The position numbers were made by a program, and so were the translations under genes. From the IMG/VR virus record IMGVR_UViG_3300042375_000684: a stretch of DNA of 64,000 bases. One strand, 5' to 3'. The DNA is from a virus. Position 1 is the first letter of the stretch. Every line of letters starts with the position of its first letter. The notes below the pieces were generated by a model. The model worked only from the letters and a program-made list of their open reading frames with translations. It did no database searches and was not told the DNA's origin. Positions 1-64,000 of the stretch are shown piece after piece.

Positions 1-325
1 ATGCCATAGAATTGATAGTCAGGTCTCTTCTTGAACAGTCTTCCTCCAGTGTCACGTCAGTTCCAAATTCAGAGGTAAAGCCCAGGTAACCAGTCCCAGT
101 CTTTTTCTCACGCCGAGCCAGCGCATATTCATCACCGGTTTCGGGATGCAGGAACACAGGAAAATCTGCACCGACCTGAGAAAACCCAGCAGCCAGCATG
201 TCAGAAGGAGATGAACCAACGACAACATAGTCTCGGTCCTTGGGTTCCAGACCCATCAGCATGTCACGGACGGCGCCGCCTACTAGGAAAACAGATCTAA
301 ATTCTTCAACAGTTGGTGTTTTCAT
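1..325 (-). CDS. cca: tRNA nucleotidyltransferase (CCA-adding enzyme), N-terminal part; runs off the left edge
   Basis: Manual translation from ATG at 325: [37 protein letters not shown]...[34 protein letters not shown]...[19 protein letters not shown]. Contains the class II nucleotidyltransferase motifs GGAVRD, DxD and RRDxTIN. SD GAGGA upstream. Not in the ORF track because it has no stop in the window. Confidence 0.93.
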
Positions 326-350
326 TTTGTTTCCTCTACCTTATAGAATC

Positions 351-379
351 AGTATAAACTATTTGATAGCATTTGTCAA
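351..379 (-). promoter_or_regulatory. sigma70-type early promoter, copy 1
   Basis: Minus strand reads TTGACA-17 nt-TATACT, then GATTCTATAAGG; nearly identical to 2283-2311. Confidence 0.85.
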
Positions 380-615
380 CCCTTATTAGTATATTTTTCT
401 TGTAGTTTCAAAAATTGTACATATTCAGCAGCATCTTTTGCTGCTTGTCTTGTTTTCTCTTTTTCTTTTCTAGCAAGATCAGCATTTTCCAATTCATTTT
501 CGTAGTTTCGCATAAACTCATCGGAATCAGCAAATTTATCTACATACATATCATGTGAGATACTACCGCTACCTCCTTGATATGAATAAGAACCATGCAG
601 TTCAAAAATAACCAT
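376..615 (-). CDS. hypothetical protein; possibly the 3' half of a frameshifted gene with 602-769
   Basis: ORF track; charged helical C-terminus typical of phage early proteins. Confidence 0.55.
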   Translation of the reverse strand: MVIFELHGSYSYQGGSGSISHDMYVDKFADSDEFMRNYENELENADLARKEKEKTRQAAKDAAEYVQFLKLQEKYTNKG

Positions 616-769
616 TGTCTAACGTAAATCGATCATAATAATACTTTTCACGATAACCAGACGAGTATTTTTGTTCCAGTTTTTCGATACGATCAAAGAG
701 TGAACTTGCAGCTTGATCTACGATTGCGTACTCATCAGCAAAGTTTGCAAGTTGTTCCTTATTCATCAT
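602..769 (-). CDS. small hypothetical protein, 55 aa (MMNKEQLANFADEY...DNGYF)
   Basis: Manual translation; its start overlaps the stop of the upstream lipoprotein gene (ATGA); below the ORF-track cutoff. Confidence 0.55.
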   Translation of the reverse strand: MMNKEQLANFADEYAIVDQAASSLFDRIEKLEQKYSSGYREKYYYDRFTLDNGYF

Positions 770-1191
770 TGATTTGACTCACTTTTATTTTGAAGCAATT
801 CACCGGCATCACCACGGAAGTCAATATCGGATAAAATTTCCTGCGGCTTGAATGTTACACGGTGATGATAGACACTCACGTTAGCAGTTTCAAGTTGTTC
901 AGCAAAATAGGTCACGTTGTCAGACAAACCGAGGAAGTGCTTTTTGAAAGCATCGCGACCGATCTTGCATGTCACTTCCAACTGAGTAGTCTGATCTTCA
1001 ATAGAGCACCGACCTTCGATTGTCAACATATATGTATCTGTAATACCGTTATAGAATACGATACGGCGGTCAATTTCAAAGTTGTCAGCAGCTTTTGAAA
1101 TATTGTATGATGCCACTTGTGCATCATCTTGGCAGCCAGCAAGAGCAAACAGTGAAGTTGCAGCAAGAGCAGTAAGAGTTAGTTTATGCAT
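766..1191 (-). CDS. phage lipoprotein
   Basis: Start MHKLTLTALAATSLFALAGC (ATG at 1191, SD AAAGGA) gives a signal peptide with lipobox LAGC. The mature part DDAQVASYNISKAADNFEIDRRIVFYNGIT resembles a widespread phage lipoprotein family. Confidence 0.75.
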   Translation of the reverse strand: MHKLTLTALAATSLFALAGCQDDAQVASYNISKAADNFEIDRRIVFYNGITDTYMLTIEGRCSIEDQTTQLEVTCKIGRDAFKKHFLGLSDNVTYFAEQLETANVSVYHHRVTFKPQEILSDIDFRGDAGELLQNKSESNQ

Positions 1192-1573
1192 TATGTCGTT
1201 TCCTTTTATACCCGTCAATGATGTTGGTGTATTTCTGTTTTTCTTCTGATGTCAAAATAAGTTCTGGGTCATAATCGTCATCGTATAAAGATGCGACTTC
1301 CATTGGTCTTTTTATTTGATTTTTGTATGATTCCATACTTTTTCTTTTATCTGAAGAAGATGATTGTGTTCTTTTACACTCGGTGCATTCGTGATGATGA
1401 GTTCTGAATTTTACAATTAAGTAGCCATCACTCACCTTTGGAGTCCAAATTTCTGTTCTAGAGCTTTCTATAAACTTTGTGAAGCAGTCATTGTATGTGC
1501 AATCGACCTTACCAGTTTCTGGATTTATGTATTTTACATTTTTATTATTTGGTAACTTTTTCAGAGCCATCAT
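1184..1573 (-). CDS. hypothetical protein
   Basis: ORF in a tightly packed leftward operon. Confidence 0.55.
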   Translation of the reverse strand: MMALKKLPNNKNVKYINPETGKVDCTYNDCFTKFIESSRTEIWTPKVSDGYLIVKFRTHHHECTECKRTQSSSSDKRKSMESYKNQIKRPMEVASLYDDDYDPELILTSEEKQKYTNIIDGYKRKRHNA

Positions 1574-1788
1574 TCAAACTCACATAAAAGTTCTTCATAA
1601 AATAAACAATCATTTACATATTCTGGATCATAGTTATCCAAATTGTAGATTGATTCTAGATATTGCTGATGTGCATGAAAATCACGTTCAGCTTCGAGAT
1701 GAGCAGCAAGTTCTTGATCTGGTGACATACCACAAGCAGACACAAGAATAACAGCGACAAAGGCAATGTATTTCATTTTGTTTCCCAT
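1570..1788 (-). CDS. small putative lipoprotein
   Basis: MKYIAFVAVILVSACG: hydrophobic leader ending in a lipobox-like VSAC. Confidence 0.55.
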   Translation of the reverse strand: MGNKMKYIAFVAVILVSACGMSPDQELAAHLEAERDFHAHQQYLESIYNLDNYDPEYVNDCLFYEELLCEFE

Positions 1789-2019
1789 TCAAGCAAAAGC
1801 AGTGTCAAAGCAGACTTGTCCATATTCACCGAGAGTGAATGCACCTGCTTCAAATAGACCGGCAATCATTTTAGCATCAGTTTCGTTATTGATGTAGAGT
1901 TCGTCAATTTCAACTTCATCTTCAACTAGAGTAACAGTCCAAGACCAATCTTCGGTTTTGACCCCGTTGCGCCGAACTTCAGCCCATTCTTTTTCAACAG
2001 TTGTCATACGCATTAGCAT
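1789..2019 (-). CDS. hypothetical protein
   Basis: ORF abutting its neighbours in the leftward operon. Confidence 0.55.
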   Translation of the reverse strand: MLMRMTTVEKEWAEVRRNGVKTEDWSWTVTLVEDEVEIDELYINNETDAKMIAGLFEAGAFTLGEYGQVCFDTAFA

Positions 2020-2252
2020 TCACCCCGAAATTGACGAAATCCGACAGACCATTCAGCATTCCTACGAGCAGCATCGAAAGAGACAAAAGGTCCTGCACTC
2101 GTAAACTTATCATCGAGTCGACCTTCGGGTGTGTAAACCATCCACGTATTACGGTCATATTGAGCGGGTGCAACACCTCGGACAATTCGTACTTCTCTGA
2201 GAGAATTTGTCGCTACAGCAGTGGTTTCATCAAGAGTTTCGAAGGTCATCAT
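2013..2252 (-). CDS. hypothetical protein
   Basis: First gene after the promoter at 2283-2311; SD AAAGGA upstream. Confidence 0.65.
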   Translation of the reverse strand: MMTFETLDETTAVATNSLREVRIVRGVAPAQYDRNTWMVYTPEGRLDDKFTSAGPFVSFDAARRNAEWSVGFRQFRGEC

Positions 2253-2282
2253 GTTTCGGTTCCTTTATCACCTTATAGAATC

Positions 2283-2311
2283 AGTATAAACTATTTGAAA
2301 ACATTTGTCAA
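2283..2311 (-). promoter_or_regulatory. sigma70-type early promoter, copy 2
   Basis: TTGACA-17 nt-TATACT, then GATTCTATAAGG; ~45 bp nearly identical to 340-380. Confidence 0.85.
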
Positions 2312-2314
2312 CCG

Positions 2315-2683
2315 TTATGATGAGTGACTGCCAAAATTTGCCAACCATGCTGCAAATACAGTATCGTGCGTGGATACAGCAAGAAGTTCTTCAACATTCT
2401 CGCATTCTGATGCTATTTCACATTGCTTTTTAAATGACGTATTATATACTATAGCAAACAATTCAGCTTTAAGTTCAAGATACATAATATTCCGTAGTTC
2501 TTCTTCTGCACTAATTCCAAATATTGGTGGACTATCAAGACTTTCGGAAGTATATTTTACTCTAAGATGAACTGTTTTACCGTCAACTACTACTGAAAAT
2601 GTATAGATTTTCAAACCATCAGATAAATTCTCGTGAGATATAATTGGATATTTGATACCACTTAATTCTATTTCAGTTATCAT
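2315..2683 (-). CDS. hypothetical protein
   Basis: ORF coupled to the upstream gene by an ATGA overlap. Confidence 0.55.
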   Translation of the reverse strand: MITEIELSGIKYPIISHENLSDGLKIYTFSVVVDGKTVHLRVKYTSESLDSPPIFGISAEEELRNIMYLELKAELFAIVYNTSFKKQCEIASECENVEELLAVSTHDTVFAAWLANFGSHSS

Positions 2684-2949
2684 TGTGGATTTACCTCAAA
2701 TTTATTTGTAATTTTTTCTTTAACGTCGTTACATGTATCATCAACATCCCAATTATTCTCAAGTGCAATTTTGTGTCTCTCAGAAACTACTGAAACACAT
2801 TCCTTTGCAATCAAACTTGCAAATACTTCGAGGGCATCTGAAAACTCTCGATTCTCTTGCCAGATGCGCTCTTTGTTTCCATTTGCCCAAGGTCCTTGGA
2901 CCATTCCTGCCTCTTTGGCAAGTTTTGTAATTAAATTTTTGTTCATCAT
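2680..2949 (-). CDS. hypothetical protein
   Basis: ORF with start/stop overlaps on both sides. Confidence 0.6.
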   Translation of the reverse strand: MMNKNLITKLAKEAGMVQGPWANGNKERIWQENREFSDALEVFASLIAKECVSVVSERHKIALENNWDVDDTCNDVKEKITNKFEVNPQ

Positions 2950-3253
2950 TCACGAATCCTATAAATATCTGAGGTTTTGCGTCCATCTAGTTTAGTAATT
3001 ACTTCATGACTATGATCTTTATGATCATTTGGCCAATCATATTTAGAATCTGGTGTCTTAAACTCAATCCTAAAAGAATATTTAGTCTTAATTAAACGAC
3101 CTTCCCATTACATTGGCCGCAAAATTCATTCCAATAAGTATAATCATCTCGATGATAATCAGTTATTTCACTTTTTTCAGATATACCTTTGCCCTGACAA
3201 TGTGAGCAAACTATTATATCTACAACTGATTCCCATTTAGGTTCTATTTTCAT
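2946..3253 (-). pseudogene. DnaJ-type zinc-finger protein interrupted by an apparent 1-nt frameshift near 3104-3106
   Basis: CSHCQGKG...CGQCNG stops early as KVV*. The adjacent frame continues EGRLIKTKYSFRIEF...YRIRE*, completing the second CxxCxGxG motif and ending in a TGA that overlaps the next ATG at 2949. Confidence 0.65.
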
Positions 3254-3434
3254 CTCGTGTCTCCGATTTTGCTGCAATATATGGATATAGAGTCTTACCT
3301 TGACGATTCAGGAAAAATTCGGCTGCAGCCAAGGCAGAACCTCCACGTGAGGATGAAAACATAGTGTGGTTCGATGACCATTCACGAGTTTCAGTCATAA
3401 GTTCTTTAGCTTCTTCGTGCGATACAAGTTTCAT
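3237..3434 (-). CDS. hypothetical protein
   Basis: ORF in the leftward operon. Confidence 0.55.
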   Translation of the reverse strand: MKLVSHEEAKELMTETREWSSNHTMFSSSRGGSALAAAEFFLNRQGKTLYPYIAAKSETRDENRT

Positions 3435-3436
3435 TT

Positions 3437-3787
3437 TTATTCTCCGTAGTGTTTCAGAAAGTTATTCATGTATACCCGAATATTTTCAGCACCGACTGGG
3501 TTCTTGGAATGAACCTTGAACTCAAAATCATCTGGTAACTGAAGACCATCCATAATCATATCACAAAGTTTTCGTGCAATCTCATAACCAGTCTTTTCGC
3601 CGTCACCAAGGTCATGGTCAAAGCTGATCATTTGTGGAAAACCAAATGTGACTACAAGTTCAAGAACATCAAGCCAGTTTCGAGCAATAGTCCAGTCACC
3701 GTCACGATAAAGTGCTTGATCTTCCCAAGGTCCCCATTTTACATCCATGGGAACTCGTTCATCATCAATGAAAAGATTATAGGTCAT
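3437..3787 (-). CDS. cyclic-phosphate-processing receiver-domain protein
   Basis: Motifs LFIDDER, ISFDHDLG, GYEIA and VHSKNPVG match this stand-alone receiver-like family. The start at 3787 is coupled (TAATG) to the upstream ORF. Confidence 0.75.
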   Translation of the reverse strand: MTYNLFIDDERVPMDVKWGPWEDQALYRDGDWTIARNWLDVLELVVTFGFPQMISFDHDLGDGEKTGYEIARKLCDMIMDGLQLPDDFEFKVHSKNPVGAENIRVYMNNFLKHYGE

Positions 3788-3924
3788 TACAAAATTCTCC
3801 ATTGATGATATTCAAACGACTGTTGCCACATATACTTTTCTGCTTCTGCATAATCAGAAAAGGCTCTGACACCTGTCCAATCGCCATCTGCATACCGAGG
3901 TTTGCACTCCACAAGATACATCAT
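3787..3924 (-). CDS. small hypothetical protein, 45 aa (MMYLVECKPRYADGDW...)
   Basis: Manual translation; SD AAAGGA; first ORF after the promoter at 3955-3983. Confidence 0.55.
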   Translation of the reverse strand: MMYLVECKPRYADGDWTGVRAFSDYAEAEKYMWQQSFEYHQWRIL

Positions 3925-3945
3925 TAGATGATTCCTTTTCTACCT

Positions 3946-3953
3946 TATAAATA
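3946..3953 (+). promoter_or_regulatory. T4-type late (gp55) promoter for gp3
   Basis: Exact TATAAATA ~40 nt upstream of gp3. Confidence 0.85.
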
Positions 3954-3954
3954 G

Positions 3955-3983
3955 ATAGTATACCGATTCTTCACATATGTCAA
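3955..3983 (-). promoter_or_regulatory. sigma70-type early promoter, copy 3
   Basis: TTGACA-17 nt-TACTAT, followed by the TATAAGGT element shared with copies 1 and 2. Confidence 0.75.
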
Positions 3984-3993
3984 CGGAAATGAA

Positions 3994-4479
3994 ATGATAA
4001 CTAATTATTTTTCCCCACTAGAATTTATCGTGTCCGTCAAGAGATTACCGAACACCGAGTTCTTTACACAGAGAACACAGATACCTGGTGTATCTGCAGC
4101 ACCAATTGTTAATCCAACACCATTTAACAATATATTTGAAACTCCAGATAAATTGACTTATGATAATTTTAACTTTTCATTTATAATAGATGAGAAAATG
4201 AATAATTATCTTGAGATTTATAACTGGATTAAAGGTGTTACATTTCCGCAAAATTTTGACCAATTTAAAACAATAAATGAAAGCAAAGAAGGTAGATTTT
4301 CTGATATTTCAGTATTGGTATTAAACAGCAGTAAAAATCCTTCTATTAATATTACATATAGAAATTGCTTTCCAATAAGTCTTTCAGAAATAAATCTTGA
4401 TACTACATCCTCGGACCTAGTCTATCCAGAGGCAACTGTAACATTTCAATACGATTATTATGAAATAGAACAGCTTTAA
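3994..4479 (+). CDS. gp3: tail completion / tube terminator protein (T4 gp3-like)
   Basis: NYFSPLEF...LPNTEFFTQ..QIPG and the C-terminal ATVTFQYDYYEI; late promoter; position next to uvsY/uvsW. Confidence 0.85.
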   Translation: MITNYFSPLEFIVSVKRLPNTEFFTQRTQIPGVSAAPIVNPTPFNNIFETPDKLTYDNFNFSFIIDEKMNNYLEIYNWIKGVTFPQNFDQFKTINESKEGRFSDISVLVLNSSKNPSINITYRNCFPISLSEINLDTTSSDLVYPEATVTFQYDYYEIEQL

Positions 4480-4483
4480 GTAG

Positions 4484-4511
4484 TTGACTTTTATTAAAAA
4501 GATTATATAAT
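4484..4511 (+). promoter_or_regulatory. sigma70-type promoter for uvsY-uvsW
   Basis: TTGACT-16 nt-TATAAT. Confidence 0.65.
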
Positions 4512-4531
4512 ATATAAAATAGATTTATAGT

Positions 4532-4981
4532 ATGGAGACTTCAATGACACTGGAAGAATTAAATGAAATGTGGGCTAAGGATGCAAAGATTGATGAAGTT
4601 GTATTAGGTCATGAAGCTCTTAAAATACCGCAGTTACATAACAAATATTACACATTATATAGTAAAGAATCTCTGAGATTCAAAAAATATAGAGCCGATT
4701 TAACTCAACTAGAACATGCCAAATATGAATGGTACACCGGAACAATGGCTGAAGAAGACATGAAAACCCGTGGCTGGCGACCAAATTCTCTCAAAATTTT
4801 AAGAGCTGATGTAAATAAATATATTGAGAGTGACCAAGATGTCATTAACTTGAGTCTCAAGATTGACTATCATTTGCAATTAGCAAATTATCTTGAGGAC
4901 ATTGTCAAACAAATCAACAATAGAAACTTTATGATTAGAGCAGCTATCGACTGGGCCCGCTTCCAGGCTGGGGGATATTAA
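4532..4981 (+). CDS. uvsY: recombination mediator UvsY
   Basis: W..D.KID...L....KIPQLHNKYY and the C-terminal R.F.I..AIDW.RF.AG pattern. Confidence 0.9.
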   Translation: METSMTLEELNEMWAKDAKIDEVVLGHEALKIPQLHNKYYTLYSKESLRFKKYRADLTQLEHAKYEWYTGTMAEEDMKTRGWRPNSLKILRADVNKYIESDQDVINLSLKIDYHLQLANYLEDIVKQINNRNFMIRAAIDWARFQAGGY

Positions 4982-4987
4982 TATATT

Positions 4988-6493
4988 ATGGCAGACGTAG
5001 TAACTATTGAGTACTTTAACGATGTACATATGAAGGTCATAGGTGATCCTGGTATTCGTCAAGAACTATCCCAGTATTTCTCATTTAGACCACCTGGTTA
5101 TCAATTTACGCCAGCATATAAAAACCGAGTTTGGGATGGATTTTTTCGCTTGTATAATCCAATGCGGCCACTTCTATATGCTGGTCTTGTTGACTACATC
5201 AAGAAATTCTGTGAGGATCGTGAATATGAAATAGTTATTCCAGATTCAATGGAACCTGAAACTGATATTCCAGATAACTATGTTGAAGAACTTGCCGAAG
5301 AGATTGGTGCAAAATTAAAGCCGCGTGATTATCAAATTCAATATGTTCTCAATGCTCTTCGGAATAGAAGATCACTTTCATTGTCTCCAACATCATCTGG
5401 TAAATCATTTATCATTTATCTAATTCAGCAGCACTATTGGAGAGCATTTAATCATCGCACATTGATTATTGTTCCGACAATTTCTCTTGTTCACCAAATG
5501 GCCGGCGACTTTATTGATTATGGTTGTGACCCAAAGCAGATTTACAAAATTCAGGGTGGTGTTGATAAGACAACTTCAGCTCCGATAGTAGTTTCAACAT
5601 GGCAATCACTCATTCGTCAACCAAAAGAATGGTTCGACCAATTCCGTGTTGTGCTTGGAGACGAAGCACACTTGTTCCAAGCAAAATCATTGACAACAAT
5701 TATGGAAAAACTAACAGATGCACCTTATCGCCATGGGTTTACAGGTACAATTTCGTCAGAGTCAAAAGTTCATAGACTGATACTTGAAGGTGTGTTTGGT
5801 CCAATCAAACGCTTTGTTACCACGAAACAGCTTATGGATGAAGGTACTGTTGCGGACTTCAAGGTGAAAGCACTTGTTCTCCAACACGATAAAGAGTCTA
5901 AAGATACATTTGTAAGAACTCTCAAAGACATGAAGAAGAAAAATCCTACCAAAAAGAACATGGTATATGCTTTTGAAAAAGAATATCTTTTTGCAAATGA
6001 GAAACGAAACAATTACATACAGAAGTTGGTTCATTCCCTCGACAATCAGAATAACCTGATACTTTTTGATTGGGTTGAGAAACATGGTAAAATCTTAGAA
6101 CCTTTGCTACGCAAAGAAGGACGAATCCTACATTTTATCTATGGTAATACACCTGGTGAAGAACGTGAACGAATTCGTCATTTGATTGAGAATGATCCAT
6201 TGAAGAGACATGACATACTAGCTTCGTACGGAGTTTTCTCTACAGGTGTTTCTATAAAAAGAATAGACAATGCTGTCTTTGCATCTGCATACAAAGCAGA
6301 GATTAAAGTTCTTCAGTCAATTGGTAGAACACTACGCAAAGGTAATGGCTCAGATAAAGCAATCCTCTATGATATTACAGACGACTTGACAGTAGGTTCA
6401 TTTACGAATTATACTCTCCAACACTTCCGCCGCCGAATTGAAATCTATGCCGCGGAACAATTCCCATTCAAGATATATAATATAGATTTATAG
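4988..6493 (+). CDS. uvsW: SF2 DNA helicase UvsW
   Basis: PRDYQ, SPTSSGKS, DEAH, GFTGT and QSIGRTLR motifs. Confidence 0.95.
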   Translation: MADVVTIEYFNDVHMKVIGDPGIRQELSQYFSFRPPGYQFTPAYKNRVWDGFFRLYNPMRPLLYAGLVDYIKKFCEDREYEIVIPDSMEPETDIPDNYVEELAEEIGAKLKPRDYQIQYVLNALRNRRSLSLSPTSSGKSFIIYLIQQHYWRAFNHRTLIIVPTISLVHQMAGDFIDYGCDPKQIYKIQGGVDKTTSAPIVVSTWQSLIRQPKEWFDQFRVVLGDEAHLFQAKSLTTIMEKLTDAPYRHGFTGTISSESKVHRLILEGVFGPIKRFVTTKQLMDEGTVADFKVKALVLQHDKESKDTFVRTLKDMKKKNPTKKNMVYAFEKEYLFANEKRNNYIQKLVHSLDNQNNLILFDWVEKHGKILEPLLRKEGRILHFIYGNTPGEERERIRHLIENDPLKRHDILASYGVFSTGVSIKRIDNAVFASAYKAEIKVLQSIGRTLRKGNGSDKAILYDITDDLTVGSFTNYTLQHFRRRIEIYAAEQFPFKIYNIDL

Positions 6494-6531
6494 ATTTAGG
6501 TTTCACCTTTATCTTTATGGATGATAATCCA

Positions 6532-6559
6532 ATTATACCATGTGTCGTGAATTTGTCAA
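6532..6559 (-). promoter_or_regulatory. sigma70-type promoter pointing antisense into uvsW
   Basis: Minus strand TTGACA-16 nt-TATAAT with an extended -10 TG (TGGTATAAT). Confidence 0.65.
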
Positions 6560-6585
6560 CACAAAAGATGGTTCTTTAATTTTAG

Positions 6586-6613
6586 TTGACAAATGAATAA
6601 CTTGATATATTAT
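6586..6613 (+). promoter_or_regulatory. sigma70-type promoter for gp55-gp47-gp46
   Basis: TTGACA-16 nt-TATTAT. Confidence 0.6.
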
Positions 6614-6640
6614 AAAATAAAAAACCAGAAGGAATGTATT

Positions 6641-7183
6641 ATGATACAGAAAAGAGTTAAAAAGAATTATATTAATAACAAGGATCTTTACCAAGCACTC
6701 ATTCAGTATCAAAAAGATTGTCGTGATGCTGAAGATTCGGGTGATGAGAAACCTATGGTTCCTAGATATATCGGCGAATCAATTTTTCAGATTGCAACAA
6801 GGTTATCCACAAAACCAAACTTCTCAGGATATTCTTTTAAAGAAGATATGATTATGGACGGTATTGAAAATTGTTTGCAATATATGCATAACTTCAATCC
6901 CGAAAAGACTGAAAATCCTTTTGCATATTTCACTCAAATTATTTGGTATGCATTTCTAAGACGAATTGCTAAAGAGAAGAAACAGATGTACATCAGATAT
7001 AAATCATCGCAGTCGATGATTTCAATGGGTGAAACATATGAAGGCGGATCGGAACTTGCACTACATTTAAATACAAGCGCCGATTATATCAATAACTTTA
7101 TTGAAGATTATGAAATTAAATTAAATAAAGGTAAAAAACAAAAAGAAATAGACGAGGCAAAAGATGTTACCGACAATAATTGA
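6641..7183 (+). CDS. gp55: late-transcription sigma factor gp55
   Basis: NYINNKDLY, YIGESIFQIA..LS.KPNFSGY, DMIMDGIENC and NPFAYFTQIIWYAFLRRI.KEKKQ. Confidence 0.95.
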   Translation: MIQKRVKKNYINNKDLYQALIQYQKDCRDAEDSGDEKPMVPRYIGESIFQIATRLSTKPNFSGYSFKEDMIMDGIENCLQYMHNFNPEKTENPFAYFTQIIWYAFLRRIAKEKKQMYIRYKSSQSMISMGETYEGGSELALHLNTSADYINNFIEDYEIKLNKGKKQKEIDEAKDVTDNN

Positions 7184-7322
7184 AGATTATATAAAGAATT
7201 TAACCAATAAGAATACACATATAGAAAGACGACAATTTTATTATGCCACACTTCTTAAAATTAGAGACGAAGTCGGAAGTGCAATTGCAAAGTATGAAAA
7301 GGAAAAGAGTGGACATAAATGA
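7164..7322 (+). CDS. small hypothetical protein, 52 aa (MLPTIIEDYIKNL...)
   Basis: Manual translation; SD GAGG; its stop overlaps the gp47 start (ATGA). Confidence 0.6.
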   Translation: MLPTIIEDYIKNLTNKNTHIERRQFYYATLLKIRDEVGSAIAKYEKEKSGHK

Positions 7323-8380
7323 AGATAGCTATATTATGCGATTCACACTTTGGAATAAGATCTGATAGTAAGATATTTCTAGAACACCAAGCTAAGTTCT
7401 TTGGTAATTTGTTTTTTCCGTATTTAAAAGAATATGGTATTGATACTGTATTACATCTTGGTGATATTTTTGACCGAAGAAAGTACATTAACTTTTATAC
7501 TCTCAAGAAATCAAGAGAGTTCTTTTTTGATGAATTAAAGCGCCGCAATATTGAAATGCACACAATTCTTGGAAATCATGATACATTCTTTACAACAACA
7601 AATGAAGTTAATTCAAATGTACTTCTACTAAAAGAATATGATAACATTCATATATATGAAGATACTGTGGTTCATCTAGATTTTGGTTCAACAAAATTTG
7701 CAATGTGTCCTTGGTTGACCAAAGAGAATACAGAGACTAATATGAAAATCCTGAAGGAATCAAAGGCACACATTCTTTGCGGTCATCTCGATTTAAAAGG
7801 TTTTGAATTGATGAAAGGAATTGTCAGTGACCACGGATTTGACCATAAAGAGTTTTCGAATTTTGAAGCTGTTTATTCTGGTCACTATCATCACCAGTCT
7901 GAATACGGCAACGTCAAGTATCTTGGTGCTCAATATGAAATGAACTGGTCTGACTATGGTTGTAAAAAAGGGTTCCATGTCATTGATACTGAAACAAGAG
8001 AGTTGACATTTGTCGAAAATGATGATAGAATATATCATAAGTTAGACTATGATGATGTTGATCTAGCGATTGATGATATTGCAGCTCTTGATACATCAAT
8101 ACTAAAAAACTGTTATGTCAAAGTTATCGTAAAGAATAGAACAAATCCATATCTATATGATTTATTCCTAAATAGATTAAATGAATGTGGTGCTGCTGAT
8201 ATTAAAACAGTAGAAGATGGATTGAATTTATCTGGAATCGGTGTTGCCGAAATGTTAGAAGAAGCAAAAGACACGAAGGATATATTACATTCATATATTG
8301 ACTCAGTTGAAACAAATATCAATAAAGTTAAGATTAAAACCGTTGTTGATCAATTATACTTAGAAGCAATGAATATTTGA
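7319..8380 (+). CDS. gp47: recombination endonuclease subunit gp47 (Mre11/SbcD-like)
   Basis: Metallophosphoesterase motifs DSHFG, HLGDIFD, GNHD and SGHYH. Confidence 0.95.
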   Translation: MKIAILCDSHFGIRSDSKIFLEHQAKFFGNLFFPYLKEYGIDTVLHLGDIFDRRKYINFYTLKKSREFFFDELKRRNIEMHTILGNHDTFFTTTNEVNSNVLLLKEYDNIHIYEDTVVHLDFGSTKFAMCPWLTKENTETNMKILKESKAHILCGHLDLKGFELMKGIVSDHGFDHKEFSNFEAVYSGHYHHQSEYGNVKYLGAQYEMNWSDYGCKKGFHVIDTETRELTFVENDDRIYHKLDYDDVDLAIDDIAALDTSILKNCYVKVIVKNRTNPYLYDLFLNRLNECGAADIKTVEDGLNLSGIGVAEMLEEAKDTKDILHSYIDSVETNINKVKIKTVVDQLYLEAMNI

Positions 8381-8443
8381 AATTAAAATCAACTATTCAT
8401 TCTTTTTGCATTAATAATGCAAATATAGCGCAGTGAGGACTTA

Positions 8444-10156
8444 ATGCACATACAATTCAATAAAGTTAGATATAAAAATATTATGTCTGTCGGAAATCAA
8501 TTCATAGAAATTGATTTGGTTAGATCTAAAACAACTCTCATTAGTGGTGCAAATGGAACCTCAAAGTCAACTTTCATCGAAGCTGTTGTTTTTGCCCTCT
8601 ATGGAAGGCCATTTAGAAAAATTAACAAGCCACAATTAGTCAATAGTATTAATCAAAAAGAGTTACTTGTTGAACTTGAATTTTCCATTGCAGCAGATAA
8701 GTATCTAATCAGACGCGGAATGAAACCAAATATATTTGAAATTTGGAAAAATAATGATCTTGTAAATAAAGATGCAGCAACAAGAGACTATCAAGAATAT
8801 TTGGAACAGAATATTATCAAGATGAGTTTCAAGTCATTCTCTCAAATTGTTATCCTTGGAAGCGCAACATATGTTCCTTTCATGGAACTTCCAGCCGGTC
8901 AGAGAAGAGAAATCATCGAGGATCTTTTGGATATCCAGGTATTCAGCACAATGAATATTCTATTGAAAGAGAAAATTGCCGATAATAAGACAAATATCAT
9001 GGACAATAATTATTCTATTGATCTTTTGAAAACCAAAATTGAATCTGCAAAAGAACATAATGAGGAAATTCAACGGATCAAAGAAACAGAAGTTGAAAAG
9101 ATCAAAGGTAAAATTGAAGAAAATCTGAATACAATAGAGGTTGAAAAACAAGTAATTGAAACACTGGAAACTGAAATTACTGAACTATCATTATTGATTA
9201 CAGATAAAGCAAAACAGAAGAAAACTTTAGAACAAGCTAAAAATCTTCTATATGAACTAACATCAAAGTATAAAACACACATTGATGAAATTTCATTTTA
9301 TTCAAATCACGATAATTGCCCAACTTGTAAACAAGGTATTGAACATCTATTCAAAGAACATATTGTATCGGAGAAATCAGATAAAAATACAGAGTTACTT
9401 GGTGGGATTGACAAACTAAAGACTCGTATAGAAACTGTTGAAACTCGTTTGTCTGAAATTTCCGATGTTGAAGATAAAATTCAAAAACAACACAATACAG
9501 CAAATGGGCATCGGGTTCAAGTAAAGATTATGATCAATCAGTTAAAATCATTCAAGAAAGAACTTGAAGGTGCTGAACGAGAAGTAGAAGAAATTGACCA
9601 AACAAAGATACTTGAGTTTATGAATGACCTGAAAAAGAAACAAGAAGAACAGACGGAACTATACGAGAACCGTGAAACTCTCGGTATTGTTGGAACAATG
9701 TTAAAAGATGGTGGAATCAAGACGAGTATCATAAAAACATATATTCCTATCATGAATAAATTGATTAATCAGTTTCTATCAGAGTTCGAACTTTTTGTTG
9801 ATTTTAACCTGGATGAAAACTTTAATGAAACTATCAAGTCACGGTTTCGCGATGCATTCTCCTTTGCTTCATTCTCCGAAGGTGAAAAAATGCGCATTTC
9901 ACTCAGCATCATGTTTACATGGAGAGCTATTGCCAAACTAAGAAACTCAGTGTCAACAAATCTACTTATCATGGATGAAACACTTGATGGCCCATCTGAT
10001 GCTGATGGTGTTGAATCATTGATTGATATTCTCCACAAGATGAACGGAAATGACAACATCTTTATCATCTCACACAGAGGTCAACAATTCTCCGAAAAGT
10101 TCGATGATCACATTCGGTTTGAAAAGGTGAAAAACTTCACGCAAATTGCAGCTTGA
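8444..10156 (+). CDS. gp46: recombination ATPase subunit gp46 (Rad50/SbcC-like)
   Basis: Walker A GANGTSKST, zinc hook CPTC, signature FSEGEKMR, Walker B LIMDE. Confidence 0.95.
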   Translation: MHIQFNKVRYKNIMSVGNQFIEIDLVRSKTTLISGANGTSKSTFIEAVVFALYGRPFRKINKPQLVNSINQKELLVELEFSIAADKYLIRRGMKPNIFEIWKNNDLVNKDAATRDYQEYLEQNIIKMSFKSFSQIVILGSATYVPFMELPAGQRREIIEDLLDIQVFSTMNILLKEKIADNKTNIMDNNYSIDLLKTKIESAKEHNEEIQRIKETEVEKIKGKIEENLNTIEVEKQVIETLETEITELSLLITDKAKQKKTLEQAKNLLYELTSKYKTHIDEISFYSNHDNCPTCKQGIEHLFKEHIVSEKSDKNTELLGGIDKLKTRIETVETRLSEISDVEDKIQKQHNTANGHRVQVKIMINQLKSFKKELEGAEREVEEIDQTKILEFMNDLKKKQEEQTELYENRETLGIVGTMLKDGGIKTSIIKTYIPIMNKLINQFLSEFELFVDFNLDENFNETIKSRFRDAFSFASFSEGEKMRISLSIMFTWRAIAKLRNSVSTNLLIMDETLDGPSDADGVESLIDILHKMNGNDNIFIISHRGQQFSEKFDDHIRFEKVKNFTQIAA

Positions 10157-10158
10157 TG

Positions 10159-10187
10159 TTGACAAATTTATCACCTTGTGATAAGAT
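10159..10187 (+). promoter_or_regulatory. sigma70-type promoter for gp43
   Basis: TTGACA-17 nt-TAAGAT with an extended TG. Confidence 0.7.
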
Positions 10188-10218
10188 AAACCAAATACAT
10201 TATAATTAAGAGGTACTT

Positions 10219-12756
10219 ATGTCTTCATTCTATACATCTGTTGAACGCAGCGGTAACATGATTTTATGGCGGGGCTATGAAAATAACCGCCGCTTTTCTC
10301 GTAAGATTAAATATGAACCATCGTTGTTTATTCCAACTAAAGAGGACACGAAATATAAATCTTTGGTCGGAGACCATTCTATAAAACCAAAACAGTTTGA
10401 TACTATGAATGATGCAAAAGATTATGTTGAACGATATAAAGAGGTATCAAACTTTCAGGTTTATGGTAATACAAACTTTGTTCAACAATTCATTCAGGAA
10501 AAATATCCGAGTGAAATTGACTTTGACATGAACCAGATCAATATCTTTTCGTTTGACATAGAAGTTGATATTTCCAAAAAACTTCCAGACATGGAAACTG
10601 CTGATAATGAAATCACTTCTATTGCTATTAAATCATCTAAATCAGATACATATCATCTTCTTGGCCGTAAAGGCTATGACAAGACCAAGACACTGTCTGG
10701 TATTGACCCAGACAATATCCAATTCATGGAATTTGATACCGAAAAGGCTCTACTGAACCGCTTCATCCAAATCTGGACAAATGACTTTCCAGATATTGTG
10801 ACCGGATGGAACGTGGAATACTTCGACATTTATTACATCATCACTCGGATCATCCGTTTGTTCGGTGAGGAAAAGGCCAAAGAACTTTCACCCTGGGGCT
10901 ACATCCGAAAAGTCACAACTGAAATCTTCAATCGTAATCAATCAACATACAATATCTCTGGTGTCAATATCATTGACTATATGGATGCATTCAAGAAGTT
11001 CGGTTACAAATATGGCACACAAGAGACATACAAACTAGATCATATTGCACACGTTGTTCTCGGCAAAAAGAAACTTGATTACTCTCACTATGGTTCATTG
11101 ACCGAACTATACAATCAAAACCCACAACTTTACCTTGACTATAACCTAATCGACACTCAACTTATCCAGTTGATGGAAGACGAAACGGCACTCCTTGCTC
11201 TTGTTTTGACTGTTGCATATGGTGGTGGTGTCAACTATTCCGACGCATTCGGAACCGTTGGTATCTGGGAATCAATCCTTTATCGTAAACTAATGACCAA
11301 AAACTTGGTCCCACCCGTTAAATCAGGTCCAGGTGAAAAACTTGGTGAACTTGTTGGTGGTTATGTAAAGGACCCTGACACTGGTCTGAAAGAATGGATC
11401 GTATCTTTCGACCTTAACTCACTGTATCCTCACCTGATGCTCCAATACAACATGTCACCTGAAACTTATATTCCGGACCAACGTGAATATATTTCACAGG
11501 AAATGGTTCTAAATAATGAATATAGGAATGCAAATCCAGATTATTCGGTCTGTGCAAATGGTGTATGTTTTACCAATAAGAAACTTGGCATCATTCCAGA
11601 AATCATTCAAGAATATTATAGTAATCGTAAAAAGATTAAAACCGAAATGCTTCGTATTGAACAGCTTGAACAGGATACAAGTGATCCTGTAAAGAAAAAA
11701 GAATACAAGAAGCAAATAACACAATTACATAATGCGCAAATGGCTATTAAAATTGCTATGAACAGCTTGTATGGTGCAACCGCTAATCGTTACTTCCTAT
11801 ACTATATCTCTGAAATGGCCGAGGCTATCACAACATCTGGTCAACTTTCAATTCGGTATTCACAGAAATCTATAAATGATTATTTAAATTCTGTTTTGAA
11901 AACTGATAATAAAGATTACGTCTCATATGTTGACACTGACTCTAACTATGTGAATATGGCCCCACTTGTTGAAAAGATATTTGGAACTACAAAGATTACA
12001 CGTGAACAAGGTGAAAAGTTCCTTGATGCAGTTTCAAAGGAAAAACTAGAACCTGCCATCCAAGAGGGTTATGAAAAACTTGCATGGATGATGGGTGCAT
12101 ACCGTAATGCAATGTCCATGAAACGTGAAAAGATTACGGACAAGACTATCTTTATTGCCAAGAAGCGCTATATCATGAATGTTTTAAACTCTGAAGGCGT
12201 TCACTATGCAAAACCAAAAATTGCAGTTACAGGTGTTGAATCTGTTCGGTCTTCTACTCCAGAAGTCTGCCGAAATAAAATGGAAGATGCATTCAAAGTG
12301 TTCTTGAACGGAACCGAAACTGATGCACAGGATTTTATTGAAGGTTTCCGTCGTGAATTTTCATCACTTCCCGCCGCAGAAGTTGCTAAGACATCTGGAA
12401 CCGATGATATCGGCAAATTCATGGACAAGCAAGGTTGGTATACAAAAGGTTGTCCAATTCACGTCCGAGGCGCGATACTTTACAATAAGTATCTTTCCGA
12501 TAAAGATCTAAATAACAAATATGAAACAATCAGATCAGGTGATAAAGTAAAATTTGTTTATTTGAAACTTCCCAACCCCGTCCGTGAAAATGTGATTGCA
12601 TTTCCTGGATATCTTCCAACTGAACTCGGTATTGACCGATATGTGGATTATGACACACAATTCGATAAGGTATTCTTGAAACCTCTCGAAATCGTGCTGC
12701 ATGCAATGGGTTGGACTTCCAAAAAAGTTGACACGCTTGAAAGTTTTTTTGGTTGA
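10219..12756 (+). CDS. gp43: family B DNA polymerase gp43
   Basis: Exonuclease motifs FDIEV, GWNVEYFD and YNLID; polymerase motifs SFDLNSLYP, KIAMNSLYG and YVDTDS; unsplit, no intein. Confidence 0.97.
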   Translation: MSSFYTSVERSGNMILWRGYENNRRFSRKIKYEPSLFIPTKEDTKYKSLVGDHSIKPKQFDTMNDAKDYVERYKEVSNFQVYGNTNFVQQFIQEKYPSEIDFDMNQINIFSFDIEVDISKKLPDMETADNEITSIAIKSSKSDTYHLLGRKGYDKTKTLSGIDPDNIQFMEFDTEKALLNRFIQIWTNDFPDIVTGWNVEYFDIYYIITRIIRLFGEEKAKELSPWGYIRKVTTEIFNRNQSTYNISGVNIIDYMDAFKKFGYKYGTQETYKLDHIAHVVLGKKKLDYSHYGSLTELYNQNPQLYLDYNLIDTQLIQLMEDETALLALVLTVAYGGGVNYSDAFGTVGIWESILYRKLMTKNLVPPVKSGPGEKLGELVGGYVKDPDTGLKEWIVSFDLNSLYPHLMLQYNMSPETYIPDQREYISQEMVLNNEYRNANPDYSVCANGVCFTNKKLGIIPEIIQEYYSNRKKIKTEMLRIEQLEQDTSDPVKKKEYKKQITQLHNAQMAIKIAMNSLYGATANRYFLYYISEMAEAITTSGQLSIRYSQKSINDYLNSVLKTDNKDYVSYVDTDSNYVNMAPLVEKIFGTTKITREQGEKFLDAVSKEKLEPAIQEGYEKLAWMMGAYRNAMSMKREKITDKTIFIAKKRYIMNVLNSEGVHYAKPKIAVTGVESVRSSTPEVCRNKMEDAFKVFLNGTETDAQDFIEGFRREFSSLPAAEVAKTSGTDDIGKFMDKQGWYTKGCPIHVRGAILYNKYLSDKDLNNKYETIRSGDKVKFVYLKLPNPVRENVIAFPGYLPTELGIDRYVDYDTQFDKVFLKPLEIVLHAMGWTSKKVDTLESFFG

Positions 12757-12780
12757 CATATGCATAACTTGTGTTAAAGT
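12753..12780 (+). promoter_or_regulatory. sigma70-type promoter heading the glycosylation island
   Basis: TTGACA-16 nt-TAAAGT with an extended TG. Confidence 0.6.
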
Positions 12781-12811
12781 TATCTAAATAGATTTATTTT
12801 AGGAGTAAAGT

Positions 12812-13129
12812 ATGAAAGAACAAGTCAGGGATACTTCAAAAGACTATGATGATATGGTCGATTATGTAGCCGAAGAAAATATCAATAAAGGATCATTAAA
12901 TGAGTTTCTTGGTGAAACACCAAAAGAATATAAACCAGAAGTCAAGAAAAAAGAACGTGATAATGAATTTCCAGAAGATTGGCAGAGACTAATGGTAAAC
13001 TTTCATTCCGAAAAAGACTATATTGAGTTTATGAACAAAATCGGAAGTAAACCTGTTCCGAAATTAAAGGGGTTTATCTATGAAACACCAGGTGAAAAAT
13101 CAGCATTTTCTGACTTCTTTGGAGATTAA
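12812..13129 (+). CDS. TAGT-associated small protein A
   Basis: Core WQRLMVNFHSEKDYIEFMNKIGSK is paralogous to the next ORF; directly upstream of the TAGT gene. Confidence 0.7.
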   Translation: MKEQVRDTSKDYDDMVDYVAEENINKGSLNEFLGETPKEYKPEVKKKERDNEFPEDWQRLMVNFHSEKDYIEFMNKIGSKPVPKLKGFIYETPGEKSAFSDFFGD

Positions 13130-13131
13130 AT

Positions 13132-13455
13132 ATGAGCACATTAATTGAAATTAATACAGTAGAAGAATTACAAAATCACTGGCGCGATCATTATCTTCAA
13201 TGGTGGGCTGCAGGCATGCCGAGTTTTAGACAACCATCCAAAGACCCGTGGAAACAAATTGTAATTAAATTTAAGAATAAAGAAGATCGTGAACATTTTG
13301 GACAATTATTCGGATACAAATTGACAGATCGAACTGATGTGGTATCATATCCAGATAGACCGCGCGATCCAAATATGATGAGTCGATATGTTGAAGAAGG
13401 ATATGAACAAGATAAAATTGAAGGAATTAGTGAAGATGACGACACAGATGAATGA
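13132..13455 (+). CDS. TAGT-associated small protein B
   Basis: WWAAGMPSFRQ...WKQIVIKFKNKEDREHFGQLFGYKLTDRT..VSYP, a pattern I recall next to phage TAGT genes. Confidence 0.7.
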   Translation: MSTLIEINTVEELQNHWRDHYLQWWAAGMPSFRQPSKDPWKQIVIKFKNKEDREHFGQLFGYKLTDRTDVVSYPDRPRDPNMMSRYVEEGYEQDKIEGISEDDDTDE

Positions 13456-14392
13456 TAATCCTCGATACCCCATCTATGTGATATCGAAAGGCCGCTGGGA
13501 ATCAAGACACACAGCAAGAACTCTGGACAAGATGGGTGTTCCGTATTATCTTGCTGTTGAACCACAAGAATATGATAACTATGTAAATGCAGTGGGCAAA
13601 GAAAAAGTTTTGGCTCTACCTTTCAGCAACCATGGGCTAGGTTCTGGACCTGCTAGAAATTGGTGTTGGGAACATTCAAAGGCAACTGGTTTCAAGCGGC
13701 ATTGGCTTATGGATGATAATATGCTCGACTTCTATCGTCTACATAATAACAAGCGTTACCGCGTAGATAAAGGTTCCGCAATTTTCCGTGCCGCAGAAGA
13801 TTTTGTTGATCGGTTTGAAAATATTGCACTTTCAGGTTTTCAATACAAATTCTTTGCAATTGATGATTGTGCATACCCTCCATATATTTTAAATACACGC
13901 ATAATGTCTTGTTTCCTTATTGATAATGACTGCCCTGTAATGTGGCGCGGTAAGTATAATGAAGACGTTGATCTTTCAATTAGAGTTTTGAAAGAAGGTC
14001 TTTGCACTATGTTATTCTATTCGTTCCTTTGTGGGAAACTCCGGACTGGTACGGTTAAAGGTGGTAATACTACCGAAATCTATAACAACTATCAGGAAGA
14101 TGCATCATATAATAAGTCCAAGATGCTTTATGAAATGCATCCAGACTGTGTTGAACTTGTAGAAAAATATGGTAGAGCACACCACCATGTAAACCTTGAT
14201 AAAATCATAAATAAGTTCGGCCAACCTGCTAGACAAAATGTTCCAATCTTGAAAAAAGATGTTGACATAGTCAATAAAGTAGATAATTATGGTATGGAAT
14301 TATACCGTAACTATGGGTCAAATAACACATTTTCAGATCCTACATTCAGTTTAAATGAATACCCCAAGGGGAGACTTTCTAATCATGCATAA
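13448..14392 (+). CDS. TAGT/GREB1-like GT-A glycosyltransferase (JGT-related)
   Basis: [31 protein letters not shown] and [11 protein letters not shown]...GGNT. Confidence 0.82.
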
Positions 14393-15242
14393 TATTCTTG
14401 TCACAGGTGGTGCTGGTTTTGTCGGCAGCCACCTGTGTGAACGTCTTGTATCACTGGGGCATAATGTTACATCACTTGATAATTATTTTACTGGCTCAAG
14501 TGATAATCATATTTCGGGTGTAACTTATATTAACGGAAGTACTGAAGATATACTGTCTTTACTTTACAGTGAAACTTTTGAATATGTTTATCACCTTGGT
14601 GAATATTCACGAGTAGAACAATCATTTGATGATATGGAACTTGTATGGAATTTTAATAAAGTAGGAACATATGAAGTTCTTAAATATGTAAAACAATGTA
14701 ATGCAAAATTAATTTATGCTGGTTCATCAACCAAATTTGCAAAAGTTGATGTTATAAGTCCATATCAATGGTCGAAAGCATCCAATACAGATTTTGTAAA
14801 TCAATATTGTTCATGGCATTCTATTGACTATGCTATTACGTATTTCTATAATGTTTATGGTAAACGTGAAATCAAAGACGGAAAATATGCTACACTTATT
14901 GCTAAATACAAGTCATTAATGAAACAAGGCAAAAAACTTCCTATTGTAATGCCAGGTATCCAACAGAGAAATTTTACACACATTGATGATATTGTCGATG
15001 CTTTAATTCTTGTTGGTTTCGGTGGACAAGGCGACGAATACGGTATTGGAAATCCAAATTCGTATTCAATTCAAGAAGTTGCCGAAATGTTTGGTGGTGA
15101 AATTGAATATTTACCAGAACGAAAAGGTAATCGCCTAAGTGCAGAGGTTAAGAGTGAAAAAACTATAGAATTGGGGTGGAAACCTCAGAAAGAATTAACT
15201 AAATATATCGAATTGTTAAAATATAATGGATGGTGTGACTAA
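14385..15242 (+). CDS. NAD-dependent NDP-sugar epimerase/dehydratase (extended SDR)
   Basis: [14 protein letters not shown], catalytic YQWSK, YNVYG and RNFTHIDD. Confidence 0.9.
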
Positions 15243-15243
15243 T

Positions 15244-16089
15244 ATGAAAAAGTTAAGAATGGCTATTGTGGGGCACGGGTTTGTCGGTGCAGCAGTAGAT
15301 TATGGGTTTCCGAATGGTAACTGTAATAAAACAATCATTGATCCGAAATATGGAACTCAAGTCTCTGATTTAATGGAATCTGATGTTGAAGTGTCATTTG
15401 TTTGTGTTCCAACTCCGATGGGGCAAGATGCAAGCATTGATGCTTCAATTCTAGTTTCTACTGTAACTGATTTGCTTGCATACACGTCTGGTATGATTGT
15501 GATTAAATCAACAGTCATTCCGAGTATTGTCGGTGAACTTGCAAAAGATCCAAGAGTCATTTACAATCCAGAATTTTTGACCGAAAAGTCTGCAAATGAA
15601 GATTTTGTCAATCCGATCATGCACGTGTTCGGTGGAGATTCTGAACAAACAGAAAAACTTGAAAAGATCTACACTAGATATAGTGCATGTAAACCATGTG
15701 CTGTTTACCACATGACCGCCGAAGAAGCAAGTTTTGTCAAATATGGTATGAATTCATTTTTAATGACAAAGGTATTATTTTTCAACCAACTTTTTGATTT
15801 AATTGAAAAGAACGGTTCTAATTTTAGTATTATACAAAAGGCAATCACTACGGATCCTAGGATAGGCAGTTCACATACTATGGTACCTGGACATGACGGT
15901 CGCAAAGGTGCCGCGGGGGCATGTTTTGCAAAAGACGGACCTGCATTTGTTATGTATGCAAAAAAAGAAAAAAACCACTTTACTATATTAGAAGAAGTTA
16001 TAAGAACAAATCAAAAATATAGAAATTCTTATGGTGAGCCTCTACCAAGAGAGAAAGAACAACATATTAATTTCAATTATGATATCTGA
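15244..16089 (+). CDS. UDP-glucose/GDP-mannose 6-dehydrogenase family protein (short form)
   Basis: GHGFVG, FVCVPTP, IKSTV, YNPEFL, AEEASFVKY..NSF and catalytic GACFAKD; appears to lack the usual C-terminal domain. Confidence 0.9.
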   Translation: MKKLRMAIVGHGFVGAAVDYGFPNGNCNKTIIDPKYGTQVSDLMESDVEVSFVCVPTPMGQDASIDASILVSTVTDLLAYTSGMIVIKSTVIPSIVGELAKDPRVIYNPEFLTEKSANEDFVNPIMHVFGGDSEQTEKLEKIYTRYSACKPCAVYHMTAEEASFVKYGMNSFLMTKVLFFNQLFDLIEKNGSNFSIIQKAITTDPRIGSSHTMVPGHDGRKGAAGACFAKDGPAFVMYAKKEKNHFTILEEVIRTNQKYRNSYGEPLPREKEQHINFNYDI

Positions 16090-17111
16090 TCTTTCGCAAT
16101 TACGGAAAAACCTATTTCTCTATAGGTTTTTCCCACTATATTATTAAAAAAATTAGTTTGCAAGAAAATACTATTCCTATAAACTCTCAATGATATTTTT
16201 CTATCACATTTTATGCACCATGTTTTCATTTTTTCACGAGAAATACCCATATCTATTAAACTTGATGCAGAATCAAATATTCCTATGGGTGTTGAATAAA
16301 AATACTTATGTTTATGATGATTTATCCCAGACATTTTTTCGGAAATTTTATCTTTAGTTTCATTTGATACTATTTTTCCTTTCTGTGATTTAGACATTTT
16401 TTCTCTAGTTTCATCAGACCTTTTTAGACCAAGTTGCCCCTTTCCTATATTTTCTTTATGAGTTTCCGAAAGTAATCTGCCTGTTAATGCTTTCCTAACT
16501 TTTTCTGTGTGCTCACTGCTTTTCTTTTTACCTCGTAAACCAGAGGATATATTATTTTTATGAGCTGTTGTTTTGCGTACTCCTTTACTTGTATTTGAAA
16601 TTTTGTGTTTATGATCATCCTTTAATGATATACCTTTTAAAATTGGAATATAATTGCCGTTTAGATAATTGTGATCGTCTATATTTGATTTAAAATATAT
16701 CTCTGGATTATTTTTGTCATATACAACAACTTTATTTTTGTTTCTTTTAGAAATATTTGTTACTGCTTCTACTCTAAGTTTATCGTAAATTCTGGAGTTC
16801 ATAAATGTTTTTCTCCTGCATTTCATACCCCATATTGCATCTACACAAGAATAACTTTTTGGATAAGCTTTCCAAAGTAATAAGTGTGCAATAAAATGTT
16901 GGCGATGTGTTAAAAATGCTTTATTCCAAGGATAAATTAAAAATGATTTATATTCTGGAAACATGTCATTTGCTTTCGGGCAAATATGGTGTTTTTCAAT
17001 ATTACCATTATAATTAGTATTTTTAAGTTGACATTTTTGAATAAATGTTATATACTTATTCAAATAATGTGAATTGTGCGGCTTACTTGCCAAAATGGAA
17101 TAAATATCCAT
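16077..17111 (-). mobile_element. free-standing HNH homing endonuclease with NUMOD3 repeats
   Basis: EKHHICPK...LTHRQHFIAHLLLWK HNH-type core; tandem H..KIS...G / ETREKMSKSQKG NUMOD3-like repeats; inverted relative to the operon; very AT-rich. Confidence 0.85.
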
Positions 17112-17176
17112 GCTGCGTTCCTTTTAAAATTATCAACGTAGAGTAGATGGGACTGGTACTCCGTGATCTACACTAT

Positions 17177-17184
17177 TATTTATA
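17177..17184 (-). promoter_or_regulatory. late promoter for the homing endonuclease
   Basis: TATAAATA on the minus strand ~65 nt upstream of the ATG. Confidence 0.75.
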
Positions 17185-17229
17185 AAGTTGTTTACCTAAA
17201 GACAAATATATCATGAGTGAGGTTTGACT

Positions 17230-17556
17230 ATGACATCTGAAAATTTCAATAACTTAACACCAGCAGAAACAGAACGGCTTGCTATGCTTGCCGAAGAGTG
17301 CGCAGAAGTAATCCAAGTAGTAGGAAAAATACTTCGGCATGGCTATGACAGTAGTAATCCTACAATACCGAAAGAACACGGTGTTTTTATTCCTACCAAC
17401 TTTGGTGATCTCATCAAAGAGTTAAGAGACATACAAGGTGTTATCTATGGCATGGTTCAAGCACGTGACTTGCCACGTGACTTTCTTGAAAATGAAGAAC
17501 CAGAAAATGTATGGCAAAAGAAACTAAAATGGACTCACCACCAGGATAAAAATTAA
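17230..17556 (+). CDS. MazG-like NTP pyrophosphohydrolase 1
   Basis: LAEECAEVIQ..GKILRHG...ELRD all-alpha NTP-PPase motif. Confidence 0.7.
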   Translation: MTSENFNNLTPAETERLAMLAEECAEVIQVVGKILRHGYDSSNPTIPKEHGVFIPTNFGDLIKELRDIQGVIYGMVQARDLPRDFLENEEPENVWQKKLKWTHHQDKN

Positions 17557-18047
17557 TGCCAAAAGTTAATTCAAAATGGGATGCTCGGTTCATGAAATTA
17601 GCCCGAGAAATTTCAACATGGTCTAAAGATCCAAGCTCAAAGATTGGTGCAGTCATTGTCAATGACGAGCGCAGAATACTTGCCACTGGTTACAACGGGT
17701 TTCCAAAAGGTATTGAAGATACCGAAGAGAGATTAAATGACCGTGAACAAAAGTATCCTAGAATTGTGCACGCAGAAATGAACTCATTGATGCATGCGCT
17801 ACACAGTGGTGTGTCGGTAAAAGGTGCTACAATTTATGTTTATGGACTTCCAGTCTGCCCTGAATGTACAAAATCTATAATTCAAGCTGGTATTAAAAGA
17901 GTTGTCATGTCACCAGATCCATATGTCTATATCACACCATGGACAGAAAAGTGGGATAAAGTTTCAAAACAAATGATTGTAGAAGTCGGTGACATTGGCA
18001 TTACATATACAAATTCAGATAAATTGGATTGGACAGTGAATGGCTAA
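17556..18047 (+). CDS. dCMP deaminase
   Basis: SKDPSSKIGAVI, GYNGFP, HAEMN and PVCPEC zinc ligands. Confidence 0.92.
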   Translation: MPKVNSKWDARFMKLAREISTWSKDPSSKIGAVIVNDERRILATGYNGFPKGIEDTEERLNDREQKYPRIVHAEMNSLMHALHSGVSVKGATIYVYGLPVCPECTKSIIQAGIKRVVMSPDPYVYITPWTEKWDKVSKQMIVEVGDIGITYTNSDKLDWTVNG

Positions 18048-18687
18048 AAATCTCAAAGATATATACGTCGGTGTGAAAAAAGATGATGAAAATCGGAATG
18101 AAAATGATCTTTATCCAACACCGCCAATAGCAACATATATACTTCAGAAATATGTTGATTTACCGAAGAATATTATTGAACCATGTGCTGGGCGCGGTAA
18201 TATTTCTATTGAACTAATTCGGAATGGGTTTAATGTTAAATCATTCGATATGCACGAATATCCAGATCAATTATGTTCTATTCAAACTGGACAAGATGTT
18301 TTAACTCTTCCAAAACAAGTTGATTATGATGCTTTTGTGACAAATCCACCATATTTTCAGGATTTACCTCGTAAAATAGCAGAAAAGGGTGTGTCCGAAT
18401 ATGCAGTGACCGCTTTATTTGTTCGTTTGACATATCTAGAAGGCAAAAAACGAAATAAACTATTTACAAAAAATGTTCCAAGTGATATAATTATCCTCTC
18501 GGATCGTATTAGATTTGGAGCCGGGTATCCTGAAGCTATAAATAAAAATGAGCAACTTGGCGGTATGATTGCATATATGTGGATTATTTGGGATAAACGG
18601 AAAGATAATTCATCTACAAAACTTCGTTGGGTTCTTTTAGAAGATGAATATGATGAATGGAGACAACATTATGAGGATACTAAATGA
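18040..18687 (+). CDS. DNA amino-methyltransferase (N6-adenine or N4-cytosine)
   Basis: DLYPTP, SAM motif IEPCAGRG, catalytic TNPPY. Confidence 0.8.
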   Translation: MAKNLKDIYVGVKKDDENRNENDLYPTPPIATYILQKYVDLPKNIIEPCAGRGNISIELIRNGFNVKSFDMHEYPDQLCSIQTGQDVLTLPKQVDYDAFVTNPPYFQDLPRKIAEKGVSEYAVTALFVRLTYLEGKKRNKLFTKNVPSDIIILSDRIRFGAGYPEAINKNEQLGGMIAYMWIIWDKRKDNSSTKLRWVLLEDEYDEWRQHYEDTK

Positions 18688-19757
18688 CTAAAATTGTAAT
18701 GCCTTTCTTAATGAATGATGAAAACGATTTAGATTCACCAAGAGTTTCTGGCGGACTAGAACGATTCTCGCAGTTTATTTACAAATATGCAAATGCGGAA
18801 GTAATTCCGTTCTATTATAACCGAGATGATCGCAAAAATAGAACTGTAACGCCAAAGTTACTTGCATTTATACATAACCATAAACCTGACCTTGTTATTT
18901 CAAATCAAGATTCGGGAACTATTACAACTAATATCCAAAAAATGGTTGATGTACCTATGATGTGGATATCACATACAGCATCTGGTGGTATTTTTAAAAT
19001 CCCTCAACTTGATATGATGAAAGAGTTTGTCGACAACGGTGGTACTCTTGCTATGGTTAGTCAATGGCAATATGATGGTATGAATGATCTGTCCAAGAGA
19101 GTTCGGAGCAGAGAACTTGAATTAAATGGTGGTCTAATTAATTCTGCATTCTGCAATGGAGATGAACAAGTTTCTATGCAGATTGATTATGATTGTGTCA
19201 CCATTGGCAGAGTTGACAAGGAAAAAGATCCATTTCTTTTACATAAACTTGCAGGTAAGAGTGACTTGAAATCATTGGTTCTTACCTCTGCGTATGAATT
19301 ACTTCCAGTTCAACAAGAATACCTTGACAAGAATAACCATTGGGAAAGCCCAAAGGAAACCATGTTTAATCTAAAACACGTCGAAGTTATGGATCACCTA
19401 TCAAGATCTGGTGTTTATCTTTCCACTTGTGCCAGAGAGACCTGGGGTATTACTGCACTTGAAGCATTTGCTCGTGGTGTACCAGTAGTTTTATTCAGAA
19501 TTGGCGCTAATAAAAACAAACACGCTTCTGAGGATATTGCACCAGGACCAGAGTATTTTGAAGCAATGACTAATAAAACTGAGAAGGACTTCAAATTAGC
19601 AGTTGACAAATTACTAAAAGTTGATAGAATGGAACTATCACAAAAGACCAAAGAGAAACATTCCAAAGAAAATTGGGTGCAAACTCTTAATAATCTTATT
19701 GATAAAGCAATCGAAAATAAAAAGCAACATCAGAAACCTGTATCATGGTTTGATTAA
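18684..19757 (+). CDS. GT-B fold glycosyltransferase (GT4-like)
   Basis: SGGLER, IGRVDKEKD and the EX7E motif ETWGITALEAFARGVPVV. Confidence 0.88.
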   Translation: MTKIVMPFLMNDENDLDSPRVSGGLERFSQFIYKYANAEVIPFYYNRDDRKNRTVTPKLLAFIHNHKPDLVISNQDSGTITTNIQKMVDVPMMWISHTASGGIFKIPQLDMMKEFVDNGGTLAMVSQWQYDGMNDLSKRVRSRELELNGGLINSAFCNGDEQVSMQIDYDCVTIGRVDKEKDPFLLHKLAGKSDLKSLVLTSAYELLPVQQEYLDKNNHWESPKETMFNLKHVEVMDHLSRSGVYLSTCARETWGITALEAFARGVPVVLFRIGANKNKHASEDIAPGPEYFEAMTNKTEKDFKLAVDKLLKVDRMELSQKTKEKHSKENWVQTLNNLIDKAIENKKQHQKPVSWFD

Positions 19758-19768
19758 GAAAGTATATT

Positions 19769-20404
19769 ATGAAATTAATCTTTATAGATTTTGAAACAAT
19801 GGGCGATGATGTGCTCGAACCTTGTGCCGCAGTAGACATGGCTATACTTGTCGCCGATACGGATAAAATGTTGTCTGACAATCCTTATTCTTGTAGAGAC
19901 GTTACCCTTTCAAAGAAGTTTAAATTGTCAGTGAAAGATCAAGTCACGAATTATGGGTTTATTGTCCAAGATACTGCGCTTAAATTTTGGCAAGAAGTAT
20001 CACCAGAAGCTCGTAAACATGTCAAACCTTCCCCCGATGATCTTACCGTAGATCAGTTTATCAATCAACTGATTACACATATGAATACAATTGGTAAGTT
20101 TGACTATTGGTTCTCACGTGGTAATACTTTTGATCCAATTATTCTCCAAAGACTATTTAAAGTAGTTGGCAAAACTTACACCTTTAAGGAATATTTCCGA
20201 TTTAATAGAGTGCAAGATATGCGAACTCATATTAATGCTAAATTGAATAATCCCGTTACTACAAATATTACCCCAATCCAAGACGAAGAATTTTGGAAAT
20301 CAGTTTTTGTAGAGCACGACAGCGCGTGGGATATTCTTGCCGATATGCTGCGGTATCAAACAATCCTTAGACTAGAAAATGATTTAGAACAACCGAAAAG
20401 GTGA
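19769..20404 (+). CDS. dexA: DexA-like DEDDh 3'-5' exonuclease
   Basis: FIDFETMG, WFSRGNTFDPIIL, QDMRT and HDSAWD. Confidence 0.75.
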   Translation: MKLIFIDFETMGDDVLEPCAAVDMAILVADTDKMLSDNPYSCRDVTLSKKFKLSVKDQVTNYGFIVQDTALKFWQEVSPEARKHVKPSPDDLTVDQFINQLITHMNTIGKFDYWFSRGNTFDPIILQRLFKVVGKTYTFKEYFRFNRVQDMRTHINAKLNNPVTTNITPIQDEEFWKSVFVEHDSAWDILADMLRYQTILRLENDLEQPKR

Positions 20405-20407
20405 TAA

Positions 20408-21274
20408 ATGAAACTTGAAATAACTACAGAAGACTTACGAAAGTATTCCATATTCCTCGGCACTCCTATGTATGGAGGTAATTGCGCAGGTCTTTTTTGT
20501 AAATCTACAAATGATCTTTTTAAACTTTGTGCTACACATGGAATTGAGGTTAAAGAATATTTTCTTTTTAACGAGAGTTTAGTTCAACGTGCAAGAAATT
20601 ATGTTGTTGATGAATTTTTGCGATCAGATTGTACACATTTGATGTTTGTTGATGCTGATATTGGATTTAATCCTAAAGATGTATTAATGCTATTAGCACT
20701 GCAAATATCAGATCCGGTAAAATATCAGATTGTTACTGGTCCATATCCTAAGAAAACAATTGCATGGGAAAAAGTAAAATCTGCTGTTAAAAATGGCAAA
20801 GCAGAAAATCCTTCCGATCTTGCCTTTTATTCTGCAGATTATGTATTTAATCCTGCAAGAGAAGTTCAATCATTTAAAATTGACGAGCCAGTTGAAGTTG
20901 CCGAAGGTGGTACTGGGTTTATGCTTATTCCTAGAACTGTGCTAGAAAAATATTCTGCAGCATATCCAGAGTATAGTTATAAACCAGACCATGTAAGATC
21001 TGAAAATTTTAACGGTGATAGAGAAATCACTGCATTCTTTGATTGTGGAATTGATCCAGAAACAAAGCGGTATCTATCTGAGGATTATTTCTTCTGTAAA
21101 AATGCTCGTAAGATAGGTATTACAATTCATATGTGTCCATGGATGCAATTACAACATGTTGGAACTTATGTCTTCCGCGGCTCGATGGCAGCAATCGCAT
21201 CTATTGGAGCGTCTCCTACAGCAGGAGCCGATGCAAAAGCAAAGAAAAAGAATAAATTAGGGACAAGACCATGA
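20408..21274 (+). CDS. GT-A-like putative glycosyltransferase
   Basis: IFLGTPMYGG, ESLVQRARN, THLMFVDADIGF, GTGFMLI and YLSEDYFFC. Confidence 0.78.
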   Translation: MKLEITTEDLRKYSIFLGTPMYGGNCAGLFCKSTNDLFKLCATHGIEVKEYFLFNESLVQRARNYVVDEFLRSDCTHLMFVDADIGFNPKDVLMLLALQISDPVKYQIVTGPYPKKTIAWEKVKSAVKNGKAENPSDLAFYSADYVFNPAREVQSFKIDEPVEVAEGGTGFMLIPRTVLEKYSAAYPEYSYKPDHVRSENFNGDREITAFFDCGIDPETKRYLSEDYFFCKNARKIGITIHMCPWMQLQHVGTYVFRGSMAAIASIGASPTAGADAKAKKKNKLGTRP

Positions 21275-21615
21275 CAGACTCATTTTTGACACAACTACGA
21301 CAAAAGAATAATCAGCGCCAGACTATGTGGACTGGCGCTGAAAATGTTGATATTTTATTTCGAGCAGTAGAATTTGCTGGTGAAGCGGGTGAACTTGCAA
21401 ATGCCGTAAAGAAAGTTTATAGAGCACGGAATGGGATTATCGGCAATAACAAAGACATTAATGATCTTATGGAAAATCTAGTCGAGGAAATTGGTGATGT
21501 TCTCATCACTATCGACTTGCTTGCAAATGAATTTAACATCGACCTAGAGCAAGCGGTCAAGTCAAAGTTTAACAAAACATCCGAAAAAGTCAGTATTCCA
21601 GTATTTCTGGAGTAA
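21271..21615 (+). CDS. MazG-like NTP pyrophosphohydrolase 2
   Basis: GEAGELANAVKK...EEIGDVL...IDLEQAV..KF. Confidence 0.85.
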   Translation: MTDSFLTQLRQKNNQRQTMWTGAENVDILFRAVEFAGEAGELANAVKKVYRARNGIIGNNKDINDLMENLVEEIGDVLITIDLLANEFNIDLEQAVKSKFNKTSEKVSIPVFLE

Positions 21616-21621
21616 TTTTGG

Positions 21622-21649
21622 TTGACTTTTTCCCACATTATGATATATT
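21622..21649 (+). promoter_or_regulatory. sigma70-type promoter for the gp45 operon
   Basis: TTGACT-16 nt-TATATT with an extended TG. Confidence 0.65.
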
Positions 21650-21685
21650 CAATCTATTATATGACACTCATTGAAAGGAATTACT

Positions 21686-22348
21686 ATGAAATTTTCTGAA
21701 CGCACACTCACAGTTCTCAAGAATTTTGCGACAATTAACCCATCCATTATCTTTAAACCCGGCAAACAACTGCGCACTATCAGTCCACAAAAGACTGTAA
21801 TGGCTATTGCAAATATTGAGGACGAGATTCCTTCAGAAGCCTGTGTTTATGACATGTCTCGTTTCCTATCTACTTATGGACTATTCGGTGAACCAGATGT
21901 TCAATTTGAAAGTAATCATTTCACGATGGCTCAAGGTAAAACAAAGACCCGATATTACTTTGCTGACAAATCTATGATTATCGCCCCGCCAGAAAAAGAA
22001 ATCACTATTCCATCCAATGATGTTGAAGTTGAAATTGACTGGAATGATCTTCAATCTGTAATTAAAGCTGCTGGTGTTCTTCAACTACCAGAAGTTGCAT
22101 TCGTTGGTGATGGCGATACTTGTTCACTGAAGGCAATCGACTCAAATAATACAACTGCTGATACTTTCGGTGTGGAACTTGGTTCCACTGGTGATAAATT
22201 TCAATTGATTATCAAGACTGAAAATCTGAAACTAATTCCGCAGAAGTATAAGGTTACACTATGCTCAAAAGGTATTTCAAAGTTTGTATGTGATCAAGTT
22301 ACATACTTCATTGCTATTGAATCCAAATCAACATACAAGAAAGGCTAA
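21686..22348 (+). CDS. gp45: sliding clamp gp45
   Basis: MKFSERTLTVLKNFATINPSI; AIESKS C-terminus. Confidence 0.93.
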   Translation: MKFSERTLTVLKNFATINPSIIFKPGKQLRTISPQKTVMAIANIEDEIPSEACVYDMSRFLSTYGLFGEPDVQFESNHFTMAQGKTKTRYYFADKSMIIAPPEKEITIPSNDVEVEIDWNDLQSVIKAAGVLQLPEVAFVGDGDTCSLKAIDSNNTTADTFGVELGSTGDKFQLIIKTENLKLIPQKYKVTLCSKGISKFVCDQVTYFIAIESKSTYKKG

Positions 22349-22350
22349 TA

Positions 22351-22536
22351 ATGGAAACAAATATTAATTTAAGTGATATGATTACTATGGTAAATATCAT
22401 TGATGCTTGCACAGAACGTGGGGCATTCAAAGGTAACGAGTTGATAACTGTAGGAACACTACGTGAAAAAATTGCAAATTTTGTTCGTGAAAATCAATCA
22501 CAACAAGAACCTGTTACTAAGGAAAGTGCTGAATAA
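22351..22536 (+). CDS. small hypothetical protein
   Basis: IIDACTERGAFKGNEL..VG.LR motif, recalled as typical of this position in T4-like phages. Confidence 0.65.
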   Translation: METNINLSDMITMVNIIDACTERGAFKGNELITVGTLREKIANFVRENQSQQEPVTKESAE

Positions 22537-22584
22537 GCACTTTCCCATATTCGTATTGAAATTTTTGAAAAGGAATACTATATA

Positions 22585-23535
22585 ATGTCTCTTGATGTGA
22601 AATCCGACGAACTTCTATGGGTTCAAAAGTATCGTCCGCAAAAAGTCGATGATACAATTCTGCCTGTATTGACTAAAACTGCATTTCAGAAATTCATTAA
22701 TACCAGCAACATTCCAAATCTTCTTCTTGCTGGTTCACCGGGAACTGGTAAAACAACCGCAGCAAAAGCAATGCTTGAAGAAATGGCTTGCGATTACATT
22801 ATCATCAATGCTGCATTAAACCGCGGCATTGATACTGTTCGCAGTGAAATCTCAACCTTTGCATCTTCGATCTCTCTTACAGGTGGTCGCAAATACATCA
22901 TCCTAGACGAAGCTGATTATCTTACTCCTGATGCTCAAGCATCCATGCGTAACCTAATTGAAACCTTCTCTAAAAACTGTGGTTTTATCTTTACTTGTAA
23001 CTTTAAAAATCGCATCATTGCTCCACTTCGTTCTCGTCTTTCTGAGGTTGACTTCGCGATTGAAAAAACCGAAAAACCAAAGCTTGCCGCACAATTTTTC
23101 AAGCGCACACTTGCAATTCTTAATTCTGAAAATGTTGACTATGAACCAAAAGTTGTGGCAAAAGTCATTGAAAAATATTTCCCAGACTTCCGCCGAATCC
23201 TAAATGAACTTCAAAAATATGCTGGTAACGGTCGTATTGATGAAGGCATCTTTGCTGACTTCAAACAAGAGTCTATTGATGAACTCTTTTTACTCTTGAA
23301 GGAGAAAAACTTCACCGGTATGCGTAAATGGTGTGCAGATAATTCTGACCAAGATGCAAATGAAATCTTCCGTAAAATCTATGACACTGCGTCTGACAAA
23401 CTTGAATTGAAAAGTATGCCATCTTTTGTCGTGTCTCTTGCGGACTATATGTATAAATCTGCATTTGTCGCTGATCAAGAAATCAACCTTGTCGCTTTCC
23501 TTACTGAAATTATGATGGAAACGAGTTTCCGCTAA
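22585..23535 (+). CDS. gp44: clamp loader large subunit gp44
   Basis: LWVQKYRP, GSPGTGKTT, ILDEAD, PLRSR and PDFRR. Confidence 0.96.
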   Translation: MSLDVKSDELLWVQKYRPQKVDDTILPVLTKTAFQKFINTSNIPNLLLAGSPGTGKTTAAKAMLEEMACDYIIINAALNRGIDTVRSEISTFASSISLTGGRKYIILDEADYLTPDAQASMRNLIETFSKNCGFIFTCNFKNRIIAPLRSRLSEVDFAIEKTEKPKLAAQFFKRTLAILNSENVDYEPKVVAKVIEKYFPDFRRILNELQKYAGNGRIDEGIFADFKQESIDELFLLLKEKNFTGMRKWCADNSDQDANEIFRKIYDTASDKLELKSMPSFVVSLADYMYKSAFVADQEINLVAFLTEIMMETSFR

Positions 23536-23735
23536 TGCTATCCGGTCTGTTCAAGAAAAAAAATACAAATGTAACTTGTCACTTCTGCAAAATAGATATT
23601 GACAAAAGTGTTGCATTTGTGTTAAAATATAAAGCAGCGGATGGAAGTGGGTCGATGAATGTTTGCACAGAATGTTCACATTATCTCAACAATATTATAG
23701 ATACATGGGAAAGCCTCAATGAAAAAGACGACTAA
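23535..23735 (+). CDS. small zinc-finger protein
   Basis: CHFC...CTEC. Confidence 0.55.
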   Translation: MLSGLFKKKNTNVTCHFCKIDIDKSVAFVLKYKAADGSGSMNVCTECSHYLNNIIDTWESLNEKDD

Positions 23736-24249
23736 AAAAACCGCAGTGGTCCAACAAAAACTTTCTGCTAGAGATGATGACTTCCAGGAATTTAACTATT
23801 TTGGTCTTGGTAAACCAGAAGAACTTGAGGAGATTGATCTTTCCGAACTCAAAGAGGAAAACATGACCTTCAAGTTTGTTGAAGCTGTCTCTAAATCCAA
23901 GAAGGATCTTATTAGAGATGCTGAAATCCCCGAGGAGATGGAACGGAAATACAATCCATACATTACCAATAAAGCATTTTCATTCTACATTGATACAATA
24001 CTTCATGCAAATGAAATGAATGGTAAACACTGGGTATTTAAAGATGCCCAATTCCGATATTATCTTGGTGCCCTGCGGCCTCGTTACCGGAAAGGTGAAT
24101 GGTTTAAAGCTAAAAAGGACTCTGATCTAGACAATATCCAACAAGTCTATCAATGTAATAGAACTGTCGCCAAACAATACTTGAAAGTACTTTCAAAGGA
24201 GAACCTTGAATTGATAAATAATAGGGTCTCCAAAGGAGGCAACTCATAG
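23719..24249 (+). CDS. gp62: clamp loader small subunit gp62
   Basis: YNPYITNKAFSFYIDTILHANEMN...R.RY..W.K; lies between gp44 and regA. The start may be further downstream. Confidence 0.88.
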   Translation: MKKTTKKTAVVQQKLSARDDDFQEFNYFGLGKPEELEEIDLSELKEENMTFKFVEAVSKSKKDLIRDAEIPEEMERKYNPYITNKAFSFYIDTILHANEMNGKHWVFKDAQFRYYLGALRPRYRKGEWFKAKKDSDLDNIQQVYQCNRTVAKQYLKVLSKENLELINNRVSKGGNS

Positions 24250-24283
24250 TAATGAATAACAATAATAATAAAGGTGACCTTAT

Positions 24284-24688
24284 ATGGAAGACATTTTTCA
24301 CGGTGTTGGAGTTGAAATAGAACTACCTATACCAGAGAATTTCTTAAAAGTAAAAGAAACTCTCACACGAATTGGAATTGCATCTAGAAAAGATAAGAAA
24401 CTATATCAGTCTTGTCATATTTTACATAAACAAGGCAGATATGTAATTCTTCACTTCAAAGAACTTTTCATCCTAGATGGCAAGGAAAATAACTTTACAG
24501 AAGAAGATAAAGGTAGACGAAACACTATTGTAAATCTACTTGAAGAATGGGATTTGGTCAAAGTACTAAATTCTGAAAAAGTTCAAGATCCCGTGGCACC
24601 ATTAAGCCATATTAAGGTCTTATCGCATAAAGAAAAGAATCAATGGGAATTGACAAGTAAATATAATATCGGCAAAAAGAAAGGTTGA
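24284..24688 (+). CDS. regA: translational repressor RegA
   Basis: FLKVKETLTRIGIAS...LYQSCHILHKQGRY.I.HFKELF.LDG. Confidence 0.96.
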   Translation: MEDIFHGVGVEIELPIPENFLKVKETLTRIGIASRKDKKLYQSCHILHKQGRYVILHFKELFILDGKENNFTEEDKGRRNTIVNLLEEWDLVKVLNSEKVQDPVAPLSHIKVLSHKEKNQWELTSKYNIGKKKG

Positions 24689-24695
24689 TTACATA

Positions 24696-25208
24696 ATGAA
24701 AATATTTCGTTTAAATGACGCAGCAGAACTACCAGTTTTTGCAACAGAAGGTTCTGCTTGCTTTGATGTGAAAGTATGTCTTACCGCAGAAACAAGACTA
24801 AAAACCTACAGTCCACACAATAAAGAAATTATTGTGCCTACAAAATTTGCATCAGACGGTCGTGCAGTAACTGTATTGCATCCGCAATTTCGTACACTAG
24901 TTCCAACTGGTCTGATTTTTGATATTCCAAAGAATCATGTACTCAAAGTATTCCCAAGATCAAGTATGGCAGTTAAATATGGCATAGGTCTTGCAAATTC
25001 CACTGGTATCATTGATTATGATTATGTTGAAGAACTATTCATCCCAATATATAACATGGGTGATACACCAGTCAGTATCTACCACGGCGATCGTATTGCG
25101 CAGGGTATGCTAGAAGAAATTAAACAATACACGCTCGTAGAACGGAAGAGCCGCCCTGAACAAAAGACAGAGCGTGTGGGTGGAATCGGCTCAACCGGCA
25201 CTAACTAA
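24696..25208 (+). CDS. dut: trimeric dUTPase
   Basis: PRSS, GIIDYDY, RIAQ and R.GGIGSTG motifs. Confidence 0.92.
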   Translation: MKIFRLNDAAELPVFATEGSACFDVKVCLTAETRLKTYSPHNKEIIVPTKFASDGRAVTVLHPQFRTLVPTGLIFDIPKNHVLKVFPRSSMAVKYGIGLANSTGIIDYDYVEELFIPIYNMGDTPVSIYHGDRIAQGMLEEIKQYTLVERKSRPEQKTERVGGIGSTGTN

Positions 25209-25240
25209 CTTTATTTTACACATAGACACGGAGAAAACAA

Positions 25241-25486
25241 ATGAATAAGAACGGTTTTGAAATTCGTCTTGAAGTCCTCAAGATGGCAAAAGAAATGATG
25301 GATCAGCAGTATAGTGAAGCTTCCAATGCCTACTGGTCTGCCTGCTCAACTCTAGCAGAAAACTGGAATAAATCTGCTGCCGAACTAATTGAGCAGACTC
25401 AATCCATGAAGCCTGTTATGTATACACCTCAGGATATCATGACAAAGGCGCAAGAACTTTACGGATTTGTGGTCAAGAAAGACTAA
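25241..25486 (+). CDS. hypothetical protein
   Basis: KNGFEIRLEVLKMAKEM...AQELYGFV; SD GGAG. Confidence 0.7.
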   Translation: MNKNGFEIRLEVLKMAKEMMDQQYSEASNAYWSACSTLAENWNKSAAELIEQTQSMKPVMYTPQDIMTKAQELYGFVVKKD

Positions 25487-25492
25487 TCATAA

Positions 25493-25586
25493 TATAAATG
25501 AAGTGGGGATGCCTTATGGGTCCCCACTTTTAAACAGCCGGTTAGATGACGGCTATTACTAAAACTCGCTTAATAAGGAGAAACAA
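25493..25586 (+). promoter_or_regulatory. late-like promoter (TATAAATG) plus a three-hairpin hsp20 leader with a ROSE-like SD-sequestering stem
   Basis: Stems at 25501-25529 and 25536-25554, and CTC-G-CTT/AAT/AAGGAG at 25565-25580. Confidence 0.65.
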
Positions 25587-26030
25587 ATGACTATTGAACA
25601 ATTACTTCGTAACGATCCACTTTTTGTAGGTTTTGATCGTATTTTCGACCGCATGAATGCAGGAGCAAAACTTGCACCCATTCAAAAGTACCCACCATAC
25701 AATATCGTAAAAACGGATGAGAATGATTATCTCATCGAGCTAGCTGTTGCTGGTTTCGGTCCCAATGATATTGATATTGAGTTACACAACGGTGTTCTAA
25801 CTATCACTGGCAATATAGAAACTTCATCTGAAGATAAGTATGTTTATAAGGGTATTGCAAATAGATCCTTTGAGAGACGATTCACTCTCGCCGATACAGT
25901 TCAAGTTGAGGGTGTTGATCTGAATCAAGGTATTCTTACAGTCAAACTGAAGAACGTAATACCAGAAGAAAAGAAACCTCGAAAAATTCCTATTGGTAAA
26001 CCAACAGAGAAACAGTTACTTACTGAGTAA
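25587..26030 (+). CDS. hsp20: small heat-shock protein (IbpA/Hsp20)
   Basis: YPPYNI, IELAVAGF, KGIANRSFERRFTLA, GILTV and IPEEKKPRKI. Confidence 0.95.
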   Translation: MTIEQLLRNDPLFVGFDRIFDRMNAGAKLAPIQKYPPYNIVKTDENDYLIELAVAGFGPNDIDIELHNGVLTITGNIETSSEDKYVYKGIANRSFERRFTLADTVQVEGVDLNQGILTVKLKNVIPEEKKPRKIPIGKPTEKQLLTE

Positions 26031-26032
26031 CA

Positions 26033-26059
26033 AGAAGGGGAGCTTTTAGCTCCCCTTCT
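26033..26059. terminator. probable bidirectional intrinsic terminator
   Basis: 12-bp stem AGAAGGGGAGCT/AGCTCCCCTTCT between convergent genes. Confidence 0.8.
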
Positions 26060-26063
26060 AATT

Positions 26064-28406
26064 TTACATAGCAGATCCGAAACTTAATTCGGAATCGGAA
26101 TTCGACATGTTATTAATGTATGTCGGACCGCCAACATATGTTGCAGCTCTAGCATCAGTAGGAGCATATGTAGGTGCATTTATGCTAGCAGCTGCTTGTG
26201 CAGAAGCCGCCGTTCTTCTTTCAATTTCTGCTTCAAGTCTAGCACTTCGTTCCTGTTCTTGTTGTATTCTTGTACTAGTTTCTCTAATCGCGCCGTCCAT
26301 CGGGATATTGCCTTGAGCACCTGTTAAATTAGATTCGGCAGTTGCCGATGCAGCACTCTGCTGCACATTTGGATTTACATTTGATTTTCCTAATACAAAG
26401 TTTACCTTTGCTATTGCATCAGCCATCTCATCTAATTGAAGTGATGGGTTTAATAAACCTTTTGGAAAATTAATATCTTCTCCCCACCAACTGCCAGACC
26501 CTTCTACAGGACCGCCGTGGGCCAGCGCATCCAAGAATGGAATTGCTCTACCTAAATCTATAGCTAATTGTTTAAAATCAAGATTAATTCCACTAATTTT
26601 AATATCTGCAAATTTACTTAAAGCAGACGTAATTTTTTCTAATGCTTCTCCGCCTTTTACCAAGCCATCCGCATTATCAGCAATTTTCATAATTTGATCA
26701 AATGCACTTTCGCCAGTAAAAAATGCAATAATTGCTGCCCCAGCTTGCCCCAAACCACTAATTATAGAACCAACACCAAATGCTGCCAAGCCAGCAGAAA
26801 CGGAAATTAGACCAGCACCAAGTCCTACTAAATCAATACCATCCAGTTCTTTTGCGGCGGCGACACCTTGGAACACATTAGTAAATAGTGCTTTTAATCC
26901 AGCACCTGGTTCACCACCAGTTCCCATTGCTATTAATTGAGTAATACCATCACCGACTGCAAGTGCTGACATAAAACCTGCTATACCAACACCAATTAAA
27001 GGTAGACCTACAGCTATGGTTGCCCCTCCGACACCGGTCGCTGCGACTGCCATCAGTACACCAAGTGCTGTCATAGCTTCTGTACTTAACGATAAAATTA
27101 TGTCATTAAACATTTTAAACGCAGAAACTAAACCTTCGCCACTTCCTGAAGGTATTCCATCAAGCCATGATAAGCCCTTATCTGCTAGAACAAGCCCACC
27201 CAAGAATCCTGCAATACCAGCACTAATACCAAACATATTTTTTGCAATAGTTGCAGGATTGATAGTAAATTTAGATGCAATACCTAGTAATCCTCCAAGT
27301 ATAGCAACACTTTCTACAGAAAGACCTGTCACAGAATCATTAAACAATTTAAATGCGCCATTTAAATCAGAACCATCTGTTCCAGATATTCCTGTAATCC
27401 AATCAAGACCTATATCTGTTAAAACAAGACCACCTAAAAAGCCTGCAATACCAGCGCTAACTCCAAACATATTTTTGGCAGTCCTTTTTGGATCTGCATC
27501 AAATTTAGTTGCAACTGCTGCTAAACCACCCAGCACTAATAAACTTTCAGGTGAAAGACTTCCTACTGAATCACTGAACATTTTAAATACCGTGCTTAGA
27601 CCAGAACCATCTGCCCCAGATATTCCTGTAATCCAATCAAGACCTATATCTGTTAAAACAAGACCACCTAAAAAGCCTGCAATACCAGCAGCAACACCTG
27701 TCATATTTTTTGCTAAACTTTTTGCATCTCCGCCGAACGCTTGATTTGCTATAGCTATAGCAGCTACACCAGCAAATAAAGTCACTGCCCCAGTAGTAAG
27801 ATTACCTATAGCTTCACTAAATGAAGCTAGCGCGCCGCCGACAGCAGAATAATCATTTCCAACCCAACTTAGTCCAATTTCACCAATAGAAAGACCTACT
27901 AAAAATCCACTAATGCCGGCGCCAAGTCCTGTCATCCCACTTGCAGTACCAAGACCATAAAGATTTTTAAGAGAAGCAGTTCCCGCCGCGATTGCCGCGG
28001 CGCCAGCTAATGCAGTCATTGCAGCTGGCGATAGATTTTCCATTGCATCACTAAACGACGCAAACGCAGTACTTAGTCCGCTATAATCGTTGCCAAGCCA
28101 GTCTAATCCTACACTTCCTATTGAAAGCGCTGCCATAAATCCTGCTATGCCAGCACCCATACCTATGAGACCCCCGGCTCCGCTAGCAGCAGCACCTATA
28201 CCAGCACCAACACCCGGCGCAGCTGCTTGACCTATAGATTGTCCCTGAGCGGCCTGCGCGGCAGGAGAAACAATATCAGTACCAGTACTAGAAAGACGAT
28301 CTCTAGTTGCTTGAGCAGTAAGCATATTGACCAATAACGTTTTTTGATCAGTCATTGTCTTATCAATAGATTTTAAAACATCCTGGAGATCGTCTAATGT
28401 TGCCAT
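26064..28406 (-). CDS. tape measure / baseplate hub protein (gp29-like)
   Basis: 780 aa, Ala/Gly-rich and hydrophobic with ~78-aa internal repeats; immediately downstream of gp26/gp51. Confidence 0.65.
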   Translation of the reverse strand: MATLDDLQDVLKSIDKTMTDQKTLLVNMLTAQATRDRLSSTGTDIVSPAAQAAQGQSIGQAAAPGVGAGIGAAASGAGGLIGMGAGIAGFMAALSIGSVGLDWLGNDYSGLSTAFASFSDAMENLSPAAMTALAGAAAIAAGTASLKNLYGLGTASGMTGLGAGISGFLVGLSIGEIGLSWVGNDYSAVGGALASFSEAIGNLTTGAVTLFAGVAAIAIANQAFGGDAKSLAKNMTGVAAGIAGFLGGLVLTDIGLDWITGISGADGSGLSTVFKMFSDSVGSLSPESLLVLGGLAAVATKFDADPKRTAKNMFGVSAGIAGFLGGLVLTDIGLDWITGISGTDGSDLNGAFKLFNDSVTGLSVESVAILGGLLGIASKFTINPATIAKNMFGISAGIAGFLGGLVLADKGLSWLDGIPSGSGEGLVSAFKMFNDIILSLSTEAMTALGVLMAVAATGVGGATIAVGLPLIGVGIAGFMSALAVGDGITQLIAMGTGGEPGAGLKALFTNVFQGVAAAKELDGIDLVGLGAGLISVSAGLAAFGVGSIISGLGQAGAAIIAFFTGESAFDQIMKIADNADGLVKGGEALEKITSALSKFADIKISGINLDFKQLAIDLGRAIPFLDALAHGGPVEGSGSWWGEDINFPKGLLNPSLQLDEMADAIAKVNFVLGKSNVNPNVQQSAASATAESNLTGAQGNIPMDGAIRETSTRIQQEQERSARLEAEIERRTAASAQAAASINAPTYAPTDARAATYVGGPTYINNMSNSDSELSFGSAM
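27382..27689. repeat. identical 74-bp direct repeats, 234 nt apart, within the tape measure gene
   Basis: 27382-27455 equals 27616-27689 (CCAGATATTCCTGTAATCC...GCAATACCAGC). Confidence 0.85.
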
Positions 28407-28580
28407 TTATCTAGTTCTTTCTTTCTCGTTTTGACTTTGAATATATTCAATTAACATATCAAAATATAAATCTCTTTCATATGGTAATAAATTTTCAATA
28501 TCAGATATACTATATTTATGGTGTTGAGCCATTCCAAATACTTTTTGGTAGTATACAAAAAGATTAGTGTGACTCGTGAT
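28407..28580 (-). CDS. gp51: gp51-like baseplate hub assembly frame with no ATG before the conserved core
   Basis: Manual translation ITSHTNLFVYYQKVFGMAQHHKYSISDIENLLPYERDLYFDMLIEYIQ... matches the gp51 pattern; it lies in the -1 frame of gp26. Confidence 0.78.
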   Translation of the reverse strand: MTSHTNLFVYYQKVFGMAQHHKYSISDIENLLPYERDLYFDMLIEYIQSQNEKERTR

Positions 28581-29281
28581 TATATAAAAAAACTTTGAGT
28601 ACCTTGTATTGTAAATACCTTATCTTTACCTTTAGAATTTTTATATGGCATCTCGTGTCTTACTTTTGGCATTGTATCAAAAAATGTCTTAATCTTCTTT
28701 ATGACATCAGCGTGCAAACTTTCAATAAATTCATCAACCTGTTTCTTTGTAAAATCTTTGAAGTTATATACTTCATTTTCTGATGCTAACATGTCAATGC
28801 ATGAAATTAGAATTTCATAACTTTTCTCTGGTGATAAATCTTGTTTATCTAAAATTTCTGTAAAATCATCTATAGAAGGATATTTTAGAAAAATTGTATA
28901 TTTTTCATCTAATGATATTTTATTTGTATGCTTTTCATCTCTATAGACTTTTACATTTTGAAGATCTAAAGTCAATTTTATTTTTTCTTGTGTATCTGGA
29001 TCGTCAATTTCAAATTCTACATTATTATCAACAGATCTTGATCTGATATTAATAAGTAAATACTCAAGATCAAATAGTGCTAATTTATCTACATCATAAT
29101 CTTGTATACAATTATTTACAATTTGTTTAATTGCCATAATAATCTGTTCTGGATCTTTAGATTGCTGCGCAGTCAAAAGAATTTTTTCTTCTTTGACAGT
29201 GAATGGTCTATATTGAACTTTCTTTCCATTAGAAGGAAGTATTAATTCATAAAGTGGTAACTCAATTTTTGGTAGTGACAT
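28580..29281 (-). CDS. gp26: baseplate hub assembly protein gp26
   Basis: LPKIELPLYEL.LPS.GK...YRPFTVKEEKILL, DLEYL...IR.RSV, KYPS, FF..MPK and terminal QSFF. Confidence 0.92.
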   Translation of the reverse strand: MSLPKIELPLYELILPSNGKKVQYRPFTVKEEKILLTAQQSKDPEQIIMAIKQIVNNCIQDYDVDKLALFDLEYLLINIRSRSVDNNVEFEIDDPDTQEKIKLTLDLQNVKVYRDEKHTNKISLDEKYTIFLKYPSIDDFTEILDKQDLSPEKSYEILISCIDMLASENEVYNFKDFTKKQVDEFIESLHADVIKKIKTFFDTMPKVRHEMPYKNSKGKDKVFTIQGTQSFFI

Positions 29282-29294
29282 TTATCTCTCCATG

Positions 29295-30095
29295 TTAAAA
29301 TAGCCCGCGAAATGTATTAAAGGTATTTTTTATAGCATTAAAATCATTTCGGACTGTTGTAAAAGTATTTATTGCATCTTGTACTGTTGTTGGTAAGTTT
29401 CTTTGTTGGGTATTTTGGCCTCTAAATCCCACACTATTTAGTAATTCAAGAGTTCCATTTCCTCTTGATAGATCTGATATTGTAGTACCTGGGTCTGTAG
29501 CAGTGAAATCAAACGCGGTGGCATTAAAGGTTACACCTAATGTTTGGATAGAATCATTAGGAGCCCATGAAAGATTTTTTCCTCCAACTTCTGTTGGAAA
29601 TACATTAGCAAAATTATAAATATATGTATCTCCTAATTTGCCATCTGCATTAGTTTTAAAATGATGTATTTCCATTGTACCACAAGCATAGTCTTCCTTA
29701 TATCCTATTTCATATGGTAGGTGATCCCCGTTGACCTGTGATAAAGAACCACCATAAATAGTGTTATAATTTATTATCTCTTGCATCCAAGAATGAAAGA
29801 ATGAAAGTACTCTATGTTCAGAATCTAGCATGAACGTGCAATTTATATTAACTGAGGATAAGTTTAGTGGCATTGCTTCAGGTATACCTATTGTATTAGG
29901 AGTGTATGATGCAGAATTTATATTCAAAGCTGGTATTGATACTTCAGAACAAAAGAATCTAAGATCAAATTTATCAATAAAATCAATTTTACGAGTTGGC
30001 TTAGACTGTGTTCCAAGTGATACAACAAATAAATTTGATTTTGCAGGGCCGCCATACTTATTCATTACTGACTTAAATTCGTTAATATTGAACAT
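29295..30095 (-). CDS. gp54: tail-tube initiator gp54 (gp19-like fold)
   Basis: FNINEFKS...GGPAKSNLF, FFCSEVSIP, FF.SW...I and FP..VG...LSW. Confidence 0.7.
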   Translation of the reverse strand: MFNINEFKSVMNKYGGPAKSNLFVVSLGTQSKPTRKIDFIDKFDLRFFCSEVSIPALNINSASYTPNTIGIPEAMPLNLSSVNINCTFMLDSEHRVLSFFHSWMQEIINYNTIYGGSLSQVNGDHLPYEIGYKEDYACGTMEIHHFKTNADGKLGDTYIYNFANVFPTEVGGKNLSWAPNDSIQTLGVTFNATAFDFTATDPGTTISDLSRGNGTLELLNSVGFRGQNTQQRNLPTTVQDAINTFTTVRNDFNAIKNTFNTFRGLF

Positions 30096-30704
30096 TTATT
30101 TTGTTCCTCTTATAATTTTCTGCGAGTCTTCCCAGACTTTAGTTTGTGTAGCACCTTCAAATCTAGCAATATTCAAGAATAACGCCACATCCCATTCGGA
30201 TGGGTTTACATAAAGTAATCTACTGCGAACATGACCGAATAGATAATGTTTTACCGCAGGTCTAAATTCTTTGTATTGTGAACTTGCGTTTAAAATATTA
30301 TATGAAATTTTCATTTTAGTAGTTTCATCATATTTATCATTTGATGCTGTATCATAAATGTTATCCATTAATTTAGCTCTCATCTTCAAAGGTAAGTAGT
30401 GAAAGTTAATTCCTAGGAATCCACCTTTTGCTCTATTGATAGGAAATATGAGAGGTACTCTGTCATAATATGGAAGTGTATCTTTATGCTTTGGATCATA
30501 ATAGAACATATACATTGACCCAATTTGAAATTGACCGCTATTTCTAAATCTGTCAGCATCTGCAGTTCTAAAAAATGAAGTCTCATTTACTTTACCGACT
30601 TCTTTAGCCTTTTCTCGATACCATACTCGTGCGGTACTATTACGAGAAGGCATTTGCCCTGCTCGAATACCTTTTAGTAGAATATCATCAAATATTTTAG
30701 CCAA
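30096..30704 (-). CDS. gp2: DNA end protector gp2
   Basis: MYMFYYDPKHKDTLPYYDRVPLIF...GFLGINFHYLP. Confidence 0.92.
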   Translation of the reverse strand: MAKIFDDILLKGIRAGQMPSRNSTARVWYREKAKEVGKVNETSFFRTADADRFRNSGQFQIGSMYMFYYDPKHKDTLPYYDRVPLIFPINRAKGGFLGINFHYLPLKMRAKLMDNIYDTASNDKYDETTKMKISYNILNASSQYKEFRPAVKHYLFGHVRSRLLYVNPSEWDVALFLNIARFEGATQTKVWEDSQKIIRGTK

Positions 30705-30708
30705 GTTC

Positions 30709-31167
30709 TTACCTTATGTTTAAATGTTTTTCGGTCATTATCTGGAAAATCCAGCCATGAGAACCACAATATTGTCTAGCAGCTTTCCATTTTGCATCAT
30801 TAATACCAAATGTTTTAACTTCGTTTATGTACCGTCTAGAAATTCTACCAGTTGGTGTTTTATTCTTTTTACTTATATCAGGTGGTAGTGTCTGCTTTTC
30901 AGGTTTTATCTCAATCATAATAGTTTCAAACTTATCAGGACCTACCTTTTTATTTAATATCACATCAGGAAAATATCTATGCATCCTACCGTCAATTGGC
31001 GATAAATAAGGAATGGCTAATTCTTCTGATTGCCACCAAATTACATCAGGGTGTAAGTCAATAAATTTGAAAAACTTAAGTTCCCATAATGATCTGTATA
31101 CTATATTGCTCGGATCACCCCGGTATTTTTGCGGATTAGCCGGTCTAAATCGTCCTTTGTATGCCAT
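30709..31167 (-). CDS. gp4: head completion nuclease gp4 (TnsA-like)
   Basis: MAYKGRFRP.NPQKYRGD...YRSLWE, RYFPD, EIKP and KW.AA..YC. Confidence 0.93.
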   Translation of the reverse strand: MAYKGRFRPANPQKYRGDPSNIVYRSLWELKFFKFIDLHPDVIWWQSEELAIPYLSPIDGRMHRYFPDVILNKKVGPDKFETIMIEIKPEKQTLPPDISKKNKTPTGRISRRYINEVKTFGINDAKWKAARQYCGSHGWIFQIMTEKHLNIR

Positions 31168-31180
31168 GCCCAACTTTTAA

Positions 31181-31211
31181 TATAAATAGGTTAAACTCAA
31201 TTGTATTTATA
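31181..31211. promoter_or_regulatory. opposed pair of late promoters
   Basis: TATAAATA on + at 31181-31188 (gp48 operon) and on - at 31204-31211 (gp4 operon). Confidence 0.85.
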
Positions 31212-31223
31212 AGGGATTTCAAG

Positions 31224-32234
31224 GTGACCACACCAAGAGAAGAAATACTAAGAAAGAAAGAAGATCTGAATGGAATGTCTGTATTGACATTTCCAAAAAA
31301 AGATCAATCTGCGCATTCAATGTTACTTATCTTTAAAAAGTATAAGTATCAAAGCCCAGGTACCAGAGGGATAAACAGTGTAGCAGAAAATAATTTCAGC
31401 ATAGAAGAAATAAGTGGAAATGCTCTCTTATTACCTTTGCCTAAAGAAATTAGTGATTCATTTAGAGTCAATATAGGTGAATTTAGTCAAGGTGTATTTG
31501 GCGATGCTGTAAGTCAAAGTGCAAGTTATATGCTAAATGGGGGTGCTACTCCAAGTTTAGGTGGAATTGCAGAAAATATGGGAGTACCTAGCACACAAAC
31601 AATGGTAAAGGGGGTTGGTTCAGCTATTGGTGGAACTCTTGCTTTCTTATCTAGAGGAGCTGGCAAGGCGGGCAAAGCTGGTAAAGGTGCTTCTAGGCTT
31701 CAAGATACAGCTGCAGGTAGTTTTATAGGTTCACAAATAGATGCAGGACAGCTTACAAGTTCGTTGGAGGCAGGTGCGGGTGCTACTGTAAATCCAAAAC
31801 AAGCACTTCAATTCAAAGGAATTGAAATGAAAACACATAGCTTTAGTTGGACATTTGCCCCAAGATCTACAGATGAATCAGATGAAATTCTTAAAATAAC
31901 AAATTTGGTAAAGCGCAATGCACTACCAAGTTATGCCGCATTAGGGCCATTAAAGAGAGCAATTTTAAGTTACCCTAGTACTGTTGATATATACTTTTTT
32001 GGATTACAAGAAGAATATTTTACACGCTATAAAACATGTATGATAGAAAACTTCAATTTTAATTATACACCTCAAGGCATGGCAATTATGAGAGGCGGCA
32101 AACCAGCTGTAGTCAACATGTCTATGACTCTGAAAGAAATGGATATTCATACAGCGGAAGATTATGGTGGTGAAGGTCGGACAATTGATACTAGGACTAT
32201 AAATTCTTTAAATAATCGCGATCGCCAGAATTGA
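31224..32234 (+). CDS. gp48: baseplate tail-tube cap gp48
   Basis: LPLP..I.DS, VNPKQ.LQFKG...R/K..SFSW.F.P.S..ES, YP...I, YTPQG and LKE..I. GTG start with SD AAGGGA inferred. Confidence 0.85.
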   Translation: MTTPREEILRKKEDLNGMSVLTFPKKDQSAHSMLLIFKKYKYQSPGTRGINSVAENNFSIEEISGNALLLPLPKEISDSFRVNIGEFSQGVFGDAVSQSASYMLNGGATPSLGGIAENMGVPSTQTMVKGVGSAIGGTLAFLSRGAGKAGKAGKGASRLQDTAAGSFIGSQIDAGQLTSSLEAGAGATVNPKQALQFKGIEMKTHSFSWTFAPRSTDESDEILKITNLVKRNALPSYAALGPLKRAILSYPSTVDIYFFGLQEEYFTRYKTCMIENFNFNYTPQGMAIMRGGKPAVVNMSMTLKEMDIHTAEDYGGEGRTIDTRTINSLNNRDRQN

Positions 32235-32257
32235 AGAAGAAAAAAGAGGATTATTAA

Positions 32258-32635
32258 ATGTCAAACTATTTTGATCAATTACCAATAATTAACTATAATG
32301 GTTATCAAGTGCGAGATATTTCCCGCAGAAATAGATTAATAACATCTTCACTTTCAAATCCTTATCTGTTTTTACCATACACAATAACAGATGAAGATCG
32401 CCCCGAAGATATTGCATACTATTATTATGGTTCCACCGACTATACTTGGCTAGTACTTCTTGCTAATAAGATTACAGATCCATATTATGAGTGGCCATTA
32501 AAAGATGATGATTTTCATAAATATCTAATTAAAAAATATGAGGAACAATCAGGACAAAAAGGCTATGCTGTTATTGATTGGTTAAAAAATGAAAATATAC
32601 TAGAAAATATAGCTTATTACTCAAAGTTGGTATAA
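32258..32635 (+). CDS. gp53: baseplate wedge gp53, N-terminal part
   Basis: YF..LP.I.Y, RPEDIAYYYYGS..Y.W.VLLAN.I.DPY.EWP. Confidence 0.85.
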   Translation: MSNYFDQLPIINYNGYQVRDISRRNRLITSSLSNPYLFLPYTITDEDRPEDIAYYYYGSTDYTWLVLLANKITDPYYEWPLKDDDFHKYLIKKYEEQSGQKGYAVIDWLKNENILENIAYYSKLV

Positions 32636-32639
32636 ACAA

Positions 32640-32894
32640 ATGGCAATAGATAGACTTATTTTAAATCCGGAAAGTTTTAGAACTATATATCTTAGAAAAG
32701 AAGATAATATCATTCTAAGAACCGAAAAAGGTAGACGAATTGTTATAAGACAAATTATCCCACAAGAATGGATCCCTACAAGACTCTATGATTATGAATA
32801 TGAAATGAATGAAAATAAACGAAATATTCTTTTGGTTGATAAACAATACTTACCAGTTGTTGAAAAAGATCTTAAAAGATTAATGAGAGATTAA
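32640..32894 (+). CDS. gp53 C-terminal-like protein
   Basis: LYDYEYEMNENKRNILLV..QYL......LKRLM resembles the gp53 C-terminus. Confidence 0.65.
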   Translation: MAIDRLILNPESFRTIYLRKEDNIILRTEKGRRIVIRQIIPQEWIPTRLYDYEYEMNENKRNILLVDKQYLPVVEKDLKRLMRD

Positions 32895-32900
32895 TAATTT

Positions 32901-34208
32901 ATGTCTGATCAAGAATTTCTACTTCCGGGTTACTATAAACTTATAGCAGCATATATTTCACCATACGGCAGCACTGCTCGTATAGATATATCTGCTATTA
33001 TACATAAAATAGAAATACAAGAGTCACTTGAAAATGATTCTATACGAGGCTATGTAAGTGTAGCAGACGGCGTTGGATTATTAGAGAAATTACCATTAAG
33101 AGGTGAAGAGAGACTTTTTATTGAAGTAGAAGATATTCTAAAAAACAAGAAAATATTTGATCTTCTGGTGTATAAAATAAAGAATGTTGTTACAAAAGAA
33201 GCAAATGATATCATTTTTTATGATATGGGATTTGTTTCATATATGAGATGGAATGCAGGTACTAGAAAAATAATTAAAGCATTTGATGGTCTTATTTCAA
33301 ATACAGTTAAAGAAATATTTGATGCAAATTATAGTCCAAACACAAAACCTATAGCAATAGAAAGAACTGAAGGTGATTTTTATTGCGTAATACCTAATTA
33401 TATGCCGCCTCAGGCTTTAAAATTTCTTGCAAATAGAGCATATAGTAATTTATCACCATCGTGTACATTTAGATTCTTTGAAAATTCTGAATCATTCTAT
33501 TTTGTTCCTGATGAATGGTTGATTGCAGAAGCAATCCGTTTAAATAATATAAAAGAATTTACTTACACACCATATTCAAATCCTATGGAAATAAGTAGTT
33601 CAAATAATAGAATATCATTTGATCTTGAAGTACAATTACGAAATTTAATAGAACTTAAGAATACAGATCGTATTAATACTGTTGCAGATTTGTTAAGTGG
33701 TGCTTATCGTAATAATCCTATAGTCGTAGATTTTGTAAATAAAACTGTAACTAATAATAGATATTCATATGAAGATAGTAAAACTGAATTTGCTAGTCTT
33801 AATTTCGGCAATAAAAATATTGAAGATACTCACGGTGATAATTTTATCAATAGAGTTTTTACTGATGAAAATGAAAGACGCTATTTAGTTTTTAAAGATT
33901 ATCAATCTGCTGGGGATGGACCAACTACTATTAGAAGTGATCAATATCTCCCAGAAATTGTTTCTAGACGAACTACATACCGCTATATGCTTTATAGAAA
34001 TAAAATCTATGTGAAAGCACATGGAAGGCTAGATTTAAAGGCTGGCGATGTTGTGAAATTAAAAATACCAGAAATAACACCCGGCGAAAATAAGACTGAT
34101 TCTAAATTAGCTGGTAATTATTTAGTTCACGATTGCACTCACACATTTAATAAAGAAGTATACGAAGTTTCTATGATGTTAACTAAATTTGATTGGAGAG
34201 AAGATTAA
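32901..34208 (+). CDS. baseplate hub protein (gp27/VgrG-like)
   Basis: G...V.DG.G.L..LPLRGEE, FRFFE and HGRLDLKAGDVV.L...GNYLV..C.H; lies before gp5. Confidence 0.72.
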   Translation: MSDQEFLLPGYYKLIAAYISPYGSTARIDISAIIHKIEIQESLENDSIRGYVSVADGVGLLEKLPLRGEERLFIEVEDILKNKKIFDLLVYKIKNVVTKEANDIIFYDMGFVSYMRWNAGTRKIIKAFDGLISNTVKEIFDANYSPNTKPIAIERTEGDFYCVIPNYMPPQALKFLANRAYSNLSPSCTFRFFENSESFYFVPDEWLIAEAIRLNNIKEFTYTPYSNPMEISSSNNRISFDLEVQLRNLIELKNTDRINTVADLLSGAYRNNPIVVDFVNKTVTNNRYSYEDSKTEFASLNFGNKNIEDTHGDNFINRVFTDENERRYLVFKDYQSAGDGPTTIRSDQYLPEIVSRRTTYRYMLYRNKIYVKAHGRLDLKAGDVVKLKIPEITPGENKTDSKLAGNYLVHDCTHTFNKEVYEVSMMLTKFDWRED

Positions 34209-36235
34209 TGTTTGAAGATACTGGCGTAGGCATTAAAAATCCTTTATGGTTTGTTGGTGTTGTAGAAAACAGAAATGATCCAAGAAAAGAAGGTCGTGTT
34301 CAAGTAAGAGCATTTGGTGTTCACGGTACCAATAAAGAAGTTGAAACTACAAACTTACCTTGGGCAATATGTATATCAGGGAACTATGATCCAAATTATC
34401 CAATCCCGCCGCTTAATTCATGGGTGTTCGGATTTTTTTTAGATGGCCGTGATGCACAACAACCAATGATACTTGGTTTAATACCAACTCAAATGACTAG
34501 TTTAATTGATCCTGAAGTAAATGGCTGGGGTGCTATTCCTGCAGAAAATGTAGATCTCCAATCTCAGGGTTCAAGAGCAGTAGACTACGGACAGCCTCAA
34601 AACTCAAGAAAAGCTAGAGGAGAAGAGCTACACAAAACTGACGTGTTGATGCAGGAAGTCACTAGAGTCAGTGCTGATCTATCAGCGATAGAAGAAGATT
34701 TTATTATTGAAGAGCCCGCGCCCGGCGCGCAACCAGTTTATCCCTTTAACAGAGTAACAGAAACCGCGGGCGGTCACTGTTTTGAGATGGATGATTCACC
34801 ATCCGCAGCAAGAGTTAGATTAGGACACAGCGAAGGTCAATTTTTAGAAATGCATCAAAATGGAGTAACAGTTTTAAAATCAGTGAATGATTTGTGGCTT
34901 ATTTCAGAAGCAAATATAGTTATTATTGCAAAAGCCGGACAAGTTATAAAGGTAGAAGGTGACGCAGTTTTTAACGTAGATGGAAATTTTACTCAAGATG
35001 TAACTGGTGATATGAGACAAGTAGTTCATGGAAACTATGAACTATCAGTTGCGGGCCAATTGAATTTAAATGCCGGGGATGAAATTCAGGCCCGTGCAGG
35101 TAAAATTAGAATTGAATCAAATATAGAAGGCATTAACTTAAGGTCTGCTAAAAAGATTAATATACAGTCTGGTGAATTGATAAACATTAAATCTGGTCAA
35201 GGTATATTCCAAGAAGCAGTAGAAGATATTAATATCAAAGGCGATAACTTATTCATCCAAGGATCAGGTACTTCAAATATAAAATCTTCTGAGATATCAA
35301 TAGATTCTTCCGGCAATTTAAGCCTCAAAGCAGATCACGTAATCGCTGGCGGGGGACAGCTTGTAAGCATCAATGCATCGACTGTAGCTATTGATGATAT
35401 TGTTCAACTTGCTAACGGAATGGCTGGAACTCCGATTGCGGCAGATGATGCCGTAGCGGCTTCACCTGCAGAATCTACCGAATTACCAGAACCGGCGGCA
35501 AAGTCTAGCGGTAACGGGAACGGTGGTGGTGCCGGGTTTGGAAATGGTGGTTATAAAAGTCCTTCACTATCTGGCAGTGGTGGTTATGTATCACAAGACG
35601 ATGGAGTAACTGACGGTAATAAAACATCTGATACTCCAGTAGAAGGTAATTATGTTGCCGGAGATTATGCTGATATTGAAGAAGCGCTTCGCGCGCAAGG
35701 TTTCAGCGAAAACGAAATAACTGCGGCACTTGCGATTATTGGCGGTGAATCAAATGGTGCCTTTACCGCAACTGAAACAAGTTATTCAGGTACTTCTAAT
35801 GAACGAATTAGATCTATATTCTCTCGTACATCATCACTTTCCGATACAGAGTTAACTGCACTTAAAAGTAATGATACAGAATTCTTTAATTATGTTTATG
35901 GCGGCCAGAATGGCAATGGTTCTGGAAATAATGATGGATATAATTATAGAGGCCGCGGACTTATACAATTGACATTCAGAGCTAATTATGACAGATATGC
36001 CAAATTAACTGGATATAATATTGTTGCTAATCCTTCTCTTGTTAATACCGACAGACAAGTTGCAGCTTCAGTTACCGCAGCATATCTAAAAGATAGAGTC
36101 AGAAGAACAGGTGACCCTGTCGGTGATATTCGTGCGGCCGTAGCAGGAACAAGAACAGGACAGACTTACACAATGAATATAGATAAAGATAGAGCAAGAT
36201 ATGAACGCCTCTTAAAAGAGCGCGGGATTAGTTAA
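34208..36235 (+). CDS. gp5: baseplate spike gp5 with a C-terminal GH19-like lysozyme domain
   Basis: OB-fold WFVGVVENRNDP...GRVQVR.FG.H...LPWA; beta-helix V.GD/GN repeats; C-terminal GES...NYVYG...GN...DGYNYRGRGLIQLT.R.NY. Confidence 0.9.
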   Translation: MFEDTGVGIKNPLWFVGVVENRNDPRKEGRVQVRAFGVHGTNKEVETTNLPWAICISGNYDPNYPIPPLNSWVFGFFLDGRDAQQPMILGLIPTQMTSLIDPEVNGWGAIPAENVDLQSQGSRAVDYGQPQNSRKARGEELHKTDVLMQEVTRVSADLSAIEEDFIIEEPAPGAQPVYPFNRVTETAGGHCFEMDDSPSAARVRLGHSEGQFLEMHQNGVTVLKSVNDLWLISEANIVIIAKAGQVIKVEGDAVFNVDGNFTQDVTGDMRQVVHGNYELSVAGQLNLNAGDEIQARAGKIRIESNIEGINLRSAKKINIQSGELINIKSGQGIFQEAVEDINIKGDNLFIQGSGTSNIKSSEISIDSSGNLSLKADHVIAGGGQLVSINASTVAIDDIVQLANGMAGTPIAADDAVAASPAESTELPEPAAKSSGNGNGGGAGFGNGGYKSPSLSGSGGYVSQDDGVTDGNKTSDTPVEGNYVAGDYADIEEALRAQGFSENEITAALAIIGGESNGAFTATETSYSGTSNERIRSIFSRTSSLSDTELTALKSNDTEFFNYVYGGQNGNGSGNNDGYNYRGRGLIQLTFRANYDRYAKLTGYNIVANPSLVNTDRQVAASVTAAYLKDRVRRTGDPVGDIRAAVAGTRTGQTYTMNIDKDRARYERLLKERGIS

Positions 36236-36246
36236 GGATTAAAATC

Positions 36247-37803
36247 ATGGCAGAAATATGTAAAGATACTACCGAATCAAGAAATACTGCTTCTTTAATT
36301 AGCACAGATGGATTTGCTTATTCACCCACAATACAAATATATCAATTAGATAAATTACAAGCAGATTTCGAGAAAAGTGCAGTAAATAGGATTAGTTCTA
36401 ATAATTATATAGATTTATACACACAAGATACATTCAACCAGGGCTTAATAGCATTTAATAATTTTCTTTTAGCATCGAGTACAAATACTAATTTAAATTT
36501 ACCTGTGAATTATCCATTGGTTAATGATAGAATATCTAAAGGTGTTGCGATTACTACAATAGAATATATTGATTTTATGGAAGATATTGGTTATAATCCT
36601 ATTACAATACAAAGTGCAATAACATCAAGTCCTAAAACTGTATTAAAACTTTACAATTCACATATTAATGGTAGATTTTCCAAAAGTACGATGGGTACAT
36701 TTTGCGAATTAGCTCCATCTATTTTTGGTGCCGTCGCAGGTTTCTTTACAGCTATTAGAAACTTTGCAAATAAAATTACAGATATTGTCAATAAAATCCA
36801 AAATTTTAGTTTGGCTGCATTACTAACTAGTCTTAAAGATAAAATAATGTCAGTTATTGAGAATACAATAGAAAAGGTAAAAAGTATTATTGAAAACTTT
36901 TCTATAGACGAACTTATTTCTGATGTAAATAAATTCTTTCATAATAAAATAGCAAATAAATTCTTTCTACTAAAATCAAAAGCCATGAAATTTTTTGAAT
37001 CAATAAATGTAGAGAACTTTAAGAAAAAAATTGAAGGTCTTATTTCGTATGCAACAAACATTTTTAAAGATCCTAAAATTGAAGAAATACAGTTTTTAAT
37101 CTATAGATTTTGTTCATTCATTACTCAAGTCGAAGATATTATTAATGGTATTAAATCACCGCTTGAAGATTTTTCAAATAAATATGTGTATGCTGGAAAT
37201 ATATTAAAAACAAATTCATCTGTTAATACAATTGATGCTGTCAACTCTGGTGCTAAAAGATTTGATGAAGCTGAAATTGCTGCGGCCATTGAACGAGGTG
37301 CTGCATTAGAAACTGCAAGCGGTAATCAACCATTGATTACAGGACCTGAAAAAGATGATTTACCTGGGTGGAATAATGGCAAAGGTGATAGTAGAGTAAC
37401 ATTTGCTGGTAACTGGATAAAGCCACCAGGTGAAGGTTGTGCTGGTGGTATGGGATCAGAAGGATGGGAATTGGATACTGACGTATTTCTTACATCAAAA
37501 ATACTTCTAATGAGAGTTTATAAAGAATTTTCTAAACAAACTGGAGTTAATCAGATTACAATAAATAGCGCATATAGAAGCCCCAAATATAACTACTGTC
37601 TTAGTAAAAGAACAAGTGGTGTAGCAAAGACTAGTCAACACATCCAAGGAAAAGCTTTCGATGTGACATGGGCTGGTTGGCCGAATAATTTAGATGTGTT
37701 TATAGAAGTTGCAAAGTCAGTTGGATTTAATGGTATTGGTATATATAGAAAAAGTAATTTTGTGCATATAGATAGAGGCCCCACAAGAAGTTGGAACGGA
37801 TAA
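36247..37803 (+). CDS. helical protein with a C-terminal peptidase M15A-like (zinc D-Ala-D-Ala) domain
   Basis: INSAYRSPKYN, SQHIQGKAFDV and GIGIY...FVHID. Confidence 0.82.
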   Translation: MAEICKDTTESRNTASLISTDGFAYSPTIQIYQLDKLQADFEKSAVNRISSNNYIDLYTQDTFNQGLIAFNNFLLASSTNTNLNLPVNYPLVNDRISKGVAITTIEYIDFMEDIGYNPITIQSAITSSPKTVLKLYNSHINGRFSKSTMGTFCELAPSIFGAVAGFFTAIRNFANKITDIVNKIQNFSLAALLTSLKDKIMSVIENTIEKVKSIIENFSIDELISDVNKFFHNKIANKFFLLKSKAMKFFESINVENFKKKIEGLISYATNIFKDPKIEEIQFLIYRFCSFITQVEDIINGIKSPLEDFSNKYVYAGNILKTNSSVNTIDAVNSGAKRFDEAEIAAAIERGAALETASGNQPLITGPEKDDLPGWNNGKGDSRVTFAGNWIKPPGEGCAGGMGSEGWELDTDVFLTSKILLMRVYKEFSKQTGVNQITINSAYRSPKYNYCLSKRTSGVAKTSQHIQGKAFDVTWAGWPNNLDVFIEVAKSVGFNGIGIYRKSNFVHIDRGPTRSWNG

Positions 37804-38232
37804 ATGGCAATAATACCTCAGACTAGAATCACACCAAGAACAAGAAAAATAGAAACAGTATACGCAGATTTTCACAAAGATCTGACTACAAATCCATTTT
37901 CTAATGATCTTGCACTTAAAACAGATGAAGAGGCAATTAAAGAGTCTCTTAAAAATATTATATTAATGGATAAAGGTGAAAAACTATTCCGACCATCATT
38001 TGGTGGCAATATTAAAGCAATGCTTTTTGAATTAAATAGTCCCGCTACTATAAAATTAATTCAAGAACAACTTAAAAGTACCATAAATAACTATGAACCA
38101 AGAGTAGAATTAATTTCAGTTGAAGTTTATAGTTTAATAGACGACAATAGAGTAGTAATAAAGATAATTTATGCTCTTAGAAATAGAGAAGAGCCAATTC
38201 AAGTAGAGTTTATTTTGGAAAGAGTAAGATAA
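37804..38232 (+). CDS. gp25: baseplate wedge gp25
   Basis: AIKESLKNI.L...GEK.F.P.FG and I.NYEPRV. Confidence 0.93.
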   Translation: MAIIPQTRITPRTRKIETVYADFHKDLTTNPFSNDLALKTDEEAIKESLKNIILMDKGEKLFRPSFGGNIKAMLFELNSPATIKLIQEQLKSTINNYEPRVELISVEVYSLIDDNRVVIKIIYALRNREEPIQVEFILERVR

Positions 38233-38233
38233 A

Positions 38234-40021
38234 ATGGCAAAGACACCTATTACTGAACTTGATTTCTTTGCGATTAAAGAACAATTTAAAACATATTTAA
38301 AAACACAGACATCTTTTAAAGACTATAACTTTGAAGGCTCAAACATGTCTATTCTATTGGATGTATTAGCATATAATACGTTTCAGAATAACTTTTATAC
38401 AAATATGGCATTATCAGAAATGTTCCTTGATACTGCACAATTAAAAAATTCTATTGTGTCTCACGCAAAAGAACTTAACTATTTGCCAAAATCTTCTACT
38501 TCTGCCAAGGCAATTGTAAGAGTGACATTTACAGATACCAATGGAGCAAGTACCGTTACAATTCCAAAGGGAACTAAATTTACATCTTCATCTAATGGTA
38601 ATTCTTTTAACTTTGTAACTGCACAAGTTTTCCTTGCAAGAAAAACTGCTGTATCTGCCGATGGTTTAACTGCAACCTACGTAGCGGATCAAGTTGAAAT
38701 TTTTGAAGGTGAAATATTTACAAACTTTGAAACTGAAGGTTATTTTGTAGAAGACACAGCATTCAAGTGCGTATTATCAAGTGAAAATGTTGATATTTTA
38801 TCAGTAGCAGTAAGCACTGATGATAATGAATTGCAATATACATATAAAACAGACATATTTGGTGTTGAACCAACAGATCGTGTATTCTATATCGAACCAT
38901 ACTTTGACGATAGATATGCTGTAGTTTTTGGTAGAAATACATTTGGTTTACAACCAAGCCCAGATGAAAAGATACAAATTGAATATCGTGTGTGTAATGA
39001 AGATGCTTCAAATGGCGCATCTAAATTTGCAACATCATTTAAAACTGGTGTGAGAGTAGAAACAATTCAAGCTGCAGCTGGTGGTGCACCTAAAGAAACA
39101 CTTGAAAGTATTCGTTTCTTTGCTCCCCGTTCTATTCAAATTCAAGAAAGAGCTGTTACAACTAAAGATTATGAGATCTTGCTTAAACAAAAATACAATG
39201 AAATACAGGCAGTTTCTGTTTATGGTGGCGAGAATCTTGAACCACCACAATTTGGAAAGGTTGCTATTTCTGTAGTGCTCGAAGGTACAAATGATCTTTC
39301 GGAAAGTAGAAAGAATGAGTTTAAAAGATATCTCATTGATAAAACTCCATTGACCATTGAACCTATATTTGTAAGTCCAGAATTTATGTATGTCGACGCT
39401 TTGGTCAACATATATTACTCATATAAGCAGACAAATAGAACTGAAAGTGAATTAGAAAATTTAATCAGAAAAGTAATGTTTGATTATGATACAGTTAATT
39501 TAAGTGCATTTGGTGCTACTCTCCGAACTTCAAAATTAATGGCACTGATAGATGATGTAGATGATGCAATACTAAGTAATAGTCTTGAATTAAGAGCTAT
39601 TATTGAATATTCACCTCCGCTACTATTACCACAGAACCCGACATTTAAATTTGGATCTCCACTTATAAAACCATACCCGTTCGTAAATTCATCCGGTTTT
39701 GCAGATTTTAAACCTACTATTGCAAGTTCTATATTCTCTTACAATGGTATATGTGCGCTATTACAAGATAATGGTTCTGGTATCATACAGATTATTACCA
39801 GCGATACTATAAATACCAGAGTATTGAATGCAAGTGCTGGTACAGTAGACTACACAACTGGTACTTTAAGATTAGTTAATTTTACTACGGATGATTATTC
39901 AGGTTCTGCTATTAAAATATTCGCAAGAAAGAAAGAAGCGGATATTATTGCTCCAAAAAATAGACTTCTTCAATTAAGAGATGAAGATATTAGAATAATC
40001 TTTAACGAGGTTTCTTCATAA
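38234..40021 (+). CDS. gp6: baseplate wedge gp6
   Basis: ELDF..IK, DYNFEGS....LLDVLAYNT, GG...E....IR..AP and Q.RAVT..DY. Confidence 0.94.
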   Translation: MAKTPITELDFFAIKEQFKTYLKTQTSFKDYNFEGSNMSILLDVLAYNTFQNNFYTNMALSEMFLDTAQLKNSIVSHAKELNYLPKSSTSAKAIVRVTFTDTNGASTVTIPKGTKFTSSSNGNSFNFVTAQVFLARKTAVSADGLTATYVADQVEIFEGEIFTNFETEGYFVEDTAFKCVLSSENVDILSVAVSTDDNELQYTYKTDIFGVEPTDRVFYIEPYFDDRYAVVFGRNTFGLQPSPDEKIQIEYRVCNEDASNGASKFATSFKTGVRVETIQAAAGGAPKETLESIRFFAPRSIQIQERAVTTKDYEILLKQKYNEIQAVSVYGGENLEPPQFGKVAISVVLEGTNDLSESRKNEFKRYLIDKTPLTIEPIFVSPEFMYVDALVNIYYSYKQTNRTESELENLIRKVMFDYDTVNLSAFGATLRTSKLMALIDDVDDAILSNSLELRAIIEYSPPLLLPQNPTFKFGSPLIKPYPFVNSSGFADFKPTIASSIFSYNGICALLQDNGSGIIQIITSDTINTRVLNASAGTVDYTTGTLRLVNFTTDDYSGSAIKIFARKKEADIIAPKNRLLQLRDEDIRIIFNEVSS

Positions 40022-42348
40022 TGGATATTGAAAAATTTATAGCATATCAGATAGAAAAACAATTCCCTTCGCTCTTTAGAGAGGAAGGTACTGAATTAGT
40101 AGCACTGATAAAATACTATTATGAATTTTTGGAAACAGATGTTTCTGCATTTTATGTACAGGGTACTAAAATAGTAGATGGAGTAAGCCAAACATTTTCA
40201 GAAAAATTCAAGATAAGAAAAGATGCAGAACAAAGACTTTTTGATCTAAAAAAGATACCTTCATATTCTAATTTAGTGTTAAAAGAAGATAAAAATCAAA
40301 GTGTTTATAATAACAGAAGATTATTTGAATTTAGAGATATAGATAATACTCTTGAAGATATGGTAATATTCTTTAAAAATAAGTATATGAAAGATCTGCA
40401 ATTAGATGGTAACAATACACGATTTATTGTAAAAAATATTCTTGATCTATATCGAAGACGAGGCACACCTGATGGTGTCGAACTCTTCTTTAGATTATTT
40501 TATAATGAAAATATTGAAATATATTATCCTTCAGAGGCTATATTAAAACCTTCTACCTCATCTTGGAATCAAGGCATATTTTTACAACTTTATCCAAAAG
40601 AAATAACAGAACTTAAAGATTTAACAGGGCGATCTATATACGGATCTATTTCCAAAGCCGAAGGTATTGTCAATAGAATTTCATTTACACTTGTAAATAA
40701 TGCCCTAATACCTATTTTATTTTTGAGTAGTGTAAAAGGTAACTTTATAGGGTACGATGACATATTCAGTATCATAGATGGAACTATTGTAAATTTTGGA
40801 ATAGTATATGGATCATTGGATTCTGTCAATATAAATCAAACTGATCCTAGGGCAACAACCGGAAATGAAATTGGAGACTTAGTAAACGTAACTTATGCAG
40901 GCGCCCGCGGCGGCAAAGCAATAGTTACAGATGTTTCACAAACAATCAGTGGTGAAATAACTTATGAGTTTTTAGAAACTGGATTTGGTTACACAGAAGA
41001 AAATACATTATTGCTGGTGTCAAATCAAATTATATTTCCATTTAAGTTTACTACTGAATCACCAGATTTAATTGACGACTTGGTAGTATTGGAAACCGTA
41101 CAAGACCAATTCGGTAATGTTGGTAAAGTAATAGGCGGGAACGAAACCATTTTTGGTATAAAAATGGATGAGGGGATGCAATTTACTTCCAATTCCGTTA
41201 TTACAACCACAAGAGCAGTAGACAATACTATAGTGATATCAGGTGCTGAAATCATAATAGATAGTCCTAATATTATAATTGTAAATAAAACAGCTAATAA
41301 TTATTTTAGTGATAATGACATTTACTATTTTGATCTAGTAACACCTAAAAATGATTCTTCTCCGGGGCCTTTATATCCAGAAACAGCAAACACAGAAATA
41401 CTTTCGGTTAAATTAAATGAATTAGATAATGAAGAAACTGTATCTCTTATTGTAGATATAATTGGCAATTTCTTAGATGTACAACTCGATTCAGTAAACT
41501 ATAATGATCCACCCGCATTAACTGTAATGAGCGGTAATACCGATCCAGTTGATGCTAATACTCCATTAAACGAAGCATTTAATTTGGAACCATTTACTAT
41601 TGGTTCAATCAAAAAGTTCATAAACATAAAGCCAGGAACAGATTATAAGAATAAAGTATTTGCTGTTGCATATGATCCAGTTATGAAAAATTTTGATGTA
41701 TATAATCAGATTATCACATTGGAAACTATATCCGCAACACTTGAAGTCGGAAGTATTATAACACAAGGTAGCGGCCCATCGGAAATTTCTGGGAAAATAA
41801 TTAAAATTGTTGAAAATACCATATTTGTACTTCCTTATTCTTATTATGGATTTACAAGTAATCCCATTACATTCAATGGAAATAATTTTAATGTTCTAAG
41901 TATCAGTAGAGATTATAGTTCGGCACCAATTGGATTTAATGCTAATATTAATGCAATTACCGAATTTGCTGTAGGAAAAATATTAAATGTTGAAGTAACA
42001 AATTCTGGATATGGTTATGGCGATAAAGAAGAAGTAACTATTACCGATGATTTTGGAGATGTACTTGCGGTTGGTGTGGCAAATGCAAGAGGCCAAGGTA
42101 GAATTGAAGGTAGATGGTCCTCGAAGGAATCGCACTTAAATTTCCAAAGCGGAAAGGTACTTCAAGATAGTGACTATTACCAAGAATATTCATACGAGAT
42201 ACAGTCACAAACGGATATAAATACCTATAAATCTACTCTTACTGAAGTATCACATCTTGCAGGAACAAAAATATTTGGAAAATTTGTTTTAAAAGACGAG
42301 GCAAAGGTAAATACTACTGCTAGATTTTCTATAATAAGAAACACTTGA
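40021..42348 (+). CDS. gp7: baseplate wedge gp7-like
   Basis: QFPSLFREEG...VA.IKYYYEFLE, Y..RGT..G..LFFRLFY and LQDSDYYQEYSYEI; position after gp6. Confidence 0.75.
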   Translation: MDIEKFIAYQIEKQFPSLFREEGTELVALIKYYYEFLETDVSAFYVQGTKIVDGVSQTFSEKFKIRKDAEQRLFDLKKIPSYSNLVLKEDKNQSVYNNRRLFEFRDIDNTLEDMVIFFKNKYMKDLQLDGNNTRFIVKNILDLYRRRGTPDGVELFFRLFYNENIEIYYPSEAILKPSTSSWNQGIFLQLYPKEITELKDLTGRSIYGSISKAEGIVNRISFTLVNNALIPILFLSSVKGNFIGYDDIFSIIDGTIVNFGIVYGSLDSVNINQTDPRATTGNEIGDLVNVTYAGARGGKAIVTDVSQTISGEITYEFLETGFGYTEENTLLLVSNQIIFPFKFTTESPDLIDDLVVLETVQDQFGNVGKVIGGNETIFGIKMDEGMQFTSNSVITTTRAVDNTIVISGAEIIIDSPNIIIVNKTANNYFSDNDIYYFDLVTPKNDSSPGPLYPETANTEILSVKLNELDNEETVSLIVDIIGNFLDVQLDSVNYNDPPALTVMSGNTDPVDANTPLNEAFNLEPFTIGSIKKFINIKPGTDYKNKVFAVAYDPVMKNFDVYNQIITLETISATLEVGSIITQGSGPSEISGKIIKIVENTIFVLPYSYYGFTSNPITFNGNNFNVLSISRDYSSAPIGFNANINAITEFAVGKILNVEVTNSGYGYGDKEEVTITDDFGDVLAVGVANARGQGRIEGRWSSKESHLNFQSGKVLQDSDYYQEYSYEIQSQTDINTYKSTLTEVSHLAGTKIFGKFVLKDEAKVNTTARFSIIRNT

Positions 42349-42355
42349 GGGAAAA

Positions 42356-44143
42356 ATGTCAATTATAACAAATAAATTTAAGACAAGTAATGTTACAGAT
42401 TTCAAGCAAGATTTTATAGATTCAGATTACTATGTTTTTGTTTCTTCTACACAAATAACACAGACAAATGATTCCGAGTATTATATAAATGAATTTTTAG
42501 AGAATACACTTTTTGGTAAAAAAATAAACCCCGATGAAGTATTCTTTATGATAGATAATAATAGATGGCAATCTGGTTTAATTTATGAAAAGTACGATGA
42601 TAAATCAGATCTATCAGATAAAAAATTCTATGCAATAGTCTATCCTACTGATAATAGTACTGGCGATTATAGAGTGTACAAGTGTCTTTCAAATGATCAT
42701 GGTGCTAAATCTTTCAATCCACCAAATTATGATCCAGATACAGATGAACAAATTTATAGAATGGGTGATGGTTATGTTTGGAAATTTATGTACGTGATAT
42801 CTACTGTAGAATACCAAAAATATTCCGCACTTCAATATTTTCCAATCGTGTATCCCACTGCTGTAATTACAAACGTTGTTGCAACGGGAACTGCAATTAC
42901 ATATTTCGCGGACAATATTTTTAAACCTGGTATGATTGTAACTGTAAAAGGTATTATACCAAATCAATTTAATGTTACTGATAGAGTGATTACTGCCGCA
43001 TCAATTACTTCATTTACAATTAGCGGTACTGAAACTGGATCGTATCAAATAACATCACAAGGTGAATGTGTTGTAAAAAATGGGCTCGTTAATAAGCGAT
43101 CCATTGATCACATTGAAGTTGAAAATTATGATTTAAATAAAGGATATGAATTAAGATCTGGAATAATAGAAGAAGTCGGTGAAACTAATATTACAATATC
43201 ATCACCTAAGCTAGATTTAAATCCTTTAGCTAATTATTATTCCGGCCAGACCTTTTATGTTATAGATACAAATAATTATGCAAATACATATACTATAGAT
43301 ACATATAGTTATAACGAATCTACCAAAAAAGCAATTATCACACTTTTAGATAAAGATTCGTTTATTGATATTAATTTTGATTTTGAAATTTTCCCTAAAA
43401 TTGAAATAGCGGGGGATGGTACTGGTGCAGAAGCTGTGCCCAAAATAAACAGTCTAGGTACAATAGAAACTATATTAATTCTAAATAAAGGTAGTGGTTA
43501 TACACGTGCAACAGCAAGAATAGTAACACCTCTTTATGGGTTTGATACTGTATCAGCATTATCAACTGATGTTGAAGCAATATTAAGACCTATTTTATCA
43601 CCTAAAAATGGGCATGGTTATAATTTTGAAACTGAATTACTATCTAGAAGAGCACATGTATATACATCTTTAACTGATACTGATAATATAACTATACCAT
43701 CATCAAATGTGTATACTAGAATAGGTATTGTAAAAAATCCAGAATTTACATCTAATACAGATTTATTTGATAACAGATTAAAACTTACACTTAGTTCAAG
43801 CATTTTAACTGTTGGTGAAACTGTGACTCAAAGTTATCAACAACCTATTTCATTTTCCTCTGAAGTTCATGCTGTTGATGGAAATATAGCATATTTGTGT
43901 AATTATCACGGACCATATAGAACGTATCCTTCTGCAAACAGTTCTGCAGAAGGATATGAAGATATTCCAATAAACATAAAGAGTTCTATTATATCATCTC
44001 AAAATCAGATATTGAATATAAATAACATTATAAGACCGAATTACATCCAGAAAACTGGGGATGTATATTATGTAACTAATTTTGTTCCGATCACTCGAAC
44101 AACTACTTCGAATGAAGAATATAAGATCGTATTAGAATTTTAA
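42356..44143 (+). CDS. gp8: baseplate wedge gp8-like
   Basis: W..G..Y..YDD, YRVYKCL.N and GDGYVWKFMY. Confidence 0.78.
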   Translation: MSIITNKFKTSNVTDFKQDFIDSDYYVFVSSTQITQTNDSEYYINEFLENTLFGKKINPDEVFFMIDNNRWQSGLIYEKYDDKSDLSDKKFYAIVYPTDNSTGDYRVYKCLSNDHGAKSFNPPNYDPDTDEQIYRMGDGYVWKFMYVISTVEYQKYSALQYFPIVYPTAVITNVVATGTAITYFADNIFKPGMIVTVKGIIPNQFNVTDRVITAASITSFTISGTETGSYQITSQGECVVKNGLVNKRSIDHIEVENYDLNKGYELRSGIIEEVGETNITISSPKLDLNPLANYYSGQTFYVIDTNNYANTYTIDTYSYNESTKKAIITLLDKDSFIDINFDFEIFPKIEIAGDGTGAEAVPKINSLGTIETILILNKGSGYTRATARIVTPLYGFDTVSALSTDVEAILRPILSPKNGHGYNFETELLSRRAHVYTSLTDTDNITIPSSNVYTRIGIVKNPEFTSNTDLFDNRLKLTLSSSILTVGETVTQSYQQPISFSSEVHAVDGNIAYLCNYHGPYRTYPSANSSAEGYEDIPINIKSSIISSQNQILNINNIIRPNYIQKTGDVYYVTNFVPITRTTTSNEEYKIVLEF

Positions 44144-44152
44144 GGATAAAAA

Positions 44153-47100
44153 ATGCCAATTCGCACTAATCTAAATGAGTCTCCATACTATGATGATTAC
44201 GATATTACTAAACAGTACCATAGAGTTTTATTCAGACCTGGTTATGCAGTTCAAGCAAGAGAACTGACTCAGCTTCAAACAATTCTACAAAATCAAGTAG
44301 AACAATTTGGTGATAATATCTTTAAAGAAGGTAGTATTATTAAAGGGTGTAACTTTACTGAATTATCAGCATTAAGTTATGTAAAAGTAACAGATACTGC
44401 GGTCAATATCATAAATCCCCTGTTAGAAATAACAGTAAATGAACTTGTTGGTGGGATTGATCCAGAAACTGGAATTGAAACATTTTATGAAATTGAAGGT
44501 GCTATAACTGGGCTGAAAGCATTGATTATAGCTGCGGCATTTGGTTTTGAAACTAATGATCCCGATTTAAATACATTCTTTATTAATTATCTAAATTCAA
44601 ACGAAGCACAAGAAAAAGTTTTTGATCAGAATGAAACTTTAGAAATTTATAGATATACAATAACTGATGATGTAACAAGTGTCGGTGTAAAAGTAGCAGA
44701 ATTTTCAGTGACATCAAGAGCAAATCATGTTGGAAAATCATTTGGTGTACAATCTGCTATAGGTATTACATATCAAAAAGGTCACTTCTTATATGCCAAA
44801 GAACAAATTGTAATACTAACAAAGTACACAAATGTACCAAATAACATTTCAGTTGGTTATAGAGTAAGGGAAAGCTTAATTAGCCCTCTGACCGATAATA
44901 CACTCTATGATAATTCGATTGGTACACCTAATTTTAATGCCCCTGGTGCAAACAGATTAAAATTAGAACCTGTACTTATTGCAATTTCAACCGTGGAAGC
45001 AGATGGAGATCCTACATTCTTTACACTTGCCCGTTATATTAACGGAAGTGCTGTTCAGGTTAGAGACGTTTCTCAGTATAATGTACTTGGTGAGGAAATG
45101 GCTCGTCGTACATTCGAAGAATCTGGCAATTATATTGTGCGCGGCTTTAAAACAAAAGTTATCAACACCGCAAATGGAGCTATACAGGCAGCAGTGGAAC
45201 CAGGTGTAGCATATGTCAAAGGCTATAGAATAGAAACTAAGGGCGAGATCTTTGTTCCTATTGACCAATTGGAACTTTCTGATACTGAGACACAAGCAAA
45301 TCAACCTGTATCTTTCAATTACGGATCATATGTTGATATTGCAAATACAGATTCAATGGGAACACTTCCAGTTGGAACATACGCAACCGCTTCTCTAAAA
45401 AATATTAGTAATACTACAATTGGTACTGTAAGAGTAAGAAACTTTACCCCAGATAGAGTATATGTTTCAAACATCAGAATGGGTGCAAATAATTTTAGTG
45501 ATGTAGCTTCTATTGATGGAGCTGCAGGTTCTGTAAAAATTATTCCTACTATAAAACAGAAAAGTAATGACACTTCAATTTTTAATGTCGGTGAAACATT
45601 TCTTAAAAGTGTAACAGATATCAGTATTCCCGTAAGAAAAGCAAGAGCATTAACTAATATTGCAGACACGTTTACTTTGACTTCACTCTCGGGTGAAGAT
45701 TTTAATGTTCAACTCGATGATACCCTTATTGTAGATACAACACAAGATAATCTTCAGATATCCAGTATTGTAAAAGATAGTTCAACTCAATTGACTATTA
45801 ATTTAGTGGCAGGCCAAACACCAGCTGCTACAGGGACTATTTACTACAATTCCAGAGTACAACTTGCAGAACCATACGACAAATTAGATACAACACTTTA
45901 TGTCAAAGCAACATTCTCTGCTGGAACAACAAAATATAGTCTTGGTTTCCCAGATGTGTATCAATTAGTAAGCATAACAGATTCTGGAAGTAATGATGTT
46001 ACTAATAGTTTTAGATTAATAGAAAATCAGCAAGATCATTACTATGATCTTTCATACATTGAATATATACCTGGTCGCCCAGTTCCTGCCAATGGTCTTA
46101 TGACCATTAGAGTAAAAGCATTCAAAGTAAGTACTGCAACAGGATCATATTTCTTTACAGTTGATAGTTATCCAAATACAATAGATCTAAGTTATATTCC
46201 TTCATATAAAACATCATCTGGCACAACATTAAATCTAAGAGATTGTGTAGACTTTAGACCACATGCAGCAAATACTGTAGCATATGCAAGTGCCGAAGTA
46301 CTGGGAACAGCTCCTACTGTAAGCACAGCCGTAGGTGCAAATCCTACGTTTACTGGTACTTTCTTAATACCAGCGCTTAATTCTGCGGCAACACTTGATT
46401 ACGAATATTATCTTAATAGAACTGATATTATAACAATAGATTCGTATGGTAAATTTTCTGCAACAAAAGGTAAACCTTCAAGAAAATCTCGGTCACCTAC
46501 TATCGGTGACGATAAATTAGTCATTTCAGAAATTTACGTACCCGGGTTTCCTGCCATATCTTCTGATAGAGCATCACAGGAAAATAAACCAGCATTGGCA
46601 ATAAAATCCAAGACTTTGGGCGCGAAAACATATACGATGAAAGAAATCGGAGATCTTGACAGTAAAATCAGTAAACTTTTCTACTATATGTCCGTATCAT
46701 TATTGGAAGCATCTACACAAAATCTAAATATCACAGATGAAGCTGGTATTACTAGATTTAAAAATGGTATTCTCGTAGATCCATTCAATGATTTATCAAT
46801 AGCAGATGTTAAGAATCCAGAATTTAATGCATCACTAGATTTTACAGAAAAATCACTTTTACCTGCTGTTAAAACAATACCTATTAATCTAAAATATAAA
46901 ACATCCTCGAATGTTTCATTACACCCAAGTAGTGCAGAAATAGATGCTGCAACTCTTGCAACATCAATTAACACACCGTTAATTACACAACCTTATGCAA
47001 CAAGCTTTAGAAATTGTGTAAGTAATTTCTATGACTATATTGGAACTGGTTTCTTATTTCCAGAATATGATGGTGCATATGATACTGTAACAGCACCATC

Positions 47101-49513
47101 TCCAAATATAAACATTGACATTGCAACACCATTTATTGAATATACTGAAGCACTACAGGAATTTGTACCATTAACTTCAACTCAATCAACTTTGCTAGAA
47201 TCACGTATAGAAGAAATTGGAAGAACAACTTCAGGCAAAGGTAAAGGTCGAAGTACTACCGTTAGCACACAGCAAACTGATATTATTCAAGATATAACTC
47301 GTTCCCTTCAAGTTTCCGAAGGTCGTGTTAATGAGCAAAATCTAGGTGAATTTGTTACAAACTTCAACTTCAATCCATTTATGAGATCAAGAGAAGTTAA
47401 AATCTTGATGCACGGTTTAAGACCAAATACACGTCATTATTTCTTCTTTGATGATATTGATGTGAATTCAAGTGTTATCCCTGGCTTAGTTCCTTCATCA
47501 GATTCTGTTCGTGATGTAGTTGCAAAAGGGACTACAGTTGCAAGTGTCATTACAAATTCTAATGGTAGTCTTGCAGCAATATTCACAATACCATCTGCAG
47601 CATTCTATGTCGGCGATAGAGTTCTATTGGTATCTGATGTTGATAATATAGATTCTGTATCATCTGCAGGAACATCTGGTGGTTCAATTACTTATAGAGC
47701 ATATAATTTCTCTGTAAATAAGCAAAGTCTAACTCTCACGACACGTGAACCTGAAATAAGAGTTTCAGAAACTTCAACAACTAGAACTGTAGTAAATAGA
47801 CCTGTAGCAGTAACTACAGGAAACTCTGATCCACTAGCACAAACATTCTTTATAAAATCTGCAATGGCAAACGGAGCAGATTGTATCTTTGCTTCACGTG
47901 TTGACTTGTTCTTCAAGAGAAAAAGTGTTACCAACGGTGTCACAGTCATGCTAAGAGAAGTCATTAATGGCTATCCAGCTGCGGAAATAATACCTTTCTC
48001 TAAAGTGCACTTAAATGCAAGTGATGTTGCAATTTCAGATAATGGTTTGACTGCAACATCTGTATTCTTCAAAGCACCTGTAAGACTTGATGTTGAAAAA
48101 GAATATGCAATTGTTATTATGCCTGATGCAGGTGATCCTGATTATCTAATATATACTTCAAAGGTGGGTCTAACTGATCTAATTACAGATTCTCCTGTAG
48201 TTATGGACTGGGGTGACGGTGTTCTATTCACTTCTACAAATAATAGAGCATGGCAGTCATACCAAGATGAAGACATCAAGTTTACACTTTATAGAAGAGA
48301 ATTCAGTCAATCAACTGGAACTGTAACTCTTACAAATGAAGATAACGAGTTCTTGACTCTTTCAAATATTACTGGTGACTTCCAAAATGGAGAACTCGTA
48401 TACGTACTCAAATCTGTCGGCGGTGGAACATCAAATACGATATCTCTTTCTGCTGGAAATACTACTTCTACAGGGACAGCACTTTCAACTACATACAATC
48501 AATATGACTATGTATATGTTGAAAGTGGCGCAAATAAAGATTTAATGAAGATCGTAGAAGCTCCTACGTCGGGAGCTATGATATTTGATAAACCTTCTAA
48601 ATTTACCGGATCATTTATTGCAAATCCTGCTGTAATAGGTAAAATTGTTTACTATACCAATAGAAATCCTGAACTTATGATACTCGAAGGTTCATCAGCA
48701 AGTCTAACTAAGGTATTATCTCCTGGTGATACTATTGTAGGATTTGTAACTGAAGCATCGGCAACAATTTCAACAGTTGATAATGTTGAATTGAGTTACA
48801 TGCAACCAATCATATTAAAAACAAATAACAGTGTTACTGATGTTACAATGACTGGTACATTCACAGATCCTTCAGATACTGATGTGACATATACAAGAAA
48901 TATTCCATTTAATAATAAGACAACATTTAACGAAAAAGGCTGTATTATTTTCAGTAAATCAAATGGTGTTAAACCGTTTGACATAACATTAACTCTTACT
49001 AATGGAAATAATACTACCGCATCACCATTTGTAGATGTCGAAACTGCTACTATGTTAGCATATCAATATAAAGTTGGTGCTAATACAGATAACACTTCTG
49101 CATATATTTCACGGACAATTGAATTGGCTGAAAATCTAGATGCAGAAGATTTTATTCTCTACACTACAGCATACAGACCCTTAAATACAAGTATTAATGT
49201 TTATGTCAAAGTTCAACATGCTTCTGATCCAGTTGCATTTGAACTAAATGATTGGATACCATTAGAATTAGTTGAAGGTGCTGAAGTTTATTCATCAACA
49301 AGTAATACTAATGATTTTAAAGAGTTTGTATATAAATTACCAGAAACTGAAAAGGTCGGCGGTGTATTAACATATTCCAATACTTCCGGTGAATATTCTG
49401 GTTATAGAAAATTTGCTGTAAAGATAGAATTTATAGTTGATGAGGTATCCGGAAGATTACCAATCGGTTCAATACCAAGACTTCTCGATTATAGGGGGAT
49501 TGCACTTACATGA
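44153..49513 (+). CDS. large virion structural protein (VrlC/DUF4815-like)
   Basis: N-terminus TNLN.SPYYDDY...YHRVLFRPG.AVQARELTQLQTILQNQVE; also ARRTFEESGNY, RFKNGILVDPF and DPLAQTF. Confidence 0.82.
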   Translation: MPIRTNLNESPYYDDYDITKQYHRVLFRPGYAVQARELTQLQTILQNQVEQFGDNIFKEGSIIKGCNFTELSALSYVKVTDTAVNIINPLLEITVNELVGGIDPETGIETFYEIEGAITGLKALIIAAAFGFETNDPDLNTFFINYLNSNEAQEKVFDQNETLEIYRYTITDDVTSVGVKVAEFSVTSRANHVGKSFGVQSAIGITYQKGHFLYAKEQIVILTKYTNVPNNISVGYRVRESLISPLTDNTLYDNSIGTPNFNAPGANRLKLEPVLIAISTVEADGDPTFFTLARYINGSAVQVRDVSQYNVLGEEMARRTFEESGNYIVRGFKTKVINTANGAIQAAVEPGVAYVKGYRIETKGEIFVPIDQLELSDTETQANQPVSFNYGSYVDIANTDSMGTLPVGTYATASLKNISNTTIGTVRVRNFTPDRVYVSNIRMGANNFSDVASIDGAAGSVKIIPTIKQKSNDTSIFNVGETFLKSVTDISIPVRKARALTNIADTFTLTSLSGEDFNVQLDDTLIVDTTQDNLQISSIVKDSSTQLTINLVAGQTPAATGTIYYNSRVQLAEPYDKLDTTLYVKATFSAGTTKYSLGFPDVYQLVSITDSGSNDVTNSFRLIENQQDHYYDLSYIEYIPGRPVPANGLMTIRVKAFKVSTATGSYFFTVDSYPNTIDLSYIPSYKTSSGTTLNLRDCVDFRPHAANTVAYASAEVLGTAPTVSTAVGANPTFTGTFLIPALNSAATLDYEYYLNRTDIITIDSYGKFSATKGKPSRKSRSPTIGDDKLVISEIYVPGFPAISSDRASQENKPALAIKSKTLGAKTYTMKEIGDLDSKISKLFYYMSVSLLEASTQNLNITDEAGITRFKNGILVDPFNDLSIADVKNPEFNASLDFTEKSLLPAVKTIPINLKYKTSSNVSLHPSSAEIDAATLATSINTPLITQPYATSFRNCVSNFYDYIGTGFLFPEYDGAYDTVTAPSPNINIDIATPFIEYTEALQEFVPLTSTQSTLLESRIEEIGRTTSGKGKGRSTTVSTQQTDIIQDITRSLQVSEGRVNEQNLGEFVTNFNFNPFMRSREVKILMHGLRPNTRHYFFFDDIDVNSSVIPGLVPSSDSVRDVVAKGTTVASVITNSNGSLAAIFTIPSAAFYVGDRVLLVSDVDNIDSVSSAGTSGGSITYRAYNFSVNKQSLTLTTREPEIRVSETSTTRTVVNRPVAVTTGNSDPLAQTFFIKSAMANGADCIFASRVDLFFKRKSVTNGVTVMLREVINGYPAAEIIPFSKVHLNASDVAISDNGLTATSVFFKAPVRLDVEKEYAIVIMPDAGDPDYLIYTSKVGLTDLITDSPVVMDWGDGVLFTSTNNRAWQSYQDEDIKFTLYRREFSQSTGTVTLTNEDNEFLTLSNITGDFQNGELVYVLKSVGGGTSNTISLSAGNTTSTGTALSTTYNQYDYVYVESGANKDLMKIVEAPTSGAMIFDKPSKFTGSFIANPAVIGKIVYYTNRNPELMILEGSSASLTKVLSPGDTIVGFVTEASATISTVDNVELSYMQPIILKTNNSVTDVTMTGTFTDPSDTDVTYTRNIPFNNKTTFNEKGCIIFSKSNGVKPFDITLTLTNGNNTTASPFVDVETATMLAYQYKVGANTDNTSAYISRTIELAENLDAEDFILYTTAYRPLNTSINVYVKVQHASDPVAFELNDWIPLELVEGAEVYSSTSNTNDFKEFVYKLPETEKVGGVLTYSNTSGEYSGYRKFAVKIEFIVDEVSGRLPIGSIPRLLDYRGIALT

Positions 49514-49710
49514 TTAGAGACGAAAGAACAAAGGCATTAATTAATACCGATGCGGATGCCCTTTATAAATACAAAATGGAAAGAGATAAAGTACGAAAGA
49601 TGACTTCTATGCAGAAAGAAATAGATCATCTTTATTCTCAAGTAGAAAATTTATATAAACTCTTAGAAGATAGAATAGAGAAGAATAATGGCAAAATCCG
49701 CAATAACTGA
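49510..49710 (+). CDS. small coiled-coil hypothetical protein
   Basis: RDERTKALINTD...Y.YK..R. Confidence 0.65.
   Translation: MIRDERTKALINTDADALYKYKMERDKVRKMTSMQKEIDHLYSQVENLYKLLEDRIEKNNGKIRNN
49564..49571 (+). promoter_or_regulatory. possible internal late promoter
   Basis: TATAAATA ~115 nt upstream of the fibre gene at 49688. Confidence 0.45.
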
Positions 49711-50929
49711 AGTATCTGCTAATAATACATTTCAAGTTTGGTTAGACAAAACAAATGAACTTGTAAATCTTGTTCAAAGTGATATAGTTACTGCTTCTCT
49801 TGCTTCTGCAAATGGTGACATTACAATCGGTAATGCAACACTTGATGGTAATTTTAGAGCCAATACTATAACTGCATTTGACCTATTAAGAGTAGATTCT
49901 ATAAGTCCAAATGTTGGATCTACAGCAATAGAATTTACTGCTCCAGTTAATATAGTCACAAACCAGACAGTTTTGGAAAGACTTTCAAGTACAACTGGCC
50001 CGAGATTATCATTTTATAATACTATAGACTCTGATTGGCAAATTGGTTTTGAAAATAATACAACAAAGAAGTTTGTAATTACTAATGGCGGAGGTGCTCT
50101 TAAATTAGATACTTCCGGAAATCTAGAAATCACTGGTATTTTTTCTGGTACTGCTCAAACCGCAAATACAGTCACTCTTGTCGCTACAAATACCACAAAT
50201 GCTACACATTTTCCAGTTTTTGTGGATGCAGCAACTGGAAATGAAAATGTAAGAACAGATACTGGTTTTACATATAATCCAAGTACTGGTGCTTTAACTG
50301 CGACAGGCTTTGTTGGAGCATTAACTGGTAGCGTCACAGGTAATGTTACAGGAAATGTAACTGGTAACGTATCTGGTAGTGCTGGTTCTGTAACTAGTTT
50401 CACAGGTCGTACCACTAATGATCTCAGTGAAGGTACAACTAATCGTTATTACACCGATCCTCGCGCGCGACTTGCAATTAGTGGATCCACAGGTGTCACG
50501 TATAATGCTACAAGCGGTGCTATATCTATAGGCCAAGCGGTTGGCATCGGTAACAATGTGCAATTTGCAAATCTTACTACAACCGGAACTATTTCTTCAA
50601 CTGGCGCAATATCATCAAATGGTGACATTACAGCATTCGCATCATCATCTGATATACGAAAGAAAGAAAATATTGTAAGAATAGATAATGCACTTGAAAA
50701 GGTTCTGCAAATAGGCGGTTATACTTACAACTTTAAAAATGATGATAGAAAAATAACCGGTGTTATTGCTCAAGAATTAGAAAAAGTATTACCAGAAGCA
50801 GTCTATGAAATAGATGATGAAGCATTTGGCGGAAAATCTAAAGCTGTACGATATGGTAATATTGTTGGTCTTCTTATAGAAGCTATTAAAGAGTTAAAAA
50901 CAGAATTAGACGAAATAAAAGGAAGATAA
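49688..50929 (+). CDS. tail/neck fibre with a C-terminal intramolecular chaperone (peptidase S74)
   Basis: NTFQVWLDKTNE N-terminus; GNVTGNVTG repeats; SSDIRKKENI...GVIAQELEKVLPEAV...V.YGNIVGLLIEAIKEL. Confidence 0.88.
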   Translation: MAKSAITEVSANNTFQVWLDKTNELVNLVQSDIVTASLASANGDITIGNATLDGNFRANTITAFDLLRVDSISPNVGSTAIEFTAPVNIVTNQTVLERLSSTTGPRLSFYNTIDSDWQIGFENNTTKKFVITNGGGALKLDTSGNLEITGIFSGTAQTANTVTLVATNTTNATHFPVFVDAATGNENVRTDTGFTYNPSTGALTATGFVGALTGSVTGNVTGNVTGNVSGSAGSVTSFTGRTTNDLSEGTTNRYYTDPRARLAISGSTGVTYNATSGAISIGQAVGIGNNVQFANLTTTGTISSTGAISSNGDITAFASSSDIRKKENIVRIDNALEKVLQIGGYTYNFKNDDRKITGVIAQELEKVLPEAVYEIDDEAFGGKSKAVRYGNIVGLLIEAIKELKTELDEIKGR

Positions 50930-51026
50930 AATGCTTTTACCATCTTTCGGCATTTTATGTAAACTTTTTAAAGAAAATGATAAAGACCAGTGTTATGTTA
51001 GAGTCAGAATAATATGATTCTAAAAT

Positions 51027-51034
51027 TATAAATA
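51027..51034 (+). promoter_or_regulatory. late promoter
   Basis: TATAAATA 20 nt before the ATG at 51055. Confidence 0.85.
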
Positions 51035-51054
51035 ACTAAAAAAGGTATAGTTAA

Positions 51055-53232
51055 ATGTCAAAAATCTCTCAATTAGGTCCATTACTTGCAGATGAAACTG
51101 CATCCAGCGACCTTTTTGTTATGGTAAATCTTGTGCAAGGTGACAATGGTACAAAAAATATCACAAGATCTGAACTAGCAAAAGCCTTACAAAAAGAACC
51201 TTTTACTAATATCAATATAACTGGTGGCACTATAAACAATGTCACAATGTCAAATAGTGTAATTAATACTACTTCCATTGCAAGTCCTACTATTAGCAAT
51301 CCAGCAATTACTGGTGGTTCTATTTCCAGTGCTACAATCAATACAAGTACTATAAATAATTCAGCATTAAATCAACCAATATTTGGAAATTTAAATGAAT
51401 ACGCGGCACCGTTAGATGATAATGATGAATTTATAATCCGTGAAGCACAAAATGGATCTACTGTTACAATTAAATTCTCTGATTTAAATGATGAAATTGC
51501 AGAGCAGTTAAAGAAAGTAAACAAAGTGTATGTAGCTGCTGATGCTGACGCCGGCGGCAATGGAAGTTATATGAAACCATATCAAACACTAGAACAAGCA
51601 TTTGCTTTTATGAATTCAATAAATTATCCAATTTCAATTTCAGTAATGCCAGGTAATTACTATACGGAAGGGAATCTTTCACTTCCAGATAAATGTTCAG
51701 TCGTGTCAACAAATGGTCAATATGCAACAAATATACATCTATATGATCCAACTAATGGACCGGGTGTAGATTGGTACTTACATGATCCAATCGAAGAAAA
51801 TTGTTTCTTGGTCGGATCTGGATGCTATATTCAAGGTTTCGGTTTCAGAAATATGAGAGTAGATGATTTTGATGATCCTACAAAAGGATTTGCTGTTGCA
51901 TTCAGACCAGGTGCTACAATACTTAGATCGCCATATATAAAAGATTGCAGTCAGGTAAGTAACTATACAGAAAGAGCTATTGCGGCGCCGTTAGATCCAG
52001 TTAATGCTAATCCTCTTGTTGGTAGAGGTGGCGGTGTTCTTCTTGCAGATCGCGCGGTTTTAGATTATGATACAATTTTCCCATATATGTTAGCTTTTGG
52101 TGCTACACCAAGATCGCCAAATGGGATGGGATATGTTGCAAAGAATGGTGCTGGCATTAACGGTATCGGTTCTATTACAATTTTCCAAAGATGTGCTTTC
52201 TATGCACTTAATGGTGGTCAAGTCACACTCAATAACTCCGGCACACAATTCGGTGATATATCAATGCGGGCCAAAGGTTTTACCTATGTAGTAGAACCAT
52301 ATGAATTAACTGGTGTAGAAAAGAATGATTTAATTTTTGCAAATACAGCAGCAGAAACAATAGATAATGCACGTGACGATATTATAGAAGATATGTGGGA
52401 ACGAATATACAGCGACTATGTTGTAGGTCTTGGATATGAAATAGATGAAGCACTTACTAGACGAGATGCAAACAGTTTTATTCAATCAATTTATTATGAT
52501 TTAATTTCAGCAGGCCAAACAAGTTCTAGAAACTTTGCAGCTTCATTCTTTGACTATAAGGCAGATCACGTATTTCAAGTATTTAATCCATCGGATGAAG
52601 ATGCAATATATATTGGAAGTGTTTCCGCTATTAGCGGTGAAGGCGGTCTTCCAGATGCAAATACAGTAGAACCAAATTCAGCATATATTGTTTATGATCC
52701 GGATGGAGAACCTATAAATATATATAAAGGTGATGTTTATGTTTCCGATGGATCTACTTGGACCAATACTGGTCCTAATGATACAACATTGCTAGATTCA
52801 TTTATATTTGCATACGAAAGAATGAAAATATATATGTTAACATTGACTGCAGATACAGCGCAGCAGGATATGATCTCTACATTAATTAATAACATTATTA
52901 TTAAAACTTTGTTGAATCCATCTAAACTATTATTTGGCAGTCTTATTGAAAGTTTGGCACATCAGTTTAACTTGGCGGGCGCAGGTGTAAATAAAAATGC
53001 GCTGCCACTTAACTTCAGAAGAGTCGGAAAGCCATTGCCTGCTAGCGGATCAGTATTAAAGGAAGATAGTGGTCGAGTAAGATGGTCAGGTGCAGATGAA
53101 TTAAACAACCAGTATTTTGCTGGAGGTTTAAAAATTAACGGTAGGACCGGTCGTCTGGAAGGAAGACCTTTCACATCATCAGTTAGAAGATTAGCAAGAA
53201 GAGCAGCAAATAGTAGGGTATCAATTACATGA
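51055..53232 (+). CDS. virion fibre/appendage protein with a probable beta-helix (pectin-lyase-like) domain
   Basis: MSKISQL; ITGGTINN repeats; VYVA..A..GGNGS..KPYQTLEQA..V.PGNY beta-helix start motif; RSPYI.DC. Confidence 0.6.
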   Translation: MSKISQLGPLLADETASSDLFVMVNLVQGDNGTKNITRSELAKALQKEPFTNINITGGTINNVTMSNSVINTTSIASPTISNPAITGGSISSATINTSTINNSALNQPIFGNLNEYAAPLDDNDEFIIREAQNGSTVTIKFSDLNDEIAEQLKKVNKVYVAADADAGGNGSYMKPYQTLEQAFAFMNSINYPISISVMPGNYYTEGNLSLPDKCSVVSTNGQYATNIHLYDPTNGPGVDWYLHDPIEENCFLVGSGCYIQGFGFRNMRVDDFDDPTKGFAVAFRPGATILRSPYIKDCSQVSNYTERAIAAPLDPVNANPLVGRGGGVLLADRAVLDYDTIFPYMLAFGATPRSPNGMGYVAKNGAGINGIGSITIFQRCAFYALNGGQVTLNNSGTQFGDISMRAKGFTYVVEPYELTGVEKNDLIFANTAAETIDNARDDIIEDMWERIYSDYVVGLGYEIDEALTRRDANSFIQSIYYDLISAGQTSSRNFAASFFDYKADHVFQVFNPSDEDAIYIGSVSAISGEGGLPDANTVEPNSAYIVYDPDGEPINIYKGDVYVSDGSTWTNTGPNDTTLLDSFIFAYERMKIYMLTLTADTAQQDMISTLINNIIIKTLLNPSKLLFGSLIESLAHQFNLAGAGVNKNALPLNFRRVGKPLPASGSVLKEDSGRVRWSGADELNNQYFAGGLKINGRTGRLEGRPFTSSVRRLARRAANSRVSIT

Positions 53233-53675
53233 CAATAACAAAACTTATAACAAGTCAGGCTCCTGATGCAAAACCCGTCGGAGTTTCTAAATCTATAACT
53301 AGTGCTGGTTGGACTACTTTAATAGAAGTGCCAGAATATGAAATACCCGAAGAAACATTCGGCGGGGGAACCATTACTGTACCAGGTGTTGCTGAAATTA
53401 TCAGCCCTTTACTTATTACTAATATAAGTGCGGCAAGCATCGATGTAGATATACGAATTTATAGAAATACCGATACTACTAACTATTTAATTGCTACACA
53501 ATTACCAATACCAGCATTTGATATTTTGCCACTTCCGTTAAATGGTCAATTTATTGCTAGTGGTGATAAACTAGAAATTACTAGTTCTGCAGCTAGTGGC
53601 ATTAATGTGACAATATCTTATACAGTGGGTCAAGCTGAACAGGATGATGTAGACGGAATAGTGGAGACCGTATAA
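53229..53675 (+). CDS. small virion-associated hypothetical protein
   Basis: In the late operon; beta-rich; GTGA overlap with the upstream gene. Confidence 0.6.
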   Translation: MTITKLITSQAPDAKPVGVSKSITSAGWTTLIEVPEYEIPEETFGGGTITVPGVAEIISPLLITNISAASIDVDIRIYRNTDTTNYLIATQLPIPAFDILPLPLNGQFIASGDKLEITSSAASGINVTISYTVGQAEQDDVDGIVETV

Positions 53676-56600
53676 TGGCTTTTAGGACAATCCGCGGTAA
53701 AACTTCTCTTCTTGGACAAGGATCTAAGTTAGAAACACCAATTAACCTAGACCCTCAAAACTTTGAGGGTGCTATTGTTTATGGTGATGATACATTTGTT
53801 TACTATTCAAATGGAACTCTGTGGATTAGATTAAATGAAGGTCTCCAAGGTTTACAAGGACTTCAGGGTATCCAAGGTTTGCAGGGATTTCAAGGCTTGC
53901 AGGGTATACCTGGTCAAGGATTACAGGGTCTACAAGGTTACCAAGGTATACAAGGTATTCAAGGCCAGGTAGGTCAAGGTATTCAAGGTATCCAGGGACC
54001 TCAAGGCATTCAGGGCGAACAAGGTACACAAGGAATTCAGGGCCCTCAAGGAATTCAGGGCCAACAAGGTATTCAGGGAACTCAAGGTATAATAGGACCT
54101 CAGGGTCTCCAGGGATCACAGGGTGTTCAAGGTAATCAGGGTATTCAGGGTCAGCAAGGTATTCAAGGTTCCACTGGTGAGCAAGGTATTCAGGGTCTTG
54201 TCGGGCAGCAAGGACTTCAAGGTATACAAGGTTCAATAGGAATTCAAGGTATACAGGGTGCTCAAGGCATTCAAGGAACTCAAGGTATTCAAGGAACTCA
54301 GGGAACACAAGGTGAACAGGGTATTCAAGGAACTCAGGGTGAACAAGGTATTCAAGGAATACAGGGTACTATAGGACCACAAGGAATACAAGGAACTCAG
54401 GGGAACCAGGGAACTCAAGGTGTTCAAGGAACTCAGGGGAACCAGGGAACTCAAGGTGTTCAAGGTACACAGGGTATTCAAGGTACTCAAGGGCCACAGG
54501 GTATTCAGGGACTTGTCGGTCAGCAAGGACTTCAAGGTATACAAGGTTCGATAGGAACTCAAGGTATTCAAGGTACACAGGGGACACAGGGTATTCAGGG
54601 GCCACAGGGTACTCAAGGTGTTCAAGGTATCCAAGGATATCAAGGAATTCAGGGATCTCAAGGTATTCAGGGGCCACAGGGTACTCAAGGTGTTCAAGGT
54701 ACTCAAGGTCGCCAAGGTCTTCAAGGAACTTATGGGCCATCATTAACAATTATCGGATCTGTTCTTGATGTTTCAAATTACACACCCCCAGATGATGAAC
54801 AAGATGTTTTAAATACTGCATTTAACACTGCAGTTGCGGGCAATGGTGTGATAGATCAAGCATCTGGCAATCTCTGGGTTTATGATGGTGTTAATTGGAA
54901 CAATGTTGGACAAATTCAAGGTCCACAAGGCGCCCAAGGTACACAGGGTATAACAGGATCAGGAATTCAAGGTATTATTGGAAGCCAAGGTATTCAAGGT
55001 AATCAAGGTATCCAGGGGCCGCAAGGAACTCAAGGAACTCAAGGTATCCAGGGACCACAAGGTATCCAAGGACCTCAGGGTATTCAAGGTTCTATTGGCA
55101 TTCAAGGTATTCAGGGTCCACAAGGTATCCAAGGGACACAGGGTACTCAGGGTATTCAAGGTTCTATTGGTTCCCAAGGTATTCAAGGCTCTATTGGTTT
55201 CCAAGGTATTCAAGGCACTCAGGGTGAACAGGGTGTCCAAGGTATACAAGGTTTGATAGGAACTCAAGGTATTCAGGGACCACAGGGTATTCAAGGAACT
55301 CAAGGCCGACAAGGTATTCAAGGTCTATTTGGTATTCAAGGTAACCAAGGTATTCAGGGTAACCAAGGTATTCAAGGTCTATTTGGTATTCAAGGTATTC
55401 AGGGTATTCAAGGTTCTATTGGTATTCAAGGTATTCAGGGACCACAGGGTATTCAAGGATCTCAAGGTATTCAGGGTATACAAGGATCTATTGGCGCTCA
55501 AGGTATTCAAGGCACTCAAGGTATTCAAGGCACTCAAGGTATTATTGGAAGCCAAGGTATTCAAGGTAATCAAGGCATCCAGGGGCCGCAAGGTATTCAA
55601 GGCGCTCAAGGTATTATTGGAAGCCAAGGTATTCAAGGTACTCAAGGTACTCAAGGTATACAAGGTCAAGTAGGACAGGGTATTCAAGGTTTACAAGGAC
55701 CTCAAGGTCAACAAGGTGTGCAAGGAACTCAGGGCCCGCAAGGAACTCAAGGTGTTCAAGGTCAAATCGGTCAACAAGGTATCCAAGGCTCTCAGGGTGT
55801 TCAAGGTATTCAAGGCATTCTTGGTAATCAAGGTATTCAAGGTATTTCAGGATTTGTCGGAGCAGTAGGTTCTCAAGGTGTCCAAGGTATTCAAGGTCTA
55901 TTTGGTAATCAAGGTATTCAAGGCCGTCAAGGTATTATAGGGCCAATAGGTGTTCAAGGTCTAAGAGGCGCTCAAGGTGTCCAAGGAACTCAAGGAACTC
56001 AGGGTGTTCAAGGTTTACAAGGTCTTGTTGGCCAAGGTATTCAGGGACTTCAAGGTGTTCAAGGTACATTCGGACCTGCGCTTACTGTTATTGGAAGTAT
56101 TAGTGTAGCAAGTGATGCGGCACTTAAAATTGCGTTTCCAAGTGCAGTTTCAGGTAATGCTGTAATTGAAACCAGTACCGGTAAATTATGGGTTTATGAT
56201 GGTGTAAATTGGTCTGAAGTAGGTCAATTCGTTGGAGCTCAAGGTATTCAGGGGCGCCAAGGTGTTCAAGGCATTCAGGGACTTGTTGGTCAAGGCATAC
56301 AAGGTATTCAGGGACCTCAAGGTACTCAAGGTCTACAAGGTGTCCAAGGAATTCAAGGTTCAACTGGGTCTCAAGGTAGACAAGGTGTCCAAGGTATACA
56401 AGGTCTTGTGGGCCAAGGCCTACAGGGGCTTCAAGGTCGACAAGGTATACAGGGTGTTCCTGGGTCATTTGCCGCTCAAGGTATCCAGGGTGTTCAAGGT
56501 ATATCCGGTCAAAGTTTCAATCAAGGCCTACAAGGTGTTCAGGGTACACAAGGCCGTCAAGGTTTCCAGGGAATATCGGGTCAAAGTTTTAACCAAGGTG

Positions 56601-57739
56601 TTCAAGGTGTTCAAGGGCAATCTGGTTCCGCAGTATTACAAGGTTTCCAGGGACTTCAAGGTACCGATGGTTTGTTTGCAGGACAAGGTATTCAAGGTCG
56701 CCAAGGTGTCCAAGGCCAATCTGGATCTGCTGTTGCTCAAGGTTTCCAGGGACTTCAAGGTACTTCAGGCTCTGCTGTTGCACAAGGTTATCAAGGTATA
56801 CAAGGACAGTCTGGATCTGCTGTAGCCCAAGGTTTCCAGGGACTTCAAGGTACTTCAGGGCAAAGTTTCAACCAAGGCTTACAAGGTGTTCAAGGACAAT
56901 CTGGTAATGCGGTTGCTCAAGGTTTCCAAGGACTTCAAGGTACTTCTGGTCAAAGCTTTAATCAAGGTCTCCAAGGTATTCAGGGTGTTCAGGGCGGCGG
57001 AGGTGTTATTGGTAACCAAGGTCTACAAGGTCGCCAAGGTGTCCAAGGAACTATTGGTGGTCAAGGTATTCAAGGTCTTTCAGGTGTAAGTTTCAACCAA
57101 GGTCTCCAAGGTCTACAAGGTCGCCAAGGTGTACAAGGAACTATTGGTGGTCAAGGTCTTTCAGGTGTTGGTGCTAACGGTTCACAGGGTATCCAAGGTA
57201 TCCAAGGTATTCAAGGTCGCCAAGGTATTCAGGGTACTTTAGGTCTGCAAGGTATAACAGGAGTTGGGTCACAAGGTATTCAAGGGATCTTTGGTATCCA
57301 AGGTATTCAAGGTACTACAGGTGTTACTGCCGACCAAACAGTAAATACTTCGAGTAACGTACGATTTAACAGTCTTGGGGTAGGAACTACCGCATCTGGA
57401 ACTGCAGGTGAAATTAGAGCAACTAATAATATTACTGCTTATTATTCCGATGATAGACTTAAAACTAGACTTGGGTTAATTGAAAATGCACTTGAAAAAG
57501 TTAAAACACTTGATGGTTTCTATTATGAAGCAAATGAAATTGCTCAGAGAATGGGTTACAAACCAATAAGAGAAGTCGGTATTTCTGCTCAGAAAGTGAA
57601 AGAAATTTTACCAGAAATTGTTGCTCCAGCTCCAATTGATGAAAGATATCTGACTGTAAGATATGAAAAAATAGTTCCACTTCTAATTGAAGCAATTAAA
57701 GAACTATCTGTAAAAATTGAAAGTCTGGAAGGGAAATAA
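53675..57739 (+). CDS. collagen-like (Gly-X-Gln) long fibre with a C-terminal S74 chaperone
   Basis: Hundreds of GIQ/GTQ/GPQ/GLQ/GVQ triplets; C-terminal YYSDDRLKT...VGISAQKVKEILPEIV...TVRYEKIVPLLIEAIKEL. Confidence 0.9.
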   Translation: MAFRTIRGKTSLLGQGSKLETPINLDPQNFEGAIVYGDDTFVYYSNGTLWIRLNEGLQGLQGLQGIQGLQGFQGLQGIPGQGLQGLQGYQGIQGIQGQVGQGIQGIQGPQGIQGEQGTQGIQGPQGIQGQQGIQGTQGIIGPQGLQGSQGVQGNQGIQGQQGIQGSTGEQGIQGLVGQQGLQGIQGSIGIQGIQGAQGIQGTQGIQGTQGTQGEQGIQGTQGEQGIQGIQGTIGPQGIQGTQGNQGTQGVQGTQGNQGTQGVQGTQGIQGTQGPQGIQGLVGQQGLQGIQGSIGTQGIQGTQGTQGIQGPQGTQGVQGIQGYQGIQGSQGIQGPQGTQGVQGTQGRQGLQGTYGPSLTIIGSVLDVSNYTPPDDEQDVLNTAFNTAVAGNGVIDQASGNLWVYDGVNWNNVGQIQGPQGAQGTQGITGSGIQGIIGSQGIQGNQGIQGPQGTQGTQGIQGPQGIQGPQGIQGSIGIQGIQGPQGIQGTQGTQGIQGSIGSQGIQGSIGFQGIQGTQGEQGVQGIQGLIGTQGIQGPQGIQGTQGRQGIQGLFGIQGNQGIQGNQGIQGLFGIQGIQGIQGSIGIQGIQGPQGIQGSQGIQGIQGSIGAQGIQGTQGIQGTQGIIGSQGIQGNQGIQGPQGIQGAQGIIGSQGIQGTQGTQGIQGQVGQGIQGLQGPQGQQGVQGTQGPQGTQGVQGQIGQQGIQGSQGVQGIQGILGNQGIQGISGFVGAVGSQGVQGIQGLFGNQGIQGRQGIIGPIGVQGLRGAQGVQGTQGTQGVQGLQGLVGQGIQGLQGVQGTFGPALTVIGSISVASDAALKIAFPSAVSGNAVIETSTGKLWVYDGVNWSEVGQFVGAQGIQGRQGVQGIQGLVGQGIQGIQGPQGTQGLQGVQGIQGSTGSQGRQGVQGIQGLVGQGLQGLQGRQGIQGVPGSFAAQGIQGVQGISGQSFNQGLQGVQGTQGRQGFQGISGQSFNQGVQGVQGQSGSAVLQGFQGLQGTDGLFAGQGIQGRQGVQGQSGSAVAQGFQGLQGTSGSAVAQGYQGIQGQSGSAVAQGFQGLQGTSGQSFNQGLQGVQGQSGNAVAQGFQGLQGTSGQSFNQGLQGIQGVQGGGGVIGNQGLQGRQGVQGTIGGQGIQGLSGVSFNQGLQGLQGRQGVQGTIGGQGLSGVGANGSQGIQGIQGIQGRQGIQGTLGLQGITGVGSQGIQGIFGIQGIQGTTGVTADQTVNTSSNVRFNSLGVGTTASGTAGEIRATNNITAYYSDDRLKTRLGLIENALEKVKTLDGFYYEANEIAQRMGYKPIREVGISAQKVKEILPEIVAPAPIDERYLTVRYEKIVPLLIEAIKELSVKIESLEGK
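53840..57322 (+). repeat. degenerate 9-bp tandem repeat array (GGT ATT CAA / GGN ACT CAR) encoding Gly-X-Gln
   Basis: Visible directly in the DNA; interrupted by two non-collagen nodes at ~54725-54918 and ~56064-56240. Confidence 0.92.
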
Positions 57740-57742
57740 GTA

Positions 57743-58783
57743 ATGACCCTTCCACTATTTCCTAACGGAATATCAACAAATCAAATGAATGTCGAGTTGG
57801 CAAGAACTGACACGACAACTCTGACTATGAATGAAAATATTGTTCGGGATATGCTGGCAGGAGATACGCCAAATCTTGCGGCAGCACCATATGCAAATTT
57901 ATCACAAATATCATTTTCGGATGGACACGGAAAAGATGCACCATTTAGAGCATCAATTTCTACTAATGCAAATGATGTTAATGTTAGAACATATTTAATA
58001 GGACTTGGATGGGATCAAGCTAAAAGAGTTGTATTAACAATAGATTCGGGTATTACGGTATCAACAACCAGTTCAGGTGCAGGTTTTTATGCCCTTACAG
58101 TTTCTGGCTCATTTCCTAAAGGTATTCGTATTGTTAATAACGGTACTATAGCAGGAAAAGGCGGTCCTGGTGGAAATGGTGGTGGTTCTCCAGCAACAAA
58201 TTCAACATCATTACGAGGTACTGCTGGAGGTTCTGGAGGTGCTGCATTATATGCTAGCACTGCGGTGACTGTTATTAATAATGGTACTATAGCTGGTGGT
58301 GGCGGCGGCGGCGGCGGCAGTGCTGGTGTATATGCTGTTATGACTGCAAATGCTAAAAAGTTATGGGCCGGGGGTCCTGGCGGTGGAGGTGGTGCAGGCG
58401 GCACTGGAGGTACTGGAGGTACTCGCGGCACAACAACATGGCAATCTCCTATTATTCCTGCAATAACATATCCGACAAATGGTTCTAGTGGCACTGCCAC
58501 AGCAGGAGGAAGTGGTGGTGATGGTGGTAACTATGCATTTAATGATGGATCCGGTGGTAGCGGCGGGTTGATCTGGTCAAATCCACCAAATGGTGGTAGC
58601 GGTGGGGCTTTGGGCAGTGCCGGAACAAGTGGAAATTCTGCAGGCGGGGCATTTGGTTCCGCGACTATTGTTAATGGATCTGCAGGCGGCGCTGGTGGAG
58701 CTGCAGGTCTTGCAGTTAAAGGGTCAAATTATGTTACTTTTTCTACATTAGGAACTGTAGCAGGCGGGACAGAAACAGTTTAA
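57743..58783 (+). CDS. glycine-rich adhesin (T2/T6 gp38-like polyglycine sandwich)
   Basis: Two I.NNGTIAG(K/G)GG motifs followed by GG-rich segments with variable loops; follows an S74 fibre. Confidence 0.75.
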   Translation: MTLPLFPNGISTNQMNVELARTDTTTLTMNENIVRDMLAGDTPNLAAAPYANLSQISFSDGHGKDAPFRASISTNANDVNVRTYLIGLGWDQAKRVVLTIDSGITVSTTSSGAGFYALTVSGSFPKGIRIVNNGTIAGKGGPGGNGGGSPATNSTSLRGTAGGSGGAALYASTAVTVINNGTIAGGGGGGGGSAGVYAVMTANAKKLWAGGPGGGGGAGGTGGTGGTRGTTTWQSPIIPAITYPTNGSSGTATAGGSGGDGGNYAFNDGSGGSGGLIWSNPPNGGSGGALGSAGTSGNSAGGAFGSATIVNGSAGGAGGAAGLAVKGSNYVTFSTLGTVAGGTETV

Positions 58784-58795
58784 TAGGAAAACAAC

Positions 58796-59236
58796 ATGCA
58801 AATCAAATATACATATAAAGTATTAAATGTTGATACAAATGGAAGAACTATGGAAGTTAAATATACATCACCAACTCATGGTGATATGAATGTATATACA
58901 AGAATTCCATATGAAGGTGAAACTTTAGAAGCTGTAATAGTCCAATATTCACCTGTTGCATATTGGATAGAAAAAGATGCAGTAGTTCAAACTATAGATG
59001 TTGCAGCTGCATTCGGTGCAATTGATTATTCTGATGAACCTACATTGGAAGAGCGCTCAGGACAAATGAGAGCAATCCGTAATCAACTGCTTCTTCTTTG
59101 TGACTATACACAACTTCCAGATGCACCTGCTTCGATCAATAAAGAAGCTTGGTCACTATATCGTCAAGAATTAAGAGATGTGACATCACAAGCTGGTTTC
59201 CCAGACAATATTGTATGGCCGACACCGCCTCAGTAA
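58796..59236 (+). CDS. tail fibre assembly chaperone
   Basis: R..RNQLL..CDYTQLPDAP...W..YRQELRD...Q.GFP..I.WP..P. Confidence 0.88.
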   Translation: MQIKYTYKVLNVDTNGRTMEVKYTSPTHGDMNVYTRIPYEGETLEAVIVQYSPVAYWIEKDAVVQTIDVAAAFGAIDYSDEPTLEERSGQMRAIRNQLLLLCDYTQLPDAPASINKEAWSLYRQELRDVTSQAGFPDNIVWPTPPQ

Positions 59237-59244
59237 TATAAATA
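59237..59244 (+). promoter_or_regulatory. late promoter for the RCC1 operon
   Basis: TATAAATA 36 nt before 59281. Confidence 0.8.
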
Positions 59245-59280
59245 CTTGTATAGCCGAGTACTCATGAAAGGGGCGCGAAG

Positions 59281-59535
59281 ATGGCAATCAAGATTCAAGG
59301 CACTACGATCATCAATGATCAAACTGCTTACATAGATTTAGCTGGAACTACAGCAGTCAAAGTTCCTGCGGGAACAACTGGTCAGCAACCAACTGGTGTT
59401 CTAGGTCAGTTGCGCTACAATACTACAACAAATTCGTTTGAAGGTTATAGTAATGCTGGTTGGGGTTCCATTGGCGGCGGTGGCGGAGCAGGTACTGATG
59501 AATTTGCAAGAACAATAGCATTTTTAGGATTATAA
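59281..59535 (+). CDS. small fibre-module protein
   Basis: PAGTT.Q.P...GQLRYNTT...FEGY...W module common in phage fibres. Confidence 0.65.
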   Translation: MAIKIQGTTIINDQTAYIDLAGTTAVKVPAGTTGQQPTGVLGQLRYNTTTNSFEGYSNAGWGSIGGGGGAGTDEFARTIAFLGL

Positions 59536-59536
59536 T

Positions 59537-60862
59537 ATGATACCTGTAAATAGTCTCATTACAAAATTAAATTCTGCTATAGCAACTGGTGGATTGACTA
59601 GTCTTGAATTAGCACAAGTTTTTGGTGCAATAGAATCAATAGAAAAAAGTGGTATAGGAGTTGTTACTGCAACTTTAAATTTACCGCCTGCTGCCAATAA
59701 TAAAGGTAGATTTGTATACATCACTTCTGAAAGTAAATATGTATATAGCAATGGTATTACTTGGGACATTAATAATATACTTAGATTTCCAGATGCCAAT
59801 GGATATGCATGGGGCACCGCTGTCTATGGTAGACTTGGCGATGGTACTACTGTTGCTAAATCATCACCTGTTTCTGTAATAGGTGGTTTTACAGATTGGG
59901 TTCAACTAAATGCTGGCTCTCAACATAGTTTTGGTATTCGTGCAAATGGGACTGCATGGGCGTGGGGTGCCGCCACCTCGGGAAAACTAGGTGATGGAAC
60001 AACTGTTTCTAAATCATCTCCTGTATCGGTTGCAGGTGGGTACACTGATTGGGTTCAAGTAAGTGCAGGTGCCACACATAGTCTTGGCTTAAGAGCAAAT
60101 GGGACTGCGTGGGCATGGGGCGCTGGTACAAACGGAAGACTTGGTGACAACACTGCAGTAGCAAAATCGGCTCCTGTATCGGTTGCAGGTGGTTTTATAG
60201 ATTGGGTGCAAGTAAGTGCTGGCGCCATTCATAGTCTCGGTGTAAGAGCAAATGGAACCGCATGGGCTTGGGGTTCTGGTGCAAGTGGTATTTTGGGGGA
60301 CAATACCACAGTATCCAAATCGTCTCCAGTTTTGGTGGTAGGTGGCTTTACAGATTGGATTCAAGTAAGTGCTGGTGCCACACATAGTCTTGGCTTAAGA
60401 GCAAATGGAACTGCTTGGGCATGGGGGCCGAGCACAAATGGCAGACTTGGTGATGGAACAATAGTTTCTAAATTGTCTCCAGTTTCAGTGGTAGGTGGTT
60501 TTACGGATTGGATTCAAGTAAGTGCGGGCGGCTTGAGCAGCGGGCATAGTGTCGGTCTTCGAGCTAATGGAACTGCTTGGGCATGGGGTTATAATACTAA
60601 CGGTCAATTAGGTGATGGTACGGTTTCATCTAGAACATCACCAGTATCTGTAGTTGGTGGTTTTACAGATTGGGTTCAAGTAAATGCCGGGACCTCTAAT
60701 AGTGTCGGTCTTCGAGCTAATGGAACTGCTTGGGCTTGGGGTGCTGCTATTTTAGGTGACAACACGGCAGTAGGTAAATTGTCTCCAGTATCTATAGTGG
60801 GATCCCTCAATTGGGTTCAAATAAGCACAAATGTTGCCCATATGTTAGGAATTAAAGCATGA
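59537..60862 (+). CDS. RCC1/BLIP-II-repeat beta-propeller 1 (7 repeats)
   Basis: Seven ~51-aa repeats ANGTAWAWG....G.LGDGT.VSKSSPVSVVGGFTDWVQVSAG..HSLGLR. Confidence 0.92.
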   Translation: MIPVNSLITKLNSAIATGGLTSLELAQVFGAIESIEKSGIGVVTATLNLPPAANNKGRFVYITSESKYVYSNGITWDINNILRFPDANGYAWGTAVYGRLGDGTTVAKSSPVSVIGGFTDWVQLNAGSQHSFGIRANGTAWAWGAATSGKLGDGTTVSKSSPVSVAGGYTDWVQVSAGATHSLGLRANGTAWAWGAGTNGRLGDNTAVAKSAPVSVAGGFIDWVQVSAGAIHSLGVRANGTAWAWGSGASGILGDNTTVSKSSPVLVVGGFTDWIQVSAGATHSLGLRANGTAWAWGPSTNGRLGDGTIVSKLSPVSVVGGFTDWIQVSAGGLSSGHSVGLRANGTAWAWGYNTNGQLGDGTVSSRTSPVSVVGGFTDWVQVNAGTSNSVGLRANGTAWAWGAAILGDNTAVGKLSPVSIVGSLNWVQISTNVAHMLGIKA

Positions 60863-62193
60863 CAGCAATATTAAATATTATTGAAATTATAGTAGATAAA
60901 ATTACTAATTCTACAACAGAACAAGAATTTCTATTCCTTTCTAAGATTATAGAAAAATTAAATGTAAATAAAGTAAAAACTGTAACTTTATATACAGATA
61001 TGTTTGATGATTCTTATACATATGGTGATCTGTATTTTGTAGAAACTGAAAATTCTCTATATTATAGTTTTGGCCCTAATAGACTTAAGGTAGTAGAAGG
61101 AAGTCCAAGTCTATTCTCATTTGGCGAAAATGGATCTGGACAATTAGGCGATAATACCGGTATAGGAAAGCAATCACCAGTTTCAGTAGTTGGTGGTTTT
61201 ACAGATTGGATTTATTCGAGTTCTGGATTTAGTCATAATCATGTAATTAGATCTAATGGTACTTTATGGGGTTGGGGATATAACGGCAACGGCCGAATAG
61301 GTGACAATACTGTTACAGTTAGATCATCACCTGTATCTGTTGTAGGTGGTTTTACAGATTGGACAGAAGTAAGTGCTGGAAATGCATTTTCTCTAGGTTT
61401 AAGAGCAAACGGAACTGCCTGGGCCTGGGGTAATAATACTAGGGGCCAATTAGGTGATGAAACAATAGTTTCTAAATTATCTCCTGTATCTGTAGTCGGT
61501 GGTTATGTTGATTGGATTCAAGTAAGTGCTGGGCCAGCCTCATTCCCGCATAGTGTAGGTTTAAGAGCAAACGGAACTGCCTGGTCCTGGGGTAATAATG
61601 GTAACGGACAGCTTGGAGATAACACTTTAGTATCCAAATCTTCCCCTGTATCGGTTGTAGGTGGTTTTACAGATTGGACACAAGTAAGCGCCGGAGGTTA
61701 CCATAGTTTGGGAATTAGAGAAAATGGAACTGCGTGGGCGTGGGGAGCGAACACAAATGGAAGACTTGGTGATAATACTACAGTAGGTAAATCGTCTCCA
61801 GTGTCAGTAGTTGGTGGGTACACTGATTGGGTTCAAGTAAGTGCAGGTGATCGTCATAATCTCGGTATAAGAGCAAATGGAACTGCTTGGGCATGGGGTT
61901 ATAATCTATATGGAAGACTTGGCGATGGAACGACTGTTTCTAAATCATCTCCTGTGTCAGTTGTAGGTGGTTTTACAGATTGGGTTCAAGTAAGTGCTAA
62001 TATACATAGTGTAGGATTAAGATTAAATGGTACAGCATGGGGCTGGGGTGGAAATGGTAGTGGCCGCTTAGGTGATGGTACTGTTACTAGTAGATTATCA
62101 CCAGCATCTGTCATTGGTGGATTTGGCAATTTTAATGATTGGGTTCAACTAAATGCTGGTGGTGCATTTAGTGTCGGTATAAGAACATTATAA
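60859..62193 (+). CDS. RCC1/BLIP-II-repeat beta-propeller 2 (7 repeats)
   Basis: Same consensus, seven repeats, after a helical N-terminus. Confidence 0.92.
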   Translation: MTAILNIIEIIVDKITNSTTEQEFLFLSKIIEKLNVNKVKTVTLYTDMFDDSYTYGDLYFVETENSLYYSFGPNRLKVVEGSPSLFSFGENGSGQLGDNTGIGKQSPVSVVGGFTDWIYSSSGFSHNHVIRSNGTLWGWGYNGNGRIGDNTVTVRSSPVSVVGGFTDWTEVSAGNAFSLGLRANGTAWAWGNNTRGQLGDETIVSKLSPVSVVGGYVDWIQVSAGPASFPHSVGLRANGTAWSWGNNGNGQLGDNTLVSKSSPVSVVGGFTDWTQVSAGGYHSLGIRENGTAWAWGANTNGRLGDNTTVGKSSPVSVVGGYTDWVQVSAGDRHNLGIRANGTAWAWGYNLYGRLGDGTTVSKSSPVSVVGGFTDWVQVSANIHSVGLRLNGTAWGWGGNGSGRLGDGTVTSRLSPASVIGGFGNFNDWVQLNAGGAFSVGIRTL

Positions 62194-62210
62194 TATAAGG
62201 ATTAAGTAAT

Positions 62211-62849
62211 ATGTCATATGGAATAGTACACAAAAATAGAGTAGTTGTAGGACCAATGGCTTGGTCCCAAAAGTATTTTACATCAGCTCTTAAAATTCGT
62301 CATAAAATAGATGCAAATATACCTGGCATTGAACCAGAAATATTGCCATATGTAATTGACAATGATACTAAAATTCATAGAGTTGTCGAAAATAGACCAG
62401 AATTAAATACTATGATTCATTATTATTATGGCCCAATTTGGGATTTTTCTAATGATATTATAATTGCAAATTATGAAGTAAAAGATATTTCTATTGAAGT
62501 TGCAAAAGATAATTTTAGATCGGTATTGGCATCTGAAAGATACAAAAAAGAAATTTCAAATACTAAATTGACTTTACAAAATCTTGAAATAACCATTGAT
62601 ACCTCCCGAGAAAGAAGAAATGTATACATACAAAAGTTTTTAACTATGAATGATGGTGAAGTAATAAATTGGAAATTTTCCGAAGGTTGGTTAACTATAT
62701 CTAAAGAAGAATTAAGTATTATAGCTAAAGCATGTGCAGATTATATTCAAGATACATTTAATTGGGAAAAGTCATTAAATGAGCAAATTGATTCTTGCTT
62801 AACTACTGAAGAACTTTTAAATTTAGATTTTATTAACAAATTGGCTTAA
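62211..62849 (+). CDS. DUF4376-like fibre-associated protein
   Basis: A.ERYKKE, IDTSRE, NWK....W...EEL..I and F.WE..L...ID...T.EEL. Confidence 0.7.
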   Translation: MSYGIVHKNRVVVGPMAWSQKYFTSALKIRHKIDANIPGIEPEILPYVIDNDTKIHRVVENRPELNTMIHYYYGPIWDFSNDIIIANYEVKDISIEVAKDNFRSVLASERYKKEISNTKLTLQNLEITIDTSRERRNVYIQKFLTMNDGEVINWKFSEGWLTISKEELSIIAKACADYIQDTFNWEKSLNEQIDSCLTTEELLNLDFINKLA

Positions 62850-62854
62850 GTATA

Positions 62855-64000
62855 ATGGTATCAATAGTTAAAACAAATGCTGTAACAGAATTAGGTACAT
62901 TAATAAGTGGATTATCTCTTTCTACCGAGACAACCAGTGAATTAGTTTTAATCCTAAAGACTGCATCTTTGGGTGATGTAGATTCTTCAACAATAAAAAC
63001 AGAATTATTATCTAGATTAAATTCTGCTAATACTGCTACTAGTTTGGAAGAAATTGCTACATTAACAGCAGCTCTTCATCTTATAACTGAAAATAGAACA
63101 ATTTTTGTAACAGATTTAACAGATTTAACTTTATTACAAGTAGATCCAGGTACAGTTGTTTTTGTTATAAATGAAAATTTACCATATGTTTATAGAAGTG
63201 ATGATACTTGGGTTTTACTATTTCCAACATTGCAAAATCCAAAACCTTTAAATAATCTTTGGACTTGGGGTACGAATACTAACGGACAGTTGGGTGATGC
63301 AACAACAGTTTCTAAATCATCTCCGGTATCTGTAGTCGGTGATTATGTTGATTGGGTTCAAGTAGAAGCATTATCTTCTCATACTGTTGCTTTAAGAGCA
63401 AATGGAACCGCTTGGGCTTGGGGTCTTAATGATACAGGGCAACTAGGTGATGGAACTACAGTTTCTAAATCATCTCCTGTATCTGTAGTCGGCGGTTTTA
63501 GTGATTGGACCCAACTTAGTGGTGGATTTAAACACAGTTTAGGATTAAGAGGAAATGGAACATTATGGGCATGGGGTTATAATTTTGCTGGAGAACTTGG
63601 AGATGGTACTACAGTAGATAAATCATCACCAGTTTCAGTTGTAGGTGGTTTCACTAATTGGACACAAGTAAGTTCAGGGCAGAGACATATTGTAGCTCTC
63701 AGAGCAAATGGGACCGCATGGGGTTGGGGTGATAATTCATTCGGAAGAATTGGTGATGGTACTACAGCAAATAGTTCGTCACCTGTATCAGTAGTAGGTG
63801 GATTTACTAATTGGATACAAGTAAGTGGCGGTGGGGTACACAGTTTGGGTGTCCAAGCAAACGGAACTGCTTGGGCTTGGGGTGGTAATTCAGCTGGTTC
63901 GTTAGGAGACGGTACAACAACAAATACATCATCCCCAGTATCAGTTGTTGGTGGTTTTACTGATTGGACACAAGTAAGTGCTGGAAGTAATCATAGTTTA
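62855..64000 (+). CDS. RCC1/BLIP-II-repeat beta-propeller 3, partial; runs off the right edge
   Basis: Manual translation from ATG 62855 (MVSIVKTNAVTELG...); five repeats up to the window end; absent from the ORF track. Confidence 0.9.
   Translation, partial: MVSIVKTNAVTELGTLISGLSLSTETTSELVLILKTASLGDVDSSTIKTELLSRLNSANTATSLEEIATLTAALHLITENRTIFVTDLTDLTLLQVDPGTVVFVINENLPYVYRSDDTWVLLFPTLQNPKPLNNLWTWGTNTNGQLGDATTVSKSSPVSVVGDYVDWVQVEALSSHTVALRANGTAWAWGLNDTGQLGDGTTVSKSSPVSVVGGFSDWTQLSGGFKHSLGLRGNGTLWAWGYNFAGELGDGTTVDKSSPVSVVGGFTNWTQVSSGQRHIVALRANGTAWGWGDNSFGRIGDGTTANSSSPVSVVGGFTNWIQVSGGGVHSLGVQANGTAWAWGGNSAGSLGDGTTTNTSSPVSVVGGFTDWTQVSAGSNHSL

Follow-up and report, generated by a model that had tools for sequence, protein, structure and literature searches.

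A TAGT-family gene cluster between the polymerase and sliding clamp genes of a divergent T4-like phage is a candidate replisome-tethered glycosylation module

In T-even phages, 5hmC is made via gp42 and receives its first glucose from a GT-B enzyme. The TAGT enzymes of T2 and T6 then add a second glucose to glucosyl-5hmC, and the phage TAGTs of reported activity all act on DNA (PMC13216743, PMC13390438). According to PMC13216743, which cites Sommer 2004 on this point, T4 alpha-GT co-purifies with gp45. The Straboviridae-type arabinosyl-5-hydroxycytosine systems of RB69 and DLP3 combine several DNA glycosyltransferases with their own nucleotide-sugar supply and build mono- to trisaccharides; their acceptor, 5hoC, comes from a ThyA homologue with D169N (Lee et al. 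2026, PMC13326640). In metaviromes, subclass II clusters consist of a C5-MTase, a 5mYOX/TET enzyme, a GT and an epimerase and act on 5hmC from the MTase and TET steps; gp45/clamp neighbourhoods and hexuronic-acid products on DNA were also reported (Pyle et al., bioRxiv 10.1101/2023.12.21.572611). Two observations were left unexplained: approximately 65% of metavirome GT contigs have no neighbouring 5mYOX or ThyS (bioRxiv 10.1101/2023.12.21.572611), and a 2026 survey found a solitary TAGT, with no alpha- or beta-GT, in 288 of 753 GT-encoding phage genomes.

Here we describe a cluster in a 64,000-nucleotide stretch of viral DNA (the window), which had originally been predicted to encode an undescribed DNA hyperglycosylation system. 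The word "undescribed" has to be given up, since published work already describes phage pairs of a GT and an epimerase by which hexoses, and even hexuronic acid, are put onto 5hmC (bioRxiv 10.1101/2023.12.21.572611). As in subclass II, a GT-A enzyme lies beside an SDR epimerase, but the present cluster has no C5-MTase and no TET. It also differs from the RB69/DLP3 systems in transferase families, in sugar pathway and in the lack of a ThyA homologue (PMC13326640).

The genome carrying the cluster belongs to a divergent T4-like phage, and the cluster (12812-21615; plus strand unless noted) sits inside the DNA-replication genes. It is flanked by the gp43 DNA polymerase gene (10219-12756; Pfam DNA_pol_B and exonuclease domain) and the gene of the gp45 sliding clamp (21671-22348; PF09116, E = 4e-14), the proposed docking platform. 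This neighbourhood matches that of the T4 map, in which b-gt and gene 42 adjoin gene 43 and a-gt adjoins genes 46/47; the T2/T6 TAGT likewise lies in a T4-type replication/recombination gene block. HMM and PHROGs searches matched each gene listed in the original prediction: the TAGT, SDR, UGD-like, dCMP deaminase (17556-18047; PF00383, E = 2e-22), GT-B, DexA-like 3'-5' exonuclease (19769-20404; PF16473, E = 3e-11; phrog_255), MazG, MTase and second GT-A genes. Both predicted MazG-like NTP pyrophosphohydrolases exist (17224-17556; phrog_4856, E = 5e-14; and 21271-21615; PF03819, E = 2.6e-7), but the second falls just past position 21274, where the block had been thought to end. Similarly, the block, described as co-oriented from gp43 to gp45, is only partly so, because an HNH/NUMOD3 homing endonuclease gene (16077-17111; phrog_655, E = 6e-32) lies on the minus strand; the other cluster genes are co-oriented. 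This gene is a mobile insertion outside the glycosylation system and is missing from the corresponding site in the related loci L001, L002 and L092. A consensus scan revealed a sigma70-like promoter candidate (12753-12780; TTGACA-N16-TAAAGT with TG) just 5' of the first cluster gene, sA. No late TATAAATA motif was found ahead of sA in the motif scan, which located TATAAATA on the minus strand at 17177-17184, on the homing endonuclease side.

The TAGT-family enzyme (13388-14392) scored 156.7 bits against PF20691 (cut-off, 27.5; E = 1e-45), covering profile positions 1 to 205 of 205, and matched phrog_842 (E = 2e-50). It thus shares its Pfam family with the T2/T6 beta-glucosyl-HMC-alpha-glucosyltransferase, and also the GT-A fold: an AF2 model of a fused TAGT orthologue adopts this fold, with Foldseek matches to GT-A enzymes at a probability of 1.0. 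The closest PDB match of the model is the nucleoside glycosyltransferase AvpGT (9jn3). The acidic metal-binding motifs DDN and NEDVD are retained in every TAGT row of the alignment. In Pfam scans, no cluster protein matched the T4 alpha- or beta-glucosyltransferase families (PF11440 and PF09198). The locus differs from those of T-even phages in having neither gp42 nor an alpha/beta-GT; it further differs from T2/T6 in its accessory domains, separate or fused, and in its own sugar-tailoring genes.

The accessory domains are encoded by sA (105 aa; 12812-13129) and sB (107 aa; 13132-13455), the latter overlapping the TAGT start. They share a beta-alpha-beta core, and sB carries a W-x-x-G-M-P-x-F motif and an acidic tail. 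That the two small proteins are paralogues, as proposed before, was borne out as a weak relationship (hhalign probability, 66%; E = 5.6e-5 over 37 columns). In 5 of the 16 related loci with mapped ORFs (L044, L045, L038, L053 and L054), sB and TAGT are fused in a single ORF of 408 to 416 aa. Metagenomic proteins also join an sB-type domain to TAGT (P0001, P0002, P0136 and P0154), and P0154 contains two sA/sB-type repeats and TAGT in one chain. The TAGTs of Aeromonas phage 65 and Vibrio phage Kuja have N-terminal extensions that resemble sB, at the motif level only (BLASTP E = 0.025 to 0.054). We conclude that sB is a TAGT accessory domain.

The C terminus of T4 gp43 (...SLDFLFG) ends in DFLFG, its established gp45-binding tail. 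The window gp43 ends in ...DTLESFFG, the reference here for a clamp-binding tail in this phage, and sA ends in ...SAFSDFFGD, a hydrophobic/acidic gp43-type tail as looked for in gp45 clients. This tail is kept in all 16 sA orthologues (34 to 89% identity), and most sA-type cluster representatives end in ..F[FL]GD. Of the 67 ORFs of the window, only gp43 and sA fit the tail pattern, for which the probability of a match by a random tail is 0.001 to 0.007; both figures are to be read with the pattern having been set in part after sA was seen. On the basis of its sequence, we propose that sA is a sliding-clamp docking adaptor. T4 alpha-GT docks on gp45 itself, and sA would have the equivalent role here. 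The sB-TAGT fusion in relatives and the gp43-like tail on sA are the new elements of this locus. Since gp45 also serves late transcription, clamp docking alone is no proof of a DNA substrate.

Two sugar-tailoring genes follow TAGT. The first product is an extended SDR of type 1 (14355-15242; Pfam Epimerase, E = 2e-34), whose best PDB matches are UXS1 (5e-25) and then GalE. The S-Y-K triad is present, but the UXS1 Glu120 position is occupied by Thr in a GSSTKF motif that is conserved in 13 type-1 SDR orthologues. The extended SDR assignment stood, but the glutamate typical of decarboxylases and dehydratases is absent. A UDP-glucuronate decarboxylase of the UXS/ArnA type is not supported, given this Thr, so that UDP-xylose, and with it the predicted pentose donor from a UXS-type step, is unsupported. 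The SDR is probably an NDP-sugar 4-epimerase or reductase. In the nearest relatives, a GalE-like SDR that is only 25% identical occupies the corresponding position.

The second product is a short UGD-like NAD-dependent dehydrogenase (15226-16089; PF03721 and PF00984). It has in common with UDP-glucose 6-dehydrogenase (TIGR03026; PDB 3gg2) the NAD-binding domain and the central domain with the Cys motif GGxCFxKD, here GACFAKD within a (G)xCFxKD pattern; its NAD-binding motif is GHGFVG. The Cys motif is present in 15 of 15 orthologues and GxGxxG in 13 of 15. In contrast to TIGR03026, the phage family wholly lacks the C-terminal UDP-sugar-binding domain: PF03720 had no match in the window protein and was absent from all 15 orthologues checked, in which 31 to 53 residues follow the catalytic Cys motif. 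Furthermore, the two-domain architecture is shared by all 120 matches listed (228 to 298 aa, nearly all 270 to 298), and the window protein scored 121 bits against TIGR03026 (NCBIfam), under the cut-off of 189.8. The protein is natively short, consisting of the N-terminal and central domains, and the predicted UDP-glucose dehydrogenase is not supported as a conventional enzyme with the three-domain architecture of UDP-glucose/GDP-mannose 6-dehydrogenases; the NAD-binding and catalytic Cys motifs are kept. Because the UDP-binding domain is missing, donor synthesis by this protein is uncertain. An anionic sugar has a precedent in the hexuronic acid on DNA reported by Pyle et al.

The GT4-type GT-B enzyme (18684-19757; PF00534, Glycos_transf_1, E = 5e-8) scored 33 bits (cut-off, 26.4) and has the expected EX7E motif (E-TWGITAL-E in the translation). 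It is preceded by an amino-methyltransferase gene (18040-18687; phrog_799 DNA methyltransferase, E = 7.5e-38), whose translation contains an NPPY and an AdoMet motif. The second GT-A (20408-21274; phrog_1574, E = 4e-59) has a Lys-rich C-terminal tail and an invariant D82-x-D84; mean column identity is 62%. Its AF2 model (pLDDT, 80) agrees with the predicted GT-A fold, and Foldseek matched it to GT-A enzymes at a probability of 1.0.

We compared the cluster with 70 related IMG/VR loci and mapped ORFs in 16 of them. The core order sA-sB-TAGT-SDR(-short UGD)...GT-A-gp45 was seen in approximately 60 of the 70 loci, with TAGT identities of 64 to 93%, so that the gene order cannot be put down to chance. 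The long-form TAGTs of unrelated phages are likewise surrounded by helicase, polymerase and MTase genes. In contrast to the core, the GT-B, MTase and both MazG genes are accessory and confined to the closest relatives: GT-B homologues occur only in L001, L002 and L092-L093, the first MazG only in L001, L002 and L056, and the second only in L001, L002 and L092. The second GT-A, a lineage-conserved gene, is also encoded by phages without TAGT and may therefore belong to another process. With GT-B restricted in this way and the second GT-A present in TAGT-less phages, the prediction that up to three transferases act in one pathway is not supported in that form.

The original prediction had stated that no TET/JBP, dCMP hydroxymethylase or thymidylate-synthase homologue is present in the window. 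This was confirmed and strengthened for TET/JBP and ThyA-type enzymes: neither the window nor 1.19 Mb of related loci (for ThyA, by tblastn) nor the 77%-complete relative G001 yielded a ThyA-type hydroxymethylase or TET/JBP, and five relative contigs had no match to PF12851 (TET/JBP) or PF00303 (ThyA). Thus, no hydroxylated-pyrimidine enzyme was detected near TAGT in the DNA searched, in which the usual acceptor pathway is missing; only ThyX was found there, along with SHMT. The pathway is likewise missing from cultured phages with a long-form TAGT: Aeromonas phage 65 has only td, adjoining frd, and in Vibrio phage 1.124.O neither a ThyA-type hydroxymethylase nor TET/JBP was found.

On balance, these results favor an early-expressed, replisome-tethered glycosylation module that most likely acts on phage DNA during synthesis. 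The TAGT membership, the early replication block, the sB-TAGT fusion and the clamp-type tail of sA make nucleic acid-directed glycosylation, as originally predicted, the best reading, and the module is somewhat more probably than not a variant of phage DNA glycosylation. In such a module, sB would be seated on the TAGT-family GT-A enzyme, and sA, the other copy of the small accessory domain, would dock on gp45 through the same tail that docks the polymerase on the clamp. In this way the transferase would reach nascent DNA, a route reported for T4 alpha-GT, and newly made DNA would most likely be decorated with sugars. Tailoring of the sugar, either on the nucleotide-sugar donor or after transfer, may be the task of the SDR (an epimerase or reductase by type) and of the short UGD-like enzyme. 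A part in attaching or starting additional sugars may fall to the conserved GT-A downstream and, in the closest relatives, also to GT-B.

Alternatively, the locus could hold two systems, with the phrog_1574 GT-A as the older, lineage-wide enzyme, possibly the first DNA glycosyltransferase, and the TAGT/SDR/UGD-like block as an insertion acquired later, which would extend or diversify what that enzyme makes, much as the second-sugar enzyme of T6, its TAGT, extends alpha-glucosyl-5hmC (PMC13216743). Homologues of the second GT-A (50 to 56% identical) indeed lie at the same place upstream of gp45 in Cr30 and DLP6, with further homologues in phiM12/phiN3, and TAGT had no match in Cr30, DLP6 or phiM12-type phages. 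Moreover, no ThyA homologue was found in DLP6, whose DNA is listed as restriction-enzyme resistant in a review table (PMC8228603). However, this resistance may have another cause, phrog_1574 has no known activity, and the TAGT carriers Aeromonas phage 65 and Vibrio phage 1.124.O showed no match to the second GT-A. We consider this arrangement unlikely.

Still less probable is that the TAGT module targets a protein, either one at the replisome or at the transcription complex or, in host takeover, one of the host, with the clamp tail only localizing the module. GREB1, which is TAGT-like, O-GlcNAcylates a protein (PMC7968844), and the absence of a hydroxylated-base pathway from the DNA searched is in line with such a target. 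Structurally, the second GT-A comes closest to protein O-glycosyltransferases such as ppGalNAc-T and LH3/ColGalT1, but at low TM-scores (0.42 to 0.46), and its Foldseek matches are generic GT-A. Against a protein target stand the DNA substrates of the characterized phage TAGTs and the nucleoside glycosyltransferase as top match of the TAGT model; furthermore, a dedicated supply of tailored sugar would be unusual for regulatory protein modification. A supply of virion or host-surface glycans (fibres, capsid or host envelope) by the SDR, UGD-like, GT-B and GT-A enzymes, with TAGT incidental, is very improbable: although the relative G001 (169.7 kb) has numerous other GT genes along with a sulfotransferase and FkbM methyltransferases, the cluster lies in the early replication block and no late promoter precedes it, sA has a clamp-type tail, and the members found most constantly are TAGT, sA and sB, with the sugar enzymes directly behind them in one coupled block.

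Glycosylation of phage DNA at the fork thus remains our preferred reading. Its fullest form, which we offer tentatively and rate as rather doubtful, is that an abundant uncultivated marine T4-like lineage glycosylates its DNA on an acceptor from no known ThyA/TET route (a new hydroxylated base or a canonical base directly), that a dedicated clamp-binding adaptor brings the transferase to the fork, and that the UGD-like enzyme possibly oxidizes the DNA-attached sugar. The window offers a concrete, conserved example of a TAGT with no ThyA homologue and no TET/JBP found in the DNA searched. It also offers an entry point for tests, an accessory domain in two pieces, of which one copy is TAGT-fused in relatives and the other bears the polymerase's clamp-binding tail. 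If the reading is true, it would show an adaptor that couples a DNA-modifying enzyme to the replication fork, and it would direct mass spectrometry to possible new acceptor chemistry in Aeromonas phage 65, Aeh1, Vibrio phage 1.124.O, DLP6 and Cr30. DNA modifications of this kind matter for the evasion of restriction and CRISPR and for sequencing bias in marine viromes.

HMM scans bore out the gene list of the original prediction for the interval between gp43 (10219-12756) and gp45 (21671-22348), which holds 13 genes on the plus strand and one on the minus strand. Following the genes of two small paralogous proteins, sA (12812-13129) and sB (13132-13455), the plus-strand genes include those of a TAGT glycosyltransferase (GT-A; PF20691, E 1e-45; 13388-14392), an extended SDR (14355-15242), a UDPG_MGDP_dh-type dehydrogenase (UGD-like; 15226-16089), two MazG-like enzymes (17224-17556 and 21271-21615), a dCMP deaminase (17556-18047), an NPPY methyltransferase (18040-18687), a GT4-type GT-B (18684-19757), a DexA-like exonuclease (19769-20404) and a second GT-A (20408-21274). 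The predicted co-orientation applies to these 13 genes and not to an HNH/NUMOD3 homing endonuclease gene (HEG; 16077-17111, minus strand), which had been missed. The HEG lies between the UGD-like gene, whose 3' end it overlaps by 13 nt, and the first MazG gene. A late-type TATAAATA motif is located upstream of it (17177-17184, minus strand). The HEG is missing from this site in the nearest relatives, and one of them (L092) carries a different HEG after regA. In the window, 15 TATAAATA matches were found versus 9.6 expected; one at 18537-18544 (plus strand), within the methyltransferase gene and approximately 140 nt 5' of the GT-B start, could be a GT-B late promoter or a chance match. The gp45/gp44 interval contains a 61-aa ORF (22351-22536, plus strand) that had no family match and is conserved in relatives; it is present in L092, and its counterpart in G001, a 169.7-kb relative, is 44% identical. 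The source is a divergent T4-like phage. No polymerase of the phage collection exceeds 43% identity to the window gp43, those of cyanomyophages come closest, and a search of this collection gave no near DNA match to the region.

The C-terminal end of sA (...SAFSDFFGD) is similar to that of the window gp43 (...DTLESFFG) and to the T4 gp43 end ...SLDFLFG, the established gp45 clamp-binding tail known from the RB69 peptide-clamp structure. This tail was kept in 16/16 sA orthologues (34 to 89% identity) and in most sA-type representatives of metagenomic protein clusters. Among the 67 window ORFs, only gp43 and sA matched the tail pattern. A clamp-like tail was also seen in two more proteins, from G001; both are encoded in a late glycan operon and were rejected as probable chance matches. 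The predicted gp45-sA complex reached a median score of 0.27, with the mark at 0.32, which weighs neither for nor against binding. Copurification of T4 alpha-GT with gp45 is mentioned in PMC13216743. On these grounds, we read sA as a putative clamp-docking adaptor and sB as a putative enzyme-side domain.

The two small proteins have a common beta-alpha-beta core (hhalign probability 66%, E 5.6e-5). In several loci, and also in metagenomic proteins, sB is fused to TAGT in a single ORF of 408 to 416 aa. A joint sA and sB profile retrieved 1703 cluster representatives, mostly stand-alone proteins of approximately 100 aa. Some were tandem repeats, some were fused N-terminally to TAGT (P0154 consists of two repeats plus TAGT), and in others the domain was C-terminal to a weakly ParB_N-like domain. 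The link to ParB_N-fused proteins comes from two sub-threshold Pfam hits and is only a lead. Aeromonas phage 65 and Vibrio phage Kuja have TAGTs with an N-terminal extension, in which the W-x-G-M-P motif of sB recurs. The sB domain is a low-confidence part of the AF2 model, and its structural neighbors in the Atlas all had a TM of <0.5.

The best solved relatives of the SDR were human UXS1, followed by GalE enzymes. Where UXS has a Glu adjoining its catalytic Thr, the aligned SDR residue is Thr, within a conserved GSSTKF motif. Since this Glu is shared by decarboxylases and 4,6-dehydratases, the SDR is more likely an epimerase or reductase than a UDP-xylose synthase, and the pentose donor proposed originally is not supported. 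The assignment as a conventional UDP-glucose dehydrogenase was not supported either: the UGD-like protein retains the NAD-binding and catalytic Cys motifs, but its score is below the NCBIfam cutoff, and only two domains are present in it and in all 120 listed homologues. It ends 31 to 53 residues after the Cys motif (15/15 orthologues). Truncation by the HEG was rejected, as the protein is equally short in relatives that lack this insertion. The enzyme may oxidize either UDP-glucose or another primary alcohol, e.g., that of a DNA-attached sugar.

Taken together, we consider a replisome-tethered module that glycosylates phage DNA the most likely mechanism, at somewhat better than an even chance. 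The module would be coexpressed with the replication genes: a sigma70-like promoter candidate (12753-12780) is located upstream of sA, and no late promoter was found ahead of this gene. The sA/sB/TAGT assembly would ride gp45 and glycosylate nascent DNA, and the SDR and the UGD-like enzyme would tailor the transferred sugar. Glycan initiation or extension may fall to the second GT-A and the GT-B. On the T4 map, b-gt and 42 are located beside 43, and a-gt is beside 46/47, which is the neighborhood of the window module.

In a variant of this model, two separate systems would exist, with the second GT-A acting independently or first; we regard this as unlikely. No Pfam family matched the second GT-A. 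Its DxD is invariant, and the AF2 model (pLDDT 80) matches GT-A enzymes. Caulobacter phage Cr30 and Stenotrophomonas phage DLP6 encode homologues with 50 to 56% identity at the corresponding place on the map, upstream of gp45, and others were found in Sinorhizobium phiM12/phiN3-type phages and Pelagibacter phage records. None of these phages or records gave a TAGT match; therefore, the phrog_1574 gene is an older, lineage-wide one and need not belong to the TAGT pathway. Furthermore, the GT-B and the second MazG were confined to the nearest relatives (L001, L002, and L092). The idea that up to three transferases act jointly thus lost ground. DLP6 DNA is listed as restriction-enzyme resistant in a review table (PMC8228603), and we found no ThyA homologue in this phage; the combination is suggestive and unexplained. 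In the 17 aligned clade members, a Lys-rich C-terminal tail follows a conserved G-A-S-x-T-A-D in the second GT-A (the Cr30 and DLP6 homologues end in ...KNKK and ...GSKK), and it may serve in nucleic acid or membrane binding.

An IMG/VR scan with the TAGT protein as the query yielded 70 loci. Mapping of the window proteins revealed a recurring order: (gp46/)gp43, sA, sB, TAGT, SDR, often the short UGD-like gene, sometimes dCMP deaminase or DexA, and then the phrog_1574 GT-A, gp45, gp44, gp62, and regA. The methyltransferase and the first MazG were present in L001, L002, L092, and a few more loci. The SDR position is occupied by two unrelated types. The closest relatives (TAGT 90 to 93% identical) have a GalE-like SDR with 25% identity to the window SDR (L001:10962-11978 and L092:9043-9999), and the window type recurs in more distant loci (57 to 72% identity). 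At this position, the sugar-tailoring step has been exchanged as a cassette. In relatives, variable extra genes within or beside the block (L045:8940-9722; L056:4113-4757; L003:13371-13796 and 14443-14871; L028:2701-3831 and 8315-9550) encode an APS-kinase-like P-loop kinase (between sA and sB), an FkbM methyltransferase, PRA-PH/MazG, MazZ-like dGTP_diPhyd_N domains, IMPDH/GMP-reductase, and a GT4. A second TAGT paralogue is also among the extra tailoring genes located within the block.

The original prediction had also noted that TET/JBP and thymidylate synthase homologues are absent from the window. Indeed, neither the window and 1.19 Mb of related loci nor five relative contigs, including G001 (77% complete), yielded a TET/JBP gene or one of the ThyA family. 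G001 does include a nucleotide metabolism block with NrdAB, ThyX, and SHMT. Pfam and PHROG scans of approximately 40 early-region G001 ORFs revealed no base hydroxylase; they gave SHMT, ThyX, NrdAB, primase, ligase, PTOX, bilin reductase, methyltransferases, and more GTs. A P4H-type 2OG oxygenase beside uvsY in G001 was rejected as the acceptor maker, since it is missing from that position in the window. Cultured phages with a long-form TAGT show the same gap: Aeromonas phage 65 has only td, adjoining frd, and neither ThyA nor TET was found in Vibrio phage 1.124.O. Aeromonas phage Aeh1 likewise combines a long-form TAGT with the lack of a hydroxymethylase. The palindromes CATG (115 versus 176 expected), CCGG (42 versus 77), GTAC, and TCGA are rarer than expected in the window. 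Since T4 (positions 1 to 50000), with its glucosyl-5hmC DNA, shows this to about the same degree, palindrome avoidance was discarded as a proxy for unprotected DNA. Glycosylation of proteins instead of DNA is, in our estimation, quite improbable. The supply of glycans for virions or the host surface is less probable still. Besides SHMT and ThyX, G001 (L078-L079; e.g., L078:4065-5210 and 10842-11423; L079:17854-18597) specifies a PTOX-like alternative oxidase, a ferredoxin-dependent bilin reductase, several more GTs, a sulfotransferase, and FkbM methyltransferases, a marine auxiliary-gene repertoire.

Returning to replisome-tethered DNA glycosylation, the system cannot be called undescribed as such: GT-A/TAGT phage DNA glycosylation with partner epimerases, including hexuronic acid products, has been published (bioRxiv 10.1101/2023.12.21.572611), as have multisugar systems that provide their own nucleotide sugars (PMC13326640). 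In contrast to the published systems, no known acceptor pathway was found for the window module (window, 1.19 Mb of related loci, and G001). It further differs from them by its short dehydrogenase family, by a split or fused accessory domain with a polymerase-like clamp tail, and by belonging to a widespread uncultivated T4-like clade.
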